NCBI GenBank assembly: GCA_964577255.1
Contig: CAZNYM010000004.1
Coordinates: 804 to 64,803 of the forward strand
Origin: an uncultured Pseudobdellovibrionaceae bacterium
Lineage (GTDB): Bacteria > Pseudomonadota > Alphaproteobacteria > Micavibrionales > Micavibrionaceae
Length of the DNA stretch: 64,000 nt
Reading direction: 5' to 3'
The notes beneath the pieces were generated by a model that did not search any database, had not been told where the DNA came from, and worked only from the letters and a program-made list of their open reading frames with translations. Positions 1 to 64,000 of this stretch are shown here, piece after piece; within the stretch, counting starts at the first letter, position 1; the number at the start of each line of letters is the position of its first letter. Position numbers and translations under genes: made by a program.

Positions 1-2083
1 GCAGGATGCGGTCGTCGTCGAGCGATTCGACTTTCTCCATCGCTTTTTCGATGGCGGCGTTGATGGTGCCGATTTTCTCGTCCCGCTTGTTGCTGCGCGC
101 GGGATCGAAGCGCGCCGCGAACAGATTGATGAAAAGTTGGGCGATGGCGGGATGGCGCGTCAGTGCCGATTCCATATACATCTTGCCGAACGGATTGGCG
201 GTCTGGCGCAGATAGCGGACATAGGCGCGCAGTACCACAATCGCGCGCCAGTCGAGGCCTGCGCCCAGCACAAGCTGGTTGAGCGTGTCGTTCTCGGCCT
301 CGCCATACCATAAACGAATAAAATCCTCTTCGAATCGCAGTTTGGTTTCGGTCGTCGATTTGTTGAAATCGGGGAAGGCGGGATTCTTGATCTCCATCAG
401 GAAGTCGTGAATCCACACCGGCGCGCAGGCGCCCGCCGGCCGCACCGAGAACGGCAGCTCGGATATGGTGCGCAGGCCCATGTTCTCAAGGATCGGCAGG
501 GCGTCCGACAGCGTGATCGGCTCGCCCTTGTGGAAGATCTTCAGGCGCACCTGGCGCGGGCCGCAGGTGTGATCCTTGTAGAGATCGAGCGAGAACCGGT
601 CGCCTTTGAGGGTCTGCTCGATCTTACCGATATCGTGCCAGGCCTGCCGCGCTTCATAATGATCCTGATAGCCGGAAGGGAAAGCATTGCCGTAACGGGT
701 CAGCAGGCCCGCCACCTTCTCGCCGTCGGCGAGCTTGACCAGCAGCGCCTCGGCCAGTTTTTCGCTCCATACGGCGCCGGCGTCCTGCAGGCGTTTTTCT
801 ATTGGCGCGGTGGAATATTGCGGTGGGTTGGCGGGATCGATGTCGATCACATACATGACGCGCGCGAGTGGTGAGTCATCGAGCGTGGTGTAAAAGTTGC
901 TGCAGGTGCCGCGCAGGTCTTTTTCCAGTATGTCCTGGAAGGTGGCACGCAGCTGCGAGTCGTAACGTTCGCGCGGCACGTAGACGAGGCAGGAGATGAA
1001 GCGGTCGAAGGTGTCCTTGCGGTTATAGAGGGCGATGCGCCGGCGCTCCTGCAGGACCAGAATGCTGCGGATGATTTTTTCAAGGCGCGAAAGCTTGATC
1101 TGAAACAGCTCGTCGCGCGGATATTTTTCGAGGATATGGCGCAGGGCTTTGTAATCGTGCGAGCCCGGCCGCGCGTCGAAGGCGGCCAGCACCTGATCGG
1201 CCTTGCGGCGCAGGACGGGAATGTCGGTGATGCTGCGGGAATAGGTGACGGAAGTGAACAGGCCGATGAAAACCAGAACGCCCTTCACCCCGCCCTTGTC
1301 GTCGAGCGCGCGCACGGCCACGGCGTCAAGCGGCACCGGGCGGTGCACGGTCGAGCGCCGGCCCAGCTTGGTGATGACGAGCGGCCCCAGTTCGTCGTTT
1401 TTCCCGAACAGGCCGGGCGGAAGATCCTCGCGCGCCTGTGTGCCCAGGAAGGGCGGCTTGAGCCGGGCGTCGAGCAGGCCGCGGCTTTCGCCGCTGATCT
1501 GGCCCTTGCCGTTGTAATAGGCGTAGCCCAGCAGCGTGAAATTATCCTGATAAAGATAGGAAAGAAAATCGCAGCCCTCTGCAATATCCTCGGGCGTCGT
1601 CAGGCGCGCGGGCGTTTTCTTCAGCACCTCCTGCGCGTGCAGGAGCGCCTTGCGCATGGCTTCCCAGTCGCCGGTGGCGGCCTTGACGTCGCGCAGCACC
1701 GTTTCCAGGCCGCCGTGCAGGCTTTTCTGCCCCTCGGGCGTGGTCGTGCCCTGCAGCACCATGTGGATGTGCGACAGATGATCCATGATCGGGTGGATCA
1801 GCATCTGGATGGTGCGGCCCTGCCGCGCCATTTCCGAGGCGATGGAATCGACCAGGAAGGGGCGGTCGTCGCTGACGATGTCGATCAGCGTTTGCCCCTG
1901 GCTCCAGCTTCTGCCGGCCAGCGGCGGCACGGTGACGGCGATCAGCGGTTTGCCGGCCTGGTGCTTTTGCGCCAGCGTCTCGTGACGCGCGGCCAGCGCC
2001 GCAAGGCCGTCCCTGCCCAGGGCGCTTTTATCCTCTCCGGCGATCTGGGTGGTGAAAGCGGCGGCGAAGGAGGAAGCAGGCAT
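1..2083 (-). CDS. NAD-specific glutamate dehydrogenase (large ~1600-aa bacterial class), N-terminal ~694 codons; the 3' end runs off the window start
   Basis: Absent from the ORF track because no stop codon lies in the window. Manual translation from ATG 2083 gives MPASSFAAAFTTQIAGEDKSALGRDGL...DIVSDDRPFLVDSIASEM...FIGLFTSVTYSRSITDIPVLRRKADQV. The frame is still open at nt 2 (...AAIEKAMEKVESLDDDRIL). I recognise these motifs from the bacterial NAD-GDH family. The + strand ORFs here are Arg/Gly-rich shadows. Confidence 0.75.
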   Translation of the reverse strand, partial: MPASSFAAAFTTQIAGEDKSALGRDGLAALAARHETLAQKHQAGKPLIAVTVPPLAGRSWSQGQTLIDIVSDDRPFLVDSIASEMARQGRTIQMLIHPIMDHLSHIHMVLQGTTTPEGQKSLHGGLETVLRDVKAATGDWEAMRKALLHAQEVLKKTPARLTTPEDIAEGCDFLSYLYQDNFTLLGYAYYNGKGQISGESRGLLDARLKPPFLGTQAREDLPPGLFGKNDELGPLVITKLGRRSTVHRPVPLDAVAVRALDDKGGVKGVLVFIGLFTSVTYSRSITDIPVLRRKADQVLAAFDARPGSHDYKALRHILEKYPRDELFQIKLSRLEKIIRSILVLQERRRIALYNRKDTFDRFISCLVYVPRERYDSQLRATFQDILEKDLRGTCSNFYTTLDDSPLARVMYVIDIDPANPPQYSTAPIEKRLQDAGAVWSEKLAEALLVKLADGEKVAGLLTRYGNAFPSGYQDHYEARQAWHDIGKIEQTLKGDRFSLDLYKDHTCGPRQVRLKIFHKGEPITLSDALPILENMGLRTISELPFSVRPAGACAPVWIHDFLMEIKNPAFPDFNKSTTETKLRFEEDFIRLWYGEAENDTLNQLVLGAGLDWRAIVVLRAYVRYLRQTANPFGKMYMESALTRHPAIAQLFINLFAARFDPARSNKRDEKIGTINAAIEKAMEKVESLDDDRIL

Positions 2084-2234
2084 GATCGGCAATCCCAAAC
2101 TGAAAGGAAACGGGCGGGCGGAAAACTAGGCCACGGTTGGTATAATAACAAGCGTTGCCGCGCAGGTCTGCCCCGTAAAAATTTCATGCGGCCTTAATCA
2201 TGCAATATTTTTCATGCTGCGCCGCAGGCGCGGA

Positions 2235-3017
2235 TCAACGCGCCGTCCAGCCGCCGTCGACCGGAAGGGCCGCACCCGTTATATTGTGCGCCGCGTCAGA
2301 ACACAGGAACACCGCCAGCGCGCCGATATCGCCGACTTCGGTGAATTTCTTGGTCGGGTGGGGCTGGAGGATGATGTTCTCGATCACTTCGCTTTCGGAA
2401 ATGCCATGCACCTTGGCCTGATCCTTCACCTGGCCCTGGACCAGCGGCGTGTTGACATATCCCGGGCAGATAGCGTTGACCGTGATCCCGTGCGTGGCAA
2501 CCTCGAGCGCGACGGATTTTGTCAGGCCCATGATGCCGTGCTTGGCCGCGACATAGGCCGATTTGAACGGCGAGGCGACCAGGGCATGGGCGGAAGCGAC
2601 ATTGATCACGCGTCCCCAGCCTTTTTTTTTCATGCTGGGCACAAGCGCCTTGGTGGTGTGAAAGGCCGACACCAGATTGATGGCGATGATCGCCTGCCAT
2701 TTGTCGTCGGGGAATTCGTCGATCGGGCTGACATGCTGGATGCCGGCATTGTTGACCAGGATGTCGACCGCGCCGAAGCTGCTTGCGGCCTGGGCGCACA
2801 TATCGCGGATCTGCTCGGGCTTTGTCATGTCGGCGCCGTGATAGACAGCGCGCACTTTGTGGGTGTTTTCAATCTCGAGCCGCAGTTTTTCAATCGCGGC
2901 GGCGTCACCCAGCCCGTTGAGGACGATATTCACGCCCTGCGCCGCCAGGGCCTGCGCCACCCCGAGGCCGATGCCGCTGGTGGAGCCGGTGATGAGGGCC
3001 GTCTTGTTCTTGAGCAT
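2235..3017 (-). CDS. bdhA: 3-hydroxybutyrate dehydrogenase (short-chain dehydrogenase/reductase)
   Basis: 260 aa. TGSTSGIGLG Rossmann motif, NNAG, YVAAKHG catalytic Y-x3-K, overall length and C-terminal GGWTAR typical of BdhA. ATG confirmed at 3017. Confidence 0.9.
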   Translation of the reverse strand: MLKNKTALITGSTSGIGLGVAQALAAQGVNIVLNGLGDAAAIEKLRLEIENTHKVRAVYHGADMTKPEQIRDMCAQAASSFGAVDILVNNAGIQHVSPIDEFPDDKWQAIIAINLVSAFHTTKALVPSMKKKGWGRVINVASAHALVASPFKSAYVAAKHGIMGLTKSVALEVATHGITVNAICPGYVNTPLVQGQVKDQAKVHGISESEVIENIILQPHPTKKFTEVGDIGALAVFLCSDAAHNITGAALPVDGGWTAR

Positions 3018-3089
3018 GAAAAATTCCCGTCAGAATGAACAGGCAGGAATTCTAGCCGGGTTTGATCCCGGATCAAAGGGCGCTTGCCG

Positions 3090-3266
3090 TCAGTCGATCT
3101 TGAATTTGGGGTCTTTGCCGATGAGGGCGCAGGCCGCGACTTTGGCGATAACGCAAGCGGTGAGGGCCCAGCTCAGGGCTTCACAGGCGGCGTTGTTGAA
3201 GGCGTTATTGGTGCGTGCCGGTGCGGGCTTGAGCTCGGGCGGCAGGGTTTCGCGTTGTTCCGTCAT
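3090..3266 (-). CDS. Hypothetical small protein (58 aa), below the ORF-track cutoff
   Basis: Manual translation: MTEQRETLPPELKPAPARTNNAFNNAACEALSWALTACVIAKVAACALIGKDPKFKID. It is preceded by GGGAGATAAAAC (SD-like), and third codon positions are strongly G/C-biased like the host genes. No family recognised. Confidence 0.35.
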   Translation of the reverse strand: MTEQRETLPPELKPAPARTNNAFNNAACEALSWALTACVIAKVAACALIGKDPKFKID

Positions 3267-3440
3267 GTTTTATCTCCCTTGATTCATTAAGAATTGAATC
3301 TGAAAAATAAGATAGTCCAGTCGCGCGAAAAAATCAAATTTCGCCCTGCGCCGCACAAGGCCGGGCCATTGTGCAAGGCCTCCGCCTCTTCTACCCTGCC
3401 GGAAGCGCCACCGCCAAATAAAAAATAGGGAGAATTCATC

Positions 3441-4502
3441 ATGACCGATCTTTTTGAAAATCCGCTCGGGACGGATGGTTTCGCCTTCGTCGAATATACC
3501 GGCGAACCTGCGATCCTGGAAAAGCTTTTCGCCGATTTCGGCTTCACCGCCGTGGCAAAGCACAAGAAGCGCAACGTGGTGTTGTACCGCCAGGGCGGCG
3601 TCAATTTCCTGCTCAACCATGAAACCGCGGGCCAGCCCGGCGCGTTCCAGAAGGTGCACACATCCGGCGCCTCGGCCATGGGCTTCCGGGTCAAGGACGC
3701 GAAGCAGGCGATCGCCGAAGCCATCAAGCGCGGCGCCGAGCAGGTGAAAGATCATCAGGGCTCGATGGAGGCGGCGGTGCCCGCGATCAAGGGCATCGGC
3801 GGCTGTCTGATCTATTTTATCGACGATGACGGGCTGTATGACCGCGATTTCGATTTTTATCCCGGCAAGGATAAAACGCCCAAGGGCGTCGGCTTTACTT
3901 ATATCGACCACCTGACCCACAACGTACAGCGCGGCAACATGGCGGTGTGGGCGAAGTTTTACGAAGACATTTTCAACTTCCGCGAGATCCGCTATTTCGA
4001 CATTGAAGGCAAGCTGACGGGCCTTAAATCCAAGGCCATGACCAGCCCCTGCGGCCGGATCCGCATCCCGCTCAACGAATCCTCGGACGACAAATCGCAG
4101 ATCGCCGAATTCCTCCGGCGCTATAACGGCGAAGGCATTCAGCATATCGCCCTTGGCACGAATGATATCTACAAGACGGTCGAGATGATGCGCGCCCAGG
4201 GCGTGCCGTTCCAGTCCACCCCCGACACCTATTACGAGATGCTGGATAAAAGAATCCCCGGCCACGGCGAGGACGTGACCCGGCTCAAGGCGCTGCAGAT
4301 TCTCATGGACGGCGCGCCGACCGAGGACCAGGGATTGCTGCTGCAGATTTTCACCCGCGACGCCATCGGCCCGATCTTTTTCGAGATCATCCAGCGCAAG
4401 GGCAACGAGGGCTTCGGCGAAGGCAACTTCAAGGCGCTGTTCGAATCGATCGAGCTCGACCAGATCCGCCGCGGCGTGCTGAAGGATGAAAAGAGGGCGT
4501 AG
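3441..4502 (+). CDS. hppD: 4-hydroxyphenylpyruvate dioxygenase
   Basis: 353 aa. N-terminus NPLGTDGFAFVEYTG, two VOC-fold halves, IQHIAL and FFEIIQRKG...GFGEGNFKALFESIE motifs typical of HPPD. Confidence 0.92.
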   Translation: MTDLFENPLGTDGFAFVEYTGEPAILEKLFADFGFTAVAKHKKRNVVLYRQGGVNFLLNHETAGQPGAFQKVHTSGASAMGFRVKDAKQAIAEAIKRGAEQVKDHQGSMEAAVPAIKGIGGCLIYFIDDDGLYDRDFDFYPGKDKTPKGVGFTYIDHLTHNVQRGNMAVWAKFYEDIFNFREIRYFDIEGKLTGLKSKAMTSPCGRIRIPLNESSDDKSQIAEFLRRYNGEGIQHIALGTNDIYKTVEMMRAQGVPFQSTPDTYYEMLDKRIPGHGEDVTRLKALQILMDGAPTEDQGLLLQIFTRDAIGPIFFEIIQRKGNEGFGEGNFKALFESIELDQIRRGVLKDEKRA

Positions 4503-5477
4503 ATGAAACTCGCTTCGCTCAGGCACGGACGGGACGGGCGGCTGGCGGTCGTCAGCCGCGATCTGACCCGTTACGCCGATGTCAGCGGCATAGCACCCAC
4601 CATGCAAAGCCTGCTCGATAGCTGGGATGTCCTGGCGCCGCGCGTGCGGATCGTGGCGGAGGGGCTGGAACAGGGCGAAGTGGCAGGCGAAGCGTTCGAT
4701 CCCGCCCGCTGCGCCGCACCGCTGCCCCGGGCTTATGCGATCGCCGACGGCAGCGCCTATCTGCATCACGTAGAGCTGGTGCGCAAGGCACGCGGCGCGG
4801 TGATGCCGCCCGAATTTCTCAACGACCCGCTGATGTATCAGGCCGTTTCCGACACCATTCTCGCACCCACTGCGCCCATTGCTGTGGCGGAGGAAAGTTT
4901 CGGCATCGATTTCGAAGCCGAGGTGGCTGTCGTCATCGGCGATGTGCCAGCGGGCATCGCCGCGCGGCCGGCGCTTGAACATGTCCGCCTGGTGATGCTG
5001 ATGAACGATGTGTCGCTGCGCAACCTGATCCCGGGCGAGCTCGCCAAGGGTTTCGGTTTCTTTCAGAGCAAGCCGCCCAGCGCCTTCTCACCCGTCGCTG
5101 TGACGCTGGACGAGCTGGGCCCGGCCTGGCGCGCGGGCAAACTGCACCGCCCGCTCTTCAGTACGCTGAACGGCCGGGAAGTGGGCCGCCCCGACGCCGG
5201 CACCGACATGCAGTTCGATTTCGGAACGCTGATCGCGCACGCCGCGCGCACAAGGCCCCTGGGCGCCGGGACTATCGTGGGCTCGGGCACGGTGTCGAAC
5301 CGCGATCCGGCCGCCGGCATAAGCTGCCTGGCCGAGCGGCGCATGATCGAGCAGATCGAAACCGGAGCGGCCATCACCCCGTTCATGAGTTTCGGCGACA
5401 CCATCCGCATCGAGATGAAGGACGAGGCGGGCCGGAGCATCTTTGGTGCCATCGAACAGAAAGTCGTGAAGGCATGA
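4503..5477 (+). CDS. Fumarylacetoacetate hydrolase family protein (short ~325-aa type; probable fumarylacetoacetase of the homogentisate pathway)
   Basis: 324 aa. MKLASLRHGRDGRLAVVSRDL N-terminus and a FAH-fold C-terminal half (DFEAEVAVVIG, GTIVGSGTVSN). The start abuts the hppD stop, and the 3' end overlaps the maiA start (ATGA). Confidence 0.8.
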   Translation: MKLASLRHGRDGRLAVVSRDLTRYADVSGIAPTMQSLLDSWDVLAPRVRIVAEGLEQGEVAGEAFDPARCAAPLPRAYAIADGSAYLHHVELVRKARGAVMPPEFLNDPLMYQAVSDTILAPTAPIAVAEESFGIDFEAEVAVVIGDVPAGIAARPALEHVRLVMLMNDVSLRNLIPGELAKGFGFFQSKPPSAFSPVAVTLDELGPAWRAGKLHRPLFSTLNGREVGRPDAGTDMQFDFGTLIAHAARTRPLGAGTIVGSGTVSNRDPAAGISCLAERRMIEQIETGAAITPFMSFGDTIRIEMKDEAGRSIFGAIEQKVVKA

Positions 5478-6142
5478 TGCGGCTTTACAGCTATTTCCGT
5501 TCCTCGACCGCCTACCGCGTGCGCATCGCGCTGCATCTGAAAAACATCCCTCATGAGATCGTTCCCGTAAACCTCGCCGCCGGCGCGCAGAACGAGGCCG
5601 CGTATAAAGACATCAATCCGATGGAAGCCGTGCCGCTGCTGGAGCATGACGGCTTCCGGCTGACGCAGTCGCTCGCGATTCTCAACTATCTCGACAATAT
5701 CGCGCCCGCGCCGCCGCTTGCGCCCGAGGATGTGAAAGAGCAGGCCTATGTGCGCCAGATCGCGCTCGCCATCGCGACCGACATTCACCCGCTCACCAAT
5801 CTGCGCGTTCTTAAATATCTCGGCGCGGACGAGGCGAAGAAAAAAGAATGGTACGCGCACTGGGCGCGCCTGGGGATGACGGGGGTGGAAGCACTTTTGC
5901 GCACACAGGGGCGCTGCGGCCGCTTTGCCTGCGGCGAGCAGGTCAGCGTCGCCGATCTTTGCATCGTGCCGCAGATGTACAACATGCGCCGTTACGGGCT
6001 TGAGACCGGCGATCTGGCTTTATGCCGCCGGATCGAAGCGAACAGCCTGAAGCTGGACGCTTTCCGCAAGGCCGCGCCGGAAGCTCAGCCTGACGCGCCG
6101 CCGGGGCTTGAGGATATTCACGGTCCCGGCTTCAAGGAATAA
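5474..6142 (+). CDS. maiA: Maleylacetoacetate isomerase (GST zeta class)
   Basis: 222 aa. LYSYFRSSTAYRVRIALHLK N-terminus with the SS(T/C) zeta-class motif, and a GST C-terminal domain. Confidence 0.88.
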   Translation: MMRLYSYFRSSTAYRVRIALHLKNIPHEIVPVNLAAGAQNEAAYKDINPMEAVPLLEHDGFRLTQSLAILNYLDNIAPAPPLAPEDVKEQAYVRQIALAIATDIHPLTNLRVLKYLGADEAKKKEWYAHWARLGMTGVEALLRTQGRCGRFACGEQVSVADLCIVPQMYNMRRYGLETGDLALCRRIEANSLKLDAFRKAAPEAQPDAPPGLEDIHGPGFKE

Positions 6143-6159
6143 AAAACAGGGAGAAGAAA

Positions 6160-7023
6160 ATGGAGACAGCGCAGTATGAAGGTAATCCGATGGGCCACGG
6201 GGAAAGCGACGACTACAGCCGCTACCTCATCGATCAGAAATGGAAATCCTATACAAAAGAAGAACACGAGACCTGGGGCATCCTCCACCGCCGGCAAAGC
6301 GAGATTCTGAAAGAACGCGCCTGCCCGGAATTTCTATCGTGCATGAAGGATTTAGCGATCCATGACGGCGAGATCCCCGATTTCGGCGATCTGAATAAAA
6401 GACTCAAGAGCCTGAGCGGCTGGGAAGTGGTGGCGGTGCCGGGGCTGATTCCCAATCGGCCGTTCTTCAAGCTGCTCTCCGAACGCAAATTCCCCGCCGG
6501 CACCTTCATCCGCAAAAGAAGCCAGCTCGATTACATCGAGGAGCCGGATGTGTTTCATGACGCATACGGTCATGTGCCGCTGCTGGCGCATCCGGTGTTC
6601 GCCGATTACCTGCAGGCTTACGGCCGGGGGGGATTGCGTGCGCACGATTTCGGCACGATCGACAATCTGGCGCGGCTGTACTGGTACACGGTCGAGTTTG
6701 GCCTGATCGGCACGCCGCAGGGGCTCAAGATCTATGGTTCCGGCATATTGTCTTCGCCCGGCGAGTCGGTTTTCTCACTGGAAGACGATTCGCCGCACCG
6801 CCTGGGCTTCGACTTGCGGCGGGTCATGCGCACCACTTACCGCGTGGATGATTACCAGCAGCTTTATTTTGTCATCGACAGCTTTCAGCAGCTTTTCGAT
6901 GAAACGTACCAGGACTTCGCGGCGCTTTACCGCGAGCTTTCCCAAAATTCCAGACAATACACCCCCCTCGACCTTCTCCCGGGGGACAAGGTCGTGACAA
7001 AGGGTACGCAGACGCGGACCTGA
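6160..7023 (+). CDS. phhA: Phenylalanine 4-hydroxylase
   Basis: 287 aa. EPDVFHDAYGHVPLL iron-ligand motif and YWYTVEFGL, typical of bacterial aromatic amino acid hydroxylases. Confidence 0.92.
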   Translation: METAQYEGNPMGHGESDDYSRYLIDQKWKSYTKEEHETWGILHRRQSEILKERACPEFLSCMKDLAIHDGEIPDFGDLNKRLKSLSGWEVVAVPGLIPNRPFFKLLSERKFPAGTFIRKRSQLDYIEEPDVFHDAYGHVPLLAHPVFADYLQAYGRGGLRAHDFGTIDNLARLYWYTVEFGLIGTPQGLKIYGSGILSSPGESVFSLEDDSPHRLGFDLRRVMRTTYRVDDYQQLYFVIDSFQQLFDETYQDFAALYRELSQNSRQYTPLDLLPGDKVVTKGTQTRT

Positions 7024-7124
7024 TTCTCGGGCCCGGCGTCATCCCCCCGGCCGTTACCGGCACAGGGGTTTGTCATCTTTATTGTCAGAATACTCGTTTA
7101 CCTCATGCTTTCCTCACGATTCGC

Positions 7125-8180
7125 TCAGGGAGCTGGTTGCAGATCAAGGACGATCCGGTGGTGGGGGCTATCACCACCGGGATTAAGCGGGAAGGCGCCG
7201 GCCAGCCGGGCCCCCCCTCTTAAAACCACGATAAGACGGGCACCCGCACCGCTTTCCAGCGGCTGGGCGCTCCAGGACTGAACAAGGCTGCCGGCGCTTC
7301 CTGTGCCGGCAGAGGGGCCCGTCCAGGCACCTTCGGCGATCTCGATCACCAGCAGGTTCTCGGCATTGTCGAGATCCTGGCGGAAACTGAGGGAAGCCGT
7401 GGCGTCGAAGACGAGCCTGGTGTTTGCGCCGTTCATACCCAGACGCAGTCCCAGAATCTGGGGCTGGCCGGGGCTGGCGACGGGGAACGCGGCGGCGGCT
7501 TCAGGCGGGGGCGGGGCCTGGGGCTGCGCTTGGGCGTTGGCGACCTCCTCGTAACCGGCCGCCGGGGGCTCAGGCAAAGGTGACGCGCCCTGCGCCCCCA
7601 CCGGATTTTCGTCCGGCGAAGGCGGCAGGGCGGGCACCAGAGACGCCGCCCCTTCCACGGCCGGCGGCATATCTGCCGGTTCGGCCGGGAAGGGTTGGGC
7701 GCCATTATCCGCTGCAGGATAATTAGAGGGGGGCTCATTCTGCAGCAGGATCTCGAGCTGGCTGGTCAGGTCGCGGATGTCTTTTTCCACGGCGACCAGC
7801 CGCAAAATGGAAGGTAAAACGGACTCAAAGTCGCGCCGGAGCTCGATAACGGCGTTCTCGACGCGCTGGATGCGCGCATCGGGATCGCTGATCTCCTCGG
7901 CGAATAGTTTTTCGTAATTCACGCCGCGGGCGGCCATGACCGGCAGACCTTGCGCATCGCGCGGCCTTCCGGTTTCGCCGGGCAGCGGCGGACGGTCGCC
8001 TATGACCGGCGGGCCGGTGAGCGGGGCAATGACACCAGGCGCGCTGGCTCCGGGCGCAGGGGCGGCGCCGGGATTTTCTCCTGAATTTTCAGAGGGTTGC
8101 GCGGAGGGGCTGGGGGTGTCGTTGCCGGGCAGCATACCGCAGGCGGAAACAAAAACACACGTAAGCAGGGCAATCATCAT
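7125..8180 (-). CDS. Proline-rich lipoprotein with central coiled coil and C-terminal AMIN-like domain
   Basis: Track ORF is 7125-8252. I prefer the MM start at 8180/8177, giving MMIALLTCVFVSAC (lipobox-like VSAC). Long Pro/Ala-rich linkers, a heptad-like segment (IQRVENAVIELRRDFESVLPSILRLVAVEKDIRDLTSQLEILL), and a C-terminus (ILGLRLG..TRLVFD....HHRIVLDL) resembling the AMIN domain of AmiC/PilQ. Confidence 0.6.
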   Translation of the reverse strand: MMIALLTCVFVSACGMLPGNDTPSPSAQPSENSGENPGAAPAPGASAPGVIAPLTGPPVIGDRPPLPGETGRPRDAQGLPVMAARGVNYEKLFAEEISDPDARIQRVENAVIELRRDFESVLPSILRLVAVEKDIRDLTSQLEILLQNEPPSNYPAADNGAQPFPAEPADMPPAVEGAASLVPALPPSPDENPVGAQGASPLPEPPAAGYEEVANAQAQPQAPPPPEAAAAFPVASPGQPQILGLRLGMNGANTRLVFDATASLSFRQDLDNAENLLVIEIAEGAWTGPSAGTGSAGSLVQSWSAQPLESGAGARLIVVLRGGARLAGAFPLNPGGDSPHHRIVLDLQPAP

Positions 8181-8393
8181 GCCCTGCTTACGTGTGTATA
8201 TGAATCCTTTTTTGCCGGAGAATCCCGGCATGAAAGTCCAGAGACTGGACATCAGGATAGAGTCCTAGATCTGCAGTATGAGCCCCTGAGCGAATCGCTC
8301 ACTTTACAGGGTACGGGCCAAGCGGGGGGTCGGTCAACCCGATTTGGTTATTTTAGAAGGGGTTAGACTCAAGGAGAGGGAAAACCGAGTCAA

Positions 8394-9236
8394 TCAGCCG
8401 CCTACAGGCATGGTCAGCTCGTCGAACGTGGTGCCTTTGTCCGGCCCGTCGCCTTCATAAACGATGCGGATGGTGCCACCCGGCACGGCGTCGACATCGA
8501 GACGGATACGCCCCTCGCGCTTGGTGATCTCGGAGAACACGTTGACGTTGTTGGTGATGCCGATCTGCCGTTCCGACTCGCCGGGCGGGGTCCAGTAAGC
8601 GATCAGCTTGCCCATGGTGCTGTGGGTGCCGCTGCGGGTCAGCGTCATTTTCAGCATCGGTTTCCCCCCCGGTTTGGGCGGCGGCGTGAAATAAGGATTG
8701 GAAATAGCGGCCGAGGCCACGGCCGACCCCTTGCGAATGATGATCGGCACGGCGATGCCGACATTCATGCCGAGTTGTATATCAAGGCCCTTGCCAGGAC
8801 GTTTTCTTGCCGGCGTGGCAGCGGCATTCTGCAGCAGCATATGGACGCGGTAATCGCCATCGGGAAGGTCGGGCGGGCGCCGCAGCGACACGCGGATTTT
8901 CTGCTTGCGGCCGGGTTCGAGCGTCACCTGGCGCGGGCTGAACATCAGCATTTTGGCGGGATCGAATTCAGGGTTTACGGGCCCCTCCTTGGTATCGTAT
9001 CCGCCGGTTTCGTTCTGCCACAGATGTTCCAGCTTGATGCGGAAGGTCGATACATCCTTGTCAGTATTGACCAGGTTGATGTCGTGCATACGGTCACGAT
9101 CGAGGAAGATGAGGCGCACCGGCATGATCAGCATGTCGGCCCGCGCCGCGAACGGCTGGAAAACCGTCATCAGGGCCAAGCCTGCTAGGAACGATAGCAT
9201 GAATTGCCGAAAACGGTGTGCAAGCAGAAGCTTCAT
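8394..9236 (-). CDS. Periplasmic pilus/fimbrial chaperone (PapD-like, archaic CsuC-like type)
   Basis: 280 aa with a signal peptide. Two Ig-like halves showing the pattern MPVRLIF...INLVNTD...FRIKL...FSPRQVTLEPGRKQKIRVSL...DYRVHMLL...IAVPIII, typical of chaperone-usher chaperones. Confidence 0.75.
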   Translation of the reverse strand: MKLLLAHRFRQFMLSFLAGLALMTVFQPFAARADMLIMPVRLIFLDRDRMHDINLVNTDKDVSTFRIKLEHLWQNETGGYDTKEGPVNPEFDPAKMLMFSPRQVTLEPGRKQKIRVSLRRPPDLPDGDYRVHMLLQNAAATPARKRPGKGLDIQLGMNVGIAVPIIIRKGSAVASAAISNPYFTPPPKPGGKPMLKMTLTRSGTHSTMGKLIAYWTPPGESERQIGITNNVNVFSEITKREGRIRLDVDAVPGGTIRIVYEGDGPDKGTTFDELTMPVGG

Positions 9237-9248
9237 GGGTATACCCTC

Positions 9249-9719
9249 CTAGAAAACGAATACGATTGTCAAGTCGACACCATCGCTGTAGGGCCCGCTG
9301 GGGTAATAGCTGCCGTTACCGTTAAGGCGCAGCGTACCCCCCAGATACAGCATGGCGTCGCCGTTATTGTCGGTGATCGGGTTGTTGTGCGTGATGTCGA
9401 TGATCTCCATTTCCTGGCCCGTACCCGTATCGTTCAGGGTCAGTTCACCGTCGTCGATGGTGACGCCCAGCGCCGTATTGGGGGTTAGGGCGTCGAGTAT
9501 GTATTCGCCACGCTGCGGCGCATCGCCTATAATAAAAGCCGGATCGGCGACATAGTTGCCCGTGTTGGGGTCGATAATGATCGTGTGCTGGGCGTCGTTA
9601 TTGCGCAGGCCAAAGCGCCCAAAGCTCAGATCCTGGTCGATCGTCAACTGCTGGGCGCTCGCCTGTGCAGGGGCAAAAAAAGCTGCGCCGCAAACGATTA
9701 AGGCTGTCAGAAGTCTCAT
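9249..9719 (-). CDS. Secreted pilus-subunit-like protein (DUF4402-like), minor subunit candidate
   Basis: Track ORF is 9249-9821. I prefer ATG 9719 (MRLLTALIVCGAAFFAPAQASA signal peptide). DLSFGRF...GEYILD...MLYLGGTLRLNG...GPYSDGVDLTIVF matches my memory of the DUF4402 pattern. This needs HMM confirmation. Confidence 0.6.
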   Translation of the reverse strand: MRLLTALIVCGAAFFAPAQASAQQLTIDQDLSFGRFGLRNNDAQHTIIIDPNTGNYVADPAFIIGDAPQRGEYILDALTPNTALGVTIDDGELTLNDTGTGQEMEIIDITHNNPITDNNGDAMLYLGGTLRLNGNGSYYPSGPYSDGVDLTIVFVF

Positions 9720-9786
9720 ACCCGAAAAGATAAAGCCCGCTGGCACAGCGTGCAAGCGGGCTTTATAAGAAACTTTTCGTATCCGT

Positions 9787-10395
9787 TTAGTAAGCCATGC
9801 GCACTTCGAAGCTGCCCGCATAAGCGCCGGTCAGATAGTTGTCTGCCGTCGCTTCGGTCTGGATCGATGCGCCCAGGAGGATCGTCAGCGCGCCACCGGC
9901 GGAGGTTGCCTCGTTGCCGGTTACGGGTCCCGAAAGGTTGCCCGGGGTGGTCAGATCGTCACTGATCTCGACGATTGCCAGTGTCGGGTTCGGTGCTGCG
10001 CACAGGGCACAGGCCAGAGCCGTCGGGTTGCTGTAATCGACATAGATTTCCTGCGTCGGGAAGGCGTTGGTGATCGCCAGTGAACCGGCGGTGCCGGTGT
10101 TGTCATCAGAAACAAGGTGGGCTGCGCCCGCTGTGTCTTCGGTGATGGCGCCGGCGGTGCTCAGAACCATGGTCGCCTGGTCGACTGCGTCAGAAGTCAC
10201 ACCGATGTTGCCGAAGTCCATGTCGACAACGGCCAAGTCAACGGTGTTGTCCACACCGGCTGTTACGTCGACGACAATGGCTGTGCCCGAATCGAGGTCA
10301 TAAGTCGGCTGGGCCCAAGCCTGTCCGCTTGTATAAGCGACAGAGAGTGCCACGGCACTGACGGTCGCCAAGACTTTCAGTCTGTTGAGTTTCAT
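9787..10395 (-). CDS. Secreted pilus-subunit-like protein (DUF4402-like), major subunit candidate
   Basis: Track ORF is 9787-10410. ATG 10395 has GGAGAA 7 nt upstream, and the product begins MKLNRLKVLATVSAVALSVAYTSGQAWA (signal peptide). MDFGNIGV...LAITNAF...LTILLGASI...GAYAGSFEVRMAY ends in an aromatic residue like other subunits. First gene after the AT-rich control region. Confidence 0.6.
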   Translation of the reverse strand: MKLNRLKVLATVSAVALSVAYTSGQAWAQPTYDLDSGTAIVVDVTAGVDNTVDLAVVDMDFGNIGVTSDAVDQATMVLSTAGAITEDTAGAAHLVSDDNTGTAGSLAITNAFPTQEIYVDYSNPTALACALCAAPNPTLAIVEISDDLTTPGNLSGPVTGNEATSAGGALTILLGASIQTEATADNYLTGAYAGSFEVRMAY

Positions 10396-10517
10396 AGTCA
10401 GGTTCTCCATATTGCCCTAGGGTTCGTTATATATCAGTTTTCTGCGTTCTGTGGTATGCACGAAAACTCGAATCCTCGATAAATTTCGCACATATTATAA
10501 CTATCACACGGAACCGC

Positions 10518-10532
10518 TTAAATCATCCTTAA
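10518..10532. promoter_or_regulatory. CtrA-type box TTAA-N7-TTAA
   Basis: TTAAATCATCCTTAA read directly in the divergent intergenic region between the pilin operon and the usher-like gene. Confidence 0.35.
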
Positions 10533-10666
10533 TAACCTGTAAAATTTGATCTTTTCTGGCTCAAGCCCAAACTTTGTAATTATGAAATTGCCATGCGTTT
10601 CAAAAATTTTCATAGCGCAAATGATTTCAAGTGTTTGTCATTTCTTGTTTTCCCCGGAGCTGCATG

Positions 10667-10682
10667 GTTAACTAAACGTTAA
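10667..10682 (-). promoter_or_regulatory. CtrA-type box TTAA-N7-TTAAC (full consensus on the minus strand)
   Basis: The + strand reads GTTAACTAAACGTTAA. The reverse complement is TTAACGTTTAGTTAAC. It lies 54 nt upstream of the usher-like ATG. Confidence 0.35.
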
Positions 10683-10735
10683 GGCTCCAACGGGCCTTTT
10701 TCTCTTTGGCGCCTTGTTTCTGAAGGCTGCTTTTT

Positions 10736-13700
10736 ATGGTTAAAACGGGATTTTTGTTCGGCACGCTGGTGCTGGTGGGCGTCATGGGCGTCTTTTCCCC
10801 TGTACAGGCGCAGGAGGGCGGGCCTTTGTTCGACAACCTGGAAACGCCCGTGGTCGAAGAACAAGCCGCCCGCCGACCGATCGCCGCCGCGGCGCTCAAA
10901 AATCTGGCCCGTGATTTCGTGCGCCGCATGGACAAGGGTTTTGCCACGGCCGACGAATATATCGCACGCCTGCGCCCCGACGATATCCGCCGCCAGCGCG
11001 CCTTCACCGACATTCCCGATGGCGAAATGCTGCTGCTCGAAGTGCAGCTGGGTCAAGCGAATACAATGATCAAGATCGACCGTCCGGTCACGGCAATCAA
11101 GCAGGGCCGCGACGTTATGATTTCGCTGTCCGACTTCGTCACTGCCGCCAATTTTGCGGTGCGGGTCGATGCTTCCTCCCGCACCGCCGAAGGCTGGTAT
11201 ATCCGCGAGAATCAGCCTTTTTCCCTCGATATCGGCGCGGGCCGGATACAGGCAGGCACGCGCGTCTTTGGGCTAAAGCCTGAAGATACGCTGGTGCAGG
11301 ATAGCGACATATATATCAGGGGCCAGAGCCTGGCGCACTGGTTCGATTTCGATTTGTTCACCAACCTGGGCCAGCAGAGCATGGAAGTATCGACGCGCCA
11401 GAAGTGGCCGGTACAGGAACACAAGGAGCGCATGGAACGCGGCGACCGCACGCCCGGCAACCAGCCGCCGCCACAATTGCCGCGTCTTGACTCGCCCTAT
11501 AAGCTGGTGTCCGTACCCAATATCGATATATTCACGCGCTCGACCTACGACCGGCCCGGAAACACCCGCAAGGGTGAAAGCTTTCATGGCTATACCGTGC
11601 AGACTGGCGGCGATCTTCTGGGGCATACTGTGCAAAGCACCACCATCGGCAATAAAGTTGACAAGGTGTTGACCAGCCGCGTGACATTCAGCCGCGATTC
11701 CGAGGATGCCGAATTACTGGGGCCCCTCAAGGCGCGGCACTATGAATTCGGCGACGCCCGAACGGTGTCTGTGCCGCTGGCTGGATCGTCGCCCGCCGAA
11801 ATGGGCGTGCGCGTCACCAGCAAGGATCCGTTGCAATCCTACGATACGCTGACGACAGTTTCCGGCCAGGCGCCGCCGGGATGGGATATCGAGCTTTACC
11901 GCAATGATCAGTATCAGGACGTCGTGGTCGCCGGGGTAGACGGGCGTTATGTGTTCGAGGACGTTCTGCTCTATGCCGGCGACAACCGCTTCAAGACGGT
12001 GCTGTACGGCCCGCAGGGAGAGATCCGCGAGGAATACCAGACCATCGCTGTCAACCCGGCGCTGTATGAATCGAAAAAAGGTTTGTACGATTTCTCCGTT
12101 ACAATGCAGAACACCAATACTTACGATAAAGTGCCCGATGATGACATCGACCGGGAAACGCCGCACCTTGCCGGCACCTATGAATACCAGCTTGATCCCA
12201 GCACGACGCTGCGCGGCGGTTTCCGCAGCCGCAGTGAAGGGGATAGCGACAAGCTTTACCTGCAGGCCGGAGGGGTCAAAGTTGTTGGCAAGACAATCCT
12301 AAACGCTGACATCGCGCAGGATATCGACGGCCCTTACATGGCTTCCGTCACCGCGCGTCATCGTTTTCAGGATCATAACGTTTTGGCCACGGCGCGTTAC
12401 GCCACCGAAGATTACACGCCCGGCCGCGATGATTCCGATACAAGGCCGGGTTTTTACAGCCTGTTAGGAGCGGTGCGCGGCTCCATTCCGCTGATGGACA
12501 AGAAAAAGTCGACTTACGAAGCGAAAACGGAGTATATCGCCCGAACCGACAATTCTTCGCTGCATACTGCCGATCTTTCCACAACGCGGCGGCAGGGAAA
12601 ATTGGTGATTGGCAATACACTCAGCTACACCAAGGAAACGTCGACCGAAGGCCTGTCCACCACCAATGTTGAAGGCGCTTTCAATGTCAGGGGCGGCCTG
12701 CGGGGCGTCAACTGGCGCGCCACCAGCCTCTATGACATCTATCCGCAATACCAGACCCGCGCCTATCTGCTCGAGCTATCCAAGCGCTTCGACAAAAAGC
12801 TAAGCGGAGAGCTGGAAGTCAAATACGAAAAACTGACGAACTACAAGGAAGCGACGGCCACCCTGAACTGGTTGGGCCAGCACGCCACGGTTTCGCCGCG
12901 CGTGACGTACGATTCCGAAAACAACCTGAGTGCGTTGATGAACGTTAAATTCGGTCTTTCTTACGACCCCTATAACAGCGACCTCATCATGTCCGGCCGC
13001 TCGCTGGCGAGCAGCGGCGGTATATCTGCGCATGTCTTCCTCGATCGCAACGGCGACAATGTTTTTTCCGAGGGGGATGAGAACATCGAGGGCGCCACCG
13101 TAGTTGCCATTCATGCGCGGCGCCAGGGATTCACCGATGAAAACGGCGAGACATTTATCTACAACCTGCCGGTTGATAAAGTCACCGACGTCCGTATTCA
13201 GGATGATACGCTTTTTGATCCGGCCTGGATCTCCGGCTTTTCCGGCGTTTCCATTCGTCCACGCCCCGGGCACGTGGCGCGACTCGAGTTTCCCATTCAT
13301 AACGGTGGCGAGATGGACGGCACGCTGCTAGCCACCACGCCGCTTGGCAAACCGCGTCCGGTCAAGAACACGACACTTAATCTACATAACGGCGACGGCA
13401 AGGTGGTGATGAGCGCCATCACGGGGCCGGACGGTTTCTACCTGTTCACGAAGATTCCCCCGGGGCATTACTTCATGCTGCCTGATGTGCGCGATCTTGC
13501 CGCGCAGAAACTGCTCTCTCCCAAGCCCTTGCCGCTGACCTTCACTTTCGACGGTACCATAATGTACGGCAAGAACATCGTGTTGCAGCCGGCGGGCGTG
13601 CAAACAGTGGGCGTGACCATCGCCGAAAACCCGCCTCCTTACATGGAACAATATGACGGTCTGACGCCGGAAATGATGAAGGATGCGCGTTATGTCCTCA

Positions 13701-14023
13701 ATCTCGGTTCCTATAACTCAAACCTGCTGATGTCGGTCGTGTGGTACCGGCTTAGCACCCGCTATGCGCCGATCCTGGCCGATGCGCGGCGGCTGGCGAC
13801 GCTTGCCGGCACGATGACAGATCCGGAAAACAATATGCACACACTGCGGGTGCGCACAACCGACAGGACTTTTGATCAGGCTTACAACCGCTGCCGCGCG
13901 CTGGCCGCGCGGGGACTGTACTGCGACGTCGAAATCCTGCCGGCAGGGCTGCCGGAGCAAAAACAAGCCCTCTATCTTGGGATCAAGAAAGACGAACAGC
14001 AGCCCGCTACGGCGCAGGAATAA
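10736..14023 (+). CDS. Outer-membrane usher-like beta-barrel protein with C-terminal CarboxypepD_reg/Cna-B-like beta-sandwich repeats and a SPOR-like domain
   Basis: 1095 aa with signal peptide MVKTGFLFGTLVLVGVMGVFSPVQA. N-terminal LLLEVQLGQ... and DIELYRNDQYQDVVVAGVDGRYVFEDVLLYAGDNRFKTVLYGPQGEIRE resemble usher N-terminal and plug motifs. Roughly aa 480-760 show alternating hydrophobic beta-strand patterns. Then GGISAHVFLDRNGDNVFSEGDENIEGATV and LHNGDGKVVMSAITGPDGFYLFTKIPPGHY beta-sandwich repeats. Last ~90 aa YVLNLGSYNS...VWYRLSTRY...HTLRV...AYNRCRALAARGLYCDV look like SPOR. Confidence 0.6.
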   Translation: MVKTGFLFGTLVLVGVMGVFSPVQAQEGGPLFDNLETPVVEEQAARRPIAAAALKNLARDFVRRMDKGFATADEYIARLRPDDIRRQRAFTDIPDGEMLLLEVQLGQANTMIKIDRPVTAIKQGRDVMISLSDFVTAANFAVRVDASSRTAEGWYIRENQPFSLDIGAGRIQAGTRVFGLKPEDTLVQDSDIYIRGQSLAHWFDFDLFTNLGQQSMEVSTRQKWPVQEHKERMERGDRTPGNQPPPQLPRLDSPYKLVSVPNIDIFTRSTYDRPGNTRKGESFHGYTVQTGGDLLGHTVQSTTIGNKVDKVLTSRVTFSRDSEDAELLGPLKARHYEFGDARTVSVPLAGSSPAEMGVRVTSKDPLQSYDTLTTVSGQAPPGWDIELYRNDQYQDVVVAGVDGRYVFEDVLLYAGDNRFKTVLYGPQGEIREEYQTIAVNPALYESKKGLYDFSVTMQNTNTYDKVPDDDIDRETPHLAGTYEYQLDPSTTLRGGFRSRSEGDSDKLYLQAGGVKVVGKTILNADIAQDIDGPYMASVTARHRFQDHNVLATARYATEDYTPGRDDSDTRPGFYSLLGAVRGSIPLMDKKKSTYEAKTEYIARTDNSSLHTADLSTTRRQGKLVIGNTLSYTKETSTEGLSTTNVEGAFNVRGGLRGVNWRATSLYDIYPQYQTRAYLLELSKRFDKKLSGELEVKYEKLTNYKEATATLNWLGQHATVSPRVTYDSENNLSALMNVKFGLSYDPYNSDLIMSGRSLASSGGISAHVFLDRNGDNVFSEGDENIEGATVVAIHARRQGFTDENGETFIYNLPVDKVTDVRIQDDTLFDPAWISGFSGVSIRPRPGHVARLEFPIHNGGEMDGTLLATTPLGKPRPVKNTTLNLHNGDGKVVMSAITGPDGFYLFTKIPPGHYFMLPDVRDLAAQKLLSPKPLPLTFTFDGTIMYGKNIVLQPAGVQTVGVTIAENPPPYMEQYDGLTPEMMKDARYVLNLGSYNSNLLMSVVWYRLSTRYAPILADARRLATLAGTMTDPENNMHTLRVRTTDRTFDQAYNRCRALAARGLYCDVEILPAGLPEQKQALYLGIKKDEQQPATAQE

Positions 14024-14597
14024 GGGCTTCCAGGCGGCTTTGCGTTTCCGGCGCCACCCAGTCGCGCGCTGCGCCTGCCACCTTCTCGCGCATGTTCATA
14101 GCAGGATCGATGATGATGGTCTCCGGCAGGCGCAGCGTGTGAAACACATCCTGGACGATGTCCTTGCCGGGATCATGCAGTACGATGAAGTTGTCAAGCC
14201 CGCGCGCCGCGCGGCCGTAACGGTTCATGAAGCGCTCGATCGCCGCCTTGTCGGCGTCGACCGATACGGCCAGTACGGCAAGCCGTTTGCCCATGCGCTG
14301 CGCCAGCGCGGTCTTGGCCGGAAAATCGGCGATGCAGGGCGCGCACCAGCTGGCCCAGAAATAAAGCAGCACCACCCGACCCCTGAAATCATGGAGCGCC
14401 ACGTTCCTGCCTTCGGGGGTTTTAAAAACCACGGCGGGGGCGGGCGTACTGGCAGCGGCTGGTTCATTATGCGTCGGCGCGGAAGGGGTGGGGCCGTTCC
14501 GGCCTGCGTGATTGTCCGCGTAATAGGTCGCGAGCGTCAGGCCTGCCAGCACCGCGCCGATCAGAAGCGTGTTGAGGATTTTAGCGGACATTTTCAC
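14007..14597 (-). CDS. Membrane-anchored thioredoxin-like thiol:disulfide oxidoreductase (TlpA/ResA family)
   Basis: 196 aa. N-terminal TM helix and FWASWCAPC active site. The track start at 14597 is GTG; an ATG lies at 14591. Overlaps the 3' end of ccsBA by 17 nt. Confidence 0.85.
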   Translation of the reverse strand: MKMSAKILNTLLIGAVLAGLTLATYYADNHAGRNGPTPSAPTHNEPAAASTPAPAVVFKTPEGRNVALHDFRGRVVLLYFWASWCAPCIADFPAKTALAQRMGKRLAVLAVSVDADKAAIERFMNRYGRAARGLDNFIVLHDPGKDIVQDVFHTLRLPETIIIDPAMNMREKVAGAARDWVAPETQSRLEALIPAP

Positions 14598-17538
14598 AGC
14601 GGCGCGCCCCCAGCCACAACCCGGCGATCAGAACGGCTTCAAGCAGGCAGAACGCCGCCAGCCCGGCGGCGATGCCCTCCGTGAAACCGTAGGAATGAAG
14701 CCCAACATTGAGAAGATTGACTCCGAACCACGACAGCGCCACGACGATGTTGAGCGCGGCCAGAACGGCCAAAGCCGGCACGGGCGCGATCATGCCACTT
14801 ACGCGCCCATGTAGAAGCCACACCAGCCACAGGACGATCAGAAGCGCGCCGTTTTCCTTCGGGTCCCAGCCCCAGAAGCGCCCCCACGACTGATCGGCCC
14901 AGATGCCGCCTAGGATGGTACCGGTGGCCGCGAAGAAAAGCGCCCACAGGGCGGCGGGCATTGTTCCGGCAAGCGACGGCGTCCGGCCGCGGCAGGCGCG
15001 CGCCAGATGAAGGTGCGCAAGGCACGCCGCCAACACGGCAAAGGCATAACCTGCCGTGATGAAAAGCACATGTGTGCTCAGCCAGAATCCGGTGTTCAGA
15101 ACCGCCGTCAGCATGACCATCGTGTCGCCCTGCACCTGCGCGAAATAGGCGGACAGAAGCAAAAGCGCCGCACCCGTGAACCCGCTTATAGCCAGCAGCG
15201 CGGGATTTTTGCGTGCCCAGCCCATGCCGAACGCCGCGCCCGCGCACAGAAAAGAGACAAACAGGATCGATTCGTAAAGCGTGCCCACAGGCGGCCGCGC
15301 CAGGATGACAATGCGCATCAGCAGCAGCGCGCTGTGCACGGCCAGGGCGGCGACGCCCGCCGCGATCATCGCCGCAAGCGCGGCGCGGCGCCGGCGTTGG
15401 GGCACAAAAGCGTATCCCGCCGCCGCAACCAGCAGGACTATATATAGTGTGAAAGCGGCTTCCGCCGGATGCCGGCGGTGATACAAATCTTCAAGCGCCA
15501 GGCGCCACGCCGCGCTTGCACCCAGCGATTCCCCAGCCCTGATCGCCGCCACATGCCGGTCCCAGCCCTGCGCGTCGCTGTTTGCCCAGGCGGCGGCCAG
15601 CCCGGCCCATTCCTGCAGCAGCGCGGCGCTGCCCGGCCCGCCGCGCCCCTGCAGCAGGGCATCCCACGGCGCCAGCCATTCCTCGCCCTGTGCACCTTCG
15701 TGCCATTGCGGCGGCAGGATGCGCAAAAGCGTGTTGTCCGCGCCGCCCGCGCGCAGCATCTGCATCTGCCAGCCGAGCGCCGCCAGTTTTTTCTCCGCAG
15801 CGCTGTAGCGTTCTATATTTTCGCCTTTGCGGCGGATCAGGTTCTGCAGCCGGCGATCGATTTCTTCGCGGTGTTTTTCCAGCGCCAGATAGCTCGGAGC
15901 CGCGCCGCCGCCGTCCCACGGCGCGGGAACATCCACCGCCAGTGGCAAGATCAGTGAGAAGCTGCGCAGAAGCTGCAGGTAAAGCGCCACGTTGTCGCGC
16001 AGCAGGATCAGGTCGCGCTCGGTCTGGTTAAGCGCGGCTGCGGGCTTACCGGCAAGCGTTTCCAGGAGCACGTTTTTCTGCGCGAGCGCCGAGCTTGTTT
16101 CACCCAGCGTGTAAAGCCTGTCCTTGCGTTCGGGCAGGGCCAGAAGTGCACGCAGCGCGGGCGAGGGCACGCGCAGCACCCGGTTCTCGGCCGCGACCGC
16201 CGGATCGAACAGGCTTTGCGCCAGCCAGGCGACGGCCGGCTGCCCCTCGAAGCGTTCGCTGCCCGAAAGCTGGCGCAGGGTGGCGGCGGCGAAAGCGCCC
16301 AGCGGCTTCAGGCGACCCTGATCCTGAATCGCGAGGCGGGAGAATTCCGTCATCGGCAACGATTCCGCGCGCGCGGCGGCTGGCGTCAGCATCGCACCCG
16401 CCAGAAGAAGCGCAAGAGCGGCCGCGCGCACACGCACGCGCATAAGAATATGCAGCAGGAGCCCGGCGGCGATCAGGGCACTCGCGGCGTAAGGGAATAG
16501 CCGGCCGCTGTTGCGCACCACGCTCAGCACCGTTGCTTCGCCGGCTTCGGTGGCGATGTAAGAGGATTGATAGAAAGTATACCCGCGATAGCGCAGCGGT
16601 TCGTTCATGCCGATCTCGACCGGCCAGGAGGCGTCGCCGTCGGTGATGACGAGCGCGGCGCGGTAAGCGCGCGCCGTCTGCGTGCCCGGGTGCAGGTCGC
16701 GGGTAATGTCGGTGAGCGCGAGGCTGAAGGGCAGGCGCGTCTCCGCCCGGGCGAAGGAGAGGGTGTAGGTGTCACCGCTGTGCACGATCTCCGGCCGGTG
16801 CGGCATCAGTTCGGTGAGTAGGTAGCCGCCGTCCTGCTCCGCGCCGGCGCCGCGCGCCAGCAGGGTCAGTCCGGCGTGATTGTTTTCATCCTGCTTGTCG
16901 GCGGGGCGCGGCGCCAGCCTTACCTTGGCGGCGGGCCCGTGCCAGGGCAATCCTTCGGGCGCGCTGTCGCGATCCTGCGGCAGCGGCTCGTTGTTGAGGG
17001 CGTAGTGCAGGATTGTCAGGGAGAAAGGCAGAGTTCCCGCGCCTATCGTCATCCCGTCGCGCAGGGCGGTATGCGGCAGGGTCAGGATCGTTTCGCCGTT
17101 GCGCGCTACGGTCAAAACGCGGCTGTGATAATCCTCGACCGCGCTGCGGCTTTCTCCCTCGGGGATGAGCATATAGCCCTCTTTTTGCGTCAGTGCCGTG
17201 AGCAATCCGCCGCACAGCAGCACCAGAACCCCGGCATGGACGACGATGGTGCCTGCGCGCGCGCGCGACCACGCGCTTTTGAATATAAGCTTGGTGAAAA
17301 GCGCCAGGGCGATCAGCGCCGTCACCGGATACAGCCCCGGCAGGGGCAGGGGACCAAGCCATATCACCCACGAGGAAAAGAACAGCCGCGTGGCGGCATA
17401 CAGTCCCATCTCCTTCTGCGCCACCGTGCCGGCGGCCAGCAGCAGCATCAGGTAGGGAAGCGCGAAGAAAACGATTTTCGGATCGGCAAGGCGGTCAATC
17501 AGGCGCGACCAAAAGGGGGCAGGGGCATCGGAGTTCAT
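14581..17538 (-). CDS. ccsBA: Fused system II cytochrome c synthase (ResB/CcsB-like N-terminus plus CcsA/ResC-like C-terminus)
   Basis: 985 aa. N-terminal ResB-like part ends MNEPLRYRGYTFYQSSY. The C-terminal polytopic part carries the tryptophan-rich WGRFWGWDPKENGALLIVLW (WWD) haem-handling motif. A Leu/Ala-rich segment of ~320 aa lies between them. Confidence 0.85.
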   Translation of the reverse strand: MNSDAPAPFWSRLIDRLADPKIVFFALPYLMLLLAAGTVAQKEMGLYAATRLFFSSWVIWLGPLPLPGLYPVTALIALALFTKLIFKSAWSRARAGTIVVHAGVLVLLCGGLLTALTQKEGYMLIPEGESRSAVEDYHSRVLTVARNGETILTLPHTALRDGMTIGAGTLPFSLTILHYALNNEPLPQDRDSAPEGLPWHGPAAKVRLAPRPADKQDENNHAGLTLLARGAGAEQDGGYLLTELMPHRPEIVHSGDTYTLSFARAETRLPFSLALTDITRDLHPGTQTARAYRAALVITDGDASWPVEIGMNEPLRYRGYTFYQSSYIATEAGEATVLSVVRNSGRLFPYAASALIAAGLLLHILMRVRVRAAALALLLAGAMLTPAAARAESLPMTEFSRLAIQDQGRLKPLGAFAAATLRQLSGSERFEGQPAVAWLAQSLFDPAVAAENRVLRVPSPALRALLALPERKDRLYTLGETSSALAQKNVLLETLAGKPAAALNQTERDLILLRDNVALYLQLLRSFSLILPLAVDVPAPWDGGGAAPSYLALEKHREEIDRRLQNLIRRKGENIERYSAAEKKLAALGWQMQMLRAGGADNTLLRILPPQWHEGAQGEEWLAPWDALLQGRGGPGSAALLQEWAGLAAAWANSDAQGWDRHVAAIRAGESLGASAAWRLALEDLYHRRHPAEAAFTLYIVLLVAAAGYAFVPQRRRRAALAAMIAAGVAALAVHSALLLMRIVILARPPVGTLYESILFVSFLCAGAAFGMGWARKNPALLAISGFTGAALLLLSAYFAQVQGDTMVMLTAVLNTGFWLSTHVLFITAGYAFAVLAACLAHLHLARACRGRTPSLAGTMPAALWALFFAATGTILGGIWADQSWGRFWGWDPKENGALLIVLWLVWLLHGRVSGMIAPVPALAVLAALNIVVALSWFGVNLLNVGLHSYGFTEGIAAGLAAFCLLEAVLIAGLWLGARRCENVR

Positions 17539-17576
17539 GACGGGCCTTCAGGAGCCTTGCAGCATCTCCTCTGACA

Positions 17577-17651
17577 TGGTGGCGGTGGAGGGATTTGAAC
17601 CCCCGACCAAAGGATTATGATTCCTCTGCTCTACCACTGAGCTACACCGCC
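17577..17651 (-). tRNA. tRNA with CAU anticodon (elongator Met, or Ile2 if lysidinylated), CCA encoded
   Basis: The reverse complement GGCGGTGTAGCTCAGTGGTAGAGCAGAGGAATCATAATCCTTTGGTCGGGGGTTCAAATCCCTCCACCGCCACCA folds by hand into a cloverleaf. Acceptor GGCGGTG/CACCGCC, D stem GCTC/GAGC, anticodon stem GAGGA/TCCTT with loop ATCATAA, T loop TTCAAAT. It lacks the three G:C pairs in the anticodon stem and the 1:72 mismatch of initiators. Confidence 0.9.
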
Positions 17652-17782
17652 TGGCTTCTTGCGAAACGTGCAGAGTTATGGCCCCTGCGCCCGGCTTTGT
17701 CAAGCGTTGCGGCGGGGATGGCTGGACGGTGATTTTTAAAATTTCTTTTTATTATCAGGGGGTTCAATCGCTTACCCTGCGC

Positions 17783-18580
17783 CTAGGGTTTGGCGGTTGC
17801 CGCACCCTTCAACCTCTGCTGCAGGAACGAGAGCGTGCGGGTCCAGGAGAGCTGGTCGGCCTCGGCGTTATAGGCCACGCCGGTGGTCGGGTCGTGGCCG
17901 GCGTCCTTCTGGGTGAAGGCGTGGACCGCGCCGGGGTAAGCGAAGAAATCGAGCGCTGTCACGCCGGCGTCGTGCATTTCGTGCTCGAACAGCGTCACCT
18001 CGCGCGGCGGCACCAGGGGATCGTCGGCGCCGTGATGCACCATCACCGCGGCGGTGACCGCGCCGGGCTTGGCCGGGGCCAAGGTGGAAAGACCGCCATG
18101 GAAACTGATCGCGCCTTCCAGGGGCGCGCCCATGCGCGCGGCTTCAAGCGCCATGGTGCCGCCGAAGCAATAGCCCATGATGGCGATGCGCGGGCCCACG
18201 CTGCTCATGCCGCGTATCAGGTCGATCGCGGCGCCCAGGCGGCGGCGGGCGAGGGCGGGATCGTCCTTGTACTTGGTCGCTTCCGCGCCGGCTTCCTCGT
18301 TGGTCGCGGGGCGGATGCCTTTGCCATACATGTCGATGGCAAACGCGTTATAGCCTTCGGCCGCCAGCATGTCGGCGCGCATTTTCTCGTAATCGGTCAG
18401 GCCCTTCCACTGATGCACGATCAGCACCACGGGCGCGGGGGCGGGCGCATCGGTGCGGGCGAAGTAACCCTCGAGCACCGTGTCGCCGTCTTTGTATGTG
18501 AGAACCTCGCCGGCGTTAGCGGGTGCCGCCGCGCACAGGACAAGCAGACCGCCCAGAACCAGTTTCAACGCTTGCTTCAT
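17783..18580 (-). CDS. Secreted dienelactone hydrolase family protein
   Basis: 265 aa with a signal peptide. VLIVHQWKG, GYCFGG nucleophile elbow and HGADDP motifs typical of the DLH fold. Confidence 0.8.
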   Translation of the reverse strand: MKQALKLVLGGLLVLCAAAPANAGEVLTYKDGDTVLEGYFARTDAPAPAPVVLIVHQWKGLTDYEKMRADMLAAEGYNAFAIDMYGKGIRPATNEEAGAEATKYKDDPALARRRLGAAIDLIRGMSSVGPRIAIMGYCFGGTMALEAARMGAPLEGAISFHGGLSTLAPAKPGAVTAAVMVHHGADDPLVPPREVTLFEHEMHDAGVTALDFFAYPGAVHAFTQKDAGHDPTTGVAYNAEADQLSWTRTLSFLQQRLKGAATAKP

Positions 18581-18639
18581 GACCGTTCTCCTCTACCCGG
18601 AAAGATTGTTGCTTTTTGCGCCCGCAGAACCCGCGCTTG

Positions 18640-18667
18640 TTGACATAAGCCCAACAGCGCCATAATC
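18640..18667 (+). promoter_or_regulatory. Putative sigma-70-type promoter of the CdnL-like chimera gene
   Basis: TTGACA (18640-18645), 16-nt spacer, ATAATC (18662-18667). AGGGAG SD lies before ATG 18714. Motif match only. Confidence 0.3.
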
Positions 18668-18713
18668 GTAATCTGGCTTTTTATATATAAAACAACTCTA
18701 CAGGGAGCAAGCC

Positions 18714-21017
18714 ATGACCGATATGGCCGAACAGGATGTTTTGAATCAGCCGCGGCTGCGGGTCGGGCAATATCTGGTCTATCCCGGCCAGGGACTGTCG
18801 GTGATCAGCGCCCGCCGGCTCTATCACGTGGACAAGATAAAGACGGTTATGCTCGAGGCCCGACCGCTCCACGATCTGCAGACCTTGTCCGCCATCGCCG
18901 AAGAACTGGCGGGAGACCGAGGCCTGCGGCCACCGTCTTCACACGAAGACATAAAGGCGGCGCTGGAAAAGATCGCCCAGGCGCCGGGTTATCCTGGCAA
19001 GGGTGAGCGCCGCCGTCCCTCCAACGATTACAAACCGCAGTTCGCATCGGGCAGGCTTGAGGATCTCGTTACCGTGTTGTGTGATTTGGCCCGGAGCTAT
19101 AAAGGCCGGGTGCAGGGAATGGATAACATCCCCCCGCTTGACCGGCGCGACGCGCAGCGGGCAATAAAGCTGCTGGCCGTTGAAATGGCGTTCGATACAG
19201 GCCTGACTATCGATAAATGCGAGAAGCATATCGACAAGTTGCTGTTTGGCAGGATCAAGAACGGAGACAAGAAAGACGATTATTTCTGGCCGAAAAAAAC
19301 ACGAAAGCGGCATCCTCCGGTCATGGACCGCGAAGAATTTCATGCGCTTTTTCACCAGTATCCGGAGCAAGAAGAGCAGGCCGCGCCCAAGGTGTTTTCC
19401 GCTCTTCGCGAAATTTATGAACCAAGGCGCCGGTTTGGCAGGACGTCAGGCGGAGATGCGCGGGAAGATGCCGGTGGCAGCGACAGCGCGGACACTGAAG
19501 GAGAAGACGAGAAAAAGACAGCCGCGCCTTCCAAAAGTAAGATTATATTGTCGAAGCGCGGCAGATCCGCGCGCGCAGCAGAAGCAGAGGCGCCAGCCCC
19601 GCGGCGGAACGAAGATCGTCAGGAAACACCTCAAAAAAATGGCGGCCGTCCCGATGATAAAGATGTCCATGAAATCATGTGCCGCGAATTGTCGATGAAA
19701 TGCGGACGGGGGTGCATGAGTAACATTTTTCGCGCGGCGGTCGAAGTTCTGGACGCGCCGGCGCTTGATGTGTATACGCGCCTGGAAACACGCCGCCCGG
19801 AATTTCGCCAAACGCTGGCGCAGGTGGCCGAGGACCTCGGCAAGATGCCCCAGGAGGTGATCGCGATGCGCAATGAGGCTGTCCACGCCATGCGCGCGCA
19901 CCTGTGCAAGGGCAACCGGGCTGATTTCTACCGCAATATGCGGTGTCTCGCACTTTGGGCGGCGGACGATGAGGGGCGGGGAGCGCAAGAAGCCGGTGAA
20001 ATTATTAGCGCGTCCCGTAAGAAGATCAAGAAAGAGCTCTTGTCGTCTACGGGCGATATGATCGCCCCTCTGTATAAGCGAGAACGGGATCTGGTGCCGG
20101 CGCGGGGACCGGTGCGCGGCTTGTTTCTGCGCGCCGTTAAGGCGCTTTCGGCGGAGAAGTTCGATGTTTATACGCGCCTGGAAACGCGCACGCCGGCGCA
20201 TCGCGAGACGTTGGCGCAGGTCGCCGACTCTCTTGGCAAATCCGAAGATGAGGTACGTCGCATCCGCAATGAAGCGGTGAGAACACTGCGCCAGGATTTT
20301 ATCGTGTGCGGCGACAAGATACCGCACATGGCGGCCATCGAGCTCATGCTGAATGGCGAGGACACGCCTCCGGATTCGCCAGCGGCGGCTATGGATGATC
20401 CTGTTAGTAAAGAAGGTGCCGAAGAATTTCAGGCGGAGAGAGAGGGCGTTCCTCTGGCCGCGTTGGCGGCTGTTGCAGCAGTGGATGATCCTGCAGGCGG
20501 GGAGGAAGCCGTGCCGCCGGAAGAAGAACCGGCTCTGGACGAGGATATGCGCGTCCTTTACGAGCGGGAGCGTGCGCTTGCGGTATCTGAAGGGCCGCTT
20601 AAGGGCTTTCTCAATCTTGCCGCCGGCCTGCTCACGCCCGAAGAGTTCGATGTGTATGCCCGCATGGAAATCCGCCGCCCCGAATGCCGCGAAACGCCGG
20701 CGCAGATCGCTCGGGTTCTGGGTAAATCCGAGGACGAGGTGCGTCTTATCCGCGACGAGGCTGCTTCGCTGATTCGTGACTGGCTGGAAGCCGAAGGCCA
20801 GGAGGCGGCCCTGCTGCCGGCGGTCTTGCCGTTGCCCGCGGAAGATGCGGCATCGGAAGAAGATACTGTCGAGGTCGTGCTGAAGCTTCCGGTCCATCGC
20901 GTGCCGGGTACGCGGCTTTTGATCCAGTTCGACTATGCCACTGACGGCCGGCTGACGGATGCGCGCATCGAGGAACACGCGCCCTCAGCGTTTCCTAAGC
21001 CGGCGGCTCCGGTTTAA
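18714..21017 (+). CDS. CdnL/CarD-like RNA-polymerase-binding module fused to three tandem sigma-70 region-4-like HTH repeats
   Basis: 767 aa. aa 14-178 parallel CdnL ([17 protein letters not shown]; [18 protein letters not shown]; [17 protein letters not shown]; [17 protein letters not shown]). aa ~190-335 are charged low complexity. Three repeats share (F/L)DVYxR(L/M)ExRxPxxRxTxAQ(V/I)AxxLGK(S/M)x(D/Q)EVxx(I/M)RxEA, reminiscent of RpoD region 4.2. Confidence 0.8.
19719..20786 (+). repeat. Three in-frame intragenic repeats (approx. 19719-19904, 20067-20300, 20556-20786) encoding the sigma-region-4-like modules
   Basis: DNA-level similarity is visible, e.g. ttcgatgtttatacgcgcctggaaacgcgcacgccggcgcatcgcgagacgttggcgcaggtcgcc versus cttgatgtgtatacgcgcctggaaacacgccgcccggaatttcgccaaacgctggcgcaggtggcc. 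Confidence 0.8.
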
Positions 21018-22159
21018 GCGGCTTTTCTTGTTGGGCTGCTTGCTGTGCTTTCGATCCACCCGCCGCCGATCAGGCGTTCGCCGTCATAGCACACCGCCGC
21101 CTGGCCTGGGGAAATGCCGTAATGGGGTTCGGCGAGGGTGAGGATGGCGCGGCCGTCCGCGTCGATAGCAAGCGTTCCCGGCACCGGCGCCATGGTCGAA
21201 CGGAACTTCACGAGCACATCGCGCGCTTCGCGCGCCAGCCAGTTGCCGTCCTTAAGATAAAGAATGTCGCGCGCCAGTGCTTCCCTGGGTCCTACGGTGA
21301 CGGTATTTTTTCCCGCATCCACGGCGACGACGTAGAAGGGATTGTTGTCTTCGTTATGCCCGCCGCCGATGCCCAGGCCCCGGCGCTGGCCGATGGTGTA
21401 GTGGATGATGCCTTCGTGCCGGCCCAGCACGCGCCCGTCGACATGGACGATGTCGCCCGCCTCCGCCGCCTGCGGCCGCAGTTTTTTCACCACCTTGGCG
21501 TAATCGCCGCCGGGGACGAAGCAGATATCCTGGCTGTCGGGCTTGTCGGCCGTGATCAGACCGAAGCGCCGCGCATGTTCGCGTGTGACGTCCTTGCCCC
21601 AGCCGCCCAGGGGGAAGCGCATGAAATCAAGCTGCTCCTGCGTGGTGGCGAACAGGAAATAGCTTTGGTCCTTGCCCGGATCGACGGCGCGCAGCAGGTC
21701 GGCGCGCCCGGTGCGCGGGTCGGTGACGCGCTGGATGTAGTGCCCCGTCGCCATGCAGTCGGCGCCCAAATCGCGCGCCACCGCCAGCAGATCGCGGAAC
21801 TTGACGGTCTGATTGCAGCGCACGCAGGGGATCGGCGTTTCACCGCGCAGGTAACTGTCGGCGAAATCCTCGATCACGCTGTCGCGGAAATTGCTTTCGT
21901 AGTTGAGGACGTAGTGCGGGAAGCCACGCGCCTCAGCCACGCGCCGCGCGTCGTAAATATCCTGCCCTGCGCAGCATGCGCCCTTTTTCTGCAGCGCCGC
22001 GCCGTAATCGTAAAGCTGCAGCGTGACGCCGACGACGTCATAGCCCTGCTCGTGCAACAGCGCGGCCACGACCGACGAATCGACCCCGCCCGACATGGCC
22101 ACCACCACGCGGGTATCTTTAGGATCCTTGTTGAAGCCGAGGCTGTTCACAATGGTCAC
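21014..22159 (-). CDS. mnmA: tRNA-specific 2-thiouridylase
   Basis: 381 aa. [15 protein letters not shown]-loop, the CVRCN cysteine and overall MnmA pattern. The start codon at 22159 is GTG. The 3' end overlaps the convergent CdnL-like gene by 4 nt. Confidence 0.92.
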
Positions 22160-23169
22160 TATAAACCAAGACGGACCGCAGAGGAATTTCCGGTTATCGC
22201 GGACTTCCGCGCCGGCTCACCCACTTTCAGGATGCGTTCCAGTTTATGCATAAGATCGGCGTTATAGATCCTGACGGCAAAAGCCGCCGGCCGGTCAAAG
22301 ACTTCACAACCCGCCGCCGCGCGGGCGGCAACGGTATCGGCAATCGTGCCGAAGCGGTCTCCCCAGGCTTTGTAATCTTCCTGCAGATCGGGATACTGAG
22401 AGTGTCTCTCGGCTAAAGAAAGACACTGTCTTTGCATCGTTTCTATGTGTTCGCTCAAAGGCTTGTCATTCAAATCCATGACCCAGTCGAAAGCGCTACC
22501 GGCGCAGGTGCCGGCCAGCGTCAAAAGACCAGCGCAACGCAATTCCTGTTCAACGGTCAAGGTTTGATTTGTGTCATGAATCCTTACGACGCGGTCAAGC
22601 AGTATTCCAACAACGCGCAGGCAGTTCCCCGTGTCATAGGCGCAAGAAATTGTTGACGAACAGCCCTGCAGACTGTTGAGAAAGATACGATCTTCGAAAT
22701 AAGGAATGTCATCAACACTCCCGCTTCCTGCAACAAAGGCCTCAACCGCGCTTTCGATCTTTTTAGAAAAATCGCCGCTTGCTACCGCTTGGGGATTTTT
22801 AAGTTCCAATGATGACATGCTCTCGGTTGTCTCGCGAATTTTTTCCCAGCTTTCTTCAGGCTGACCCAGCTTATAGGCGGCCATGTACAGATTTCTCATG
22901 GGGAGAAGCTCAGGGCTGCCTGCTACATCGGCCAGAAAAAACTTAGTTTCAAAAATTCCGAATGTCTCAAAAGCGGCGTGAAACTCCTCCGCCGGCGCAG
23001 TGCTCACTTTCATCAGATCGCCCAGGATTCTCATGCGCCTGGTTTCACACGCGCCGTCCATGAAATCCTGCGTCAGCGGGCTGCGGTCGTCGGTTTTCAG
23101 CAGCGAAATAAAATCTTCTCTGGTGGCGATATGCAGGGCGATTATTTTCTCAATATGTTGTCTGTTCAT
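22159..23169 (-). CDS. Hypothetical protein, paralog A (336 aa, nine Cys)
   Basis: No family recognised. Full-length similarity by eye to the upstream gene ([26 protein letters not shown] versus LLYAVIKLGSPEMTWDDIVAEHDSLS; PYFEDRIFL versus PFRDDGIDL; N-terminus [12 protein letters not shown] versus RHVTYVKTMIARHIT). The stop overlaps the mnmA GTG by 1 nt. Two sampled 60-nt lines are ~45-47% G+C. Confidence 0.6.
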
Positions 23170-24119
23170 GGTATCTCCGGTTTACGCAGGTGAAGGGCGG
23201 GCAGGCGCGGCCCGCCGGGCAATGTGGCGGCGACCTTACGCTGGGCGCGCTCGAAATTGATCATGTGCCCGGCAGTTTCGGGATCGGCAAGGATGTTGAC
23301 GATGAAAGGATCCTTTTGTTCCTGAAAGCGCGCGCACAGATTTCTGAGTTGTTCCGCTTCCTTTTCCCCGCCGACCTGGGTCTGCAGGTGCAAAAGCCGG
23401 GCGGCGGCGGCCGTGCCCACCGCCATCATGTCTTTATAATGCCTGCGGCTTGAAAGATCGTCGGCCAGCAGAGCCTTGAACATGGTCATCAGGCAGGACA
23501 GGCGCATCCGCTCGCTTTCATCGGGAGGCTCCGCCTGGCCGGCGCGGTCGAGCACATGTGCGGCGATGGTTGCCCAGCGCTCCGCCCGGCCCTGCGCGGG
23601 CAAATCGCAGTTAAAAATCTGGTCCGCGGCAAACAAGTCGATGCCGTCGTCACGAAAAGGCAACCCCGCAGGATCGAACACGGGCTCGTCGAACAGCGCC
23701 GCGGTCAGGCGATCCACGTAAGGTCCGCCGATCAGCTCATGGGGGTTGGCACGGGCATGAACACTCAGGGAGTCGTGCTCGGCCACGATGTCATCCCACG
23801 TCATCTCGGGCGAACCCAGTTTGATGACGGCGTAAAGCAGGGGTATGTTGTCGGCCAGATCCTCTTCGCCGCGCAGAGTATAAAGATGGGAAAGACAAAC
23901 ATGCGGTCCCCAGAAGGCCAGCCCCTCATAAATATCGTCGGTGTCTATGTTGTTGAGGCGGTTGAGGTCTTCGAGCATGTTCTCGCGCTGACGCAGGATC
24001 AGGCCGTTCCCAGTGCCGGGCAAGACTTGATCTTCGCGCAGGCGCTGACCCAGCGTACCCATCGCCGTGATGTGGCGCGCGATCATGGTTTTGACGTAGG
24101 TAACGTGCCGGGCGGACAT
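23166..24119 (-). CDS. Hypothetical protein, paralog B (317 aa from ATG 24119)
   Basis: The track start at 24134 is TTG. ATG 24119 is preceded by AGGAGAAACCC. The stop overlaps the start of paralog A (ATGA). No family recognised. Confidence 0.6.
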   Translation of the reverse strand: MSARHVTYVKTMIARHITAMGTLGQRLREDQVLPGTGNGLILRQRENMLEDLNRLNNIDTDDIYEGLAFWGPHVCLSHLYTLRGEEDLADNIPLLYAVIKLGSPEMTWDDIVAEHDSLSVHARANPHELIGGPYVDRLTAALFDEPVFDPAGLPFRDDGIDLFAADQIFNCDLPAQGRAERWATIAAHVLDRAGQAEPPDESERMRLSCLMTMFKALLADDLSSRRHYKDMMAVGTAAAARLLHLQTQVGGEKEAEQLRNLCARFQEQKDPFIVNILADPETAGHMINFERAQRKVAATLPGGPRLPALHLRKPEIP

Positions 24120-24183
24120 GGGTTTCTCCTGCAAGCCGCGACTATAGGGAAGGGGAGCCGCTAAAGCAATAATTTTTACATAA

Positions 24184-24203
24184 GAAAAGAAAAGAAAAGA
24201 AAA
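24184..24203. repeat. Pentanucleotide microsatellite (GAAAA)x4, i.e. (CTTTT)4 on the coding strand of the flanking genes
   Basis: Read directly: aaGAAAAGAAAAGAAAAGAAAAgaggg, between the fdx stop (24219) and the start of paralog B. Confidence 0.9.
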
Positions 24204-24218
24204 GAGGGAAGCGGGACG

Positions 24219-24566
24219 TTACCAGCTCACCGCCGCGCCGGGCAGGGCGACGACCAGCCCGTCGAGGTCCTCGCGCATCACGATCTGGCAGGAAAGGCGC
24301 GAGCGCGGCCGCACATCAAAAGCCAGGTCAAGCATGTCGATCTCTTCTTCCGATTGCTTGCCGCTATTGGGCATCGTCTTCTCCCACCAGTCGGGATGGA
24401 CATAGACATGGCAGGTAGCGCAGGCCAGGCTGCCGCCGCAGGCGCCCTCGATCTGCTCGATCTTGTGCATCTGCGCGATCTCCATGACGGAATAACCCAG
24501 CAGCGCCTCGACCGTTTTCTCGGTCCCGTTCGGAAACACAAAAGTGACGTGCAGGATCTTGTCCAT
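24219..24566 (-). CDS. fdx: [2Fe-2S] ferredoxin, adrenodoxin/Fdx type
   Basis: 115 aa. CGGSLACATCHV cluster motif plus the distal SRLSCQI cysteine. Confidence 0.9.
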   Translation of the reverse strand: MDKILHVTFVFPNGTEKTVEALLGYSVMEIAQMHKIEQIEGACGGSLACATCHVYVHPDWWEKTMPNSGKQSEEEIDMLDLAFDVRPRSRLSCQIVMREDLDGLVVALPGAAVSW

Positions 24567-24580
24567 CAGGTTTCTTTAAT

Positions 24581-25693
24581 TTATCTGCGCACGCGGTCAA
24601 TCACTTTTTTGAAGGCCGCGGCAGCGGCCGTGATGTCGCCGGGCCGCGTGTCCCAGCCCAGGGAAAAACGCAGCGCCCCCGCGCTCAAAGCGGGGTCGAC
24701 CCCCATGGCCGCCAGGACATGCGAGGGTTTGACCGTGCCGCTCGAACATGCCGATCCGCTCGATACCGCCAGCCCCTCAAGATCGAGCGCCATCAGAAAC
24801 GTTTGGGCATTGGCGCCGGGCACGCCGATATTGAGCGTGTTGGCCACACGCGGCGCCTGCGCGCCGAAGACGACTGTGTCAGGTGCGATCTCCTGCAGCG
24901 ATTTTTCCAGCTGGTCGCGCAGCTTCACAAGGTCGCGGAAGGTTTCAAGATGCGAGAGAGCATAGGCGGCCGCCGCGCCGAACCCGGCGATGCCGGCTAC
25001 ATTTTCCGTGCCGGCGCGCTGGCGCTTTTCCTGGCCGCCGCCGTGCAGAAGGCGCGGCACCGGCGCGCCCGGCGCGCTGAGGAGGGCGCCCGTGCCCTGC
25101 GGTCCGCCGATCTTATGAGAGGAAAGGCTCAGATAATCGGCATAGAGCGCCGCCATCTCAAGCGGCATCCTTCCGGCCGCCTGCACGGCATCTGTATGGA
25201 TGAATACGCCGGGATGATGTTTCTTCGCCAGACGCGCCAGTTCCGCCACCGGCTGGATCACGCCGGTTTCGTTGTTCACCAGCATGACCGAGACAAGCGC
25301 GGGTGGGGCGCTCGCCTGCAGCATCTTTTCAAACGCGGCCATGTCGACCACGCCCGCCTGTGTGACGGGGATGCGTTCGGCGTCGGGCGCCGATTCCAGC
25401 ACCGAAGGATGCTCGATCGCCGACACCAGAATCCGCTGTCCGGCGAAATGCTTGAGCACTGCGTTGTTCGATTCCGTGGCGCCGCTTGTGAATGCGACCT
25501 GGTTGGCGTGCGTGCCCGCCAGCGCCGCCACCTGTTCGCGCGCCTGTTCGACGGCCTGGCGCGCGTGGCGCCCGAATCCATGAATCGACGAGGCGTTGCC
25601 CGGCTGCGCCAGCGTTGCTTGCATCACTGCAAGTGCTTGCGGCAGAAGCGGCGCCGAGGCGTTGTAATCGAGATAAATCGCTTCTTTTTTCAT
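24581..25693 (-). CDS. Cysteine desulfurase (NifS/IscS-like class V aminotransferase)
   Basis: 370 aa. YLDYNASAP N-terminus, SSHKIGGPQGTGAL PLP-lysine motif and SGSACSSG active-site cysteine loop. Confidence 0.88.
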   Translation of the reverse strand: MKKEAIYLDYNASAPLLPQALAVMQATLAQPGNASSIHGFGRHARQAVEQAREQVAALAGTHANQVAFTSGATESNNAVLKHFAGQRILVSAIEHPSVLESAPDAERIPVTQAGVVDMAAFEKMLQASAPPALVSVMLVNNETGVIQPVAELARLAKKHHPGVFIHTDAVQAAGRMPLEMAALYADYLSLSSHKIGGPQGTGALLSAPGAPVPRLLHGGGQEKRQRAGTENVAGIAGFGAAAAYALSHLETFRDLVKLRDQLEKSLQEIAPDTVVFGAQAPRVANTLNIGVPGANAQTFLMALDLEGLAVSSGSACSSGTVKPSHVLAAMGVDPALSAGALRFSLGWDTRPGDITAAAAAFKKVIDRVRR

Positions 25694-25916
25694 AGTAATT
25701 TTTCGTAGTCTGTCATCAGGGGTGTATCCCCAGAGAAACGCGCAACATTATGATAAATTTGTAGACTTTTCAAAGCCGGGTTTGCTATAGGGACGGTAAA
25801 TAACAGGGCTTTCGTCGAAAAAGCAAATCGCATTTCGGCTCCGCGTAGAGAGCTGCGGCAAACGAACGGGGATGTTTGTCCGATGTGTGTGACGTTGACT
25901 GTGACAAGGGGACTTT

Positions 25917-26609
25917 ATGCCTGAGATTATCATCAACGGCCCGGAGGGCCGGTTGGAGGGGCGCTACACCCACTCCAAGACACCGAACGCGCCGCTGGCG
26001 CTGATTCTTCATCCGCACCCGGAACTGGGCGGCACGATGAACAACAAGGTGACCTATTACCTGTTCCAGACATTTGTCGAGCGCGGTTTTTCCACGCTGC
26101 GTTTCAATTTCCGCGGCGTGGGCCGCTCGCAGGGGTCGTTCGACCGTGGCGAGGGCGAACTGAGCGACGCCGCTGCTGCTCTTGACTGGATGCAGGAAAT
26201 CAATCCCAACGCGCCTTATGTGTGGGTCGCCGGGTTTTCGTTCGGCGCGTGGATCGGCATGCAGCTTCTGATGCGCCGTCCCGAGATCAAAGGTTTCGTG
26301 TCCGCCTGCCCGCCCGCCAACATGTTCGATTTCACGTTTCTGGCGCCGTGCCCGACTTCGGGCCTGATCATCCATGGCCGCGACGACAATTTCGTGCCCG
26401 AGCCGCATGTCGAGAAGCTGGTGCAGAAGCTGCGCATGCAGCGCGGCATCGAGATTGATTACCGCGTCGTCGACGGCGCCGGCCACTTCTTCAACGATCA
26501 TGTCGAATCCATGACCGCCCACGTGCACGATTACCTGAACAAGGCCGGCGCCGGGCGCGGCGCACTCAAGGCGCTTTCGGTCGTGAAGGGATCCGGCAAG
26601 GCGGCTTAA
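25917..26609 (+). CDS. Alpha/beta hydrolase (COG2945-like conserved family)
   Basis: 230 aa. INGPEGRLEGRY...LILHPHPELGGTMNNKV...LRFNFRGVGRSQG...VAGFSFGA nucleophile elbow. Confidence 0.7.
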   Translation: MPEIIINGPEGRLEGRYTHSKTPNAPLALILHPHPELGGTMNNKVTYYLFQTFVERGFSTLRFNFRGVGRSQGSFDRGEGELSDAAAALDWMQEINPNAPYVWVAGFSFGAWIGMQLLMRRPEIKGFVSACPPANMFDFTFLAPCPTSGLIIHGRDDNFVPEPHVEKLVQKLRMQRGIEIDYRVVDGAGHFFNDHVESMTAHVHDYLNKAGAGRGALKALSVVKGSGKAA

Positions 26610-26616
26610 AAGCGCC

Positions 26617-27099
26617 TCAGGCCGCTTTCTTGCCTATGTCTTTCAGCGCTTTCGCCACCTCGTCGACATGGCCGGGCACTTTCACGCCGCGCCAGACGCT
26701 GCGGATGATTCCTTCTCCATCGATCAGGAAGGTGGCGCGGTCGATGCCCATGTATTTTTTCCCGTACATGCTTTTCTCGATCCACACGCCGTAGGCTTCG
26801 CACACCTTGCCGTTCTCGTCCGACCCAAGCGGGAAGGTCAGATTGAATTTCTTGGCAAAGGCGGCGTGTTTTTTCAGGCTGTCCTTCGACACGCCGATCA
26901 CGACGGCGTCGAGTTTTTTAAAGGCGCCCAGATTCTCGGTGAAATCGCATGCCTCGCGGGTGCAGCCGGGCGTATCGTCCTTGGGGTAGAAATAAAGCAC
27001 GACGTTTTTTCCCTTCAGGCTGGCAAGGGAGAGCGTTTCCTCCGGAGCGACGGGCAGGGAGAAGGCGGGAGCTTTATCACCGGGTTTCAATATTGTCAT
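26617..27099 (-). CDS. bcp: Thioredoxin-dependent thiol peroxidase (peroxiredoxin Bcp)
   Basis: 160 aa. FYPKDDTPGCTREAC peroxidatic-cysteine motif. Confidence 0.9.
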   Translation of the reverse strand: MTILKPGDKAPAFSLPVAPEETLSLASLKGKNVVLYFYPKDDTPGCTREACDFTENLGAFKKLDAVVIGVSKDSLKKHAAFAKKFNLTFPLGSDENGKVCEAYGVWIEKSMYGKKYMGIDRATFLIDGEGIIRSVWRGVKVPGHVDEVAKALKDIGKKAA

Positions 27100-27213
27100 G
27101 GGAATCTCCTTGCCATGTTGTGGCAGCTATTCATCAGGTGTCGGATGTTATACAAAAGTGGGCTATGCCTGAACGATTTTCAAGGCCGGTATCCATAATC
27201 CAGACCCGGTGCG

Positions 27214-30200
27214 ATGTTTAAGCCAGTTCTCCGTTTTTTCCGCCGTTCCAGCCTGGTGATGGTCGAAGCCGTCGCCGTGACCATCGGTCTGGCGGTTCTG
27301 CTGGGCGCGCTTTTCATGTGGCGCCTTTCCGCCGGGCCTTTGGACGTCAGCTTCGCCAAAAGCTACGTCGAGGAAGCCCTGCGCGACGTGCAGGCGGGCT
27401 ACAGCGTACGGATCGACAGCGCCCAGCTGACCTGGCCCGAGCTCAAGGGGCCGCTCGTGCTACGGCTGGGGCGGGTCGATCTCCTTTATAACCAGCAGCC
27501 GCTTGCGCAGGTGGGCGGGGTCGAGGTCGGCGTGTCGCGCCGCGCGCTGCTGCTCGGGAAAGTCCAGCCTGTGAATGTTTCCCTGACCGCGCCGGCCCTG
27601 CGGTTGGTGCGTACCGCCGACAACGATCTTCATTTCGTGCTGAGCCAAGGTGCCGTGACACAGGAAGAATCCGGTCCCTTAAGCGGCAACCCGCTCGAAT
27701 ACATGCTCACGGCCCTGTCCTCGGAAGAAGAATCCCTGCGCTCACGCAGGGGGCCGCTTGCCCGCCTGCGCAGCTTCGCGATCCACGATGCGCGCATGGT
27801 GATCGAGGACCACATCATGGGCATCAGCTGGTACATCAAGCCCATCGACCTGATGTTCGCTCGCGATCGCGAAGGCCTGGCGATCACCGCGTCGCTCGTG
27901 CTTCCCGGGGGCGGTGGCAAGCAGGGCAAAGTCAACATCGACGCCATGTTCAACCGGACGCAGAAACGCATCGTCGCCAACCTGGCGCTTGCCGACTTCA
28001 ATCCGCATATCGTTTCGCACAAGGTCGATCTTCTGTCCTTCCTGAACGATCAGGATATCGTCGTGAATGGGAACGTGGCCCTGGTGACCGACCAGGCACT
28101 GACACTTGAGAAACTGGACATGAACCTTTCCGCCGGAAGGGGCCAGATCAACCTGCCGGAATATTACGACGCGCCGCTGCCCTTCACCGGCATCGATTTC
28201 ACCGCGTCTTATGACCACGCCGGCAAAATCCTTGAGAACGCCGCCCTGACCCTGCGCATGGACGAGCTGCAGGCGACCTTCGCCGCCACGTTGACGCTGG
28301 AAAAGGAAAAAGTCAGCGGCCCGGTGACGCTGACCGTTCCGGAGATATCGGCGGCGGCGCTTGCGCGCCTGTGGCCCAAGCATCTCGATCATCTCGGCGC
28401 CAAGCCCTGGATCAAGGATAAAATGTCGGGAGGGCGCTTTGTCGATGGCACCGCTTCGCTTGACCTCACGCTGACGCGCAAGGCCGCGGCGGAAGGCGGA
28501 GTCGTGGAATGGGTATCGGCCGTTGCCAACATGAAAGCCGGCATCGGCATCGAGAACATGGATGTCAATTATAACCGCCCGATGGTGCCGATGACCGATG
28601 CCGGCGGCAAGGCGCGCTATGAAGACGATACGCTGCATATCACACTCGATCGCGGCGGGATTGGTCAGCTTTCCATCAAGGAAGCCGATATCAAGGTCAC
28701 CAACCTGCTGGCCGACACAGCGGGCTTCGTCACCATCGACACCAGGCTCGGGGGCAGTCTGCAAAGCGGCTTTCATTACCTGCAGCAGGAACCGATCGCC
28801 TTCGATCTGGTGGCCGCGGGGATCGACAAGGGCAACGTGCAGGGCGACATCGACTTCGACATCCTCGTAACTTTTCCCGCGCTGCGCGACCTGCCCAAGG
28901 AGAAAGTTTCGGTGAAGGCCCAAGGCAGCGTGCGCAACATGCTCCTGCCGCGCATGATCAAGGGGCTCGATGTTAGCGGCGGCCCGATGAACGTGCAGGT
29001 GGAGAAAGGGGAGATACATATCAGTGGCACGCCGCGCATCGCCGGGCGTGACACCAAAACGACCCTACACGCCTTCACCAGCATTGCCAACAGGCCTTAT
29101 GTGCTGCAGGTCAAATCCGACCTTGTCGCCGATCCCGAGCTGCGCCGCGCGTTCGGCGCCGAACTGCCGGAATGGGTGCGGGGCGATCTGCCGGTCAATG
29201 TCGTCTATACCGACCGCGCCGGCGACCGCACCGATATCGACGTGACGGCCGATGTCGGCCCGGTGGCGGTTATGGTCGCACCCTTTGCCTATGAAAAGCC
29301 CGTGGGCGTCGAGGGTACCGCCAAGGCTCACGCCGTCCTTGATAAAGGCGTGCTGAAGGAAATATCCGATCTCGCTATCGATACGCCCGACCTGAATGTG
29401 CAGAAGGGTACGCTCGGATTCACACAGGTCAAGGGCGAGGCTTTTCTCAGTCACGGCAGCTTCAAACGCGTGGTGCTTAAGGAAACCGATGTCAACATGA
29501 CTTTCAATCGTGGCACCGATGAAAAACTGCGCATTGCCATGACCGGCCCGTTCCTCGACGCCCGTTCTTTTCTGGGCAAGGGCGGCAAGGACTACAAGCC
29601 TTACACCGGCCCGGCGGTGGAAGCGGATGTGAATGTCAGACGCATGCGCGTCAATCCGGGCGGCGTGGTGGAGGCCACTAAAATTTACGCCGATATGAAC
29701 GCCAAGGGCGATCTCAACCGTTTCGAGATGGACTCGACCGTCGGCGACGGGCCGCTCAAACTGCGCTACCGTCCTTCCGACAGCGGGCTGATGACCATCT
29801 TCGTCGAAGCGGCTGATGCCGGTGCCACGCTGCGCGCCTTCAACGTCTATGAAAACATGAAGGGTGGCAAGCTTGTGCTCAATGGCCGCTCCGTCAACGG
29901 CACCGATCAGCGCAATGTTCTGCGCGGCAATGGCAACATCACCGATTTCAATGTCGTTAAGGCGCCTATTCTGGCGCGTCTGCTGGGGGCCATGAGTATC
30001 ACCGGCATCCCCGAGCTGCTGGGCAACCAGGGGATTTTCTTCGCTCGCCTGGAAGCTGATTTCGACTGGGTAGTGCAGCGCCAGGGCGACATTTATTACA
30101 TGCGCGACGGGCGCACTTCCGGCTCCTCGGTCGGCCTCACTTTCCAGGGTCGCGTCGACAAGGTGCAGGATGAGATGAACATCAACGGCACCATCATTCC

Positions 30201-30483
30201 GGCTTCCATGCTCAATGAGATCATCAGCAATATTCCCATCCTGGGTACGCTTTTGACCGGTGGCGGCGAAAGCGCGCTGATCGCCGCGACCTACACGGTC
30301 AAGGGCCCGTCGCAGACGCCCACCGTCACGGTCAACCCGCTTTCGGTGCTGGCGCCCGGCTTCTTGCGCCGGGTGTTCTTCGAGGAAGATGTGAAGGACA
30401 AAGCCACGCCGGGCGAGGGCCGCGCGCCGCCGGAGGCAAAGCAACCGGAACCCCCGCGCGTGCGTGCGCCCGTCAACCGGTAA
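27214..30483 (+). CDS. AsmA/YhdP-like large envelope protein (N-terminal TM anchor, long beta-rich body, AsmA-like C-terminal region)
   Basis: 1089 aa. N-terminal TM helix (LVMVEAVAVTIGLAVLLGALFMW), repetitive beta-rich sequence, and a C-terminus GTIIPASMLNEIISNIPILGTLLTGGGESALIAATYTVKGPSQTPTVTVNPLS typical of YhdP/AsmA-like proteins. Confidence 0.7.
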   Translation: MFKPVLRFFRRSSLVMVEAVAVTIGLAVLLGALFMWRLSAGPLDVSFAKSYVEEALRDVQAGYSVRIDSAQLTWPELKGPLVLRLGRVDLLYNQQPLAQVGGVEVGVSRRALLLGKVQPVNVSLTAPALRLVRTADNDLHFVLSQGAVTQEESGPLSGNPLEYMLTALSSEEESLRSRRGPLARLRSFAIHDARMVIEDHIMGISWYIKPIDLMFARDREGLAITASLVLPGGGGKQGKVNIDAMFNRTQKRIVANLALADFNPHIVSHKVDLLSFLNDQDIVVNGNVALVTDQALTLEKLDMNLSAGRGQINLPEYYDAPLPFTGIDFTASYDHAGKILENAALTLRMDELQATFAATLTLEKEKVSGPVTLTVPEISAAALARLWPKHLDHLGAKPWIKDKMSGGRFVDGTASLDLTLTRKAAAEGGVVEWVSAVANMKAGIGIENMDVNYNRPMVPMTDAGGKARYEDDTLHITLDRGGIGQLSIKEADIKVTNLLADTAGFVTIDTRLGGSLQSGFHYLQQEPIAFDLVAAGIDKGNVQGDIDFDILVTFPALRDLPKEKVSVKAQGSVRNMLLPRMIKGLDVSGGPMNVQVEKGEIHISGTPRIAGRDTKTTLHAFTSIANRPYVLQVKSDLVADPELRRAFGAELPEWVRGDLPVNVVYTDRAGDRTDIDVTADVGPVAVMVAPFAYEKPVGVEGTAKAHAVLDKGVLKEISDLAIDTPDLNVQKGTLGFTQVKGEAFLSHGSFKRVVLKETDVNMTFNRGTDEKLRIAMTGPFLDARSFLGKGGKDYKPYTGPAVEADVNVRRMRVNPGGVVEATKIYADMNAKGDLNRFEMDSTVGDGPLKLRYRPSDSGLMTIFVEAADAGATLRAFNVYENMKGGKLVLNGRSVNGTDQRNVLRGNGNITDFNVVKAPILARLLGAMSITGIPELLGNQGIFFARLEADFDWVVQRQGDIYYMRDGRTSGSSVGLTFQGRVDKVQDEMNINGTIIPASMLNEIISNIPILGTLLTGGGESALIAATYTVKGPSQTPTVTVNPLSVLAPGFLRRVFFEEDVKDKATPGEGRAPPEAKQPEPPRVRAPVNR

Positions 30484-30491
30484 GAAGGTTT

Positions 30492-31748
30492 TTAGCCGAC
30501 TTTCACCAGAACATGCCGTTTCTTGCCGGCCGAAAGCTTGATCGTGCCCTCGGGCGAGGTGTGGCTCTGGGTGATCAGCAGCGCGGCGTCACTCACGGTT
30601 TCATCGTTGCAGCGCGCGCCGCCGGCCTGGATCAGCTTGCGCGCCTCGCCTTTGGACGCCGCCATGCCGGCCTCGACCAGCAAATCGATCAGCGCCACGC
30701 CCGCCTTCAGGCGCGCGCCCGCCACGGTGATGACCGGCAGTTCGCTGCCCACGCCGCCCTGCTCGAACACCTGTTTCGCGGTGGCGGCGGCCTTTTGCGC
30801 TTCTTCCGCGCCATGGCACATTTTGGTGGCTTCATTAGCCAGAATGATTTTCGCTTCGTTGATCTCGGCCCCGCCCAGCTTCTCAAGCCGCGCGATCTCT
30901 TCAAGCGGCAGGGTGGTGAAACGGCGCAGCAGCCTGCCGACATCGGCGTCCTCGGCGTTGCGCCAGTATTGCCAGTAATCGTAGGGCGAAAGCATGGCGG
31001 CGTTCAACCACACGGCGCCCTTTTCCGTCTTGCCCATTTTCTTGCCGTCGGCGGTGGTCAGCAGCGGCGCGGTCAGGGCGAAAAGCTGCACCTGCGCGGC
31101 CTTGTGTGCCAGATCGACGCCGTTGATGATGTTGCCCCACTGATCCGATCCGCCCATCTGCAGGATCGTGCCGTGGCGGCGGTATAACTCGAGGAAATCG
31201 TAACCCTGCATCACCATGTAATTGAATTCCAACAACGTCAGCGGGCTTTCGCGCTCCAGGCGCTGCTTCACGGAATCAAAAGACAGCATGCGGTTGACGG
31301 TGAAATGGCGGCCGTAATCGCGCAGGAAATCGAGATATTTCAACCCGGCGAGCCAGTCGTTGTTGTTGACCATCAGCGCATCGGTCTTGCCGGAGCCATA
31401 GCGCAGGAACTGCTTGAAGCAGGTATCCTGAATTTTCTTTATGTTGGTTTCGATGGTGGCATCGTCGAGCAGCTTGCGTGATTCATCCTTGAACGACGGA
31501 TCGCCGATCTTGGACGTGCCGCCACCCATCAGCGTGATGGGTTTGTGGCCCGCCTGCTGGAACCAGTATAGCATCATGATGCCGGTCAGGTTGCCGATAT
31601 GCAGGCTCTGCGCCGTGGCGTCGAAGCCGATATAGGCCGACTGCACCCCTTCGCACAGCTTCCTGTCGAGGCCTGCAAGGTCGCTGCCCTGGTGGATAAA
31701 GCCGCGCCGGTCGAGGACGTTCAGGAATTCGGATTTGTAAGAGGCCAT
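30492..31748 (-). CDS. tyrS: Tyrosine--tRNA ligase
   Basis: 418 aa. HIGN (HIGH-type) and KMGKT (KMSKS-type) motifs, and a C-terminal S4-like domain. Confidence 0.93.
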
Positions 31749-31806
31749 GAAAATTCACTTCCTTGCAAGGGGGAGCCTAGCGAAGGATTTGTCGTGTTTC
31801 AACATC

Positions 31807-33486
31807 TTATAATGGGTTTGGCGATGTTAAAGTCTTATCAGGGGTGCTCTTAAGATCTACAAAGACAAATGGCTTGTAGAGCCCCAGATCATTTCGGGGT
31901 GGCCGCAGGGTAATAACCCAGAAGCCTTGCCCCTGGCTTTCTCGGCGTGCCCCTGCTTGCAACAGCACCAGCTGGTTTTTTTGTCTATTCAGACGTTCCG
32001 GCATCAGTGCGAGATTCTCAAAGTGATTGGTTCCGCCGCAATGCAGATCGACGATGTGATCGACCGAGAGATTTCCCAATGACTGACGCTGGGGATCCGG
32101 TATTCTTCCTGTTTCAAGCATCACTTGAATTGACTGACGATCGAATCCTGCCGCTTCTAAATCGTCAGAGAACCCAACTGCCAGCCATGTGATAAAGGCA
32201 CACTTGAAAGAATCCTGACCGTCTGCGGGCCCTGATTTCTTGAACATACTGCGGCGTATACGACTTAAATCGGCATCCTGCTCAGCGTAATAACTTACAA
32301 CAGGTTCAAGAAAGTGACGTGTTTGGTCAATCAGGGAAATAAATTTTTTGAAATGTTCGGGCGGTAGCTGTGTGCGCATGTCCGCAATAATCTCTTCAAC
32401 TTCCGGGCACGGTATATGACGCCATATCTCTTCGAACATACGTCGGATTGCTTCTGATTTTTCATCTTCAGTCACAGGCTGCCCCAGTATTTCCATCTGT
32501 GCGCAATAATCATCATTATAGGCAAGATACAGGTCTTCTAAACCCCGGGCCAATGCCGCCATTTTGTGGGGCGGTACCTTGTCTTTGTGGTGCTCCAAAT
32601 AATACCGGGTCATACCCATTGCAATTACAGGCATAAAACTGGGATTAATCATTGATTTTATCAGGGAACTGATCAGGTCATATTGCTCATTAAGGGCGAT
32701 TTTTCCAGGGGCAAAGTTTCCCAGATCGCTTATGAAGCAGCTGGCTACGCTCCTGATCTGGGCAATGTGGTCGACCAGGTTGACAGGCTCCGCTTCTGCT
32801 TCAGTTTTACCCAAACCAGCATAAAACTCACAGATGGTCAGACAAACAAACAGATCTTCGGCAGTATCCGGGCCATATCGCGGCAGATACAGTTCATCAA
32901 GAAAATCAGCACGCTGTTTCTGATGTATGTTGATGGCGAGTGAAAGCAGAGCATAGCGCATAGTGTCATGCTCCGGTTTCAGGGCGCCGGTGGCGACCAT
33001 GAATAGAGTCCTAAGCCTGCCTGTGTTATTGCGACGGATTTTAGTTTCTAGGAAAAATTTAAACAGGTCATCTTGGCAGGCGCTTGCATCTTGCTCAGCC
33101 GCTTTCTTCCGGGCGGCGGCTATGAAGTTATGCACTGCTTCTTTATCTTCACCCCACGATGCCAGGCGTGTAAAAAGTTCCGCGCCCTTATGTAAGCATT
33201 TTAAGTTTTGTCCTCCGAGGCGTAAAAACACATTACGCAACCCTGTCAGATAAAAGGCAGGGGAATCTTTCATCGCATTTTCGCAAGCAAGATAAATAAC
33301 TTGGTTTTGTAACGCGCTGCAGACAAACGTACGCGTTTCATCGTCCAGCTCCCGGTAAATAAATCCAAGCGTGATGGCTTCTTCAAGCGCGCAAGCTCTC
33401 GCGGCGATTTCGAACCGTGAGAGAGGTGGATTTTTGTTGCCGTAGGAACTAATAATCAGGTCGGCAGCTTTGGCTAGGATTGACAT
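31807..33486 (-). CDS. Hypothetical protein with large helical N-terminal region and C-terminal HNH-type nuclease motif
   Basis: 559 aa. aa 474-504 (nt 31975-32067) read SVDHIVDLHCGGTNHFENLALMPERLNRQKN, i.e. DH..x..GG..N..x..N..K spacing of HNH/HNN nucleases. Sampled 60-nt lines at 32281 and 32641 are 38-40% G+C. Flanking genes look much more G+C-rich by eye (not counted). Confidence 0.65.
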   Translation of the reverse strand: MSILAKAADLIISSYGNKNPPLSRFEIAARACALEEAITLGFIYRELDDETRTFVCSALQNQVIYLACENAMKDSPAFYLTGLRNVFLRLGGQNLKCLHKGAELFTRLASWGEDKEAVHNFIAAARKKAAEQDASACQDDLFKFFLETKIRRNNTGRLRTLFMVATGALKPEHDTMRYALLSLAINIHQKQRADFLDELYLPRYGPDTAEDLFVCLTICEFYAGLGKTEAEAEPVNLVDHIAQIRSVASCFISDLGNFAPGKIALNEQYDLISSLIKSMINPSFMPVIAMGMTRYYLEHHKDKVPPHKMAALARGLEDLYLAYNDDYCAQMEILGQPVTEDEKSEAIRRMFEEIWRHIPCPEVEEIIADMRTQLPPEHFKKFISLIDQTRHFLEPVVSYYAEQDADLSRIRRSMFKKSGPADGQDSFKCAFITWLAVGFSDDLEAAGFDRQSIQVMLETGRIPDPQRQSLGNLSVDHIVDLHCGGTNHFENLALMPERLNRQKNQLVLLQAGARRESQGQGFWVITLRPPRNDLGLYKPFVFVDLKSTPDKTLTSPNPL

Positions 33487-33516
33487 GGGGCTGCACTATA
33501 CAAAGAGTTAATTGTT

Positions 33517-34614
33517 ATGTCAAAAGAAAACGGGCAAAAAATATACAACGTCATCGGCCTCATGTCCGGCACCTCGCTCGACGGGATCGACGCGGCGCTG
33601 ATCCGCACGGATGGCGAAGCGGTGGTAGAGCCGCAGGCTTTTCTGACTTTGCCCTATGCCCCGGATGCGCGCGCGGCTTTGCGCGCCTGCCTGGGTTTGC
33701 GCGCGGACCCGGACGGACGGGTGGCGCGGGCGGCCGATCTGATGACGCGGGCGCACGCGGAAGCGGTGCGCGACCTGCTGGCCCTGGCGTCGCTTGATCC
33801 TGCTGCCATCGACCTGATCGGCTTTCACGGCCAGACGGTTTTTCACGACCCCGCCAGCAAATTCACCTGGCAGATCGGCGACGGGGCCTTGCTCGCGCGC
33901 CTTACCAGCATCGACGTGGTGAGTGATTTCCGCACCAATGATGTTAAAGCGGGCGGGCAGGGCGCGCCGCTCATCCCCCTTTATCACGCGGCGCTGGCGC
34001 ATGTGCTCGAAAAGCCCGTCGCTATCCTCAATATCGGCGGCGTGGCCAATGTAACTTATATCGATGAAGAGCAGGTGATGGCCTTTGACACCGGCCCCGG
34101 CAACGCGCTCATCAACGACTGGGTACGAAAACATACGGGTGCGGAACTGGATCAGGATGGCACGCATGCGCTTTCTGGTACAGTCGACACCGCGGCGCTC
34201 AGCCGCCTGGCGCAAAATCCGTTTTTCTCTGTGCGCCCCCCGAAATCGCTCGACCGCGACGCGTGGAACACTGCGTTCCTCAAAGATCTGTCGCTTGCCG
34301 ATGGCGCGGCGACGCTGTCCGCCTTCACCGTGCGCGCGGTGGCGCTGGCGCTCGAACATCTGCCGAAGCGGCCGCGCGCCTGGTACGTGACGGGCGGCGG
34401 GCGGCTCAATCCCGCGCTGATGCAGGGGCTTCAGAAGGTGCTCGGTGTGCCGGTCGCACCGGTCGAAGCGCTGGGCTGGGATGGCGATGCGCTCGAGGCG
34501 CAGGGCTTCGCCTATCTCGCCGTGCGTTCTCTCAAGGGCCTGCCGCTCTCGCTGCCCGGCACGACCGGCGTGCCCGCGCCGCTTTCCGGAGGAACACTCC
34601 ATCATGCCGCTTAA
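33517..34614 (+). CDS. anmK: Anhydro-N-acetylmuramic acid kinase
   Basis: 365 aa. IGLMSGTSLDGIDAAL N-terminus and overall AnmK pattern. Confidence 0.9.
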   Translation: MSKENGQKIYNVIGLMSGTSLDGIDAALIRTDGEAVVEPQAFLTLPYAPDARAALRACLGLRADPDGRVARAADLMTRAHAEAVRDLLALASLDPAAIDLIGFHGQTVFHDPASKFTWQIGDGALLARLTSIDVVSDFRTNDVKAGGQGAPLIPLYHAALAHVLEKPVAILNIGGVANVTYIDEEQVMAFDTGPGNALINDWVRKHTGAELDQDGTHALSGTVDTAALSRLAQNPFFSVRPPKSLDRDAWNTAFLKDLSLADGAATLSAFTVRAVALALEHLPKRPRAWYVTGGGRLNPALMQGLQKVLGVPVAPVEALGWDGDALEAQGFAYLAVRSLKGLPLSLPGTTGVPAPLSGGTLHHAA

Positions 34615-35587
34615 AACGGTAACGCCCGAAACGCTGCGCGAGGCCGCCGCGCTCCTGCGCGCCGGGCGGCTGGTCGCGTTTCCTACAGAAACAGTATACG
34701 GCTTGGGCGCGAACGCGCTCGACGGCAAGGTTGTCGCCGGCATTTTCGTGGCCAAGGGCCGGCCGTCCTTCAATCCCGTGATCGTGCATGTGGAAACGCT
34801 GGCGCAGGGCGAGCAATACGGCGTTTTCGATGCCCTCTCCCGCGCCGTGGCGGCTTCGTTCTGGCCCGGACCCCTGACCCTGATCGTGCCGCGCCGCGCT
34901 GATTGCGCCGCGAGCGAACTGTGCAGCGCCGGCCTGCCGACCATCGCCCTGCGCGCGCCCGCGCATCCGGCCGCGCAGGCCTTGCTGAAAGAAAGCGGCG
35001 TGCCGATCGCGGCGCCGAGCGCCAACAAATCCGGAACCATCAGCCCCACTACGCCGCAGCTGGTGGAAAAAAGCCTGGGCGCGGCGGTGGATATGATCCT
35101 GGCGGCGGGGCCGTGCGCGGTCGGGCTCGAATCGACCGTGCTCGATCTGAGCGGCGATGAGCCTGCGATCCTGCGTCCGGGCGCGGTGACGGCCGAGGAT
35201 ATCGAGCGTCAATGCGGTCTGAAGGTCGGTTACGATCTCGATCCCAGAGAGAAGCCAAAATCGCCGGGCCAGCTGCTGCGCCATTACGCGCCGTCGATTC
35301 CTCTGCGCCTGAACGCCGTCGAGGTGGAGCCGGGCGAGGCGCTGCTCGCGTTCGGCTCGTTGAAATTCATGGGCGTGAAGGGCGGGGGATTCGCCAAGGA
35401 TCTGCCCGCGCACGCGCTGCGCAACCTCAGCCCGGAAGGCGATCTGCACGAGGCGGCCGCAAACCTTTTCCGCATGCTGCACGAGCTCGACATCGCGCCC
35501 CATACGCGCATAGCCGCCATGAACATCCCCGATCAGGGATTGGGAATCGCGATCAACGACCGCCTGAAGCGCGCCGCGCGGGGCTGA
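34604..35587 (+). CDS. tsaC: L-threonylcarbamoyladenylate synthase (Sua5/YwlC long form)
   Basis: Track ORF starts at 34445, but that N-terminal extension is Arg-rich and overlaps anmK. ATG 34604 (GGAGGA upstream) gives MPLKTVTPETLREAAALLRAGRLVAFPTETVYGLGANA, plus SANKSG and a Sua5 C-terminal domain. 327 aa. Confidence 0.88.
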   Translation: MPLKTVTPETLREAAALLRAGRLVAFPTETVYGLGANALDGKVVAGIFVAKGRPSFNPVIVHVETLAQGEQYGVFDALSRAVAASFWPGPLTLIVPRRADCAASELCSAGLPTIALRAPAHPAAQALLKESGVPIAAPSANKSGTISPTTPQLVEKSLGAAVDMILAAGPCAVGLESTVLDLSGDEPAILRPGAVTAEDIERQCGLKVGYDLDPREKPKSPGQLLRHYAPSIPLRLNAVEVEPGEALLAFGSLKFMGVKGGGFAKDLPAHALRNLSPEGDLHEAAANLFRMLHELDIAPHTRIAAMNIPDQGLGIAINDRLKRAARG

Positions 35588-35589
35588 AA

Positions 35590-35634
35590 ACAAGCCAAAA
35601 ACAAAAGGCGCCACCCCTGCAGAGATGGCGCCTT
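35590..35634 (-). terminator. Intrinsic terminator oriented for the minus strand
   Basis: 9-bp stem AAGGCGCCA (35605-35613) / TGGCGCCTT (35626-35634) with a 12-nt loop. On the minus strand it is followed by TTGTTTTTGGCTTGTTTT. On the + strand no U-run follows. Confidence 0.6.
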
Positions 35635-35662
35635 ATCGGCGGACTTAGTTTTTATGGTTGGT

Positions 35663-35812
35663 TCAGGCGTAGGCCTTGCTGCGGAACCGCCAGAGCATTG
35701 CGTTGACGCGCTGACGGGTCACCCCGCCGGAACCGGCGTACCCCCCTGCCCCCGCGATGCGGAACAGAGACTGAAGGGCTTGCTTTCTGTAAAGTCCAAG
35801 ATGAAGACTCAT
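35663..35812 (-). CDS. Orphan mini-ORF (49 aa); alternatively the body of a small RNA
   Basis: GAGAAGGAGGTTCTA precedes the ATG (perfect AGGAGG, 6-nt spacing). Product: MSLHLGLYRKQALQSLFRIAGAGGYAGSGGVTRQRVNAMLWRFRSKAYA. The first ~15 codons have atypical A/T third positions, the rest are G/C3-rich. Flanked by an AT-rich promoter island and its own terminator. Confidence 0.4.
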   Translation of the reverse strand: MSLHLGLYRKQALQSLFRIAGAGGYAGSGGVTRQRVNAMLWRFRSKAYA

Positions 35813-36019
35813 TAGAACCTCCTTCTCTTGAGTTTACATCTTCTTTTTACATGAAAAAAACAAAACAGTCAAATAATATTTATATATAATATTTACATCT
35901 ATACTTACTATTTCTTTAAAAGTATTCAAAACAAAATACAGTATTTACAATCTATACATGAATAAATGCAATCTGTATTTGAAAATACAGGCAGTAATCC
36001 CGAAATTGAATACTGATGA
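35813..36019. promoter_or_regulatory. Very AT-rich intergenic island with direct and inverted repeats
   Basis: TTTACA(T/A) four times in one orientation (35833, 35846, 35892, 35944). Direct repeat TATTTACATCTATAC (35890-35904) / TATTTACAATCTATAC (35942-35957). Palindromes AAATACAGTATTT (35934-35946) and CTGTATTTGAAAATACAG (35973-35990). Confidence 0.5.
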
Positions 36020-36916
36020 TTACTGGTTGAAGCGGTCCTGGGACAGCGGGGAATCAAGCCGCGCCATCATCATGATCTCGACCGGGTCGCGCACCAGAGT
36101 GTGCGAAAGACGCGGGGTTGCCTGCGCGCCGCCGCCCAGCAGGTGCAAGGCCTGGGCCTGGCGGTCACGATAGAGATCATAGACCCACAGATTGTCATCG
36201 CTGACCGTGCGCGGCTTTTCGGCGGGCGTCGCAGCCGGCGCACTGGGGACAGGGGCTGATTTATTGCCTGTCATGATCGCGGAAGAGCCCTGGAATTTCT
36301 TATCGAAGAAATCATAAACCCCCGCCAGCGTGCGCGGTTCGCCGGTTTTGGCATCGTAGAAAACATTGCGGTTGGCGCGTGCCGCCTTGGGGAAGATATC
36401 GGCTGCCGTCATCAACGGGTTTTCCTGATGGGCCTTCAGGAAGCCCGCCGCTCCGCCCGGACCCATGAAATGGGCCAGATACATTTCGGTGGTGCCGATA
36501 TCGCCACCGACCTGCTGCTCGAGATAACGCTTGTTGCCGGCCGCGTATTCGGCCGCCATGAAGGACGCGATCTGCGGATCGTTGCGCAGGGCCAGGATGT
36601 CCTGGCGGCTCTGCGCGTCCGTCACCTTGCCCTTGCCGTCGATCAGGCCCGCGAATTTCCCCAGGCCGTATTTGGCGCCGTGGTCGCGCACCATCTGCAT
36701 CCAGGTGCTTTCGATGAACTGGAACAGGCCGCTGGCTGAACTGGTGGCCGATTTGACGGCGGGGCGGAAACTGCTCTCCGCCGCTGCTTTTTCGACCAGG
36801 TAGGCAAAATCGACCCCCGTGCGCGCACTGGCCTGCTTTATGGCCGACAGGATCGCGGGGGGCGCCTTGCGGATAAGGCTCGTTAGAACATTGTTTTGCA
36901 ACGAATTTTCAGACAT
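36020..36916 (-). CDS. Lytic transglycosylase (SLT-domain) protein
   Basis: The track ORF 36020-38017 is a chimera with the antisense of the acyl-CoA dehydrogenase gene. From ATG 36916 the 298-aa product begins MSENSLQNN... and contains VEKAAAESSFRPAVKSATSSASGLFQFIESTW (catalytic E-S and GLFQF motifs of SLT family). Confidence 0.7.
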   Translation of the reverse strand: MSENSLQNNVLTSLIRKAPPAILSAIKQASARTGVDFAYLVEKAAAESSFRPAVKSATSSASGLFQFIESTWMQMVRDHGAKYGLGKFAGLIDGKGKVTDAQSRQDILALRNDPQIASFMAAEYAAGNKRYLEQQVGGDIGTTEMYLAHFMGPGGAAGFLKAHQENPLMTAADIFPKAARANRNVFYDAKTGEPRTLAGVYDFFDKKFQGSSAIMTGNKSAPVPSAPAATPAEKPRTVSDDNLWVYDLYRDRQAQALHLLGGGAQATPRLSHTLVRDPVEIMMMARLDSPLSQDRFNQ

Positions 36917-37054
36917 TTTCCTGATTCCGGCGCGATTTGTGTGCCGCCCGGCTCCTGAAAGAATGTCGCAAGCCCCGTGCCAGCAGCCGCCTGTGAAAAC
37001 CAGTTCTTTATATTTATGATGGAGAATGGGAGCCGGGAAAGACCGGGGTTTATT

Positions 37055-38785
37055 ATGCATAACTACAATCCACCACTGAAAGAAATGCTCTTCGTCCTGC
37101 GCCACATGGCGGGGATCGACAAGCTCGGCCGCGCCGATCTCGACGAAGCCATGCTGGAAACGATCCTGGACGAAGCGGGCAAGCTCGCGCGCGACGTGCT
37201 GGCGCCGCTCAATAAAAGCGGCGACCTCGAGGGGTCGATCCTGCAGGGCGACCAGGTGAAGACACCGAAAGGATTCAAGGAAGCCTACGCCGCCTATCGC
37301 GATGGCGGCTGGAATGGCGTGCCGTTCAATCCCGAGTTCGGCGGCCAGGGCCTGCCGTGGCTGCTGGCATTCGCCGTGCAGGAGATGTGGCAATCCGCCA
37401 ACCTGTCCTTCGGCCTGTGCCCGCTTCTCAATCAGGCGGCCGTGGACGCGATCGAGCAGCACGGCACGGCGGAACAGAAGAATATCTATCTTGCCAAGCT
37501 GATTTCCGGCCAGTGGACCGGCACCATGAACCTGACCGAGTCGCATGCTGGCTCCGATCTGGGGCTCCTGAAAGCCAAGGCCGTCAAACAGGCCGACGGC
37601 ACCTATAAAATCACCGGGCAGAAGATTTTTATCACTTACGGCGAGCACGATCTTGCGGAAAACATCATTCACACCGTGCTGGCGCGCCTTCCCGACGCGC
37701 CCGAGGGCGTGAAGGGCATCTCGCTGTTCCTGGTGCCAAAATTCATTCCCGACGCGCAGGGCAATCCCGGTACGCGCAACGACATCAAGTGCGCGGGGCT
37801 CGAACACAAGCTCGGCATTCATGCTTCTCCCACCTGCGTGATGCAATACGGCGAACAGGGCGGGGCCACGGGCTGGCTGATCGGCCGCGAGAACGAAGGC
37901 CTGCGCTATATGTTCACGATGATGAACAACGCCCGCCTGTCGGTGGGCCTGCAGGGCGTGGCTGTTGCCGAACGCGCCTACCAGCAGGCGTTTGGCTATG
38001 CCAACGAACGCGTGCAAGGCACGCGTCTAAGCGATAAAGCGGGCGCGCATGTCGCGATCATCGAACACCCGGACGTTCGCCGCATGTTGTTGTTGATGAA
38101 AGCGCAGACCGACGCCGGACGCATGATGACCTACGAAGCCGCGCTGATGCTCGATCGGGCGCATGCCGGCGATCACGGCGCCCGCGCGCGGGTCGAGCTT
38201 CTTACCCCCATCGTCAAGGCCTGGTGTACCGATATGGCGGTGCGGGTGGCCTCGGAAGGCATTCAGGTGCATGGCGGCATGGGCTTCATCGAGGAAACCG
38301 GCGCGGCGCAGTATTACCGCGACGCCCGCATTCCGCCGATCTATGAAGGCACCAACGGCATCCAGTCGATGGACCTGGCTCTGCGCAAGGTGTTCATGAA
38401 CAAGGGTCAGGCGGCGCGCGCCTATATCGCCGAACTGCGCCAGGATATCGCCGGATCGCCCGAGGAAAAGACGATGCAAGACGCGCTCGACCAGCTCGAG
38501 CGCGCCACGGCACTGGTTCTGGACCGCGGCGAAAAAGACATCGAGGATATCGCAGCGGTATCCGTTCCCTATCTGAATCTTTTTGGCGGTGTAGTCGCCG
38601 GCTGCCGTCTGACGCAGGCGGCGCACGTGGCGCAGGCGGCAGGATACGAAGAGTCTTTCTGTCTCAAGAAAAGAATTCTGGCTACGTTCTTCGCCACGCA
38701 CGTCCTGCCGCAGGCCCTGGCCGGTTATCACACGATGGACAAGGGCGGTGCGCCGGTGGCGGCATTCAAGCCGGAGATGTTCTAG
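37055..38785 (+). CDS. Long-type acyl-CoA dehydrogenase (~580 aa)
   Basis: MHNYNPPLKEMLFVLRH..., GTMNLTESHAGSDL, IFITYGEHD, QVHGGMGFIEETGAAQYYRDARIPPIYEGTNGIQ. The start is uncertain (alternative ATGs at 37016/37019 and 36977). Confidence 0.85.
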   Translation: MHNYNPPLKEMLFVLRHMAGIDKLGRADLDEAMLETILDEAGKLARDVLAPLNKSGDLEGSILQGDQVKTPKGFKEAYAAYRDGGWNGVPFNPEFGGQGLPWLLAFAVQEMWQSANLSFGLCPLLNQAAVDAIEQHGTAEQKNIYLAKLISGQWTGTMNLTESHAGSDLGLLKAKAVKQADGTYKITGQKIFITYGEHDLAENIIHTVLARLPDAPEGVKGISLFLVPKFIPDAQGNPGTRNDIKCAGLEHKLGIHASPTCVMQYGEQGGATGWLIGRENEGLRYMFTMMNNARLSVGLQGVAVAERAYQQAFGYANERVQGTRLSDKAGAHVAIIEHPDVRRMLLLMKAQTDAGRMMTYEAALMLDRAHAGDHGARARVELLTPIVKAWCTDMAVRVASEGIQVHGGMGFIEETGAAQYYRDARIPPIYEGTNGIQSMDLALRKVFMNKGQAARAYIAELRQDIAGSPEEKTMQDALDQLERATALVLDRGEKDIEDIAAVSVPYLNLFGGVVAGCRLTQAAHVAQAAGYEESFCLKKRILATFFATHVLPQALAGYHTMDKGGAPVAAFKPEMF

Positions 38786-38793
38786 CGTTCGCG

Positions 38794-39378
38794 TTAGGGC
38801 GTTGTCGCTGTCAGGGATACCGCGACGGTCACGCCCCCGCCCACCGCGCTTTCATCGGCCCATTCGCCGCTTCCCACGCCGTAATCAAGGCGTTTGATCT
38901 CCGCCCGGCCTTCGGCTTTGGCGGTGCGCTTGCCGGTATCATCTATCGTGATGGCGAGCGTGAAAGGCAGGTCGAGGGGATGGGTCTGGTCGCGGATCGT
39001 CAGGCTGCCGCGGCCGACATAGGAACCGTCGTCCTTTTTCTCGAAAGAGGAGATTTTGTAGGTCGCCTGCGGGAAGCGGGCGCTGTCGAACCATGCCGCG
39101 CCCGGCAGCGCGGCGTCGCGGTCCTTGCTGCCCGTCGAGGCGCTGTTCATGTCGATCGTGATCGTCGCCTGCGACAGGGCGGGCTGGTTCTCGTCGAAAA
39201 TGATCGTGCCGCCGAATACGCCGAAACTGCCCTTGAAGGCTGCGCCCTGCTGCGTGCCTTCGAACGTCAGGGCGCTTTGCGCCGGATCGATGGTCCATGA
39301 CGGCAGCGGCGGCGGCGATTCCGCCTGCGCGGCGGCGGTGATCATCAGGGAGGCAAGAAGAGCGAAAAGCGTTTTCAT
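38794..39378 (-). CDS. YceI-family periplasmic polyisoprenoid-binding protein
   Basis: From ATG 39378: MKTLFALLASLMITAAAQA signal peptide, WTIDPAQSALTFEGTQ..., 194 aa. The longer track ORF (to 39693) adds an Arg/Pro-rich shadow that overlaps the cytochrome gene. Confidence 0.85.
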   Translation of the reverse strand: MKTLFALLASLMITAAAQAESPPPLPSWTIDPAQSALTFEGTQQGAAFKGSFGVFGGTIIFDENQPALSQATITIDMNSASTGSKDRDAALPGAAWFDSARFPQATYKISSFEKKDDGSYVGRGSLTIRDQTHPLDLPFTLAITIDDTGKRTAKAEGRAEIKRLDYGVGSGEWADESAVGGGVTVAVSLTATTP

Positions 39379-39941
39379 GGGGCCGTGTCTTTCCTGCGCC
39401 GGGGGAGGATCATGCGCCGCAGCGTGTCGTCGCGGTCGATGATGTGATGCTTGAGCGCGCCCGCCAGATGAAGGCCGATCGCGCCGATCAGGATGTAGGC
39501 GAGGATTTCGTGAAAGTCGGCAGCGAAACGTGCTAGGTCCTCGGACGGTTTCACGAGATCGGGCAAAGTGAACAGACCGAACACGCTGACCGAGAATCCT
39601 TTGGCCGAAGACATGATCCAGCCTGAAAGCGGCATCAGGATCAGGGCGGTGTAGAAGAACCAGTGGATGAGCGAAGCCAGCAGTTTCTCCCATTTCTTAT
39701 GCGTGGGCAGGGCGAGCGGATGGATGTTCGAAAACCGCCACACCAAGCGCAGGGCCACAAGTGCCAAAACGGTAATGCCAACCGCTTTGTGCAGAGCATA
39801 GATTTTGAAAGCGGCCGGGGAGGGATCGAGCCGCGACATGTAAAGCCCGACCCCGATCAGTCCGATAACGACAAGCGCCACGACGCCGTGCAGAAGCCGG
39901 GCGGCAAGGCCATAGGTCTCAGCGGTGTTGCGCCAGTTCAT
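39375..39941 (-). CDS. Cytochrome b561 family protein
   Basis: From ATG 39941: MNWRNTAETYGLAARLLHGVVALVVIG..., four TM helices with conserved His (LHG, LHKAVG, IHWFFY, GLHLAGALKHH). 188 aa. Confidence 0.85.
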   Translation of the reverse strand: MNWRNTAETYGLAARLLHGVVALVVIGLIGVGLYMSRLDPSPAAFKIYALHKAVGITVLALVALRLVWRFSNIHPLALPTHKKWEKLLASLIHWFFYTALILMPLSGWIMSSAKGFSVSVFGLFTLPDLVKPSEDLARFAADFHEILAYILIGAIGLHLAGALKHHIIDRDDTLRRMILPRRRKDTAP

Positions 39942-39948
39942 GACGGAA

Positions 39949-40551
39949 TCAGGGCGCGGCCGGCGCCGGATCGTCCTGGCGGGGGCCTTCGACCTCGATC
40001 CGCACTTCAATGTCGTCGGCAACCGCGGGCAGGCCATAAGTCATGCCGAATTCGCTGCGCTTGACCGTGGTGGTGGCGGAAAAGCCGGAAACGATCTTGC
40101 CGGAGTAGGGATGTTTGTCGGTCTTGTTATGCGTGACGGCCAGCACAACGGGCTTGGTGACGCCCAGGATCGTCAGGTCACCCGTGATATTGGCGGTGTT
40201 CTCGCCGGTCACGTCGATCTTGGTGCTTTTGAAGGTCATGGCGGGGAATTTCTCGACGTTGAAGAAGTCGGCGTTCTTCATGTGGTCGTTCCATTTCTGA
40301 TCGTTCATTTCGATGCTGCTGGTGTCGATGCTGACCTCGACCGAGGATGCGGCGGGGTTGTCGGTGTCGAAATTGAAATGTCCGTCGAAATTCAGAAACT
40401 TGCCCATCGAGTGGGAGTAGCCAAGGTGGTTTGCGAAAAATAGAATCTGCGTATGTACCTTGTCGAAATCGTATTTGTACGGGGCGGCCTGGGCGGGCAA
40501 GGCTGCGAACAGCAGGGCGGCGGACAAGGCAAGGGCGGGCAGGCGGAACAT
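39949..40551 (-). CDS. YceI-family periplasmic protein (second copy)
   Basis: 200 aa with a signal peptide. YKYDFDKVHTQILFFANHLGYS..., typical YceI lipocalin-like pattern. Confidence 0.85.
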   Translation of the reverse strand: MFRLPALALSAALLFAALPAQAAPYKYDFDKVHTQILFFANHLGYSHSMGKFLNFDGHFNFDTDNPAASSVEVSIDTSSIEMNDQKWNDHMKNADFFNVEKFPAMTFKSTKIDVTGENTANITGDLTILGVTKPVVLAVTHNKTDKHPYSGKIVSGFSATTTVKRSEFGMTYGLPAVADDIEVRIEVEGPRQDDPAPAAP

Positions 40552-40636
40552 GGGCGCACTCCTTAAAGAATGAACGATCCGAGGAAGATAGGATATTTTC
40601 CGTGAAAAACCAGAGCGTAGTGAAAAGAAGATTGAT

Positions 40637-40855
40637 TTAAATTTCTGGAAAATATATTTTCGCCATCGTCACGGCGCATAATGCTCCCACCAGGGCGATG
40701 CCCCAGGCAATCAGGCCATATTTAAGCCGCAGAGATTTATTAGTCAGAAGCTCTTGCCGGTCGACGCCGCGCAGAAGATGATTGAGAATAACCAGGGCGA
40801 CAACAAACCCGCCTATAAACCCGACCAAACCCGCAAGCCAGACCATGTTTGACAC
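40637..40855 (-). CDS. Small two-TM membrane protein, hypothetical
   Basis: 72 aa with two clear hydrophobic helices (VWLAGLVGFIGGFVVALVIL; LIAWGIALVGALCAVTMA). No family recognised. Confidence 0.5.
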   Translation of the reverse strand: MSNMVWLAGLVGFIGGFVVALVILNHLLRGVDRQELLTNKSLRLKYGLIAWGIALVGALCAVTMAKIYFPEI

Positions 40856-40882
40856 CTCCCCGAATGCCGGAAGAAAAGTTTA

Positions 40883-41704
40883 ATGCCTCTCCTTCATATT
40901 GTCATCCTCGCGATTGTCCAGGGGATTTCCGAATTCCTGCCCATCAGCTCGAGCGGCCACCTCATCATCACCCACGCGCTGCTGGGCACGGGCGGCGATA
41001 ATTGGGGCGACAGCCTGACCTTGGATATCGCCGTGCATATCGGCACGCTGCTGGCGGCGCTGATTTATTTCCGCGCCGATATTCTGGCGATGCTGCGCGG
41101 CCTGGTTTCGCGCCAGGTTTCGGCGGAAAACGAGACCGGGAAACGGCTGGCGTTCTTTCTGGTGGCGGCTTCGGTGCCCATTCTGGTGCTGGGATTTGTT
41201 TTGCACCTGACGGAACCGTCGTGGCTGCGTTCCGTGACGGTGACGGCCTGGGCGCTGATAATCTTCGGCGTGCTTCTGGGCGTGGTGGACAGGATCAAAC
41301 CCTCCGACCGCACGATTTCTTCGCTTGGTTTTCGTGAGGCGATGATCATCGGTTTTGCGCAGATGCTGTCCATGATTCCCGGCACCAGCCGTTCGGGCAT
41401 CACCATGACGGCGGCCCGTTTTCTCGGGCTTTCACGGGTAGAAGCCGCACGTTTTTCGCTGCTGCTCGGCATCGTCGCCATTTCGGCGGCAGGACTGGTG
41501 GGGATCGTCGATTTATTCGAAAAACCCGACCCCGATCTGTGGCTGACGGCGGCGGCGGGCATTGCCGTGTCGTTCCTGGCCGGCATTTCCGCCATTCACG
41601 TGCTGCTGAAATGGCTGGCGCGTTCCACGCTCATGCCGTTTGCGATATATCGCGTGGTGCTGGGCGCGCTGTTGCTTGTTCTGGTCTATACGGGCGCGCT
41701 GTAG
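40883..41704 (+). CDS. uppP: Undecaprenyl-diphosphate phosphatase
   Basis: 273 aa. QGISEFLPISSSGHL and PGTSRSGITM motifs of BacA/UppP. Confidence 0.92.
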   Translation: MPLLHIVILAIVQGISEFLPISSSGHLIITHALLGTGGDNWGDSLTLDIAVHIGTLLAALIYFRADILAMLRGLVSRQVSAENETGKRLAFFLVAASVPILVLGFVLHLTEPSWLRSVTVTAWALIIFGVLLGVVDRIKPSDRTISSLGFREAMIIGFAQMLSMIPGTSRSGITMTAARFLGLSRVEAARFSLLLGIVAISAAGLVGIVDLFEKPDPDLWLTAAAGIAVSFLAGISAIHVLLKWLARSTLMPFAIYRVVLGALLLVLVYTGAL

Positions 41705-42246
41705 CGCAAAAACGAAACAGCCGTATCGCCGTAGTTTTTATGCGTGAGCGACATGAAACCCGCGGGCAGCGTGAGCGCCAGCCCTTTTTCACTTTCACAG
41801 ACGCACAAGGCACCCGGCGCCAGCCATTCTCCCGTCACAAGCGATTGCAAAACAGGTACGATCAGACTCTGGCGGTAAGGCGGATCGATAAAGATGAGAT
41901 TGAGAAGAGATTGCGCCGGGATGCGCGGCTTCAGGCGCGTCGCGTCAACCCTGATAAAAGTCGCAGCAGAGGACAGCCCGAACGCTTCGGCATTCCCGCG
42001 CGCATAACGCAGATGTGTTTCGCTGTCGTCGACAAACAGACACGAAGCCGCGCCGCGTGACAAGGCTTCCAGTCCCAGCGCCCCGGTGCCGCAGCACAGA
42101 TCGGCGACGGCCGCGCCATTCGGCAATTCGTAACCATAAAGCACATTGAAAACGGCCTGGCGCACCTTGTCGGCGGTCGGGCGCACCGCCTGGCCCGGCG
42201 GCGCCTTGATCGGCCGCCCCCTGCAGCTGCCGCTTGTGATCTTCAT
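41686..42246 (-). CDS. rsmD: 16S rRNA (guanine966-N2)-methyltransferase
   Basis: 186 aa. RPTADKVRQAVFN, DLCCGTGALGLEALSRGA SAM motif and DPPY motif. The 3' end overlaps the uppP 3' end by 19 nt (convergent). Confidence 0.88.
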   Translation of the reverse strand: MKITSGSCRGRPIKAPPGQAVRPTADKVRQAVFNVLYGYELPNGAAVADLCCGTGALGLEALSRGAASCLFVDDSETHLRYARGNAEAFGLSSAATFIRVDATRLKPRIPAQSLLNLIFIDPPYRQSLIVPVLQSLVTGEWLAPGALCVCESEKGLALTLPAGFMSLTHKNYGDTAVSFLRYSAPV

Positions 42247-42986
42247 GATTTTTTCTGTCCAAAATAACCGGCCAGCTGTTCATGCATGACCTTGCGACCG
42301 ACTTCCTTCACCGCGCCGGGTTCGAGCTTGCCAAGCTGGAAGGGGCCGTAGGCGACACGGATCAGCCGCGTGACCGTGAGGCCGCAGGCTTCCATGACGT
42401 AACGGATCTCGCGGTTCTTGCCCTCGCGCAGGCCCAGCGTCAGCCAGCTGTTGGTGCCCTGGCTGCGGTCGACCGCCGCTTCGATCGGGCCGTAATGCAC
42501 GCCGTCATAGGTCAGGCCCGCCGCCAGCCTGTCGGCGAAATCGTCATCGGGGTGACCGTGCACCCGCACGCGGTAGCGGCGTATCCAGCCCGTTGCCGGA
42601 AGTTCGAGGTAGCGCGACAGGCCGCCGTCGTTGGTCAGAAGCAAAAGCCCCTCGGTGTTCAGGTCGAGCCGCCCGACGCTGACCACCCGCGGCATGTCGG
42701 AGGGCAGATCGTCGAAAACGGTCGCGCGCCCCCGCTCGTCGCGGGCCGTGGTCACGAGTCCCGCCGGCTTGTGATAAAGAAAAAGCCGCGTTTCGCCGGG
42801 CGCCGCCACGGACTCGCCGTCGACACGGATATCCTCGGCGCCCGTGACCAGAAAAGCCGGGGTCGCAAGCACAGCACCGTCAACCTGCACCCGGCCCTCG
42901 CCGATCAGGCGTTCGGCGTCGCGGCGGGAACATACGCCCGCGCGGGCGAGCCATTTGGCGATGCGCTCTTTGCCATCTTCTGTCAT
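42243..42986 (-). CDS. rluB: Pseudouridine synthase, RsuA/RluB family with S4 domain
   Basis: 247 aa. RIAKWLARAGVCSRRDAERLI (S4) and VGRLDLNTEGLLLLTNDG catalytic-Asp motif. Confidence 0.85.
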   Translation of the reverse strand: MTEDGKERIAKWLARAGVCSRRDAERLIGEGRVQVDGAVLATPAFLVTGAEDIRVDGESVAAPGETRLFLYHKPAGLVTTARDERGRATVFDDLPSDMPRVVSVGRLDLNTEGLLLLTNDGGLSRYLELPATGWIRRYRVRVHGHPDDDFADRLAAGLTYDGVHYGPIEAAVDRSQGTNSWLTLGLREGKNREIRYVMEACGLTVTRLIRVAYGPFQLGKLEPGAVKEVGRKVMHEQLAGYFGQKKS

Positions 42987-43049
42987 GGTCTCTGTTTATC
43001 CGAAGCGCCGGGGATTGCGAAGAAAAATCGGAATCGCTACTGTCCGGAC

Positions 43050-43499
43050 ATGGACAAAGATTTCATGGATATGGCTTTGGCCGAGGCGCGCGCTGCCGGG
43101 GAGCGCGGCGAAGTGCCGATCGGGGCCGTGCTCGTCGATCAGCAGAGCGGCCGCGTGGTGGCGCGGGCCGGCAACCGCACGCGTGAACATAACGATCCGA
43201 CCGCGCACGCCGAGGTGCTGGTCATCCGCCAGGCTTGCGGCCAGGCGGGCGCGCAGCGTATTCCCGGTCTCGATCTTTATGTGACGCTCGAACCCTGTGC
43301 GCTGTGCGCGGCGGCGGCCAGCTTCGCGCGCGTGCGGCGGGTGGTTTACGGCGCGCCCGATCCCAAGGGCGGCGGCATCGATCACGGCGGGCGTTTTTAT
43401 ACCCAGCCGACCTGTCATCACCGGCCTGAAGTGACGGCGGGCGTGGGAGAGGAAGAGGCAGGCCGGTTACTTAAAGATTTTTTCGCCGACAGGCGTTAG
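43050..43499 (+). CDS. tadA: tRNA adenosine(34) deaminase
   Basis: From ATG 43050: MDKDFMDMALAEARAAGERGEVPIGAVLV..., with HAEVL and TLEPCALCAAA zinc motifs. 149 aa. The upstream part of the track ORF is antisense shadow. Confidence 0.9.
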   Translation: MDKDFMDMALAEARAAGERGEVPIGAVLVDQQSGRVVARAGNRTREHNDPTAHAEVLVIRQACGQAGAQRIPGLDLYVTLEPCALCAAAASFARVRRVVYGAPDPKGGGIDHGGRFYTQPTCHHRPEVTAGVGEEEAGRLLKDFFADRR

Positions 43500-44371
43500 G
43501 ATATGCCTGTCTTGAAATGCGGCGATTTTTGCACCATCGCCAGCATGCGTTCCTTGGTAAACGGTTTTTTGAGGAACCCGGCCGCGCCCAGTTCGGTTGC
43601 CGTCTTGATATTGCTTGCTACCGTATCGACGCTCAGCATCACCACATAGGCGTCAGGGTCTGCAGCGCGGATGGCGGCCAGGGTCTGATGGCCGTCCATG
43701 CCCGGCAAGTGGATATCGAGGAAGGCGATGTCGGGCGCGTGCTCGATATAGGCGGCAAGGCCTTCTTCGCCGGTCTTGGCATGGATCAATTCATAATCCT
43801 TATTGAGGATGTTGGAGGCATAAGCGGCGGTGAAATGATCATCCTCGACGATCAGCGCCAGCGTATCGACCCGCCGGTCGCGGCGCAGCTTGATGCTGGC
43901 GACGCGCGGCGTGTCGCCCAGCGTGTCGTAAGCCTTCATGCGTGTGGCGCCGACAAGCCGCTGCTCGGCCACGCGCTGCAGGGCGTAGATGTCGTGCGAG
44001 AGATCGTGAACCCGCGCCACCGCGTTGCCAAGGCGCGTGGCCTGCTGGCCCAGGAAGGTCATGGTGTCTGCCATGTTGTGCGCGGGCCCGGTTTTCATCA
44101 GCAGGCATAAATCGCCGTCGGCACACTGGATCAGATGCCCTTCGCGATCGCCGCAGGCGGCCAGCAGCGTCTTGGCCTCCTCTTCGGTGCGGCGGCGATG
44201 CTGGAACAGTTTGGCGCCCGTCTGGGCCAGATCGGCGATCACATCCTCGTGGCGCAGCTGCGCCGACAGCCCGGCATGCAGACACAGCCAGACGTCATCT
44301 TTCTGGCGGATGGTTTCAAGAATCCCCAGGAATTCGTGTTCGGCGCTTTGATGGATATGGCGTACGGACAT
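43496..44371 (-). CDS. Response regulator with C-terminal receiver domain and uncharacterised ~165-aa N-terminal domain
   Basis: 291 aa. The C-terminus ALIVEDDHFTA...IAFLDIHLPGMDGHQTL...VVMLSVD...GFLKKPF is a CheY-like REC domain. The N-terminal half has no motif I recognise. Confidence 0.75.
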   Translation of the reverse strand: MSVRHIHQSAEHEFLGILETIRQKDDVWLCLHAGLSAQLRHEDVIADLAQTGAKLFQHRRRTEEEAKTLLAACGDREGHLIQCADGDLCLLMKTGPAHNMADTMTFLGQQATRLGNAVARVHDLSHDIYALQRVAEQRLVGATRMKAYDTLGDTPRVASIKLRRDRRVDTLALIVEDDHFTAAYASNILNKDYELIHAKTGEEGLAAYIEHAPDIAFLDIHLPGMDGHQTLAAIRAADPDAYVVMLSVDTVASNIKTATELGAAGFLKKPFTKERMLAMVQKSPHFKTGIS

Positions 44372-44470
44372 GGCCGGGTGATTCTAGCTGAGCGTCGCCC
44401 GCAAGTCTGCCCTGCATGACGGAAACACTTTGGTATTATGTATAACAAAAACACAAGGCCTATCCTTCTG

Positions 44471-44506
44471 AAAAGCCTTCATATTTAAGCGAAGGGCTGG
44501 CTTTTT
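44471..44506 (+). terminator. Terminator-like hairpin with A-tract and T-tract in the spoT upstream region
   Basis: AAAAGCCTTC (44471-44480)...GAA(44491-44493)...GGCTTTT (44499-44505) followed by TC. Function unclear, because the flanking genes diverge. Confidence 0.25.
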
Positions 44507-44536
44507 CTATATTGCCTCTGCATTATATTGAGTCTG

Positions 44537-46702
44537 ATGGAAGCGCTGGCGCAAAATCTGGTGGACAAGATCCGCCGCTACAATCCCGACGTCGATGCCG
44601 GGATGATCGAGCGCGCCCATGATTTCGCCCGCAAGATGCATGAGGGGCAGACCCGCGCCTCGGGCGAGCCTTATTACACCCATCCGATGGCGGTCGCGGG
44701 CATTCTGGCCGACATGCGCATGGACCTGTCCAGCATCGTCACCGCCATTCTGCACGATACGCTCGAGGACACGCGCGCCACTACCGACGACCTCAAAGCG
44801 CAGTTCGGGCCTGAGGTGGCGACGCTCGTCAACGGCGTCAGCAAGCTAAGCAAGATCGAAGGCCAGACGCTGGAAGGCAAGCAGGCGGAGAATTTCCGCA
44901 AGCTGGTGCTGGCGATGTCCGAGGACATCCGCGTGCTGCTGGTCAAGCTCGCGGACCGGCTGCACAACATCCGCACGCTGCATCATATCCAGAAACCGGA
45001 AAAGCGCCGGCGTATCGCCCGCGAAACCATCGAGGTGTACGCGCCGCTGGCCGAGCGTATTGGCCTGCACAATCTTAAAGAGGAGCTTGAGGATCTGGCC
45101 TTCAGCCATCTCAACCCTGAAGCGCGCGACAGCATTGCCAACCGCCTTTCGTTCCTACGCCAGGAAGGATCGAAGGTCGTCACCGACATCATCGGCGAAC
45201 TGAAGGCCATTCTCAAGGAGAGCGGCATCGATGCCGATGTCAGCGGCCGGGAAAAGACGCGCTACTCCATCTGGCGCAAGATGCAGCGCAAGAACGTGTC
45301 GTTCGAGCAGTTGTCTGACATCATGGCTTTTCGCGTGGTGGTGGAGGATATCGAGCAGTGCTATCACGCGCTGGGTATCGTCCACAGCCATTACCCGACC
45401 GTGCCGGGGCGTTTCAAGGACTACATCTCTACGCCCAAGCCCAACGGCTACCGCTCGATCCACACTACCGTGATCGGCCCGTCCAACCACCGCATCGAGA
45501 TCCAGATCCGCAGCCGCGAGATGGACGAGGAAGCTGAACTGGGCGTGGCTGCGCACTGGGCTTATAAGGAAGGAGGCAAGCGCGGTGACCCGAAGGACGC
45601 GCGGCAATATCGCTGGCTGCGCGACCTGCTTGAGATCATCGAACAGGAGCAGCGCCCCGAGGATATTCTCGAAAACACCCGCCTCGAGCTGTTCCAGGAC
45701 CAGGTTTACGCCTTCACGCCCAAGGGCGATCTGATCGAGCTGCCGACCGGCTCCACGCCCGTCGATTTCGCCTATGCCATCCACTCGGACCTGGGTGACA
45801 AATGCGTGGGCGCCAAAATCAACGGCCGCATCGCGCCGCTCAATACCAAGCTCAATAACGGTGATCAGGTTGACATCATCACCGCCAAGAATCAGACGCC
45901 TTCGCCGACCTGGGAGCGTTTTGTCGTCACTGGCAAGGCGCGCTCGCATATCCGCCGCTTCATCCGTCTGCAGCAGCGCGAGCAATATGTCACGCTCGGG
46001 CGCGCTATCATCCAGAAGATCTTCCAGCAGGAAGGTTATGAATACACGGAAAAGGCCGTCGCCGGCGTGATCGAGCAGTTCGGCGCCGAGAACGCCGACG
46101 ACATTTTCGCTGGCGTGGGACAGGGCAACATTGTCGGCCGCGACGTGTTCCGCGCCATCTTCCCCGCGCACAAGACCGCCCCGGCTAAAAAGCCGACCGA
46201 CGCCGAAGTCGAGCAGTTGGCGGTCAATAAAAAGAGCGCCCAGGAAAAGCCGATGCCGATCAAGGGGCTCATCCCCGGTATGGCGGTGCATTTCGCGCGT
46301 TGCTGCCACCCGCTGCCGGGCGATCGCATCGTCGGCATCGTCACCACCGGCAAGGGCGTGACCGTGCACACCATCGATTGCGATACGCTCGAGAACTTCG
46401 CCGACACGCCGGAACGCTGGCTGGATGTGTCGTGGGGTGAGGGGCCGGATTCGCCCGAGGCGCGCGTCGGGCGCCTGCAGGTGACGATCTCCAATGTCGC
46501 GGGCGCCCTGGGCACGCTGTCCACTGTAATCGCCAAGAACGGCGGCAACATCACCAATCTCAAGATCACCAGCCGGTCGCTCGATTTCTGGGACATGCTG
46601 ATCGATATTTACGTCAACGATACCAAGCACCTCAACGACATCGTCGCCGCCCTGCGCGCCACGCCGCAGATCGCCTCGGTCGAGCGGGCGCGGGGGCGCT
46701 AG
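44537..46702 (+). CDS. spoT: Bifunctional (p)ppGpp synthetase/hydrolase (RelA/SpoT homolog)
   Basis: The track start at 44528 is TTG; the first ATG is 44537 (MEALAQNL...). HD hydrolase motif (YYTHPMAVAGIL, HDTLEDT), synthetase domain (RYSIWRKM, YRSIHTTV), TGS domain and C-terminal ACT-like domain. Confidence 0.92.
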   Translation: MEALAQNLVDKIRRYNPDVDAGMIERAHDFARKMHEGQTRASGEPYYTHPMAVAGILADMRMDLSSIVTAILHDTLEDTRATTDDLKAQFGPEVATLVNGVSKLSKIEGQTLEGKQAENFRKLVLAMSEDIRVLLVKLADRLHNIRTLHHIQKPEKRRRIARETIEVYAPLAERIGLHNLKEELEDLAFSHLNPEARDSIANRLSFLRQEGSKVVTDIIGELKAILKESGIDADVSGREKTRYSIWRKMQRKNVSFEQLSDIMAFRVVVEDIEQCYHALGIVHSHYPTVPGRFKDYISTPKPNGYRSIHTTVIGPSNHRIEIQIRSREMDEEAELGVAAHWAYKEGGKRGDPKDARQYRWLRDLLEIIEQEQRPEDILENTRLELFQDQVYAFTPKGDLIELPTGSTPVDFAYAIHSDLGDKCVGAKINGRIAPLNTKLNNGDQVDIITAKNQTPSPTWERFVVTGKARSHIRRFIRLQQREQYVTLGRAIIQKIFQQEGYEYTEKAVAGVIEQFGAENADDIFAGVGQGNIVGRDVFRAIFPAHKTAPAKKPTDAEVEQLAVNKKSAQEKPMPIKGLIPGMAVHFARCCHPLPGDRIVGIVTTGKGVTVHTIDCDTLENFADTPERWLDVSWGEGPDSPEARVGRLQVTISNVAGALGTLSTVIAKNGGNITNLKITSRSLDFWDMLIDIYVNDTKHLNDIVAALRATPQIASVERARGR

Positions 46703-46705
46703 GGC

Positions 46706-47272
46706 ATGTTTCAGCGCCGCGAACCTGTTTCCCTGATGAAGCGCAGCCGCGAGTTTATATGGCCGTCGATGGGCTGGCGGCGTATGGTACATTATTACTA
46801 TCACCGCCTGTTCCGCGGAGGCTTGAGCCCGCACCAGATCACGGGCGGCCTCGCCTGCGGCGTCGCGCTGTCCTTCAGCCCGCTGATCGGCACGCACATC
46901 CTGCAGGCCTTCGGCCTGGCGTGGTTATTGGGCTTCAATCGCCTGGCGGCGCTGGTGGGCACGCTCGCCGGTAATCCGTGGACATTTCCGCCCATGTATT
47001 TTCTCGCTTATCACGTGGGCAAGGACACGCTGGGATTTCTCGGTCTTGAGCAGTTCGAGCCTTTGGGCGCGGTCACGTTCGGCGAATTGTTCGCGCATCC
47101 CTTGACGCTTTTACTGCCGATGATGGTGGGTGGCTATCTTTGCGCGCTGCTGGCCTGGCCGCTCGTGTACGGCCTTCTTTATTATCCCGTGCGCCGCACG
47201 GCGTTCTTGTACCACCGCACGCGCCAGGAGCGCCGCGACCACCGCCGGCGGCAAAAGGATGTTTCGCCATGA
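46706..47272 (+). CDS. DUF2062-family membrane protein
   Basis: 188 aa. SPHQITGGLACGVALSFSPLIGTHIL...AGNPWTFPPMY pattern recalled from DUF2062. Overlaps the acpS start (ATGA). Confidence 0.65.
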   Translation: MFQRREPVSLMKRSREFIWPSMGWRRMVHYYYHRLFRGGLSPHQITGGLACGVALSFSPLIGTHILQAFGLAWLLGFNRLAALVGTLAGNPWTFPPMYFLAYHVGKDTLGFLGLEQFEPLGAVTFGELFAHPLTLLLPMMVGGYLCALLAWPLVYGLLYYPVRRTAFLYHRTRQERRDHRRRQKDVSP

Positions 47273-47664
47273 TCGCCGGCGTGGGCCATGATCTCGTGCG
47301 CATCAGCCGGATAGAACGCACGCTCGAACGACAGGGCCCGCGCTTCATGGCCCGCTGTTTCACGCAAGCCGAAATCGATCACGCCGAACATCATCCCGCG
47401 CGCCGCGCGGCCGCTTATGCCAAAGCCTTCGCGGCGAAGGAGGCCTGCGCCAAGGCGCTGGGTACGGGCTTCCGCGCGGGCGTCGCCATGGGCGATATCG
47501 CTCTCATACGCGATGCGCGCGGCAAGCCCGCGCTCATGCTTTCCGGCACGGCGCAGACGCGGCTGGCGGCGCTGGCTCCTGCGGGAAAAACAGCGCGGCT
47601 GCATGTGACCGTCACCGACGAAGCTGGATTTGCCTATGTTCTGGTCATCCTCGAGGTGACATAA
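47269..47664 (+). CDS. acpS: Holo-[acyl-carrier-protein] synthase
   Basis: From ATG 47269: MIAGVGHDLVRISRIERT..., FAAKEACAKALGTG, 131 aa. Confidence 0.9.
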   Translation: MIAGVGHDLVRISRIERTLERQGPRFMARCFTQAEIDHAEHHPARRAAAYAKAFAAKEACAKALGTGFRAGVAMGDIALIRDARGKPALMLSGTAQTRLAALAPAGKTARLHVTVTDEAGFAYVLVILEVT

Positions 47665-47691
47665 GAATTTATCTGTTCAACCAAGCCGCGA

Positions 47692-48564
47692 TTGTTTAAA
47701 ACCCTGTCCATGGCCCAGCCCAACCCGCAAGAAAACGAACCCGTTCCCGCAGCGCCGCCGGCCGCCCCGGGCGCGGGCGAACAACGCCAGCCGCCGCTGA
47801 CCGCGCGCGAGGAATGGTCGGAATTCCTCAAGACTGCGGTGATCGCCGTCCTGCTGGCGCTCTTGATCCGCACGTTCCTGTTCGAACCTTTCAATATTCC
47901 CTCGGGTTCGATGAAGCCGACGCTTGAGATCGGCGACTACCTGTTCGTCTACAAGCCGGCTTACGGTTATTCCAAAGCGTCGTTCCCCTTCGGCATTGCC
48001 GATTTCGATGGCCGGATCGCGGCACGCGGCAAGCTGCCGCAGCGCGGCGACGTGGTCGTCTTCAAGCTGCCCAGCAATCCCTCGATCGATTACATCAAGC
48101 GCGTGGTGGGCCTGCCCGGCGAGACTATTCAGGTCAAGGGTGGGCAGCTCTACATCAACAACCAGCTGGTGCCGCGCGAACCGCTGGGCCTCAAAGAGAT
48201 CGACGACGACGGCGCCAAAGTCATGATCATGGAATATATCCAGACCCTGCCCGGCGGCGCGACCTTCCATATTTATGAAGAGAGCGACAATCACCATCTC
48301 GACGACACAGCGCCTTATTACGTACCGCCCGGCCATTACTTCATGATGGGCGACAACCGCGACAACTCGCAGGACAGCCGCGTGACCGCCATGGTCGGGC
48401 CCGTGCCGCTCGACAACATGGTGGGTCCGGCCGCGATGCTTTTCTTCTCCACCAACGGTTATGCCGGCATCGCCGAATTCTGGAAGTGGCCGCGCACCAT
48501 CCGTTACGACCGGCTGTTTAAAAACATCCAGCCTGTGCGCCTGGCGGAGCCAGCCAAGCCATGA
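47692..48564 (+). CDS. lepB: Signal peptidase I
   Basis: 290 aa. IPSGSMKPTL catalytic-Ser motif, YIKRVVGLPGE and GDNRDNSQDSR boxes. Confidence 0.92.
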   Translation: MFKTLSMAQPNPQENEPVPAAPPAAPGAGEQRQPPLTAREEWSEFLKTAVIAVLLALLIRTFLFEPFNIPSGSMKPTLEIGDYLFVYKPAYGYSKASFPFGIADFDGRIAARGKLPQRGDVVVFKLPSNPSIDYIKRVVGLPGETIQVKGGQLYINNQLVPREPLGLKEIDDDGAKVMIMEYIQTLPGGATFHIYEESDNHHLDDTAPYYVPPGHYFMMGDNRDNSQDSRVTAMVGPVPLDNMVGPAAMLFFSTNGYAGIAEFWKWPRTIRYDRLFKNIQPVRLAEPAKP

Positions 48565-49238
48565 CCCATAAATCGACCCGCCATCTGGAAGACGTGATCG
48601 GCCACCGCTTCGCCGACGCGACGCTTCTGGAAACGGCGCTCACCCACGCCAGCCGCGGCAACGCCGCCAATTACGAACGCCTGGAATTCCTAGGCGACCG
48701 GGTGCTGAGCCTTGTGATCGCCGAACTGATTTACAAAGCCTATCCGGCCGAAACCGAAGGCGACCTGGCCCGCCGCCACGCCGTGCTGGTGCAAGCGGAA
48801 ACGCTTGCCGGCATCGCCCGGGCGCTCGATCTCGGCTCCTGCATGCGCTTTTCCGATGCCGAGCGCGCGGCCGGGGGCGCCGCCAATGAAAATATCCTGG
48901 CCGACGGATTTGAAGCCTTGATCGGTGCGCTTTATCTCGACGCGGGCCTGGAACCCTGCGCCCGGCTGATCGCCGGCCTGTGGCAGGAACCGCTGCGTAC
49001 CATGACCGCACCGCCGCGCGACAGCAAGACGGCCCTGCAGGAATGGGCGCAGGGGCGGGGTCTGAAACTGCCGGTCTACTCCGTCGCCGTGCGCGAAGGG
49101 CCGGATCACGCGCCGCTCTTCCATGTCGATGTCGCAGTCGAGGGCTTTGCCCCGGCGCGGGCCCAGGGTTCGTCGCGTCGCGCCGCCGAGAAGGAAGCCG
49201 CGCGCCTTCTGCTGCTGCAGATCGGGGAAGCGCCGTGA
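48561..49238 (+). CDS. rnc: Ribonuclease III
   Basis: 225 aa. NYERLEFLGDRVL signature, EALIGALYLD, and a C-terminal dsRBD. Confidence 0.92.
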   Translation: MTHKSTRHLEDVIGHRFADATLLETALTHASRGNAANYERLEFLGDRVLSLVIAELIYKAYPAETEGDLARRHAVLVQAETLAGIARALDLGSCMRFSDAERAAGGAANENILADGFEALIGALYLDAGLEPCARLIAGLWQEPLRTMTAPPRDSKTALQEWAQGRGLKLPVYSVAVREGPDHAPLFHVDVAVEGFAPARAQGSSRRAAEKEAARLLLLQIGEAP

Positions 49239-50149
49239 GCGGTGATCCCGTGCGCCGCTGCGGCTTCGTCGCCGTGTTGGGCGCCCCCAATGCCGGAAAA
49301 TCCACCCTGACCAACACGCTGGTCGGCAGCAAGGTCAGCATCGTTTCGCCGAAAATCCAGACCACCCGCAGCCTGGTGCGCGGGATCGTCATCAAGGACG
49401 GATCCCAGATCATCATCGTCGATACGCCGGGCATTTTCGCGCCGGGCAAGCGCCTCGAGCGGGCGATGGTCGGGGCGGCCTGGCAGGGCAGCGATGAGGC
49501 TGACGCGGTCATGGTACTGCTCGATGTCGCCCACACCGCCGGCGCCGAAGGCACGCGCACGATCATCGGGCATCTGCGGCAGACCGCGGGCGGGCGCCCG
49601 GTGGCGCTGGTTCTCAACAAAATCGATCTTATAAAGCGGCCGCTGCTGCTGGAAATCGCGAAAAACCTCAACGAGCAGTACCCGTTCGCGGCGACGTTCA
49701 TGATTTCCGCGCTTAAGGCCAATGGCACCGACGATCTGCTGGCGTGGCTGGCCAAGACGGTGCCCGAGGGTCCCTGGCATTTTGAGGAAGATCAGATCAG
49801 CGACATGCCCGCACGCCTTCTGGCCGCAGAAATCACGCGCGAAAAACTGTTTCACCGCCTGTATCAGGAGCTTCCCTACGCGCTGACCGTGGAAACGGAA
49901 AGCTGGGAGCCGTTTGAAAACGGTAGCGTGAAAATTTCCCAGGTCATATATGTGATGCGCGAGTCGCACCGCGCCATCGTTCTTGGCAAGGGCGGATCGC
50001 AGATTGGCCGCATCGGCCAAGAAGCGCGCGAGGAGCTCGAGGAGCTGTTCGAACAGCGCGTGCATCTGAAGCTGTTCGTCAAAGTGCGTGAAAACTGGCA
50101 GGACGATCCCGAGCGTTACGCGGCCTGGGGCCTGTCTTTCGAGAAGTGA
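49235..50149 (+). CDS. era: GTPase Era
   Basis: GTG 49235 overlaps the rnc stop (GTGA). VSGDPVRRCGFVAVLGAPNAGKSTL (G1), DTPG (G3), NKID (G4), and a C-terminal KH domain. 304 aa. The upstream part of the track ORF (from 48980) is shadow. Confidence 0.9.
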   Translation: MSGDPVRRCGFVAVLGAPNAGKSTLTNTLVGSKVSIVSPKIQTTRSLVRGIVIKDGSQIIIVDTPGIFAPGKRLERAMVGAAWQGSDEADAVMVLLDVAHTAGAEGTRTIIGHLRQTAGGRPVALVLNKIDLIKRPLLLEIAKNLNEQYPFAATFMISALKANGTDDLLAWLAKTVPEGPWHFEEDQISDMPARLLAAEITREKLFHRLYQELPYALTVETESWEPFENGSVKISQVIYVMRESHRAIVLGKGGSQIGRIGQEAREELEELFEQRVHLKLFVKVRENWQDDPERYAAWGLSFEK

Positions 50150-50157
50150 TTGAAAGA

Positions 50158-50321
50158 GAATCGCTTTTTCGCGCGGCGATAAAAATTTTTTCGAGACTCA
50201 AGACTCTTCTTCCGATTTGTTGTGGATAAAAACAGCGGTGCGAATCACCGACTCTTTTCGCGCGAATCGGTCCCCGCTACCATGCTTTGTATCAAGTACA
50301 GGAAGTTTTTACATGTGAATC
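50158..50321. promoter_or_regulatory. Cluster of seven GANTC (CcrM-type methylation) sites in the gcrA upstream region
   Basis: GAATC at 50158, 50242, 50264 and 50317. GACTC at 50195, 50202 and 50250. Also a direct repeat GAnTC-CTTTT(T)CGCGCG (50158-50176 and 50250-50264). Confidence 0.6.
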
Positions 50322-50379
50322 AGTGGCTTACAGCCATTTCACCGCCTGTACCCGCTTTTACACCGACGGGAGTATCCGC

Positions 50380-50865
50380 ATGAGCTGGACCGATGACCGC
50401 GTAACCCTTCTCAAGAAGTTGTGGGTTGAGGGCAAAACCGCCGCTGAAATTGCCAAGGCTCTGGGGGGCATCACCCGCAACGCCGTGATCGGCAAAGCCC
50501 ACCGGCTCAAGCTTTCCAACCGCATCTCGCCGATCCAGCAAAACAATAAAAAGCCCGTACGCCTGCACGAGGAAAAGCGCGCACCGCGCGTGCGTCCGCC
50601 GATCGTGCCGCCCGCCAATTTCGCCATCAAGGGGATCAAGCTCGTCGATCTGAAGATCGGCCAGTGCCACTGGCCGGTGGGCGATCCCAAGGACGAGGAT
50701 TTCAAATTCTGCGGCTGCGCGATCGAAACGGGTTTCCCCTATTGCGAACACCATGTGAAAGTCGCCTATCAGACGCCGGGCCGCAGCCGCAACCTGCAGG
50801 TGGGGGATTTCGACGACGCCGTCGCCGTGCCCGAAGACGATTTCAAGGAAGTCGTCAACTCCTGA
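50380..50865 (+). CDS. gcrA: Cell-cycle transcriptional regulator GcrA
   Basis: From ATG 50380: MSWTDDRVTLLKKLWVEGKTAAEIAKALGGITRNAVIGKAHRLKL..., with C-terminal CHWPVGDP...FCG...PYCEHH. 161 aa. Confidence 0.92.
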   Translation: MSWTDDRVTLLKKLWVEGKTAAEIAKALGGITRNAVIGKAHRLKLSNRISPIQQNNKKPVRLHEEKRAPRVRPPIVPPANFAIKGIKLVDLKIGQCHWPVGDPKDEDFKFCGCAIETGFPYCEHHVKVAYQTPGRSRNLQVGDFDDAVAVPEDDFKEVVNS

Positions 50866-50887
50866 GTTTTTTCCTCAAGCACAAACT

Positions 50888-50920
50888 GCCGACCCACCGT
50901 CAAAGGGGGTCGGCTTTTTT
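50888..50920 (+). terminator. Intrinsic terminator after gcrA (shared with the convergent cold-shock gene)
   Basis: GCCGACCC (50888-50895) / GGGTCGGC (50907-50914) followed by TTTTTT (50915-50920). Confidence 0.75.
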
Positions 50921-51468
50921 CATTCATTTTCGGGGAAGGCGATTTCCAGCACTTCGCGCCCCTTGGGCACGATGCGAAAAGTCATGACCACGCGTGTGCC
51001 GGACTCAAGCGCCGGAATGCCGTTTTTATCGAGGCAGGATTTATGTACGAAAACGTCCTTCATGCCGTCGTCGGGGACGATGAAGCCGAAGCCTTTGTCT
51101 TCCTTGTACCATTTCACCAGCCCGCCCATTTTCTGGGTCTTGCCCAAAGGCGGCGTCTCGGCCGGTTGCCGGCCCTTGAGCTGCTCGGGGATCTCTCCGG
51201 CGTCCAGAAGCGATAGAATCCGGCGCACATGCGCGCCGCGCGGGCCGCGGTCGATCTGGCAAAGAAAGCAGGCGCCTTCGCCCAGAGTCGAAACGCCCGA
51301 ATCCTGCAATGTGGTAATATGGAGGAACGCATCGAGGGTAGGGTCATCCTCGGGCACGACAAAGCCGAACCCCTTGGGCATGTTGAACCATTTCAAGCGT
51401 GCCCGCACGGGCGCCGGTTCCGGAAGGCCGTCGTCGGTGGGCGAGGATTCGTGACGTTTCTGATTCAT
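50920..51468 (-). CDS. Tandem cold-shock-domain protein (two CSDs)
   Basis: 182 aa. Two copies of the CSD pattern ([17 protein letters not shown]...DAFLH; [17 protein letters not shown]...DVFVH). A long AT-rich 5' region (51469-51735) lies upstream. Confidence 0.85.
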
Positions 51469-51735
51469 TGTCCCGCGCAGCTCGTAATCAAATTCGATAA
51501 TATGACTTATAAATACGCAATTCCGGCAGAACTATGCCAGAACAACCCTCCCGAATCCAGAAGTTTTCCCATACGCGCATAGGTTGAAAAGGAAAATATA
51601 ATATTAGAGAATTCTTTTATAAAGTGCCGCTGAAACGAATTGTCAGCCGGGAGAATCCGGGCAACAATATTGCTGGCAACCGCGCCCGCCGCGTCAAGAG
51701 GTTGTTATAAAGGGAAAATACGCTAGACTGTCGCC

Positions 51736-53424
51736 ATGAGTACGGAAAACACCTACAGCTGGCTGGCTTCTTACCCCCCGGATGTCGACTGGGAGGCCCC
51801 GCTTGTACGAGGACCTGTCCACGCGCTTCTGGATAATACCGTCGCCGCCTACGGCGACCGCCCTGGCGTCGATTTCATGGGCAAAAAATGGACATGGGGA
51901 GAGGTCGGCGCCGCGGTCGACGCCCTGGCGGCCGGGCTGCAAGCCTGGGGGTTGCAAAAGGGCGCGCGCGTCGGCCTGTTTCTGCCCAATAGTTTTGAAT
52001 ATCTGGTGTCGTACTACGCCGTGCTCAAGGCCGGTGGCATCGTCGTAAATTTCAACCCGCTTTACGCCCCGCGCGAGCTTGAGTTTCAGGTGCGCGACAG
52101 CGGGATCAGTACAATGATTACTTTCGATCTTGCCGCCCTGTTCGACAAGGTCAAACCCCTGCTGGGCCAGGCCCAGCTCGAGACCGTCATCGTCTGCCGC
52201 TTCGCCGACAGCCTGCCCTTCCCGAAAAGCCTGCTTTTCCCGCTGCTCAAGAAAAAGGATATCGCCGCCGTGCCCGCTGCTCCCGGCATCGTGCGCCTGA
52301 CCGATATCTGCAGGCCGGGGATCAAGCCCGCGCCGGTCGCCATCGATCCGGACAGCGACATCGCCGTGCTTCAATATACGGGCGGTACCACCGGCACGCC
52401 CAAGGGCGCAATGTTGACTCACGCCAATGTCAGCGCCAACGTGCACCAGAGCGTGCTGTGGTTCGGTAACGTCAGCAAGGGCGAAGAACGCATGCTGGCC
52501 GTCATTCCCTTCTTCCACGTCTTTGCCATGACGGCAGTGATGAATTTCAGCGTCGCTGCTGCGCTCGAACTCGTCATTCCTTCGCCGCGTTTCGATGTCG
52601 ACGGTACGCTCAAGGCCATCGCCAAAAAGAAGCCGCATTATTTCCCGGCCGTGCCCGCCATTTACAACGCCATCAACAATCACGCCGACCGCGACAGCTA
52701 CGATCTGCGCTCTCTGCGTTACTGCATTTCCGGGGGCGCGCCGCTGCCGGTCGAGGTCAAGAAGACATTCGAGAAAAACACCGGCTGCGTGGTGATCGAA
52801 GGTTACGGCTTGACTGAATCCACGCCGGTGGTGTGCGCCAACCCGATCAAGGGAGAGAACAAGGCCGGGTCGATCGGTCTGCCGCTGCCGGGAACGGTGG
52901 TGGAAATCATCGATCCCGAGGACAAGAACACGCCGATGAAAACCGGCGAGCGCGGCGAACTGTGTGTACGCGGGCCGCAGGTGATGAAAGGCTACTGGAA
53001 CAAACCGGAAGAAACGGCGCATGTCCTGCGCGGCGGCCGGCTGCACACGGCGGATATCGCCTATATGGACGCCGCCGGCTACGTCTATATCGTCGATCGC
53101 ATCAAGGATCTGATCCTGGTGAACGGTTATAACGTCTATCCCCGGCTGGTCGAAGAGGCGATTTACCTGCATCCCGCCGTCGAGGAATGCATCGTTGCCG
53201 GTCTGCCCGATCCTGAGCGGGGCGAGATGGTGAAGGCCTGGATCAAACTCAAGGGAGGTCAAAACCTCGATGAGGCGTCTCTGAAAAGCTTCCTGAAGGA
53301 CAAGATTTCGCCGATTGAAATGCCGCGCGCGGTCGAATTCCGCGACAAGCCGTTGCCCAAGACGATGATTGGCAAACTTTCGCGCAAGGATATCGTCAAC
53401 GAGGAAATGGCCCGTCGGACCTAG
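51736..53424 (+). CDS. fadD: Long-chain-fatty-acid--CoA ligase
   Basis: 562 aa. LQYTGGTTGTPKGAMLTHAN AMP-binding motif, EGYGLTE, GDI...D.DGY, and a C-terminal GKLSRKD-type lysine. Confidence 0.88.
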   Translation: MSTENTYSWLASYPPDVDWEAPLVRGPVHALLDNTVAAYGDRPGVDFMGKKWTWGEVGAAVDALAAGLQAWGLQKGARVGLFLPNSFEYLVSYYAVLKAGGIVVNFNPLYAPRELEFQVRDSGISTMITFDLAALFDKVKPLLGQAQLETVIVCRFADSLPFPKSLLFPLLKKKDIAAVPAAPGIVRLTDICRPGIKPAPVAIDPDSDIAVLQYTGGTTGTPKGAMLTHANVSANVHQSVLWFGNVSKGEERMLAVIPFFHVFAMTAVMNFSVAAALELVIPSPRFDVDGTLKAIAKKKPHYFPAVPAIYNAINNHADRDSYDLRSLRYCISGGAPLPVEVKKTFEKNTGCVVIEGYGLTESTPVVCANPIKGENKAGSIGLPLPGTVVEIIDPEDKNTPMKTGERGELCVRGPQVMKGYWNKPEETAHVLRGGRLHTADIAYMDAAGYVYIVDRIKDLILVNGYNVYPRLVEEAIYLHPAVEECIVAGLPDPERGEMVKAWIKLKGGQNLDEASLKSFLKDKISPIEMPRAVEFRDKPLPKTMIGKLSRKDIVNEEMARRT

Positions 53425-54494
53425 GAGGCAGAACCCAGCCGGTTCGATTCCTTCTGCCGTTGCGCGGCGCCCTCATGGAAGCGCGCGGCCGCGCCGGCAT
53501 AAGCGGTATCCGCGTTCAGGACCTGGGACAGCAGCTGCTGCATCGATTCCTCGATCTGCCCGGCTGCGTTCGCGCGCAGGGCGCGCTTGAGATGCGGCAG
53601 ACCGCCCGCGATCTTGAGGTCGGGATCGATGCCCGCCAGCAATTCGGCGAAATGCTGCTTCATCGCCTCTTTTTCCAGGAATCTGAACATGTCGATGCGC
53701 ACCCAGTTGGGTTGGCGCGGCAGACCCTTGACCTTCATCACCCTGTCGATGTCGGCGCAGCGGCGGGACTGGTACTGGTCGCATTCAAGCCAGGCGAGCG
53801 CGATCTCATATGGATCGTTGGCGCGCATCTTCATCGCCTGCATCTGGCCGCTATGGACATAGCTCTCGAGCGGCTTGTGGGGATCGTGGTCGAGCCGTAA
53901 CCCGAAGGACAGCAGAAAATCGGCGCGCACCTGGCCCTGCGTGGCGCTGACGAAACCGTCGAACTGGCTCAGGAACGGATCAGCGTGCTTACCCAGGATA
54001 TTGCGCTGGAAGCCAAATTCCTCGTGGTGGCGGCGCAGGTTTTTAAGGAATGAAAGATAGACCTTGGCCAGCGTCAGTGTGTCCATGTGTTCGAGCATTG
54101 GGTGGCGCAAGCTGCCCGAAAGATTTTCCATCGGGCTGTCCGGCAGCGGCATGGTCTGGGGCAGTGCCTGCCCGGCGAAAGCCTTCTCCAGGGCGTCGCG
54201 CACGACGTTGTTGTTGTGCCGGGCCGATAGCGCCTCGTCCAGTACCAGCTCCATGTTGAAATGGTAAAGCGGCGTATCCTTCATCATTTGCGCCAGCTCA
54301 TGCGCCGTTCCGGGATTATCCAGATCCATGATATGCGGCGGCGTGCTGGTGATGACAAAACCGTCGTCGGCATTCCCCGGCAGGCTGGCAGGCGAATGCG
54401 ACACCGGTACCAGGAGATTCTGCCGCTCTTCGGGTTCCGGATGCTGCGCGATCAGGTCGAGAACGGATCCGATGGTATAATAGTGCGAAACCAT
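53421..54494 (-). CDS. Hypothetical protein (357 aa), no recognised domain
   Basis: ATG 54494 lies 3 nt after the pheT stop (TAGGCGATG) with GAGGG upstream. Host-like G+C. The 3' end overlaps the convergent fadD stop by 4 nt. Confidence 0.6.
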   Translation of the reverse strand: MVSHYYTIGSVLDLIAQHPEPEERQNLLVPVSHSPASLPGNADDGFVITSTPPHIMDLDNPGTAHELAQMMKDTPLYHFNMELVLDEALSARHNNNVVRDALEKAFAGQALPQTMPLPDSPMENLSGSLRHPMLEHMDTLTLAKVYLSFLKNLRRHHEEFGFQRNILGKHADPFLSQFDGFVSATQGQVRADFLLSFGLRLDHDPHKPLESYVHSGQMQAMKMRANDPYEIALAWLECDQYQSRRCADIDRVMKVKGLPRQPNWVRIDMFRFLEKEAMKQHFAELLAGIDPDLKIAGGLPHLKRALRANAAGQIEESMQQLLSQVLNADTAYAGAAARFHEGAAQRQKESNRLGSAS

Positions 54495-54497
54495 CGC

Positions 54498-56921
54498 CTA
54501 TGCCCTCAGGACGCCGCCGGTCTTGGCAGCTACCGTGTCGGTGATCTTCTTGGCCACCGCTTCAAGGTCGGCATCGGTAAGGGTCTTGTCGCGTGGCTGC
54601 AAAATCACACTGATCGCCACCGATTTCTTGCCCTCAGGCACGCCCTTGCCGGTATAGACGTCGAAAATATCCACCTGCGCGATCAGGTCGCGCTCGGTGC
54701 CGCGTATGGCGCGGATCAGGGCCTCGCTCTCGACGCTGCCATCGACTAGGAACGCGAAATCGCGCGCGACCGGCTGCAGTTCTGGAAGCTGCAACAGCGT
54801 CTTCGCCGTACCCGCCTTTTTGCGCAGCGCCGGCAGGCTGTCGATGAAAACCTCGAACATCGACAACGGCAGGGCGGCATCGAGCGTGTCGCGCAGGCCG
54901 GGATGGATCTCGCCGAAATAAGCCAGTACATCGCGGCCCATGCGCAGGGCCCCAGAACGGCCGGGATGGTACCATGACGGCGCATCGCGCGTGATCTGCA
55001 ATCCCTCAAGCGGCATGCCGCAGGCTTTGAGCACAGCGAGTGCGTCGGCCTTGACATCAAACGCATCGGCGGCGCGGCTTGTGTCCCCGTCTGCCCAGTG
55101 GCGGGGGCCGAAAGCGCCCTGGCGCAGTCCGGCGGCGACCGTGCGCTGGCCGTCGGGGCTGGCATTGATAAAGGCAGGGCCAATTTCAAACAGCGCCACA
55201 TTGGCGAAGCCGCGCGCTTTATTGCGCTGGGCTGCTTCGATCAAAGGCGGCAGCACGCAGGGGCGCATTCGGTCGAGGTCGGCGCTGATCGGATTGGCCA
55301 GCGTGAGCGCAGTTGCCCCCGGATGATCGTTGGCACCAAACAGTGCCGCCTTGGCCGAGGGCATGAACGACCAGGTGATGCATTCGTTCATCCCGCGCGA
55401 TGCCAGCACGGCGCGCGCCCGGCGCTGGCGGGTCAGCTCCGGCGTTTCCGCGCCGCGCGTCAGCGTATGATTTTTGGTGACGGGCGTGGCGGGCAGCTTG
55501 TCGAAGCCGTGCACGCGCACGACCTCCTCGACGATATCGGCCGCGCCCAGCACATCGCCGCGCCAGGCGGGCGGCGTGATCTGCCAGCTTTGCTTGCCGG
55601 TCTTGATGGTAAAGCCAAGCGCCTCGAGAATGGCTTTCTGCTCTTTCTCCTCCACGGCCAGGCCCGCGAGTTTCGCGGTGAAGGCGGGGCTGTAATCGAT
55701 CACGTGCGCCCACGAAGGTACCTTGCCCGCGATCACGGTTTCACTCGCCGTGCCTCCGCAAAATTCAAGAATCAGGCGCGTGGCGATCTCGGCCGCCGGT
55801 ACGGTGAAGGCCGGATCGACCCCACGCTCGAAGCGGTAGCGCGCGTCGCTGTCGATCTGCAGGGCGCGGCCGGTGCGGGCGATGCCTGCCGGATCGAAAT
55901 AGGCGCATTCGAGATAGACGTTCACGCTTGCCTCGGTGCAGCCGCTTGCCTCGCCGCCAATGATGCCGCCCAACCCCAGCACCCCGTCATCATCCGCGAT
56001 CACGGTCATACCGTCCTCAAGCGTGTAATCCTTGCCGTTGAGGGCGCGGAAGCTTTCTCCCTTTTTCGCCGGGCGCACGTGAATGCCGCCTTTGAGCCTG
56101 TCGGCATCGAAGACGTGCAAAGGCCGGCAGAGATCGTAGGAAACATAGTTGGTGATATCGACCAGCGCCGAGATGGGCCGCAGGCCTATGGCCTTCAGTC
56201 GGTCCTGCAGCCAGCGCGGCGAAGGGCCGTTCTTTACGCCTTTGATATAGCGCCCGACGTAAAGCGGGCAGGGGGTGTTGTTCTTATCGTTCGCAAAGCG
56301 CAGTTCCACGCCGACCGTCGATTTGAATCCGCCTTTGGCGGCTTTCTCGTCAAGCGGTTTGAGTTTGCCGGCGCCCGCCGCCGCCAGATCGCGGGCGATG
56401 CCGCGCACGCCCGCGCAATCGGCGCGGTTGGGCGTCAGCGAAATTTCTATGACAGGATCGTCCAGGCCGTAAAGCCCGGCAAAGGGCGTGCCGACCGCGA
56501 CGTCAGCGGCGACATCAATAATGCCTGTGTGCTCGTCGGAGAGGCCCATCTCGCGCTCGGACACCAGCATGCCGTTCGACTCCTGCCCGCGGATCACGCC
56601 CTTTTTCAGTTCAACCCCGGTGCCGGGAATGAAACTGCCGGCGGGGGCGAACACGGCCTTCATGCCGGCGCGCGCGTTCGGCGCACCGCATACCACCTGC
56701 AGCTTCTCCTTGCCGGTATCGACGACGCAGACTTTCAGGCGGTCGGCATCCGGATGCTTCTCGGCTTTCTCGACATAGGCGACGCGAAAGGGGGCGTACA
56801 GCGCGGCGCGGTCTGTCACGCTCTCGACCTCCAGCCCCAAAGCCGTCAGCTTTTCCGAAAGCGCGGCCAGCGGCAGGTCGGTTTCAAGGTGGTCTTTCAG
56901 CCAGCCGAGGGTGAACTTCAT
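54498..56921 (-). CDS. pheT: Phenylalanine--tRNA ligase beta subunit
   Basis: 807 aa. MKFTLGWLKDHLET N-terminus, then tRNA-binding, B3/4, B5 and FDX-ACB domains in the usual order. Confidence 0.93.
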   Translation of the reverse strand: MKFTLGWLKDHLETDLPLAALSEKLTALGLEVESVTDRAALYAPFRVAYVEKAEKHPDADRLKVCVVDTGKEKLQVVCGAPNARAGMKAVFAPAGSFIPGTGVELKKGVIRGQESNGMLVSEREMGLSDEHTGIIDVAADVAVGTPFAGLYGLDDPVIEISLTPNRADCAGVRGIARDLAAAGAGKLKPLDEKAAKGGFKSTVGVELRFANDKNNTPCPLYVGRYIKGVKNGPSPRWLQDRLKAIGLRPISALVDITNYVSYDLCRPLHVFDADRLKGGIHVRPAKKGESFRALNGKDYTLEDGMTVIADDDGVLGLGGIIGGEASGCTEASVNVYLECAYFDPAGIARTGRALQIDSDARYRFERGVDPAFTVPAAEIATRLILEFCGGTASETVIAGKVPSWAHVIDYSPAFTAKLAGLAVEEKEQKAILEALGFTIKTGKQSWQITPPAWRGDVLGAADIVEEVVRVHGFDKLPATPVTKNHTLTRGAETPELTRQRRARAVLASRGMNECITWSFMPSAKAALFGANDHPGATALTLANPISADLDRMRPCVLPPLIEAAQRNKARGFANVALFEIGPAFINASPDGQRTVAAGLRQGAFGPRHWADGDTSRAADAFDVKADALAVLKACGMPLEGLQITRDAPSWYHPGRSGALRMGRDVLAYFGEIHPGLRDTLDAALPLSMFEVFIDSLPALRKKAGTAKTLLQLPELQPVARDFAFLVDGSVESEALIRAIRGTERDLIAQVDIFDVYTGKGVPEGKKSVAISVILQPRDKTLTDADLEAVAKKITDTVAAKTGGVLRA

Positions 56922-57000
56922 GGGGGCAGATTTCCTTAATTTTCAATGCAAGACAAAGACTTAGCCGGATTCCACGGGTTTGGCCAGCCTTATATTGAAT

Positions 57001-57030
57001 TTGACAAAGCCCGGGAAACTCCGTTAACAT
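57001..57030 (+). promoter_or_regulatory. Putative sigma-70-type promoter for the orphan ORF at 57074
   Basis: TTGACA (57001-57006), 18-nt spacer, TAACAT (57025-57030). Motif match only. Confidence 0.3.
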
Positions 57031-57073
57031 ACTAGGAAATAAGCAATAACCAAGAAATTTTGGGTGTGTAACA

Positions 57074-57517
57074 ATGGAAAAGATCACAGGCTTCTTAAGC
57101 CAGCTGTTTAGCGACCCCATGGGCGCTATCAAAGGCGTGTTCTCCAGCATCAGCAGTGCTTTCGGATTTGGCGGAGGTGACAGGGGAACCGTCGCCAATA
57201 CGCCGGCTTCGGCGCCCGAACCGACCGCGACATCCACTTCAACCGACACCGGCCGCACGGTATATTCCGGCCCTGCCTCCTCGCCCGCCCCGGCGGCCAA
57301 GGAAGGCTGCGGCTGGGATGTCATGTGCAACCTGAAAAAGGTCGGCGATATGATCGGGCTGGGCGGCGCTTTCCGTGGCGCGGTGCGTTTGCCAGATGGC
57401 GGCGAGATCGTGAAAAACCCCAACAACGCACGGATCGTTCTTCCCGGCGGGTGGGGCATCAGCACCAACCGTGGCCGCACCTCGGTGGGCGGGCCGAACG
57501 GCGGGATCAGCTTCTAA
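57074..57517 (+). CDS. Hypothetical Gly/Ser/Pro-rich small protein (147 aa)
   Basis: MEKITGFLSQLFSDPMGAIKGVFSSISSAFGFGGG...GCGWDVMC...GGWGISTNRGRTSVGGPNGGISF. Third codon positions are strongly G/C-biased, supporting coding. The competing minus-strand ORF 56884-57480 is Pro/Ser/Arg-rich shadow. No family recognised. Confidence 0.5.
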   Translation: MEKITGFLSQLFSDPMGAIKGVFSSISSAFGFGGGDRGTVANTPASAPEPTATSTSTDTGRTVYSGPASSPAPAAKEGCGWDVMCNLKKVGDMIGLGGAFRGAVRLPDGGEIVKNPNNARIVLPGGWGISTNRGRTSVGGPNGGISF

Positions 57518-57957
57518 ACCATCATCACGTGCAGTGTGAAATCAAGCTTGTGGCCCAGGGTCTTGTATAAAGCCTGGGCCGCTTCGTTTCGAGCCTCGGC
57601 CAGCCAGTAAAGCCGCGCCCACTGTTCTTTTTTGCCCTGCGCCGCCAGATGCTCGACCAGCGCCCGGCCGATCCCCTTCTGGCGCGCGGCCGGCGCCACG
57701 AACAGATCCTGCATGTAGCAGGCGGGCGCGAGCGCCCCGGTAACAGGATGCAGGATGTAATGCACCAGGCCGATCAGGTTTCCCTCTTTATCGAACGCGC
57801 CGAAGCCCTTCACGGCGGAAGCGGGATCAGTCAGGCGCAGCCAGGTGGCGGTCGTCACCTGCTCGTTTTTCAGGCCTTGATTATTGTCGTTCCAGAGCAC
57901 CAGCCAGTGCGGGAAGTCGTCGGCGCGCAGCGGCCGGATCAGCGGCTTCACGGTCAT
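57514..57957 (-). CDS. GNAT-family N-acetyltransferase
   Basis: 147 aa. DLFVAPAARQKGIGRALV acetyl-CoA (Q/R-x-x-G-x-G/A) motif. The ATG overlaps the pheS stop (ATGA). Confidence 0.8.
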   Translation of the reverse strand: MTVKPLIRPLRADDFPHWLVLWNDNNQGLKNEQVTTATWLRLTDPASAVKGFGAFDKEGNLIGLVHYILHPVTGALAPACYMQDLFVAPAARQKGIGRALVEHLAAQGKKEQWARLYWLAEARNEAAQALYKTLGHKLDFTLHVMMV

Positions 57958-59057
57958 TCACCGGTGGCGCGGTTGGGGCGGAATAGCGGATCGAAACCGT
58001 AATGGTCGAGCCAGCGCGTATCGCTTTCAAAGAAGGTGCGTAGGTCGGGAATGCCGTATTTGAGCATGGTGGCGCGCTCGAGCCCCATGCCGAAGGCGAA
58101 GCCCTGATACTCCTCGGGGTCGATGCCGCAGTTGCGCAGCACGTTCGGATGCACCATGCCCGCACCTAGGATTTCCATCCATTTCTGGTTTTCGGGCTTG
58201 TCTGCGCGTCCCAGTTTCAGCCCGCCGCCCTCGCGCGAGCAGCCGATATCCACTTCCGCGCCAGGTTCCACGAACGGGAAGAAACTGGGGCGGAAACGCA
58301 CTGGCAGGTCGTCGACCTGGAAGAAAGCGCGCACGAAATCGGTCAGGCAGCCCTTCAGATGGCCCATATTCACGTCTTTGTCGACGAACAGGCACTCCAT
58401 CTGGTGGAACATAGGCGTGTGGGTCATGTCCCAGTCCGAACGGTAGCAGCGCCCGAAGCAGATGATGCGAAGGGGCGGCTTATTGTTCATCATGTGGCGG
58501 ATCTGCACCGTCGAAGTATGGGTGCGCAGCAGTTTTTTGACCGGCTGGCCTTTGTCGTCGACACCGTCGGGTAAATAGAATGTATCGTGCATCTCCCGCG
58601 CCGGGTGGCCGGGCGGGAAATTGAGCGCGGTGAAATTGTGGAAGTCGTCCTCTATGTCCGGCCCCTGCGCCACGGTAAAGCCCATGTCGCCGAAAATCGA
58701 GACCAGCTCCTCCATCGTCTGGCTGATGGGGTGTATGTGCCCCTGGCGCGCGGGCCGGGGCGACAGCGTGATGTCGATGGTTTCATGCACCAGCTTTTCA
58801 TTGAGCGCCTGGGCCTTGAGGGAATTTTCCTGGCGGGCGATCAGCGCGGCAATATCGTCTTTCAGCACGTTGAGCGCCGCGCCCATGGCCTTGCGCGCCT
58901 CGGGATCCATCTGCCCGAGCGTTTTCATCAGGCCGGTAATGCGTCCGTTTTTGCCCAGAGCGGTCACGCGCGCCTGCTCGAGGCTCGGCAGGTCGTTGGC
59001 GGCTTCAACCAGGCTTGCCAGTTCTTTTTGCAGGTCTTGGATCAGGGCATCGGTCAT
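57954..59057 (-). CDS. pheS: Phenylalanine--tRNA ligase alpha subunit
   Basis: 367 aa. HPARE.HDTFY, class II motifs (RTHTS..., GRCYRSD, GFAFGMGLERATMLKYGI). Confidence 0.93.
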   Translation of the reverse strand: MTDALIQDLQKELASLVEAANDLPSLEQARVTALGKNGRITGLMKTLGQMDPEARKAMGAALNVLKDDIAALIARQENSLKAQALNEKLVHETIDITLSPRPARQGHIHPISQTMEELVSIFGDMGFTVAQGPDIEDDFHNFTALNFPPGHPAREMHDTFYLPDGVDDKGQPVKKLLRTHTSTVQIRHMMNNKPPLRIICFGRCYRSDWDMTHTPMFHQMECLFVDKDVNMGHLKGCLTDFVRAFFQVDDLPVRFRPSFFPFVEPGAEVDIGCSREGGGLKLGRADKPENQKWMEILGAGMVHPNVLRNCGIDPEEYQGFAFGMGLERATMLKYGIPDLRTFFESDTRWLDHYGFDPLFRPNRATGE

Positions 59058-59115
59058 GGTGGTCAGATTATGCCGTTTCGTTCGCGCGTTTCCAGAGGAT
59101 TCTTGCGCCCCCCGG

Positions 59116-59152
59116 CCACAAAACAGCCCGCACCTTTGAAAAGGGCGGGCTG
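59116..59152 (-). terminator. Hairpin plus U-run between rplT and pheS (terminator or attenuator)
   Basis: CAGCCCGC (59124-59131) / GCGGGCTG (59145-59152). On the minus strand it is followed by TTTTGTGG. Confidence 0.45.
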
Positions 59153-59213
59153 CTTTGCCGTATCAATGGTGATGTGTGGGAGTCTGATACGGAAGCCTTT
59201 TAAATTTCTGTCA

Positions 59214-59573
59214 TCAGGCTGCTTTCTTCAGCGCCTCCGCCACTTTCTTGGCGACGATGTTGAAGTCCTCCGGATGACGGGCCGCGAGATCGGCCAGCAC
59301 CTTGCGGTCCAGTTCGATCTTGGCCAGTTTCAGGCCGTGCATGAACTGCGAATAGGTCATGCCGTTCAGGCGCGCGGCGGCGTTGATGCGCTGGATCCAC
59401 AGCCCGCGGAAATCGCGTTTCTTGAGGCGGCGATGCTCGTAGGCGTAGGCGGACGCGCGTTCGACCGAGTTGGCGGCAATGCGGTAGCACTTGCTGCGGC
59501 GGCCGAAATAACCTTTCGCCTGCTTGAGAACTTTCTTGTGACGGGGCCAGGAGCCCGATTTTGCGCGTGACAT
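59214..59573 (-). CDS. rplT: 50S ribosomal protein L20
   Basis: 119 aa. [26 protein letters not shown]..., a classic L20 N-terminus. Confidence 0.95.
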
Positions 59574-59575
59574 GA

Positions 59576-59836
59576 TCAGGCTCCTTTCGCGGCGGAATCA
59601 GCCTTGGCGCGCGCGCGCACGATCTTGCGGCGGCCGCGCTGGTAAGGCATGAAGTTTTTCAGGACTTTTTCGCCATCGGCCCTGAACATGGTGTCCGTGC
59701 CTTTGGCTTTGCGCTTCATTGATTTCGGGCGGTTCATCAGCAGGTGGCGCTTATTCGACTGCTGGAACTTGACCTTGCCCGTCGACGTGACCCGGAATCG
59801 CTTCTTGGCCCCGCTTTTGGTCTTCATCTTCGGCAT
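59576..59836 (-). CDS. rpmI: 50S ribosomal protein L35 (with ~19-aa basic C-terminal extension)
   Basis: ATG 59836 is preceded by [36 protein letters not shown].... 86 aa. The track start at 59851 adds MKEHE without an SD. Confidence 0.9.
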
Positions 59837-60007
59837 TTCATGCTCCTTCAAAAAGGGTGATAAAACAAAGGCTTTCGCCTTGTGGAGGTGTCCCTCCGGG
59901 GTCGTCGAGGCATGCCGATTACAATCGCCAGACGGCCCGTTCCTTGCGGAAGGCTGTGTTATATACGCCTCCCGGCCCCCCGATCAAGGATTTTCCGGGC
60001 GGAAACG

Positions 60008-60763
60008 CTAGGAAAATTTCTTCAGGAACTGTTGAATATGAAAAAGAACAGAAGCCCGGTGAGCTGGTAAAGGCAGGCCGTGGGCGCCGTTCTGGTACGA
60101 GGTAATCTCGACCCGGGGCGACTTTTTGACGTGGAGGCGGATCTCGTCGATCTGGCCGGGCGGGGCCTCGGTGTCCGATTCCCCGTACTGGATCAGCAGG
60201 GGGGCCTCAACCGCCGTCAGCAGCGGGGCGGGGTCGAAGGCGGCCAGTTCGGCCAGATAGGCGCCGTCGATGCTGTGATCCTTCCAGGTTACCGGGCCGG
60301 GGGCGCCCGAAGCCGGCAAAAGGGCCTTGAGCGGCGTGTCGGCCGGGCGGAACACGGGCCAGAGCATGACGGCCGCCGCGCAGTCCCCGAGGCAGGAGAG
60401 GGCGGGCAGAGCGCCGTAGCCCTCGCTCAGCAGGAAAAAGCGGTCGTAACCGTTCTGCCGGGCCCAGTCGCGGACGATACCGACATCCTCATGGGCCGAG
60501 GCCAGGGAAAAGTTCTGTGTGTCGCCGGCGCTCGATCCCCAGCCACAAAAATCAAAACGTAACGTATCGAAACCATAAAGGCTCAGGCCTTCCTGCAGCT
60601 CCTCGAGGATCAGCCCGGTTCCCGACAGGTTGCCGGGTATGTCGTGGAGCATGATGACGAGCGGCAGTTCCTTGCGTACCACAGGGCCGCCGAGAATAGC
60701 GTTGATTTCCTTCGGATTTTCTTCTCCCGCGGGGGAGATTTTCAGGAGGTCTGTGCGGCCCAT
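60008..60763 (-). CDS. Alpha/beta hydrolase
   Basis: 251 aa. VIMLHDIPG...LRFDFCGWGSSAGD...LLSEGYGA nucleophile elbow. Distantly resembles the 25917 hydrolase. Confidence 0.65.
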   Translation of the reverse strand: MGRTDLLKISPAGEENPKEINAILGGPVVRKELPLVIMLHDIPGNLSGTGLILEELQEGLSLYGFDTLRFDFCGWGSSAGDTQNFSLASAHEDVGIVRDWARQNGYDRFFLLSEGYGALPALSCLGDCAAAVMLWPVFRPADTPLKALLPASGAPGPVTWKDHSIDGAYLAELAAFDPAPLLTAVEAPLLIQYGESDTEAPPGQIDEIRLHVKKSPRVEITSYQNGAHGLPLPAHRASVLFHIQQFLKKFS

Positions 60764-60778
60764 TACGATACGGTTCGT

Positions 60779-61306
60779 TTATGCCTTTTTACGCCCGGAT
60801 TTACGACTTGGCGCGGCGGCGACAATCTGCGCATCCAGATTCCATTGCGGGGTGATCCATTCCCACGGGAAATGGATCCAGGTGTTCTGGCTGACGGTGG
60901 TAATGAATGCGTCGACGGTGTTCAGCCCCTTGGGTTTGGCGTAAATCGCCGCGAAATAAGCTTTGGGCAGCAGCTTGCGCGCCGCGCGGAAGGTATTGCC
61001 GGTATCAACCAGGTCGTCGATCACGATCCAGCCCTTGCCGTCGCCCGCAATCTCGGGGATTTTCAGAGCCTTGGCCTTGCCCTGCTTATTATAGTCATAA
61101 CTTGAGATGCATAGCGTCTCGACCAGGCGGATGTCCATGTCGCGGGAGACGATAGTGGCGGGCACCAGGCCGCCGCGGGCGACGCCGATAATGCCTCTCC
61201 AGCCGGTGCCCATCTGCTGCAGCTGGCGCGCGAGCGCCCGGGAATTGCGGTGCATCTCTTCCCACGAAACGGGGAAATCCAGGGGAACGGCCGTCAGTTT
61301 GCTCAT
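60779..61306 (-). CDS. gpt: Xanthine-guanine phosphoribosyltransferase
   Basis: 175 aa. VSWEEMHRNSRALARQL..., WIVIDDLVDTGNT PRPP motif, and WIHFPWE near the C-terminus. Confidence 0.88.
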   Translation of the reverse strand: MSKLTAVPLDFPVSWEEMHRNSRALARQLQQMGTGWRGIIGVARGGLVPATIVSRDMDIRLVETLCISSYDYNKQGKAKALKIPEIAGDGKGWIVIDDLVDTGNTFRAARKLLPKAYFAAIYAKPKGLNTVDAFITTVSQNTWIHFPWEWITPQWNLDAQIVAAAPSRKSGRKKA

Positions 61307-61393
61307 GCTGTATGCCTTGCGCGCGCGGAAAGTTGAACCGTTCCCGTTATGGCGCGGGCGGGGGGAAAAAACAAGGGGCGCGCCCGGCCATAC

Positions 61394-61891
61394 CTAGATA
61401 TCCTTGCCGCCGTCCTCGTCCAGAACGGTGAAGGAATCGATCCGCCAGTGACCGGCTTCGTCGCGCCGCAGGCGGTAGATCATCAGCACCGGTTCGTGCC
61501 CGGATTTGCCGTCCTCGATCTCGACTTTTTGCAGCAGGCCATCCGCCAGGGGGATCTGGTCGAGGAAGCGAAAGCGGCTGTGATTGTAGAGCGCGCGGTG
61601 TGTAAAACGCAGATCCTCGAGGAACTTCGCCGCGTCGGCGTATTTCTCATGCAGCGCTCCCATGGTCAGCGCGAAGGCCCGCTCGGCATCGCGGGTGCGG
61701 ATGGCATCGAGCTGCTGCCCAATCACTTCCTGCACGTTGCCGGTGGGGGCGGAGGAGGCGGCTTTTTCATCGGCGCGCGCATCCTGCCGGGTGCTGGACA
61801 GTATGAATGCCGCAAGCGCCACCAGCAGGAGACCGAGGCTCAGGAGCGGGCTGGGTCCGTGCGTGGCGGTGATCTGGCGGCTTTTGTGCAT
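61394..61891 (-). CDS. DUF4864-like (NTF2-fold) secreted or membrane-anchored protein
   Basis: 165 aa with an N-terminal hydrophobic anchor. QQLDAIRTRDAERAF...YRLRRDEAGHWRIDSF pattern recalled from DUF4864. Confidence 0.55.
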   Translation of the reverse strand: MHKSRQITATHGPSPLLSLGLLLVALAAFILSSTRQDARADEKAASSAPTGNVQEVIGQQLDAIRTRDAERAFALTMGALHEKYADAAKFLEDLRFTHRALYNHSRFRFLDQIPLADGLLQKVEIEDGKSGHEPVLMIYRLRRDEAGHWRIDSFTVLDEDGGKDI

Positions 61892-61976
61892 TTATCTCTC
61901 TTGGTGTCCTTGTCCCCTGCCGGTTCCTGCCTGTAAGATGGACTCGAAAGGCGTAAACCGCACAGACTTAAATGTT

Positions 61977-62729
61977 ATGATAAAGATCCTTAAGGTTCTA
62001 TTAATATTTGTGTTCCTTCCGGTCGCTCCGGCGCGCGCCGCCGATCCGTCACCGGACGTCCTGGCCGCGATGAAGGATACGCCCATCGTGATCGAGCTTT
62101 TCTCGTCGCAGGCCTGTGTGTTCTGCCCGCAGGCCGACCGTCTGTTCGCTGATCTGGTGCAACAGCCCGGCGTCATCGGCCTCGCCTGCCATGTCGATTA
62201 TTTTGATGTTGCTACCGGCGCGCTGTCGCAGCCCTTCTGCACCACCCGACAAAGCTGGTACATGGATATCCTGGCGGCCGGGCCCAATTACACACCGCAG
62301 ATGGTGATCGACGGTACCATCGACGTCGTCGGTTACAAGCACAAGAAAGTGACCGAGGGGCTGGCCGAAGCGACGCAGAACCGACCGCTCGTCAGAATCG
62401 ATATCAGCCCTACCGCCGAACTGGGTTCCTATCTGGCCGAATGGAAGCCGCCGGAACAGGCGCAGGGCGACATCGCTTTTTTCCTGATCAAGACCGACAA
62501 GCCGCATGACGTCGTGGTGGCCGACGGCCGCAACAAGGGTCAGCGTATGTCTTACATGAACATCGCAAGCGCGTTTGACGATCTTGGCACCTGGCCGCAG
62601 GCGGCGGGTTCGATGCGCGTGCCTGCCGCGCTCACGGCGCAGCAGCAGGGTTTCGTGCTGCTTGCACAGAACCGCCAGACCGGCGAGATCGTCGCGGCCG
62701 GGCAATATAAGGCCAATAACGCGGAATAA
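61977..62729 (+). CDS. DUF1223-family secreted thioredoxin-like protein
   Basis: From ATG 61977: MIKILKVLLIFVFLPVAPARA signal peptide, VIELFSSQACVFCPQADRL...LACHVDYF...YTPQMVIDG. 250 aa. Confidence 0.7.
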   Translation: MIKILKVLLIFVFLPVAPARAADPSPDVLAAMKDTPIVIELFSSQACVFCPQADRLFADLVQQPGVIGLACHVDYFDVATGALSQPFCTTRQSWYMDILAAGPNYTPQMVIDGTIDVVGYKHKKVTEGLAEATQNRPLVRIDISPTAELGSYLAEWKPPEQAQGDIAFFLIKTDKPHDVVVADGRNKGQRMSYMNIASAFDDLGTWPQAAGSMRVPAALTAQQQGFVLLAQNRQTGEIVAAGQYKANNAE

Positions 62730-62730
62730 T

Positions 62731-64000
62731 CTAGTGCGCCTCGGCCCAGGAGCCGGCAAAGCCAGACTCAGCCTCAAGCGGCACGCCGACATCGGCCACG
62801 CTTTCCATCACCTGTTTCACGAGCGCGGCGGTGGCCTCCGTCTCTTCATCGGGGACTTCCAGCACCAGTTCGTCATGTACCTGAAGCAAAAGCCGTGCGC
62901 GCAGGCCGGCGTTTGCCAGCGCGGCCGGCAGGCGCGCCATGGCCATTTTCATGATGTCTGCAGCCGTCCCTTGCAGCGGGGCGTTGATCGCCTGGCGCTC
63001 TGCGAAGCTGCGCTGCGCGCCGTTTTTGCTGTTGATGTTGGCGATCACGCATTTGCGGCCGTATAGCGTTTTGACAAAACCGTTTTTGCGTGCCTCTTCC
63101 CTGCGGGCTTCCATGAAATCTTGAATCTCGTTGAACTTCGCCAGATAGGCCTGGATGAATTTATTCGCTTCCTGCGGCTGGCACCCCAATTGCTTGGCCA
63201 GGCCCCATCCGGAAATACCGTAGATGATGCCGAAATTCACCGCTTTGGCCTGGCGGCGGATGTCGGGCGTGACTTTATCGAGCGGCACGCCGAACACCTG
63301 CGACGCGGTGAGAGTATGAATGTCGACTTTATCGCGGAACGCCTGTTTAAGCGCGGCCACGCCCGCCAACGCGGCGGCCAGGCGCAGTTCGACCTGGCTG
63401 TAATCGACCGACAGCAGCTTCCAGCCCTTCTCGGCCACGAAGGCGCGGCGGATGCGGCGCCCTTCCTCCGTGCGGATGGGAATGTTCTGCAGGTTCGGAT
63501 CGGTCGAAGCCAGGCGCCCCGTGTTGGTGTGCGCAACCGCGAAGGATGTGTGCACGCGCCCGGTGGCGGGATTGATATCCTCTTGCAGCGCGTCGGTGTA
63601 GGTGGATTTGAGCTTCGCAAGCTGCCGCCATTCCAGGATTTTGTCGATGATGTCGTGACCCTGTCCGGCCAGATCCTCGAGCACGTCGGCGGCGGTCGAC
63701 CAGTCGCCGGTCTTCGTTTTCGATCCGCCCGGCAGGCCTATTTCATCGAACAGCACCGCGCCCATCTGCTTGGGCGAGGCGATGTTGAACGGGCGGCCCG
63801 CCAGCCTATGGATCTCTTCCTCGAGCGCCGCCAGCTTCTTGCCGAATTCGTTGCTCAGCTCCTTCAGCACGGCGGGATCGACCTTGATGCCGGCAAGCTC
63901 CATGCCGGCGATGACGGGGATCAGGGGACGCTCGATGTCCTCGTACACGCTCACCATATGCTCGCGCGCCAGGCGCGGCTTGAGAATACTGTGCAGTCGC
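62731..64000 (-). CDS. polA: DNA polymerase I, C-terminal polymerase domain; the 5' end runs off the window
   Basis: Motifs DYSQVELRLAA (motif A), RRQAKAVNFGIIYG (motif B) and QVHDELVLE (motif C). The frame continues upstream of the track Met at 63957. Confidence 0.93.
   Translation of the reverse strand, partial: RLHSILKPRLAREHMVSVYEDIERPLIPVIAGMELAGIKVDPAVLKELSNEFGKKLAALEEEIHRLAGRPFNIASPKQMGAVLFDEIGLPGGSKTKTGDWSTAADVLEDLAGQGHDIIDKILEWRQLAKLKSTYTDALQEDINPATGRVHTSFAVAHTNTGRLASTDPNLQNIPIRTEEGRRIRRAFVAEKGWKLLSVDYSQVELRLAAALAGVAALKQAFRDKVDIHTLTASQVFGVPLDKVTPDIRRQAKAVNFGIIYGISGWGLAKQLGCQPQEANKFIQAYLAKFNEIQDFMEARREEARKNGFVKTLYGRKCVIANINSKNGAQRSFAERQAINAPLQGTAADIMKMAMARLPAALANAGLRARLLLQVHDELVLEVPDEETEATAALVKQVMESVADVGVPLEAESGFAGSWAEAH

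Follow-up and report, generated by a model that had tools for sequence, protein, structure and literature searches.

A long CarD/CdnL-family protein with sigma region-4-like repeats in a Micavibrio-like bacterium

CarD/CdnL proteins are general bacterial transcription-initiation factors and are often essential. The members of Mycobacterium, Thermus, Myxococcus xanthus and Caulobacter are stand-alone RNA polymerase (RNAP)-binding proteins of about 160-200 amino acids, which stabilise the open complex. To our knowledge, the only well-studied elaboration of CdnL so far is Myxococcus CarD, in which the RNAP-binding module is combined with eukaryote-like HMGA AT-hooks. The architecture of M. xanthus CarD, as well as orthologues with histone-H1-like tails, was reportedly described by García-Heras and colleagues in 2009. 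PhoB-type activators contact region 4 of sigma-70, and in the alphaproteobacterial general stress response the sigma-like domain of PhyR mimics EcfG and decoys the anti-sigma factor NepR. In the CarD-CarG global regulator of M. xanthus, CarD consists of a CdnL-like N-terminal RNAP binder, an acidic region and HMGA-type AT-hooks (PMC4374960), and is therefore an RNAP binder joined to an HMGA-like DNA-binding tail (PMC4374960, PMC4182748). Here we describe a gene located on a stretch of 64,000 nucleotides (the window) of a Micavibrio-like predatory bacterium. By family profiles and predicted structures its product is a long, divergent CarD/CdnL-family protein, and the combination of CdnL with sigma region-4-type repeats hints at a new wiring of transcription.

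The gene, its locus and its relatives

The gene (Table 1) starts with ATG and its reading frame is confirmed by homologues. As the first-pass annotation had stated, it is preceded by a Shine-Dalgarno sequence and has a host-like G+C content, 0.605-0.631 compared to about 0.60 for the whole window. The TTGACA/ATAATC promoter proposed at the same time is present as far as both strings are concerned, with TTGACA at 18640-18645 as -35 element and ATAATC at 18662-18667 as -10 element after a 16-nt spacer, or alternatively CATAAT at 18661-18666 after a 15-nt spacer. However, this candidate was absent from the output of a promoter consensus scan and is therefore graded as plausible, but unsupported.

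Table 1. Coordinates of the gene, its signals, its convergent neighbour and the parts of the encoded protein (positions in the window).
Feature	Position	Strand	Evidence
Candidate sigma-70-type promoter	18640..18667	+	direct sequence reading
Shine-Dalgarno sequence GGGAG, 6 nt before ATG	18703..18707	+	direct sequence reading
CDS of the long CdnL-family protein, 767 aa	18714..21017 (stop codon included)	+	ORF list
Tudor-like RNAP-interaction domain (RID), aa ~12-75	18747..18938	+	AF2, Foldseek, family profile
Helical CarD_C-type domain, aa ~76-180	18939..19253	+	AF2, Pfam CarD_C in relatives, residue mapping
Family-specific conserved extension, aa 181-225, motif W-P...M-x4-F-x3-F-G	19254..19388	+	alignment, AF2
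Charged low-complexity linker, aa 226-315	19389..19658	+	pLDDT, composition, motif scan
Repeat 1, aa 316-399, five-helix, sigma region-4-type HTH	19659..19910	+	HMM domain E=6e-25, alignment
Repeat 2, aa 448-531	20055..20306	+	HMM domain E=3e-28, Pfam Sigma70_r4
Repeat 3, aa 610-693	20541..20792	+	HMM domain E=1e-26, AF2, Foldseek
Strongly acidic linker, aa 532-609, net charge -17	20307..20540	+	composition
Acidic C-terminal tail, aa 694-767, predicted beta-hairpin aa ~734-755	20793..21014	+	AF2
mnmA (tRNA 2-thiouridylase), convergent neighbour	21014..22159	-	Pfam tRNA_Me_trans E=1e-70

The stop codons of the gene and of mnmA overlap by 4 nt. In Micavibrio-like genomes the genes of this family are usually convergent to mnmA, an arrangement that is also found in the loci L046, L013, L041, L038, L081 and L083/84 and, with one intervening gene, in L082 and L086. 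The two genomes closest by MnmA identity (L002, L003) lack a homologue at the mnmA locus. Since the two genes are convergent, a functional link to mnmA was dropped; vertical inheritance, not co-regulation, is the most likely cause of their conserved adjacency. A mobile or foreign origin of the gene was dropped as well, since nothing speaks in favour of it, the G+C content being host-like and the synteny conserved. A canonical short cdnL gene was found neither in the 64-kb window nor in the 89 fetched loci.

The family was recovered only by an exhaustive phmmer search of 1.84 billion representative proteins, where its members fall into 27 clusters at 50% identity. When a word-indexed homologue search was run with the full protein, the N-terminus or an alignment of 27 family sequences, the query was alone among the matches listed, and back-translated peptide patterns of the window protein detected no relative among the GTDB species representatives. 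Across 30 family proteins the HMM identified 90 repeat units, 1-11 per protein, each protein carrying one CdnL module. The first-pass annotation had regarded the architecture as not known to it. It is indeed rare, and our literature search found no paper describing a combination of CdnL with sigma region-4 repeats; it is, however, not unique, but shared by a small family, of which some members are automatically annotated as "CarD family transcriptional regulator". Thus, the architecture is apparently both rare and uncharacterised. None of the members diverges more than the window protein, with 16-26% identity in the N-terminal module. Whereas it is acidic overall (pI 5.6), most of its relatives are basic (pI 9-10) and have Lys/Pro-rich linkers. 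AT-hook cores of the RGRP type occur in the spacer of three members, once each, where 0.3 would be expected. In a TPR-containing subfamily the gene is located directly downstream of, and on the same strand as, a gene for a CtrA-like response regulator with a winged-helix output domain, which was the case in all four loci examined.

The N-terminal CdnL module and the adjacent extension

The window protein alone has no Pfam CarD match above threshold, and its phmmer alignment with M. xanthus CdnL (2lwj), which covers aa 13-173, is not significant (E=0.75). It is the family profile and the predicted structure, not the single sequence, that lend high significance to the likeness to CdnL. A profile of 25 relatives matches 2lwj over residues 6-163 with E=2.5e-26, CarD of M. 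tuberculosis (Mtb) and Thermus with 1e-17 to 1e-14, and the N-terminal domains of CdnL (2lt4) and M. xanthus CarD (2lt1) with about 1e-10. Among the 25 family members, 20 are matched by Pfam CarD_C (PF21095) and 10 by CarD_TRCF_RID (PF02559). The AF2 model of aa 1-237 of the window protein (pLDDT 87, pTM 0.81) has the four RID strands E19-23, E27-39, E42-51 and E59-62, all with pLDDT >90, followed by the CarD_C-type helices H77-88, H107-129, H141-162 and H166-178. In a Foldseek search with this model, the ten best PDB matches were all full-length CarD/CdnL proteins (E 3e-8 to 6e-4), eight of them with target TM-scores of 0.56-0.79. The highest scores were reached with RNAP-bound CarD (6edt_M, 8hvr_H; up to 0.79), and the domain-shifted Mtb CarD structures 4kbm_B and 4mfr gave TM-scores of 0.52 and 0.39, respectively. 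Furthermore, the RID was matched to the isolated RID structures 2lt1, 2lqk and 9e88_M. Hence the CdnL/CarD likeness claimed in the first-pass annotation, whose quoted N-terminal strings are present in the protein, holds, and by profile and model residues ~12-180 are a complete two-domain CarD/CdnL fold.

Several CdnL residues that most of the relatives keep are replaced in the window protein. The conserved Trp wedge is W88 in M. xanthus, W85 in Mtb and W86 in Thermus; its equivalent is Trp in 16 of the 25 family members, but Arg in the window protein (context ERRRPSNDY). The beta-contact positions F36/M49/P51 of M. xanthus CdnL are Met/Ala/Ala here. The first two vary in the family as well, whereas the Pro51 equivalent is kept in 21/25 members, and the window protein is the sole member with Ala at this position. 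The equivalents of R90/R91/R93 are Arg-Pro-Asn, the R91 equivalent being basic in 17 of the 25 members. Those of R128/K129 are Arg-Arg, and the RRR and RR basic clusters of the CarD_C domain are retained. In M. xanthus, P51A and R90A/R91A/R93A impair CdnL, W88A is tolerated, and the contacts to the beta lobe (F36, M49, P51) are partly species-specific (PMC4182748). RNAP binding and open-complex stabilisation by the window member are therefore not assured. As the contacts are partly species-specific, the mismatch weakens the case for RNAP binding, but does not exclude it.

The charged linker of ~150 aa, which the first-pass annotation had placed behind the CdnL module, can be kept only for aa ~226-315. 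Residues 181-225 form a conserved extension instead, which is confidently folded in the AF2 model (pLDDT 88-96 over aa 191-220) and in which F209 and F213 show no or almost no variation across the family alignment. From aa 221 on, pLDDT drops to 53-56. The linker contains a single, degenerate AT-hook-like motif, KRGRS (RGRS at aa 282-285).

The repeats, the linkers and the tail

The three repeats announced by the first-pass annotation are real, and the nucleotide ranges given there correspond to the cores of the units defined here by a family repeat HMM, against which the E-values in Table 1 were scored. They share 35-40% identity over ~95 aa with 27 invariant columns. The unit has a length of ~84 aa and five helices, the last four of which make up the sigma-70 region-4 HTH. 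Repeat 2 is both the most sigma-4-like and the most basic of the three (net charge +4), and repeat 3 has a net charge of -5.

The assignment to sigma-70 region 4, which had also been proposed before, is based on several kinds of matches. Pfam Sigma70_r4 (PF04545; gathering cut-off 24.1 bits) matches 18 of 68 family repeats with a best E-value of 1.9e-8. Within the window protein, for which the precomputed database annotation lists PF04545, repeat 2 scores 23.2 bits (E=5e-5) and the whole protein 20.5 bits, both below this cut-off, and repeats 1 and 3 singly have no match to PF04545. Against the PDB, the family repeat profile finds region 4 of RpoH, RpoS and RpoD at 1.7e-4 to 1e-2 as well as the PhoB/sigma-4/flap chimera 3t72. 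The designed repeat proteins at the top of these matches (8vd6, dTor) were rejected as composition or repeat artefacts with short "AEELGIS-EE" helices. Searches of the PDB with single repeat sequences gave nothing, and with a three-repeat profile the sigma matches were at noise level only. In the AF2 model of repeat 3 the whole module is predicted with pLDDT 93-98 (helices H13-25, H31-42, H45-56, H65-72 and H76-96 in model numbering), including the additional N-terminal helix H13-25, which is confidently packed (pLDDT 93-97). Foldseek of this model is dominated by sigma region 4, on which the repeat can be superposed with probabilities up to 0.93 and TM-scores up to 0.79 (8jzt_C, TM 0.79, rmsd 2.8; 3vep_D, TM 0.77; 6ido_A, probability 0.93). 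The E-values are weak (0.15-2), as is expected since a 65-residue HTH sits in a 170-residue query. Taken by profile and model, the repeats are sigma-70 region-4-type HTH modules. The protein is, however, not a sigma factor because sigma regions 2 and 3 are missing: Sigma70_r2 has no match in the window protein, and TIGR02937 (cut-off 42.9 bits) aligns at 22.5 bits and only with its model positions 102-163, which correspond to region 4. A true sigma factor was therefore ruled out.

Each repeat can be aligned without gaps with residues ~541-600 of E. coli RpoD, in regions 4.1-4.2. The hallmark positions S/T572, A577, G581, V587, I590, A594 and L598 (sigma-70 numbering) are conserved in the repeats. 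The residues of E. coli sigma-70 that contact the -35 box are R584, E585, R586, R588 and Q589; at these positions the repeats of the family most often have V/E, E/D, E/D, I and A, which speaks against DNA binding, and repeat 2 of the window protein has E, D, E, R and R. Since these residues are not conserved, the designation of the modules as "-35-binding-like" is appropriate for the fold, but does not describe a demonstrated function.

The acidity of the window protein, with its linker of net charge -17 and its acidic repeat 3, likewise speaks against DNA binding. The protein has neither the basic linkers of its relatives nor their "F-x-P-Y" motif behind the repeats. The predicted hairpin in its tail is formed by the strands E137-144 and E150-158 (model numbering; pLDDT 73-82). 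A similar pattern was seen by eye in other family members. However, a family-wide C-terminal beta module was rejected, as the HMM recovers six basic members and excludes the window protein, so that the resemblance is visual only.

Possible functions and comparison with described systems

Most likely, the protein acts as an RNAP-anchored adaptor, whose HTH array would contact either upstream DNA or regulators that are directed to sigma region 4. The best explanation, for which we see slightly less than an even chance, is a CdnL-type RNAP-anchored protein with an HTH array contacting upstream DNA in a CarD-like manner. The CdnL module would anchor the protein on the RNAP beta1 lobe at promoter complexes, from where the flexible array of HTH modules could reach upstream and make multivalent contacts to DNA, which would stabilise or target initiation complexes. 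In most relatives the basic K/P-rich linkers and occasional AT-hooks may assist the array. These contacts would not be of the -35-recognition type, because the sigma residues reading the -35 box are replaced. DNA as the target of the array is suggested by the HTH fold, the basic relatives with their Lys/Pro-rich linkers, the AT-hook cores together with the KRGRS of the window protein, the precedent of CarD and the copy number of 1-11, which points to avidity for a polymeric ligand.

Rather unlikely, but to be considered seriously, is that the repeats of an RNAP-anchored CdnL protein bind ligands of sigma region 4 instead of DNA and serve as a mimic or docking platform, which recruits or sequesters anti-sigma factors or activators of the OmpR/PhoB/CtrA type. 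This would be in agreement with the hydrophobic or acidic residues at the former -35 contacts, with the conservation of the surface residues R541, R565, R570, R591 and N592 (sigma-70 numbering) and with the acidic character of the window protein and its linkers. Moreover, the CtrA-like regulator gene upstream of all four TPR-subfamily loci, the contact of PhoB-type activators with region 4 and the example of PhyR as a sigma-like decoy for NepR point in the same direction. However, the subfamily of the window protein has no linked partner gene; mnmA, the neighbour conserved there, is convergent and has an unrelated function. Moreover, with a variable copy number and mostly basic linkers, a polymeric ligand such as DNA is more plausible than a protein partner bound in fixed stoichiometry. 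Distinctly unlikely is an entire new class of RNAP-anchored sigma-4 mimics, in which CdnL sits on the beta lobe and 1-11 modules compete for, or multiply, sigma-4 surfaces, with beta-flap tips, anti-sigma factors or CtrA/PhoB-type activators as ligands. If it were true, polymerase clustering or a reprogramming of promoter choice could be expected at the switch from attack to growth in epibiotic predators.

Even less probable is a multivalent organiser of RNAP, whose N-terminus would bind the beta lobe of one RNAP while the repeats dock on beta-flap tips, be it on this core enzyme or on others. The protein would then be a competitor of sigma region 4 or hold polymerases together in cross-linked clusters. 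The beta-flap tip helix is the natural target of sigma region 4, chimeras of sigma-4 with the beta-flap tip (7kug, 8d5v, 8cyf, 6ido) are among the best-ranked Foldseek matches, and multivalency with disordered charged linkers would suit such a role, but according to the model the extra N-terminal helix of each repeat may already cover a surface of the module. Finally, it is very improbable that the window copy is a decaying remnant that no longer functions as a CdnL and serves no specific purpose, in contrast to functional members elsewhere in the family, as might be concluded from its divergence, the exceptional Ala at Pro51 and Arg at Trp88, the missing basic linkers and "F-x-P-Y" motif and the lack of a homologue at the locus in the closest genomes, because the ORF of 767 aa is intact and has a Shine-Dalgarno sequence, the family model recognises all three repeats with E-values of 1e-25 to 1e-28, the folds of both modelled parts are predicted with high confidence and the basic clusters of the CarD_C domain are kept.

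The family represents a second, independent elaboration of CdnL in another predatory lineage, with a highly variable copy number and with added domains derived from the part of sigma that recognises promoters and docks activators. Should DNA be what the modules bind, the protein would act as an RNAP-tethered reader of upstream elements; should their ligands be proteins, it would serve as a natural sigma-4 decoy or hub. In both cases the family offers an experimentally tractable handle on the rewiring of transcription in obligate predators such as Micavibrio, and it bears on the reuse of sigma region 4 outside sigma factors. In one subfamily, the operon link with a CtrA-like regulator connects the family to cell-cycle or developmental control.

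Like canonical CdnL/CarD, the window protein has a Tudor-like RID and a helical CarD_C domain, and most family members keep equivalents of Pro51, Trp88, the basic R91 and R128. As already stated in the first-pass annotation, canonical CdnL is much shorter: with ~165 aa (158-170 aa for the PDB chains of CarD/CdnL) it compares to 767 aa here, where a conserved extension of 45 aa, a long charged linker and three modules of the HTH type are added. In the window member, Pro51, Trp88 and R91 are replaced by Ala, Arg and Pro, respectively. With PhyR it shares a sigma-derived domain within a non-sigma regulator in an alphaproteobacterial setting, which in PhyR serves protein-protein interaction and not promoter recognition. 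Unlike the window protein, PhyR has sigma-2-like and sigma-4-like parts and a receiver domain, and it contains neither a CdnL module nor tandem repeats. With sigma-70 region 4 (4.1 and 4.2, PF04545) the repeats have the four-helix HTH fold in common, but R584, R586, R588 and Q589 are not conserved, the unit has an additional N-terminal helix, and the units form tandem arrays of 1-11. The combination of a CarD_CdnL_TRCF module, an acidic or charged spacer and a repetitive C-terminal region is also that of M. xanthus CarD, whose C-terminal region binds DNA. Both hosts are predatory bacteria, and some family members have RGRP AT-hook cores in the spacer. In contrast to CarD, however, the window protein belongs to a Micavibrio-like host and not to a myxobacterium, no CarG-like partner was noticed for it, its N-terminal part includes the full CarD_C domain, it has one degenerate KRGRS in place of repeated RGRP, and its C-terminal modules are folded HTHs of the sigma-4 type instead of AT-hooks.

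The CdnL module and the repeats of the window protein

The first-pass annotation had described the window protein as a CdnL/CarD module fused to three tandem sigma-70 region-4-like repeats, and the feature as a whole is real and was correctly described. Searched alone, the window protein gave no Pfam CarD match, and phmmer with aa 1-200 against the PDB found M. xanthus CdnL at E=0.75, aligning aa 13-173 to CdnL 6-160. A profile of 25 N-terminal regions of the family, meaning the relatives of the window protein, matches M. xanthus CdnL (2lwj, residues 6-163) with E=2.5e-26 and CarD of Streptomyces, Mycobacterium and Thermus at 5e-18 to 1.5e-14. Scanned singly, 20/25 members match Pfam CarD_C and 10/25 CarD_TRCF_RID, the window member matching neither. 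Moreover, the ten best PDB matches of an AlphaFold2 (AF2) model of aa 1-237 (24 aligned sequences, pLDDT 87, pTM 0.81) are all CarD/CdnL, with Thermus CarD on top (4l5g, E=3.3e-8) and TM-scores up to 0.79 versus CarD on RNAP open complexes (6edt_M, 8hvr_H). Judged by profile and predicted model, the CdnL fold of this module is certain.

Positions of M. xanthus CdnL that were functionally tested (PMC4182748) were projected onto the 25 members. The beta-lobe contacts F36/M49/P51 are Met/Ala/Ala in the window protein, with Pro51 kept in 21/25 of the family; the Trp wedge W88 is Arg, with Trp in 16/25; the essential basic stretch R90/R91/R93 is Arg/Pro/Asn (context ERRRPSNDY), with a basic residue at R91 in 17/25; and the basic pair R128/K129 is Arg/Arg, with Arg kept at R128 in 18/25 (roles according to PMC4182748). 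By this alignment the CdnL hallmarks are preserved across the family taken as a whole; its most derived member is the window copy. The family-specific extension that follows the module (motif M-x4-F-x3-F-G-x-s-x3-A) is folded confidently in the AF2 model (pLDDT 88-96). It looks like the first half of a villin headpiece; positions 183-207 of the profile match structures of that domain at E~0.1, and Pfam VHP is found in three members at 0.021.

The three repeats, each recovered by the family repeat HMM, share 35-40% identity over ~95 residues with 27 invariant columns. Pfam Sigma70_r4 (cut-off 24.1 bits) stays sub-threshold for the whole protein (20.5) and for repeat 2 (23.2), and NCBIfam gives a sub-threshold sigma-70/ECF superfamily match to region 4 only. 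When 68 repeat units were scanned singly, Sigma70_r4 was found in 18 (best E=1.9e-8) and Sigma70_r4_2 in 6 of the 68, with no other Pfam family close to these two. Against the PDB, the repeat profile matches region 4 of RpoH (1.7e-4), RpoS (2e-3) and RpoD (1e-2; 1tty, profile 18-80 versus chain 6-68); matches to designed repeats were set aside as artefacts. In the AF2 model of aa 598-767, repeat 3 (pLDDT 93-98) consists of five helices, an extra N-terminal one plus four. Foldseek with this model against the PDB returned almost exclusively sigma region 4, including sigma-4/beta-flap chimeras, SigK/RslA, SigD/RsdA and SigF, with probabilities up to 0.93 and target TM-scores up to 0.79; the E-values (0.15-2) are weak, which is expected because a small HTH sits inside a longer query. 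On profile and fold, each repeat is an HTH module of the sigma region-4 type, as had been proposed.

Sigma-70 numbering was assigned to the repeat columns by gapless alignment to the E. coli RpoD sequence. In this numbering, the structural hallmark positions are conserved (L551, F556, S/T572, A577, G581, V587, I590, A594, L598), and the sigma-70 -35-contact positions R584, E585, R586, R588 and Q589 are mostly V/E, E/D, E/D, I and A. Family-specific conserved polar residues are E530, R541, E555, R565, R570, R591 and N/D592.

Coordinates of the features in the window and in homologous loci (L, fetched loci; P, member proteins)
Feature	Position	Strand	Remark
ResB-like + CcsA-like (Cytochrom_C_asm) ORF	14581-17538	-	fused, 985 aa
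TTGACA	18640-18645	+	perfect; candidate -35
Shine-Dalgarno GGGAG	6 nt upstream of ATG	+	read from sequence
Window-protein ORF	18714..21017	+	ATG start, 767 aa
Extension	19254-19388		aa 181-225
RGRS within KRGRS	19557-19568		AT-hook-like, aa 282-285
Repeat 1	aa 316-399		domain E=6e-25
Repeat 2	aa 448-531		domain E=3e-28
Repeat 3	aa 610-693		domain E=1e-26
mnmA	21014..22159	-	convergent with window-protein gene
Stop codon overlap	21014-21017		4 nt
Terminator-like hairpin	21015-21042		within 3' end of mnmA
336-aa ORF	22159-23169	-	upstream of mnmA
322-aa ORF	23166-24134	-	upstream of mnmA
Class-V aminotransferase	24581-25693		cysteine desulfurase-like
513-aa variant	L038 11149-12690	-	mnmA-convergent
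TPR-subfamily locus	L085 6735-10796
TPR-subfamily locus	L087 6605-10406
TPR-subfamily locus	L088 2292-6023
TPR-subfamily locus	L089 3-3868
RGRP core	P0003 aa ~269		charged spacer
RGRP core	P0017 aa ~285		charged spacer
RGRP core	L013 ORF aa ~420		charged spacer

Gene neighbourhood and family

The gene has a host-like G+C content (0.605-0.631 versus ~0.60 for the window) and a Shine-Dalgarno sequence, as annotated. Of the suggested TTGACA/ATAATC promoter, the TTGACA is present in the sequence; the candidate -10, either ATAATC (16-nt spacer) or CATAAT (15-nt spacer), was not accepted by a consensus scanner. Since its stop codon overlaps that of the convergent mnmA, there is no room for an intergenic terminator; a terminator-like hairpin lies inside mnmA. 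Two ORFs without a Pfam match sit between mnmA and an aminotransferase gene, and as the stop and start codons of mnmA and these ORFs overlap or abut, the three genes probably form one operon. The product of the 985-aa ORF is a CcsBA-type fused cytochrome c synthase (system II).

When 1.84 billion representative proteins were searched exhaustively with phmmer (E<=1e-3), 27 clusters were found, 345 to 1710 aa long and with up to nine matched stretches. A word-indexed search returned the query alone, even from a 27-member family alignment of proteins of the same collection; absence is not to be inferred from its negatives, as exhaustive HMMER recovered the family. Common to all members are an N-terminal ~170-aa module, the extension with M-x4-F-x3-F-G and ~84-aa repeats in 1-11 copies (90 copies in 30 proteins), often with a short C-terminal beta element. 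A few carry database names such as 'CarD family transcriptional regulator' or CarD/CdnL/TRCF plus TPR. No paper on CdnL fused to sigma-4-like repeats was found, nor CdnL work in Micavibrio. A canonical short cdnL, for which a genome-wide check had been suggested, was sought in the window (64 kb) and in all loci fetched, and none of these holds a second cdnL copy.

MnmA of the window is 79% identical to that of Micavibrio MAGs, and the window is assigned on this basis to a Micavibrio-like lineage. Micavibrio itself is classed by NCBI under Bdellovibrionota and in many record titles under Alphaproteobacteria. Family members are convergent to mnmA in L046, L013, L041 and L038 and in the contigs encoding P0006 and P0008; one gene intervenes in those encoding P0002 and P0007, and other genes occupy this position in L002 and L003, the two Micavibrio genomes nearest by MnmA identity. 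The C-terminal half of the mnmA-convergent gene is evolutionarily plastic. In one lineage (L038), a 513-aa variant at this position has a CdnL-like module, then a long Glu/Lys-rich coiled-coil-like segment in place of the repeat array and perhaps one degenerate repeat unit at the end.

In a TPR-containing subfamily (P0010, P0014, P0024, P0023), the gene lies directly downstream, on the same strand, of one for a 451-471-aa response regulator, the two genes overlapping by 4 nt at one extreme and lying ~25 nt apart at the other. The regulator's first ~230 aa are CtrA-like (50-58% identity to a 254-aa CtrA-type ORF in L080), followed by a C-terminal extension of ~230 aa.

Most relatives are basic (pI 9-10), with Lys/Pro-rich spacers and an F-x-P-Y motif recurring after each repeat. 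The window protein is acidic (pI 5.6; CdnL module +6, repeats +1, +4 and -5, linker aa 532-609 -17) and has acidic spacers instead of Lys/Pro/Arg-rich ones and no F-x-P-Y-type motif. In the basic members P0002, P0003, P0009, P0012 and the L013 ORF, each repeat is followed by a phi-x-x-F-x-P-Y-x-x-P type motif and a Lys/Pro/Arg-rich spacer, and therefore the true repeat period is ~120-130 aa. Three members carry an RGRP AT-hook core, versus 0.3 expected by composition.

Putative function and known systems

From sequence and models, we regard it as established that the window protein has a CdnL fold linked flexibly to three modules of sigma-4 fold and that it belongs to a small conserved family. 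By analogy with CarD/CdnL structures, the N-terminal module would dock on the beta1 lobe of RNAP, close to the upstream end of the transcription bubble, and the long linkers would let the HTH modules reach upstream DNA or proteins. We tentatively favour a CarD-like, RNAP-anchored DNA tether, because HTH modules arrayed in 1-11 copies with basic linkers suggest that the ligand is a polymer, and because there is a precedent in M. xanthus CarD, whose CdnL-type module is joined to a tail that binds DNA (PMC4374960). The main rival, a mimic of sigma-4 by which regulators that bind sigma-4 would be docked or sequestered, is less probable; the loss of -35-contact residues, the acidic window protein and the conserved gene pair with the CtrA-like regulator speak for it. 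That the protein organises RNAP by binding the beta-flap is improbable, and that the window copy is decaying is very improbable.

Both its fold and the family profile assign the window protein to the CarD_CdnL_TRCF superfamily. Its size and added modules exclude it from the canonical CdnL proteins, and key residues also differ in the window copy. A sigma factor reading was rejected, the protein being devoid of region 2. The AT-hook-like cores in the charged spacers of the family recall the HMGA-type AT-hooks of Myxococcus CarD, which is functionally the closest to the window protein in design.
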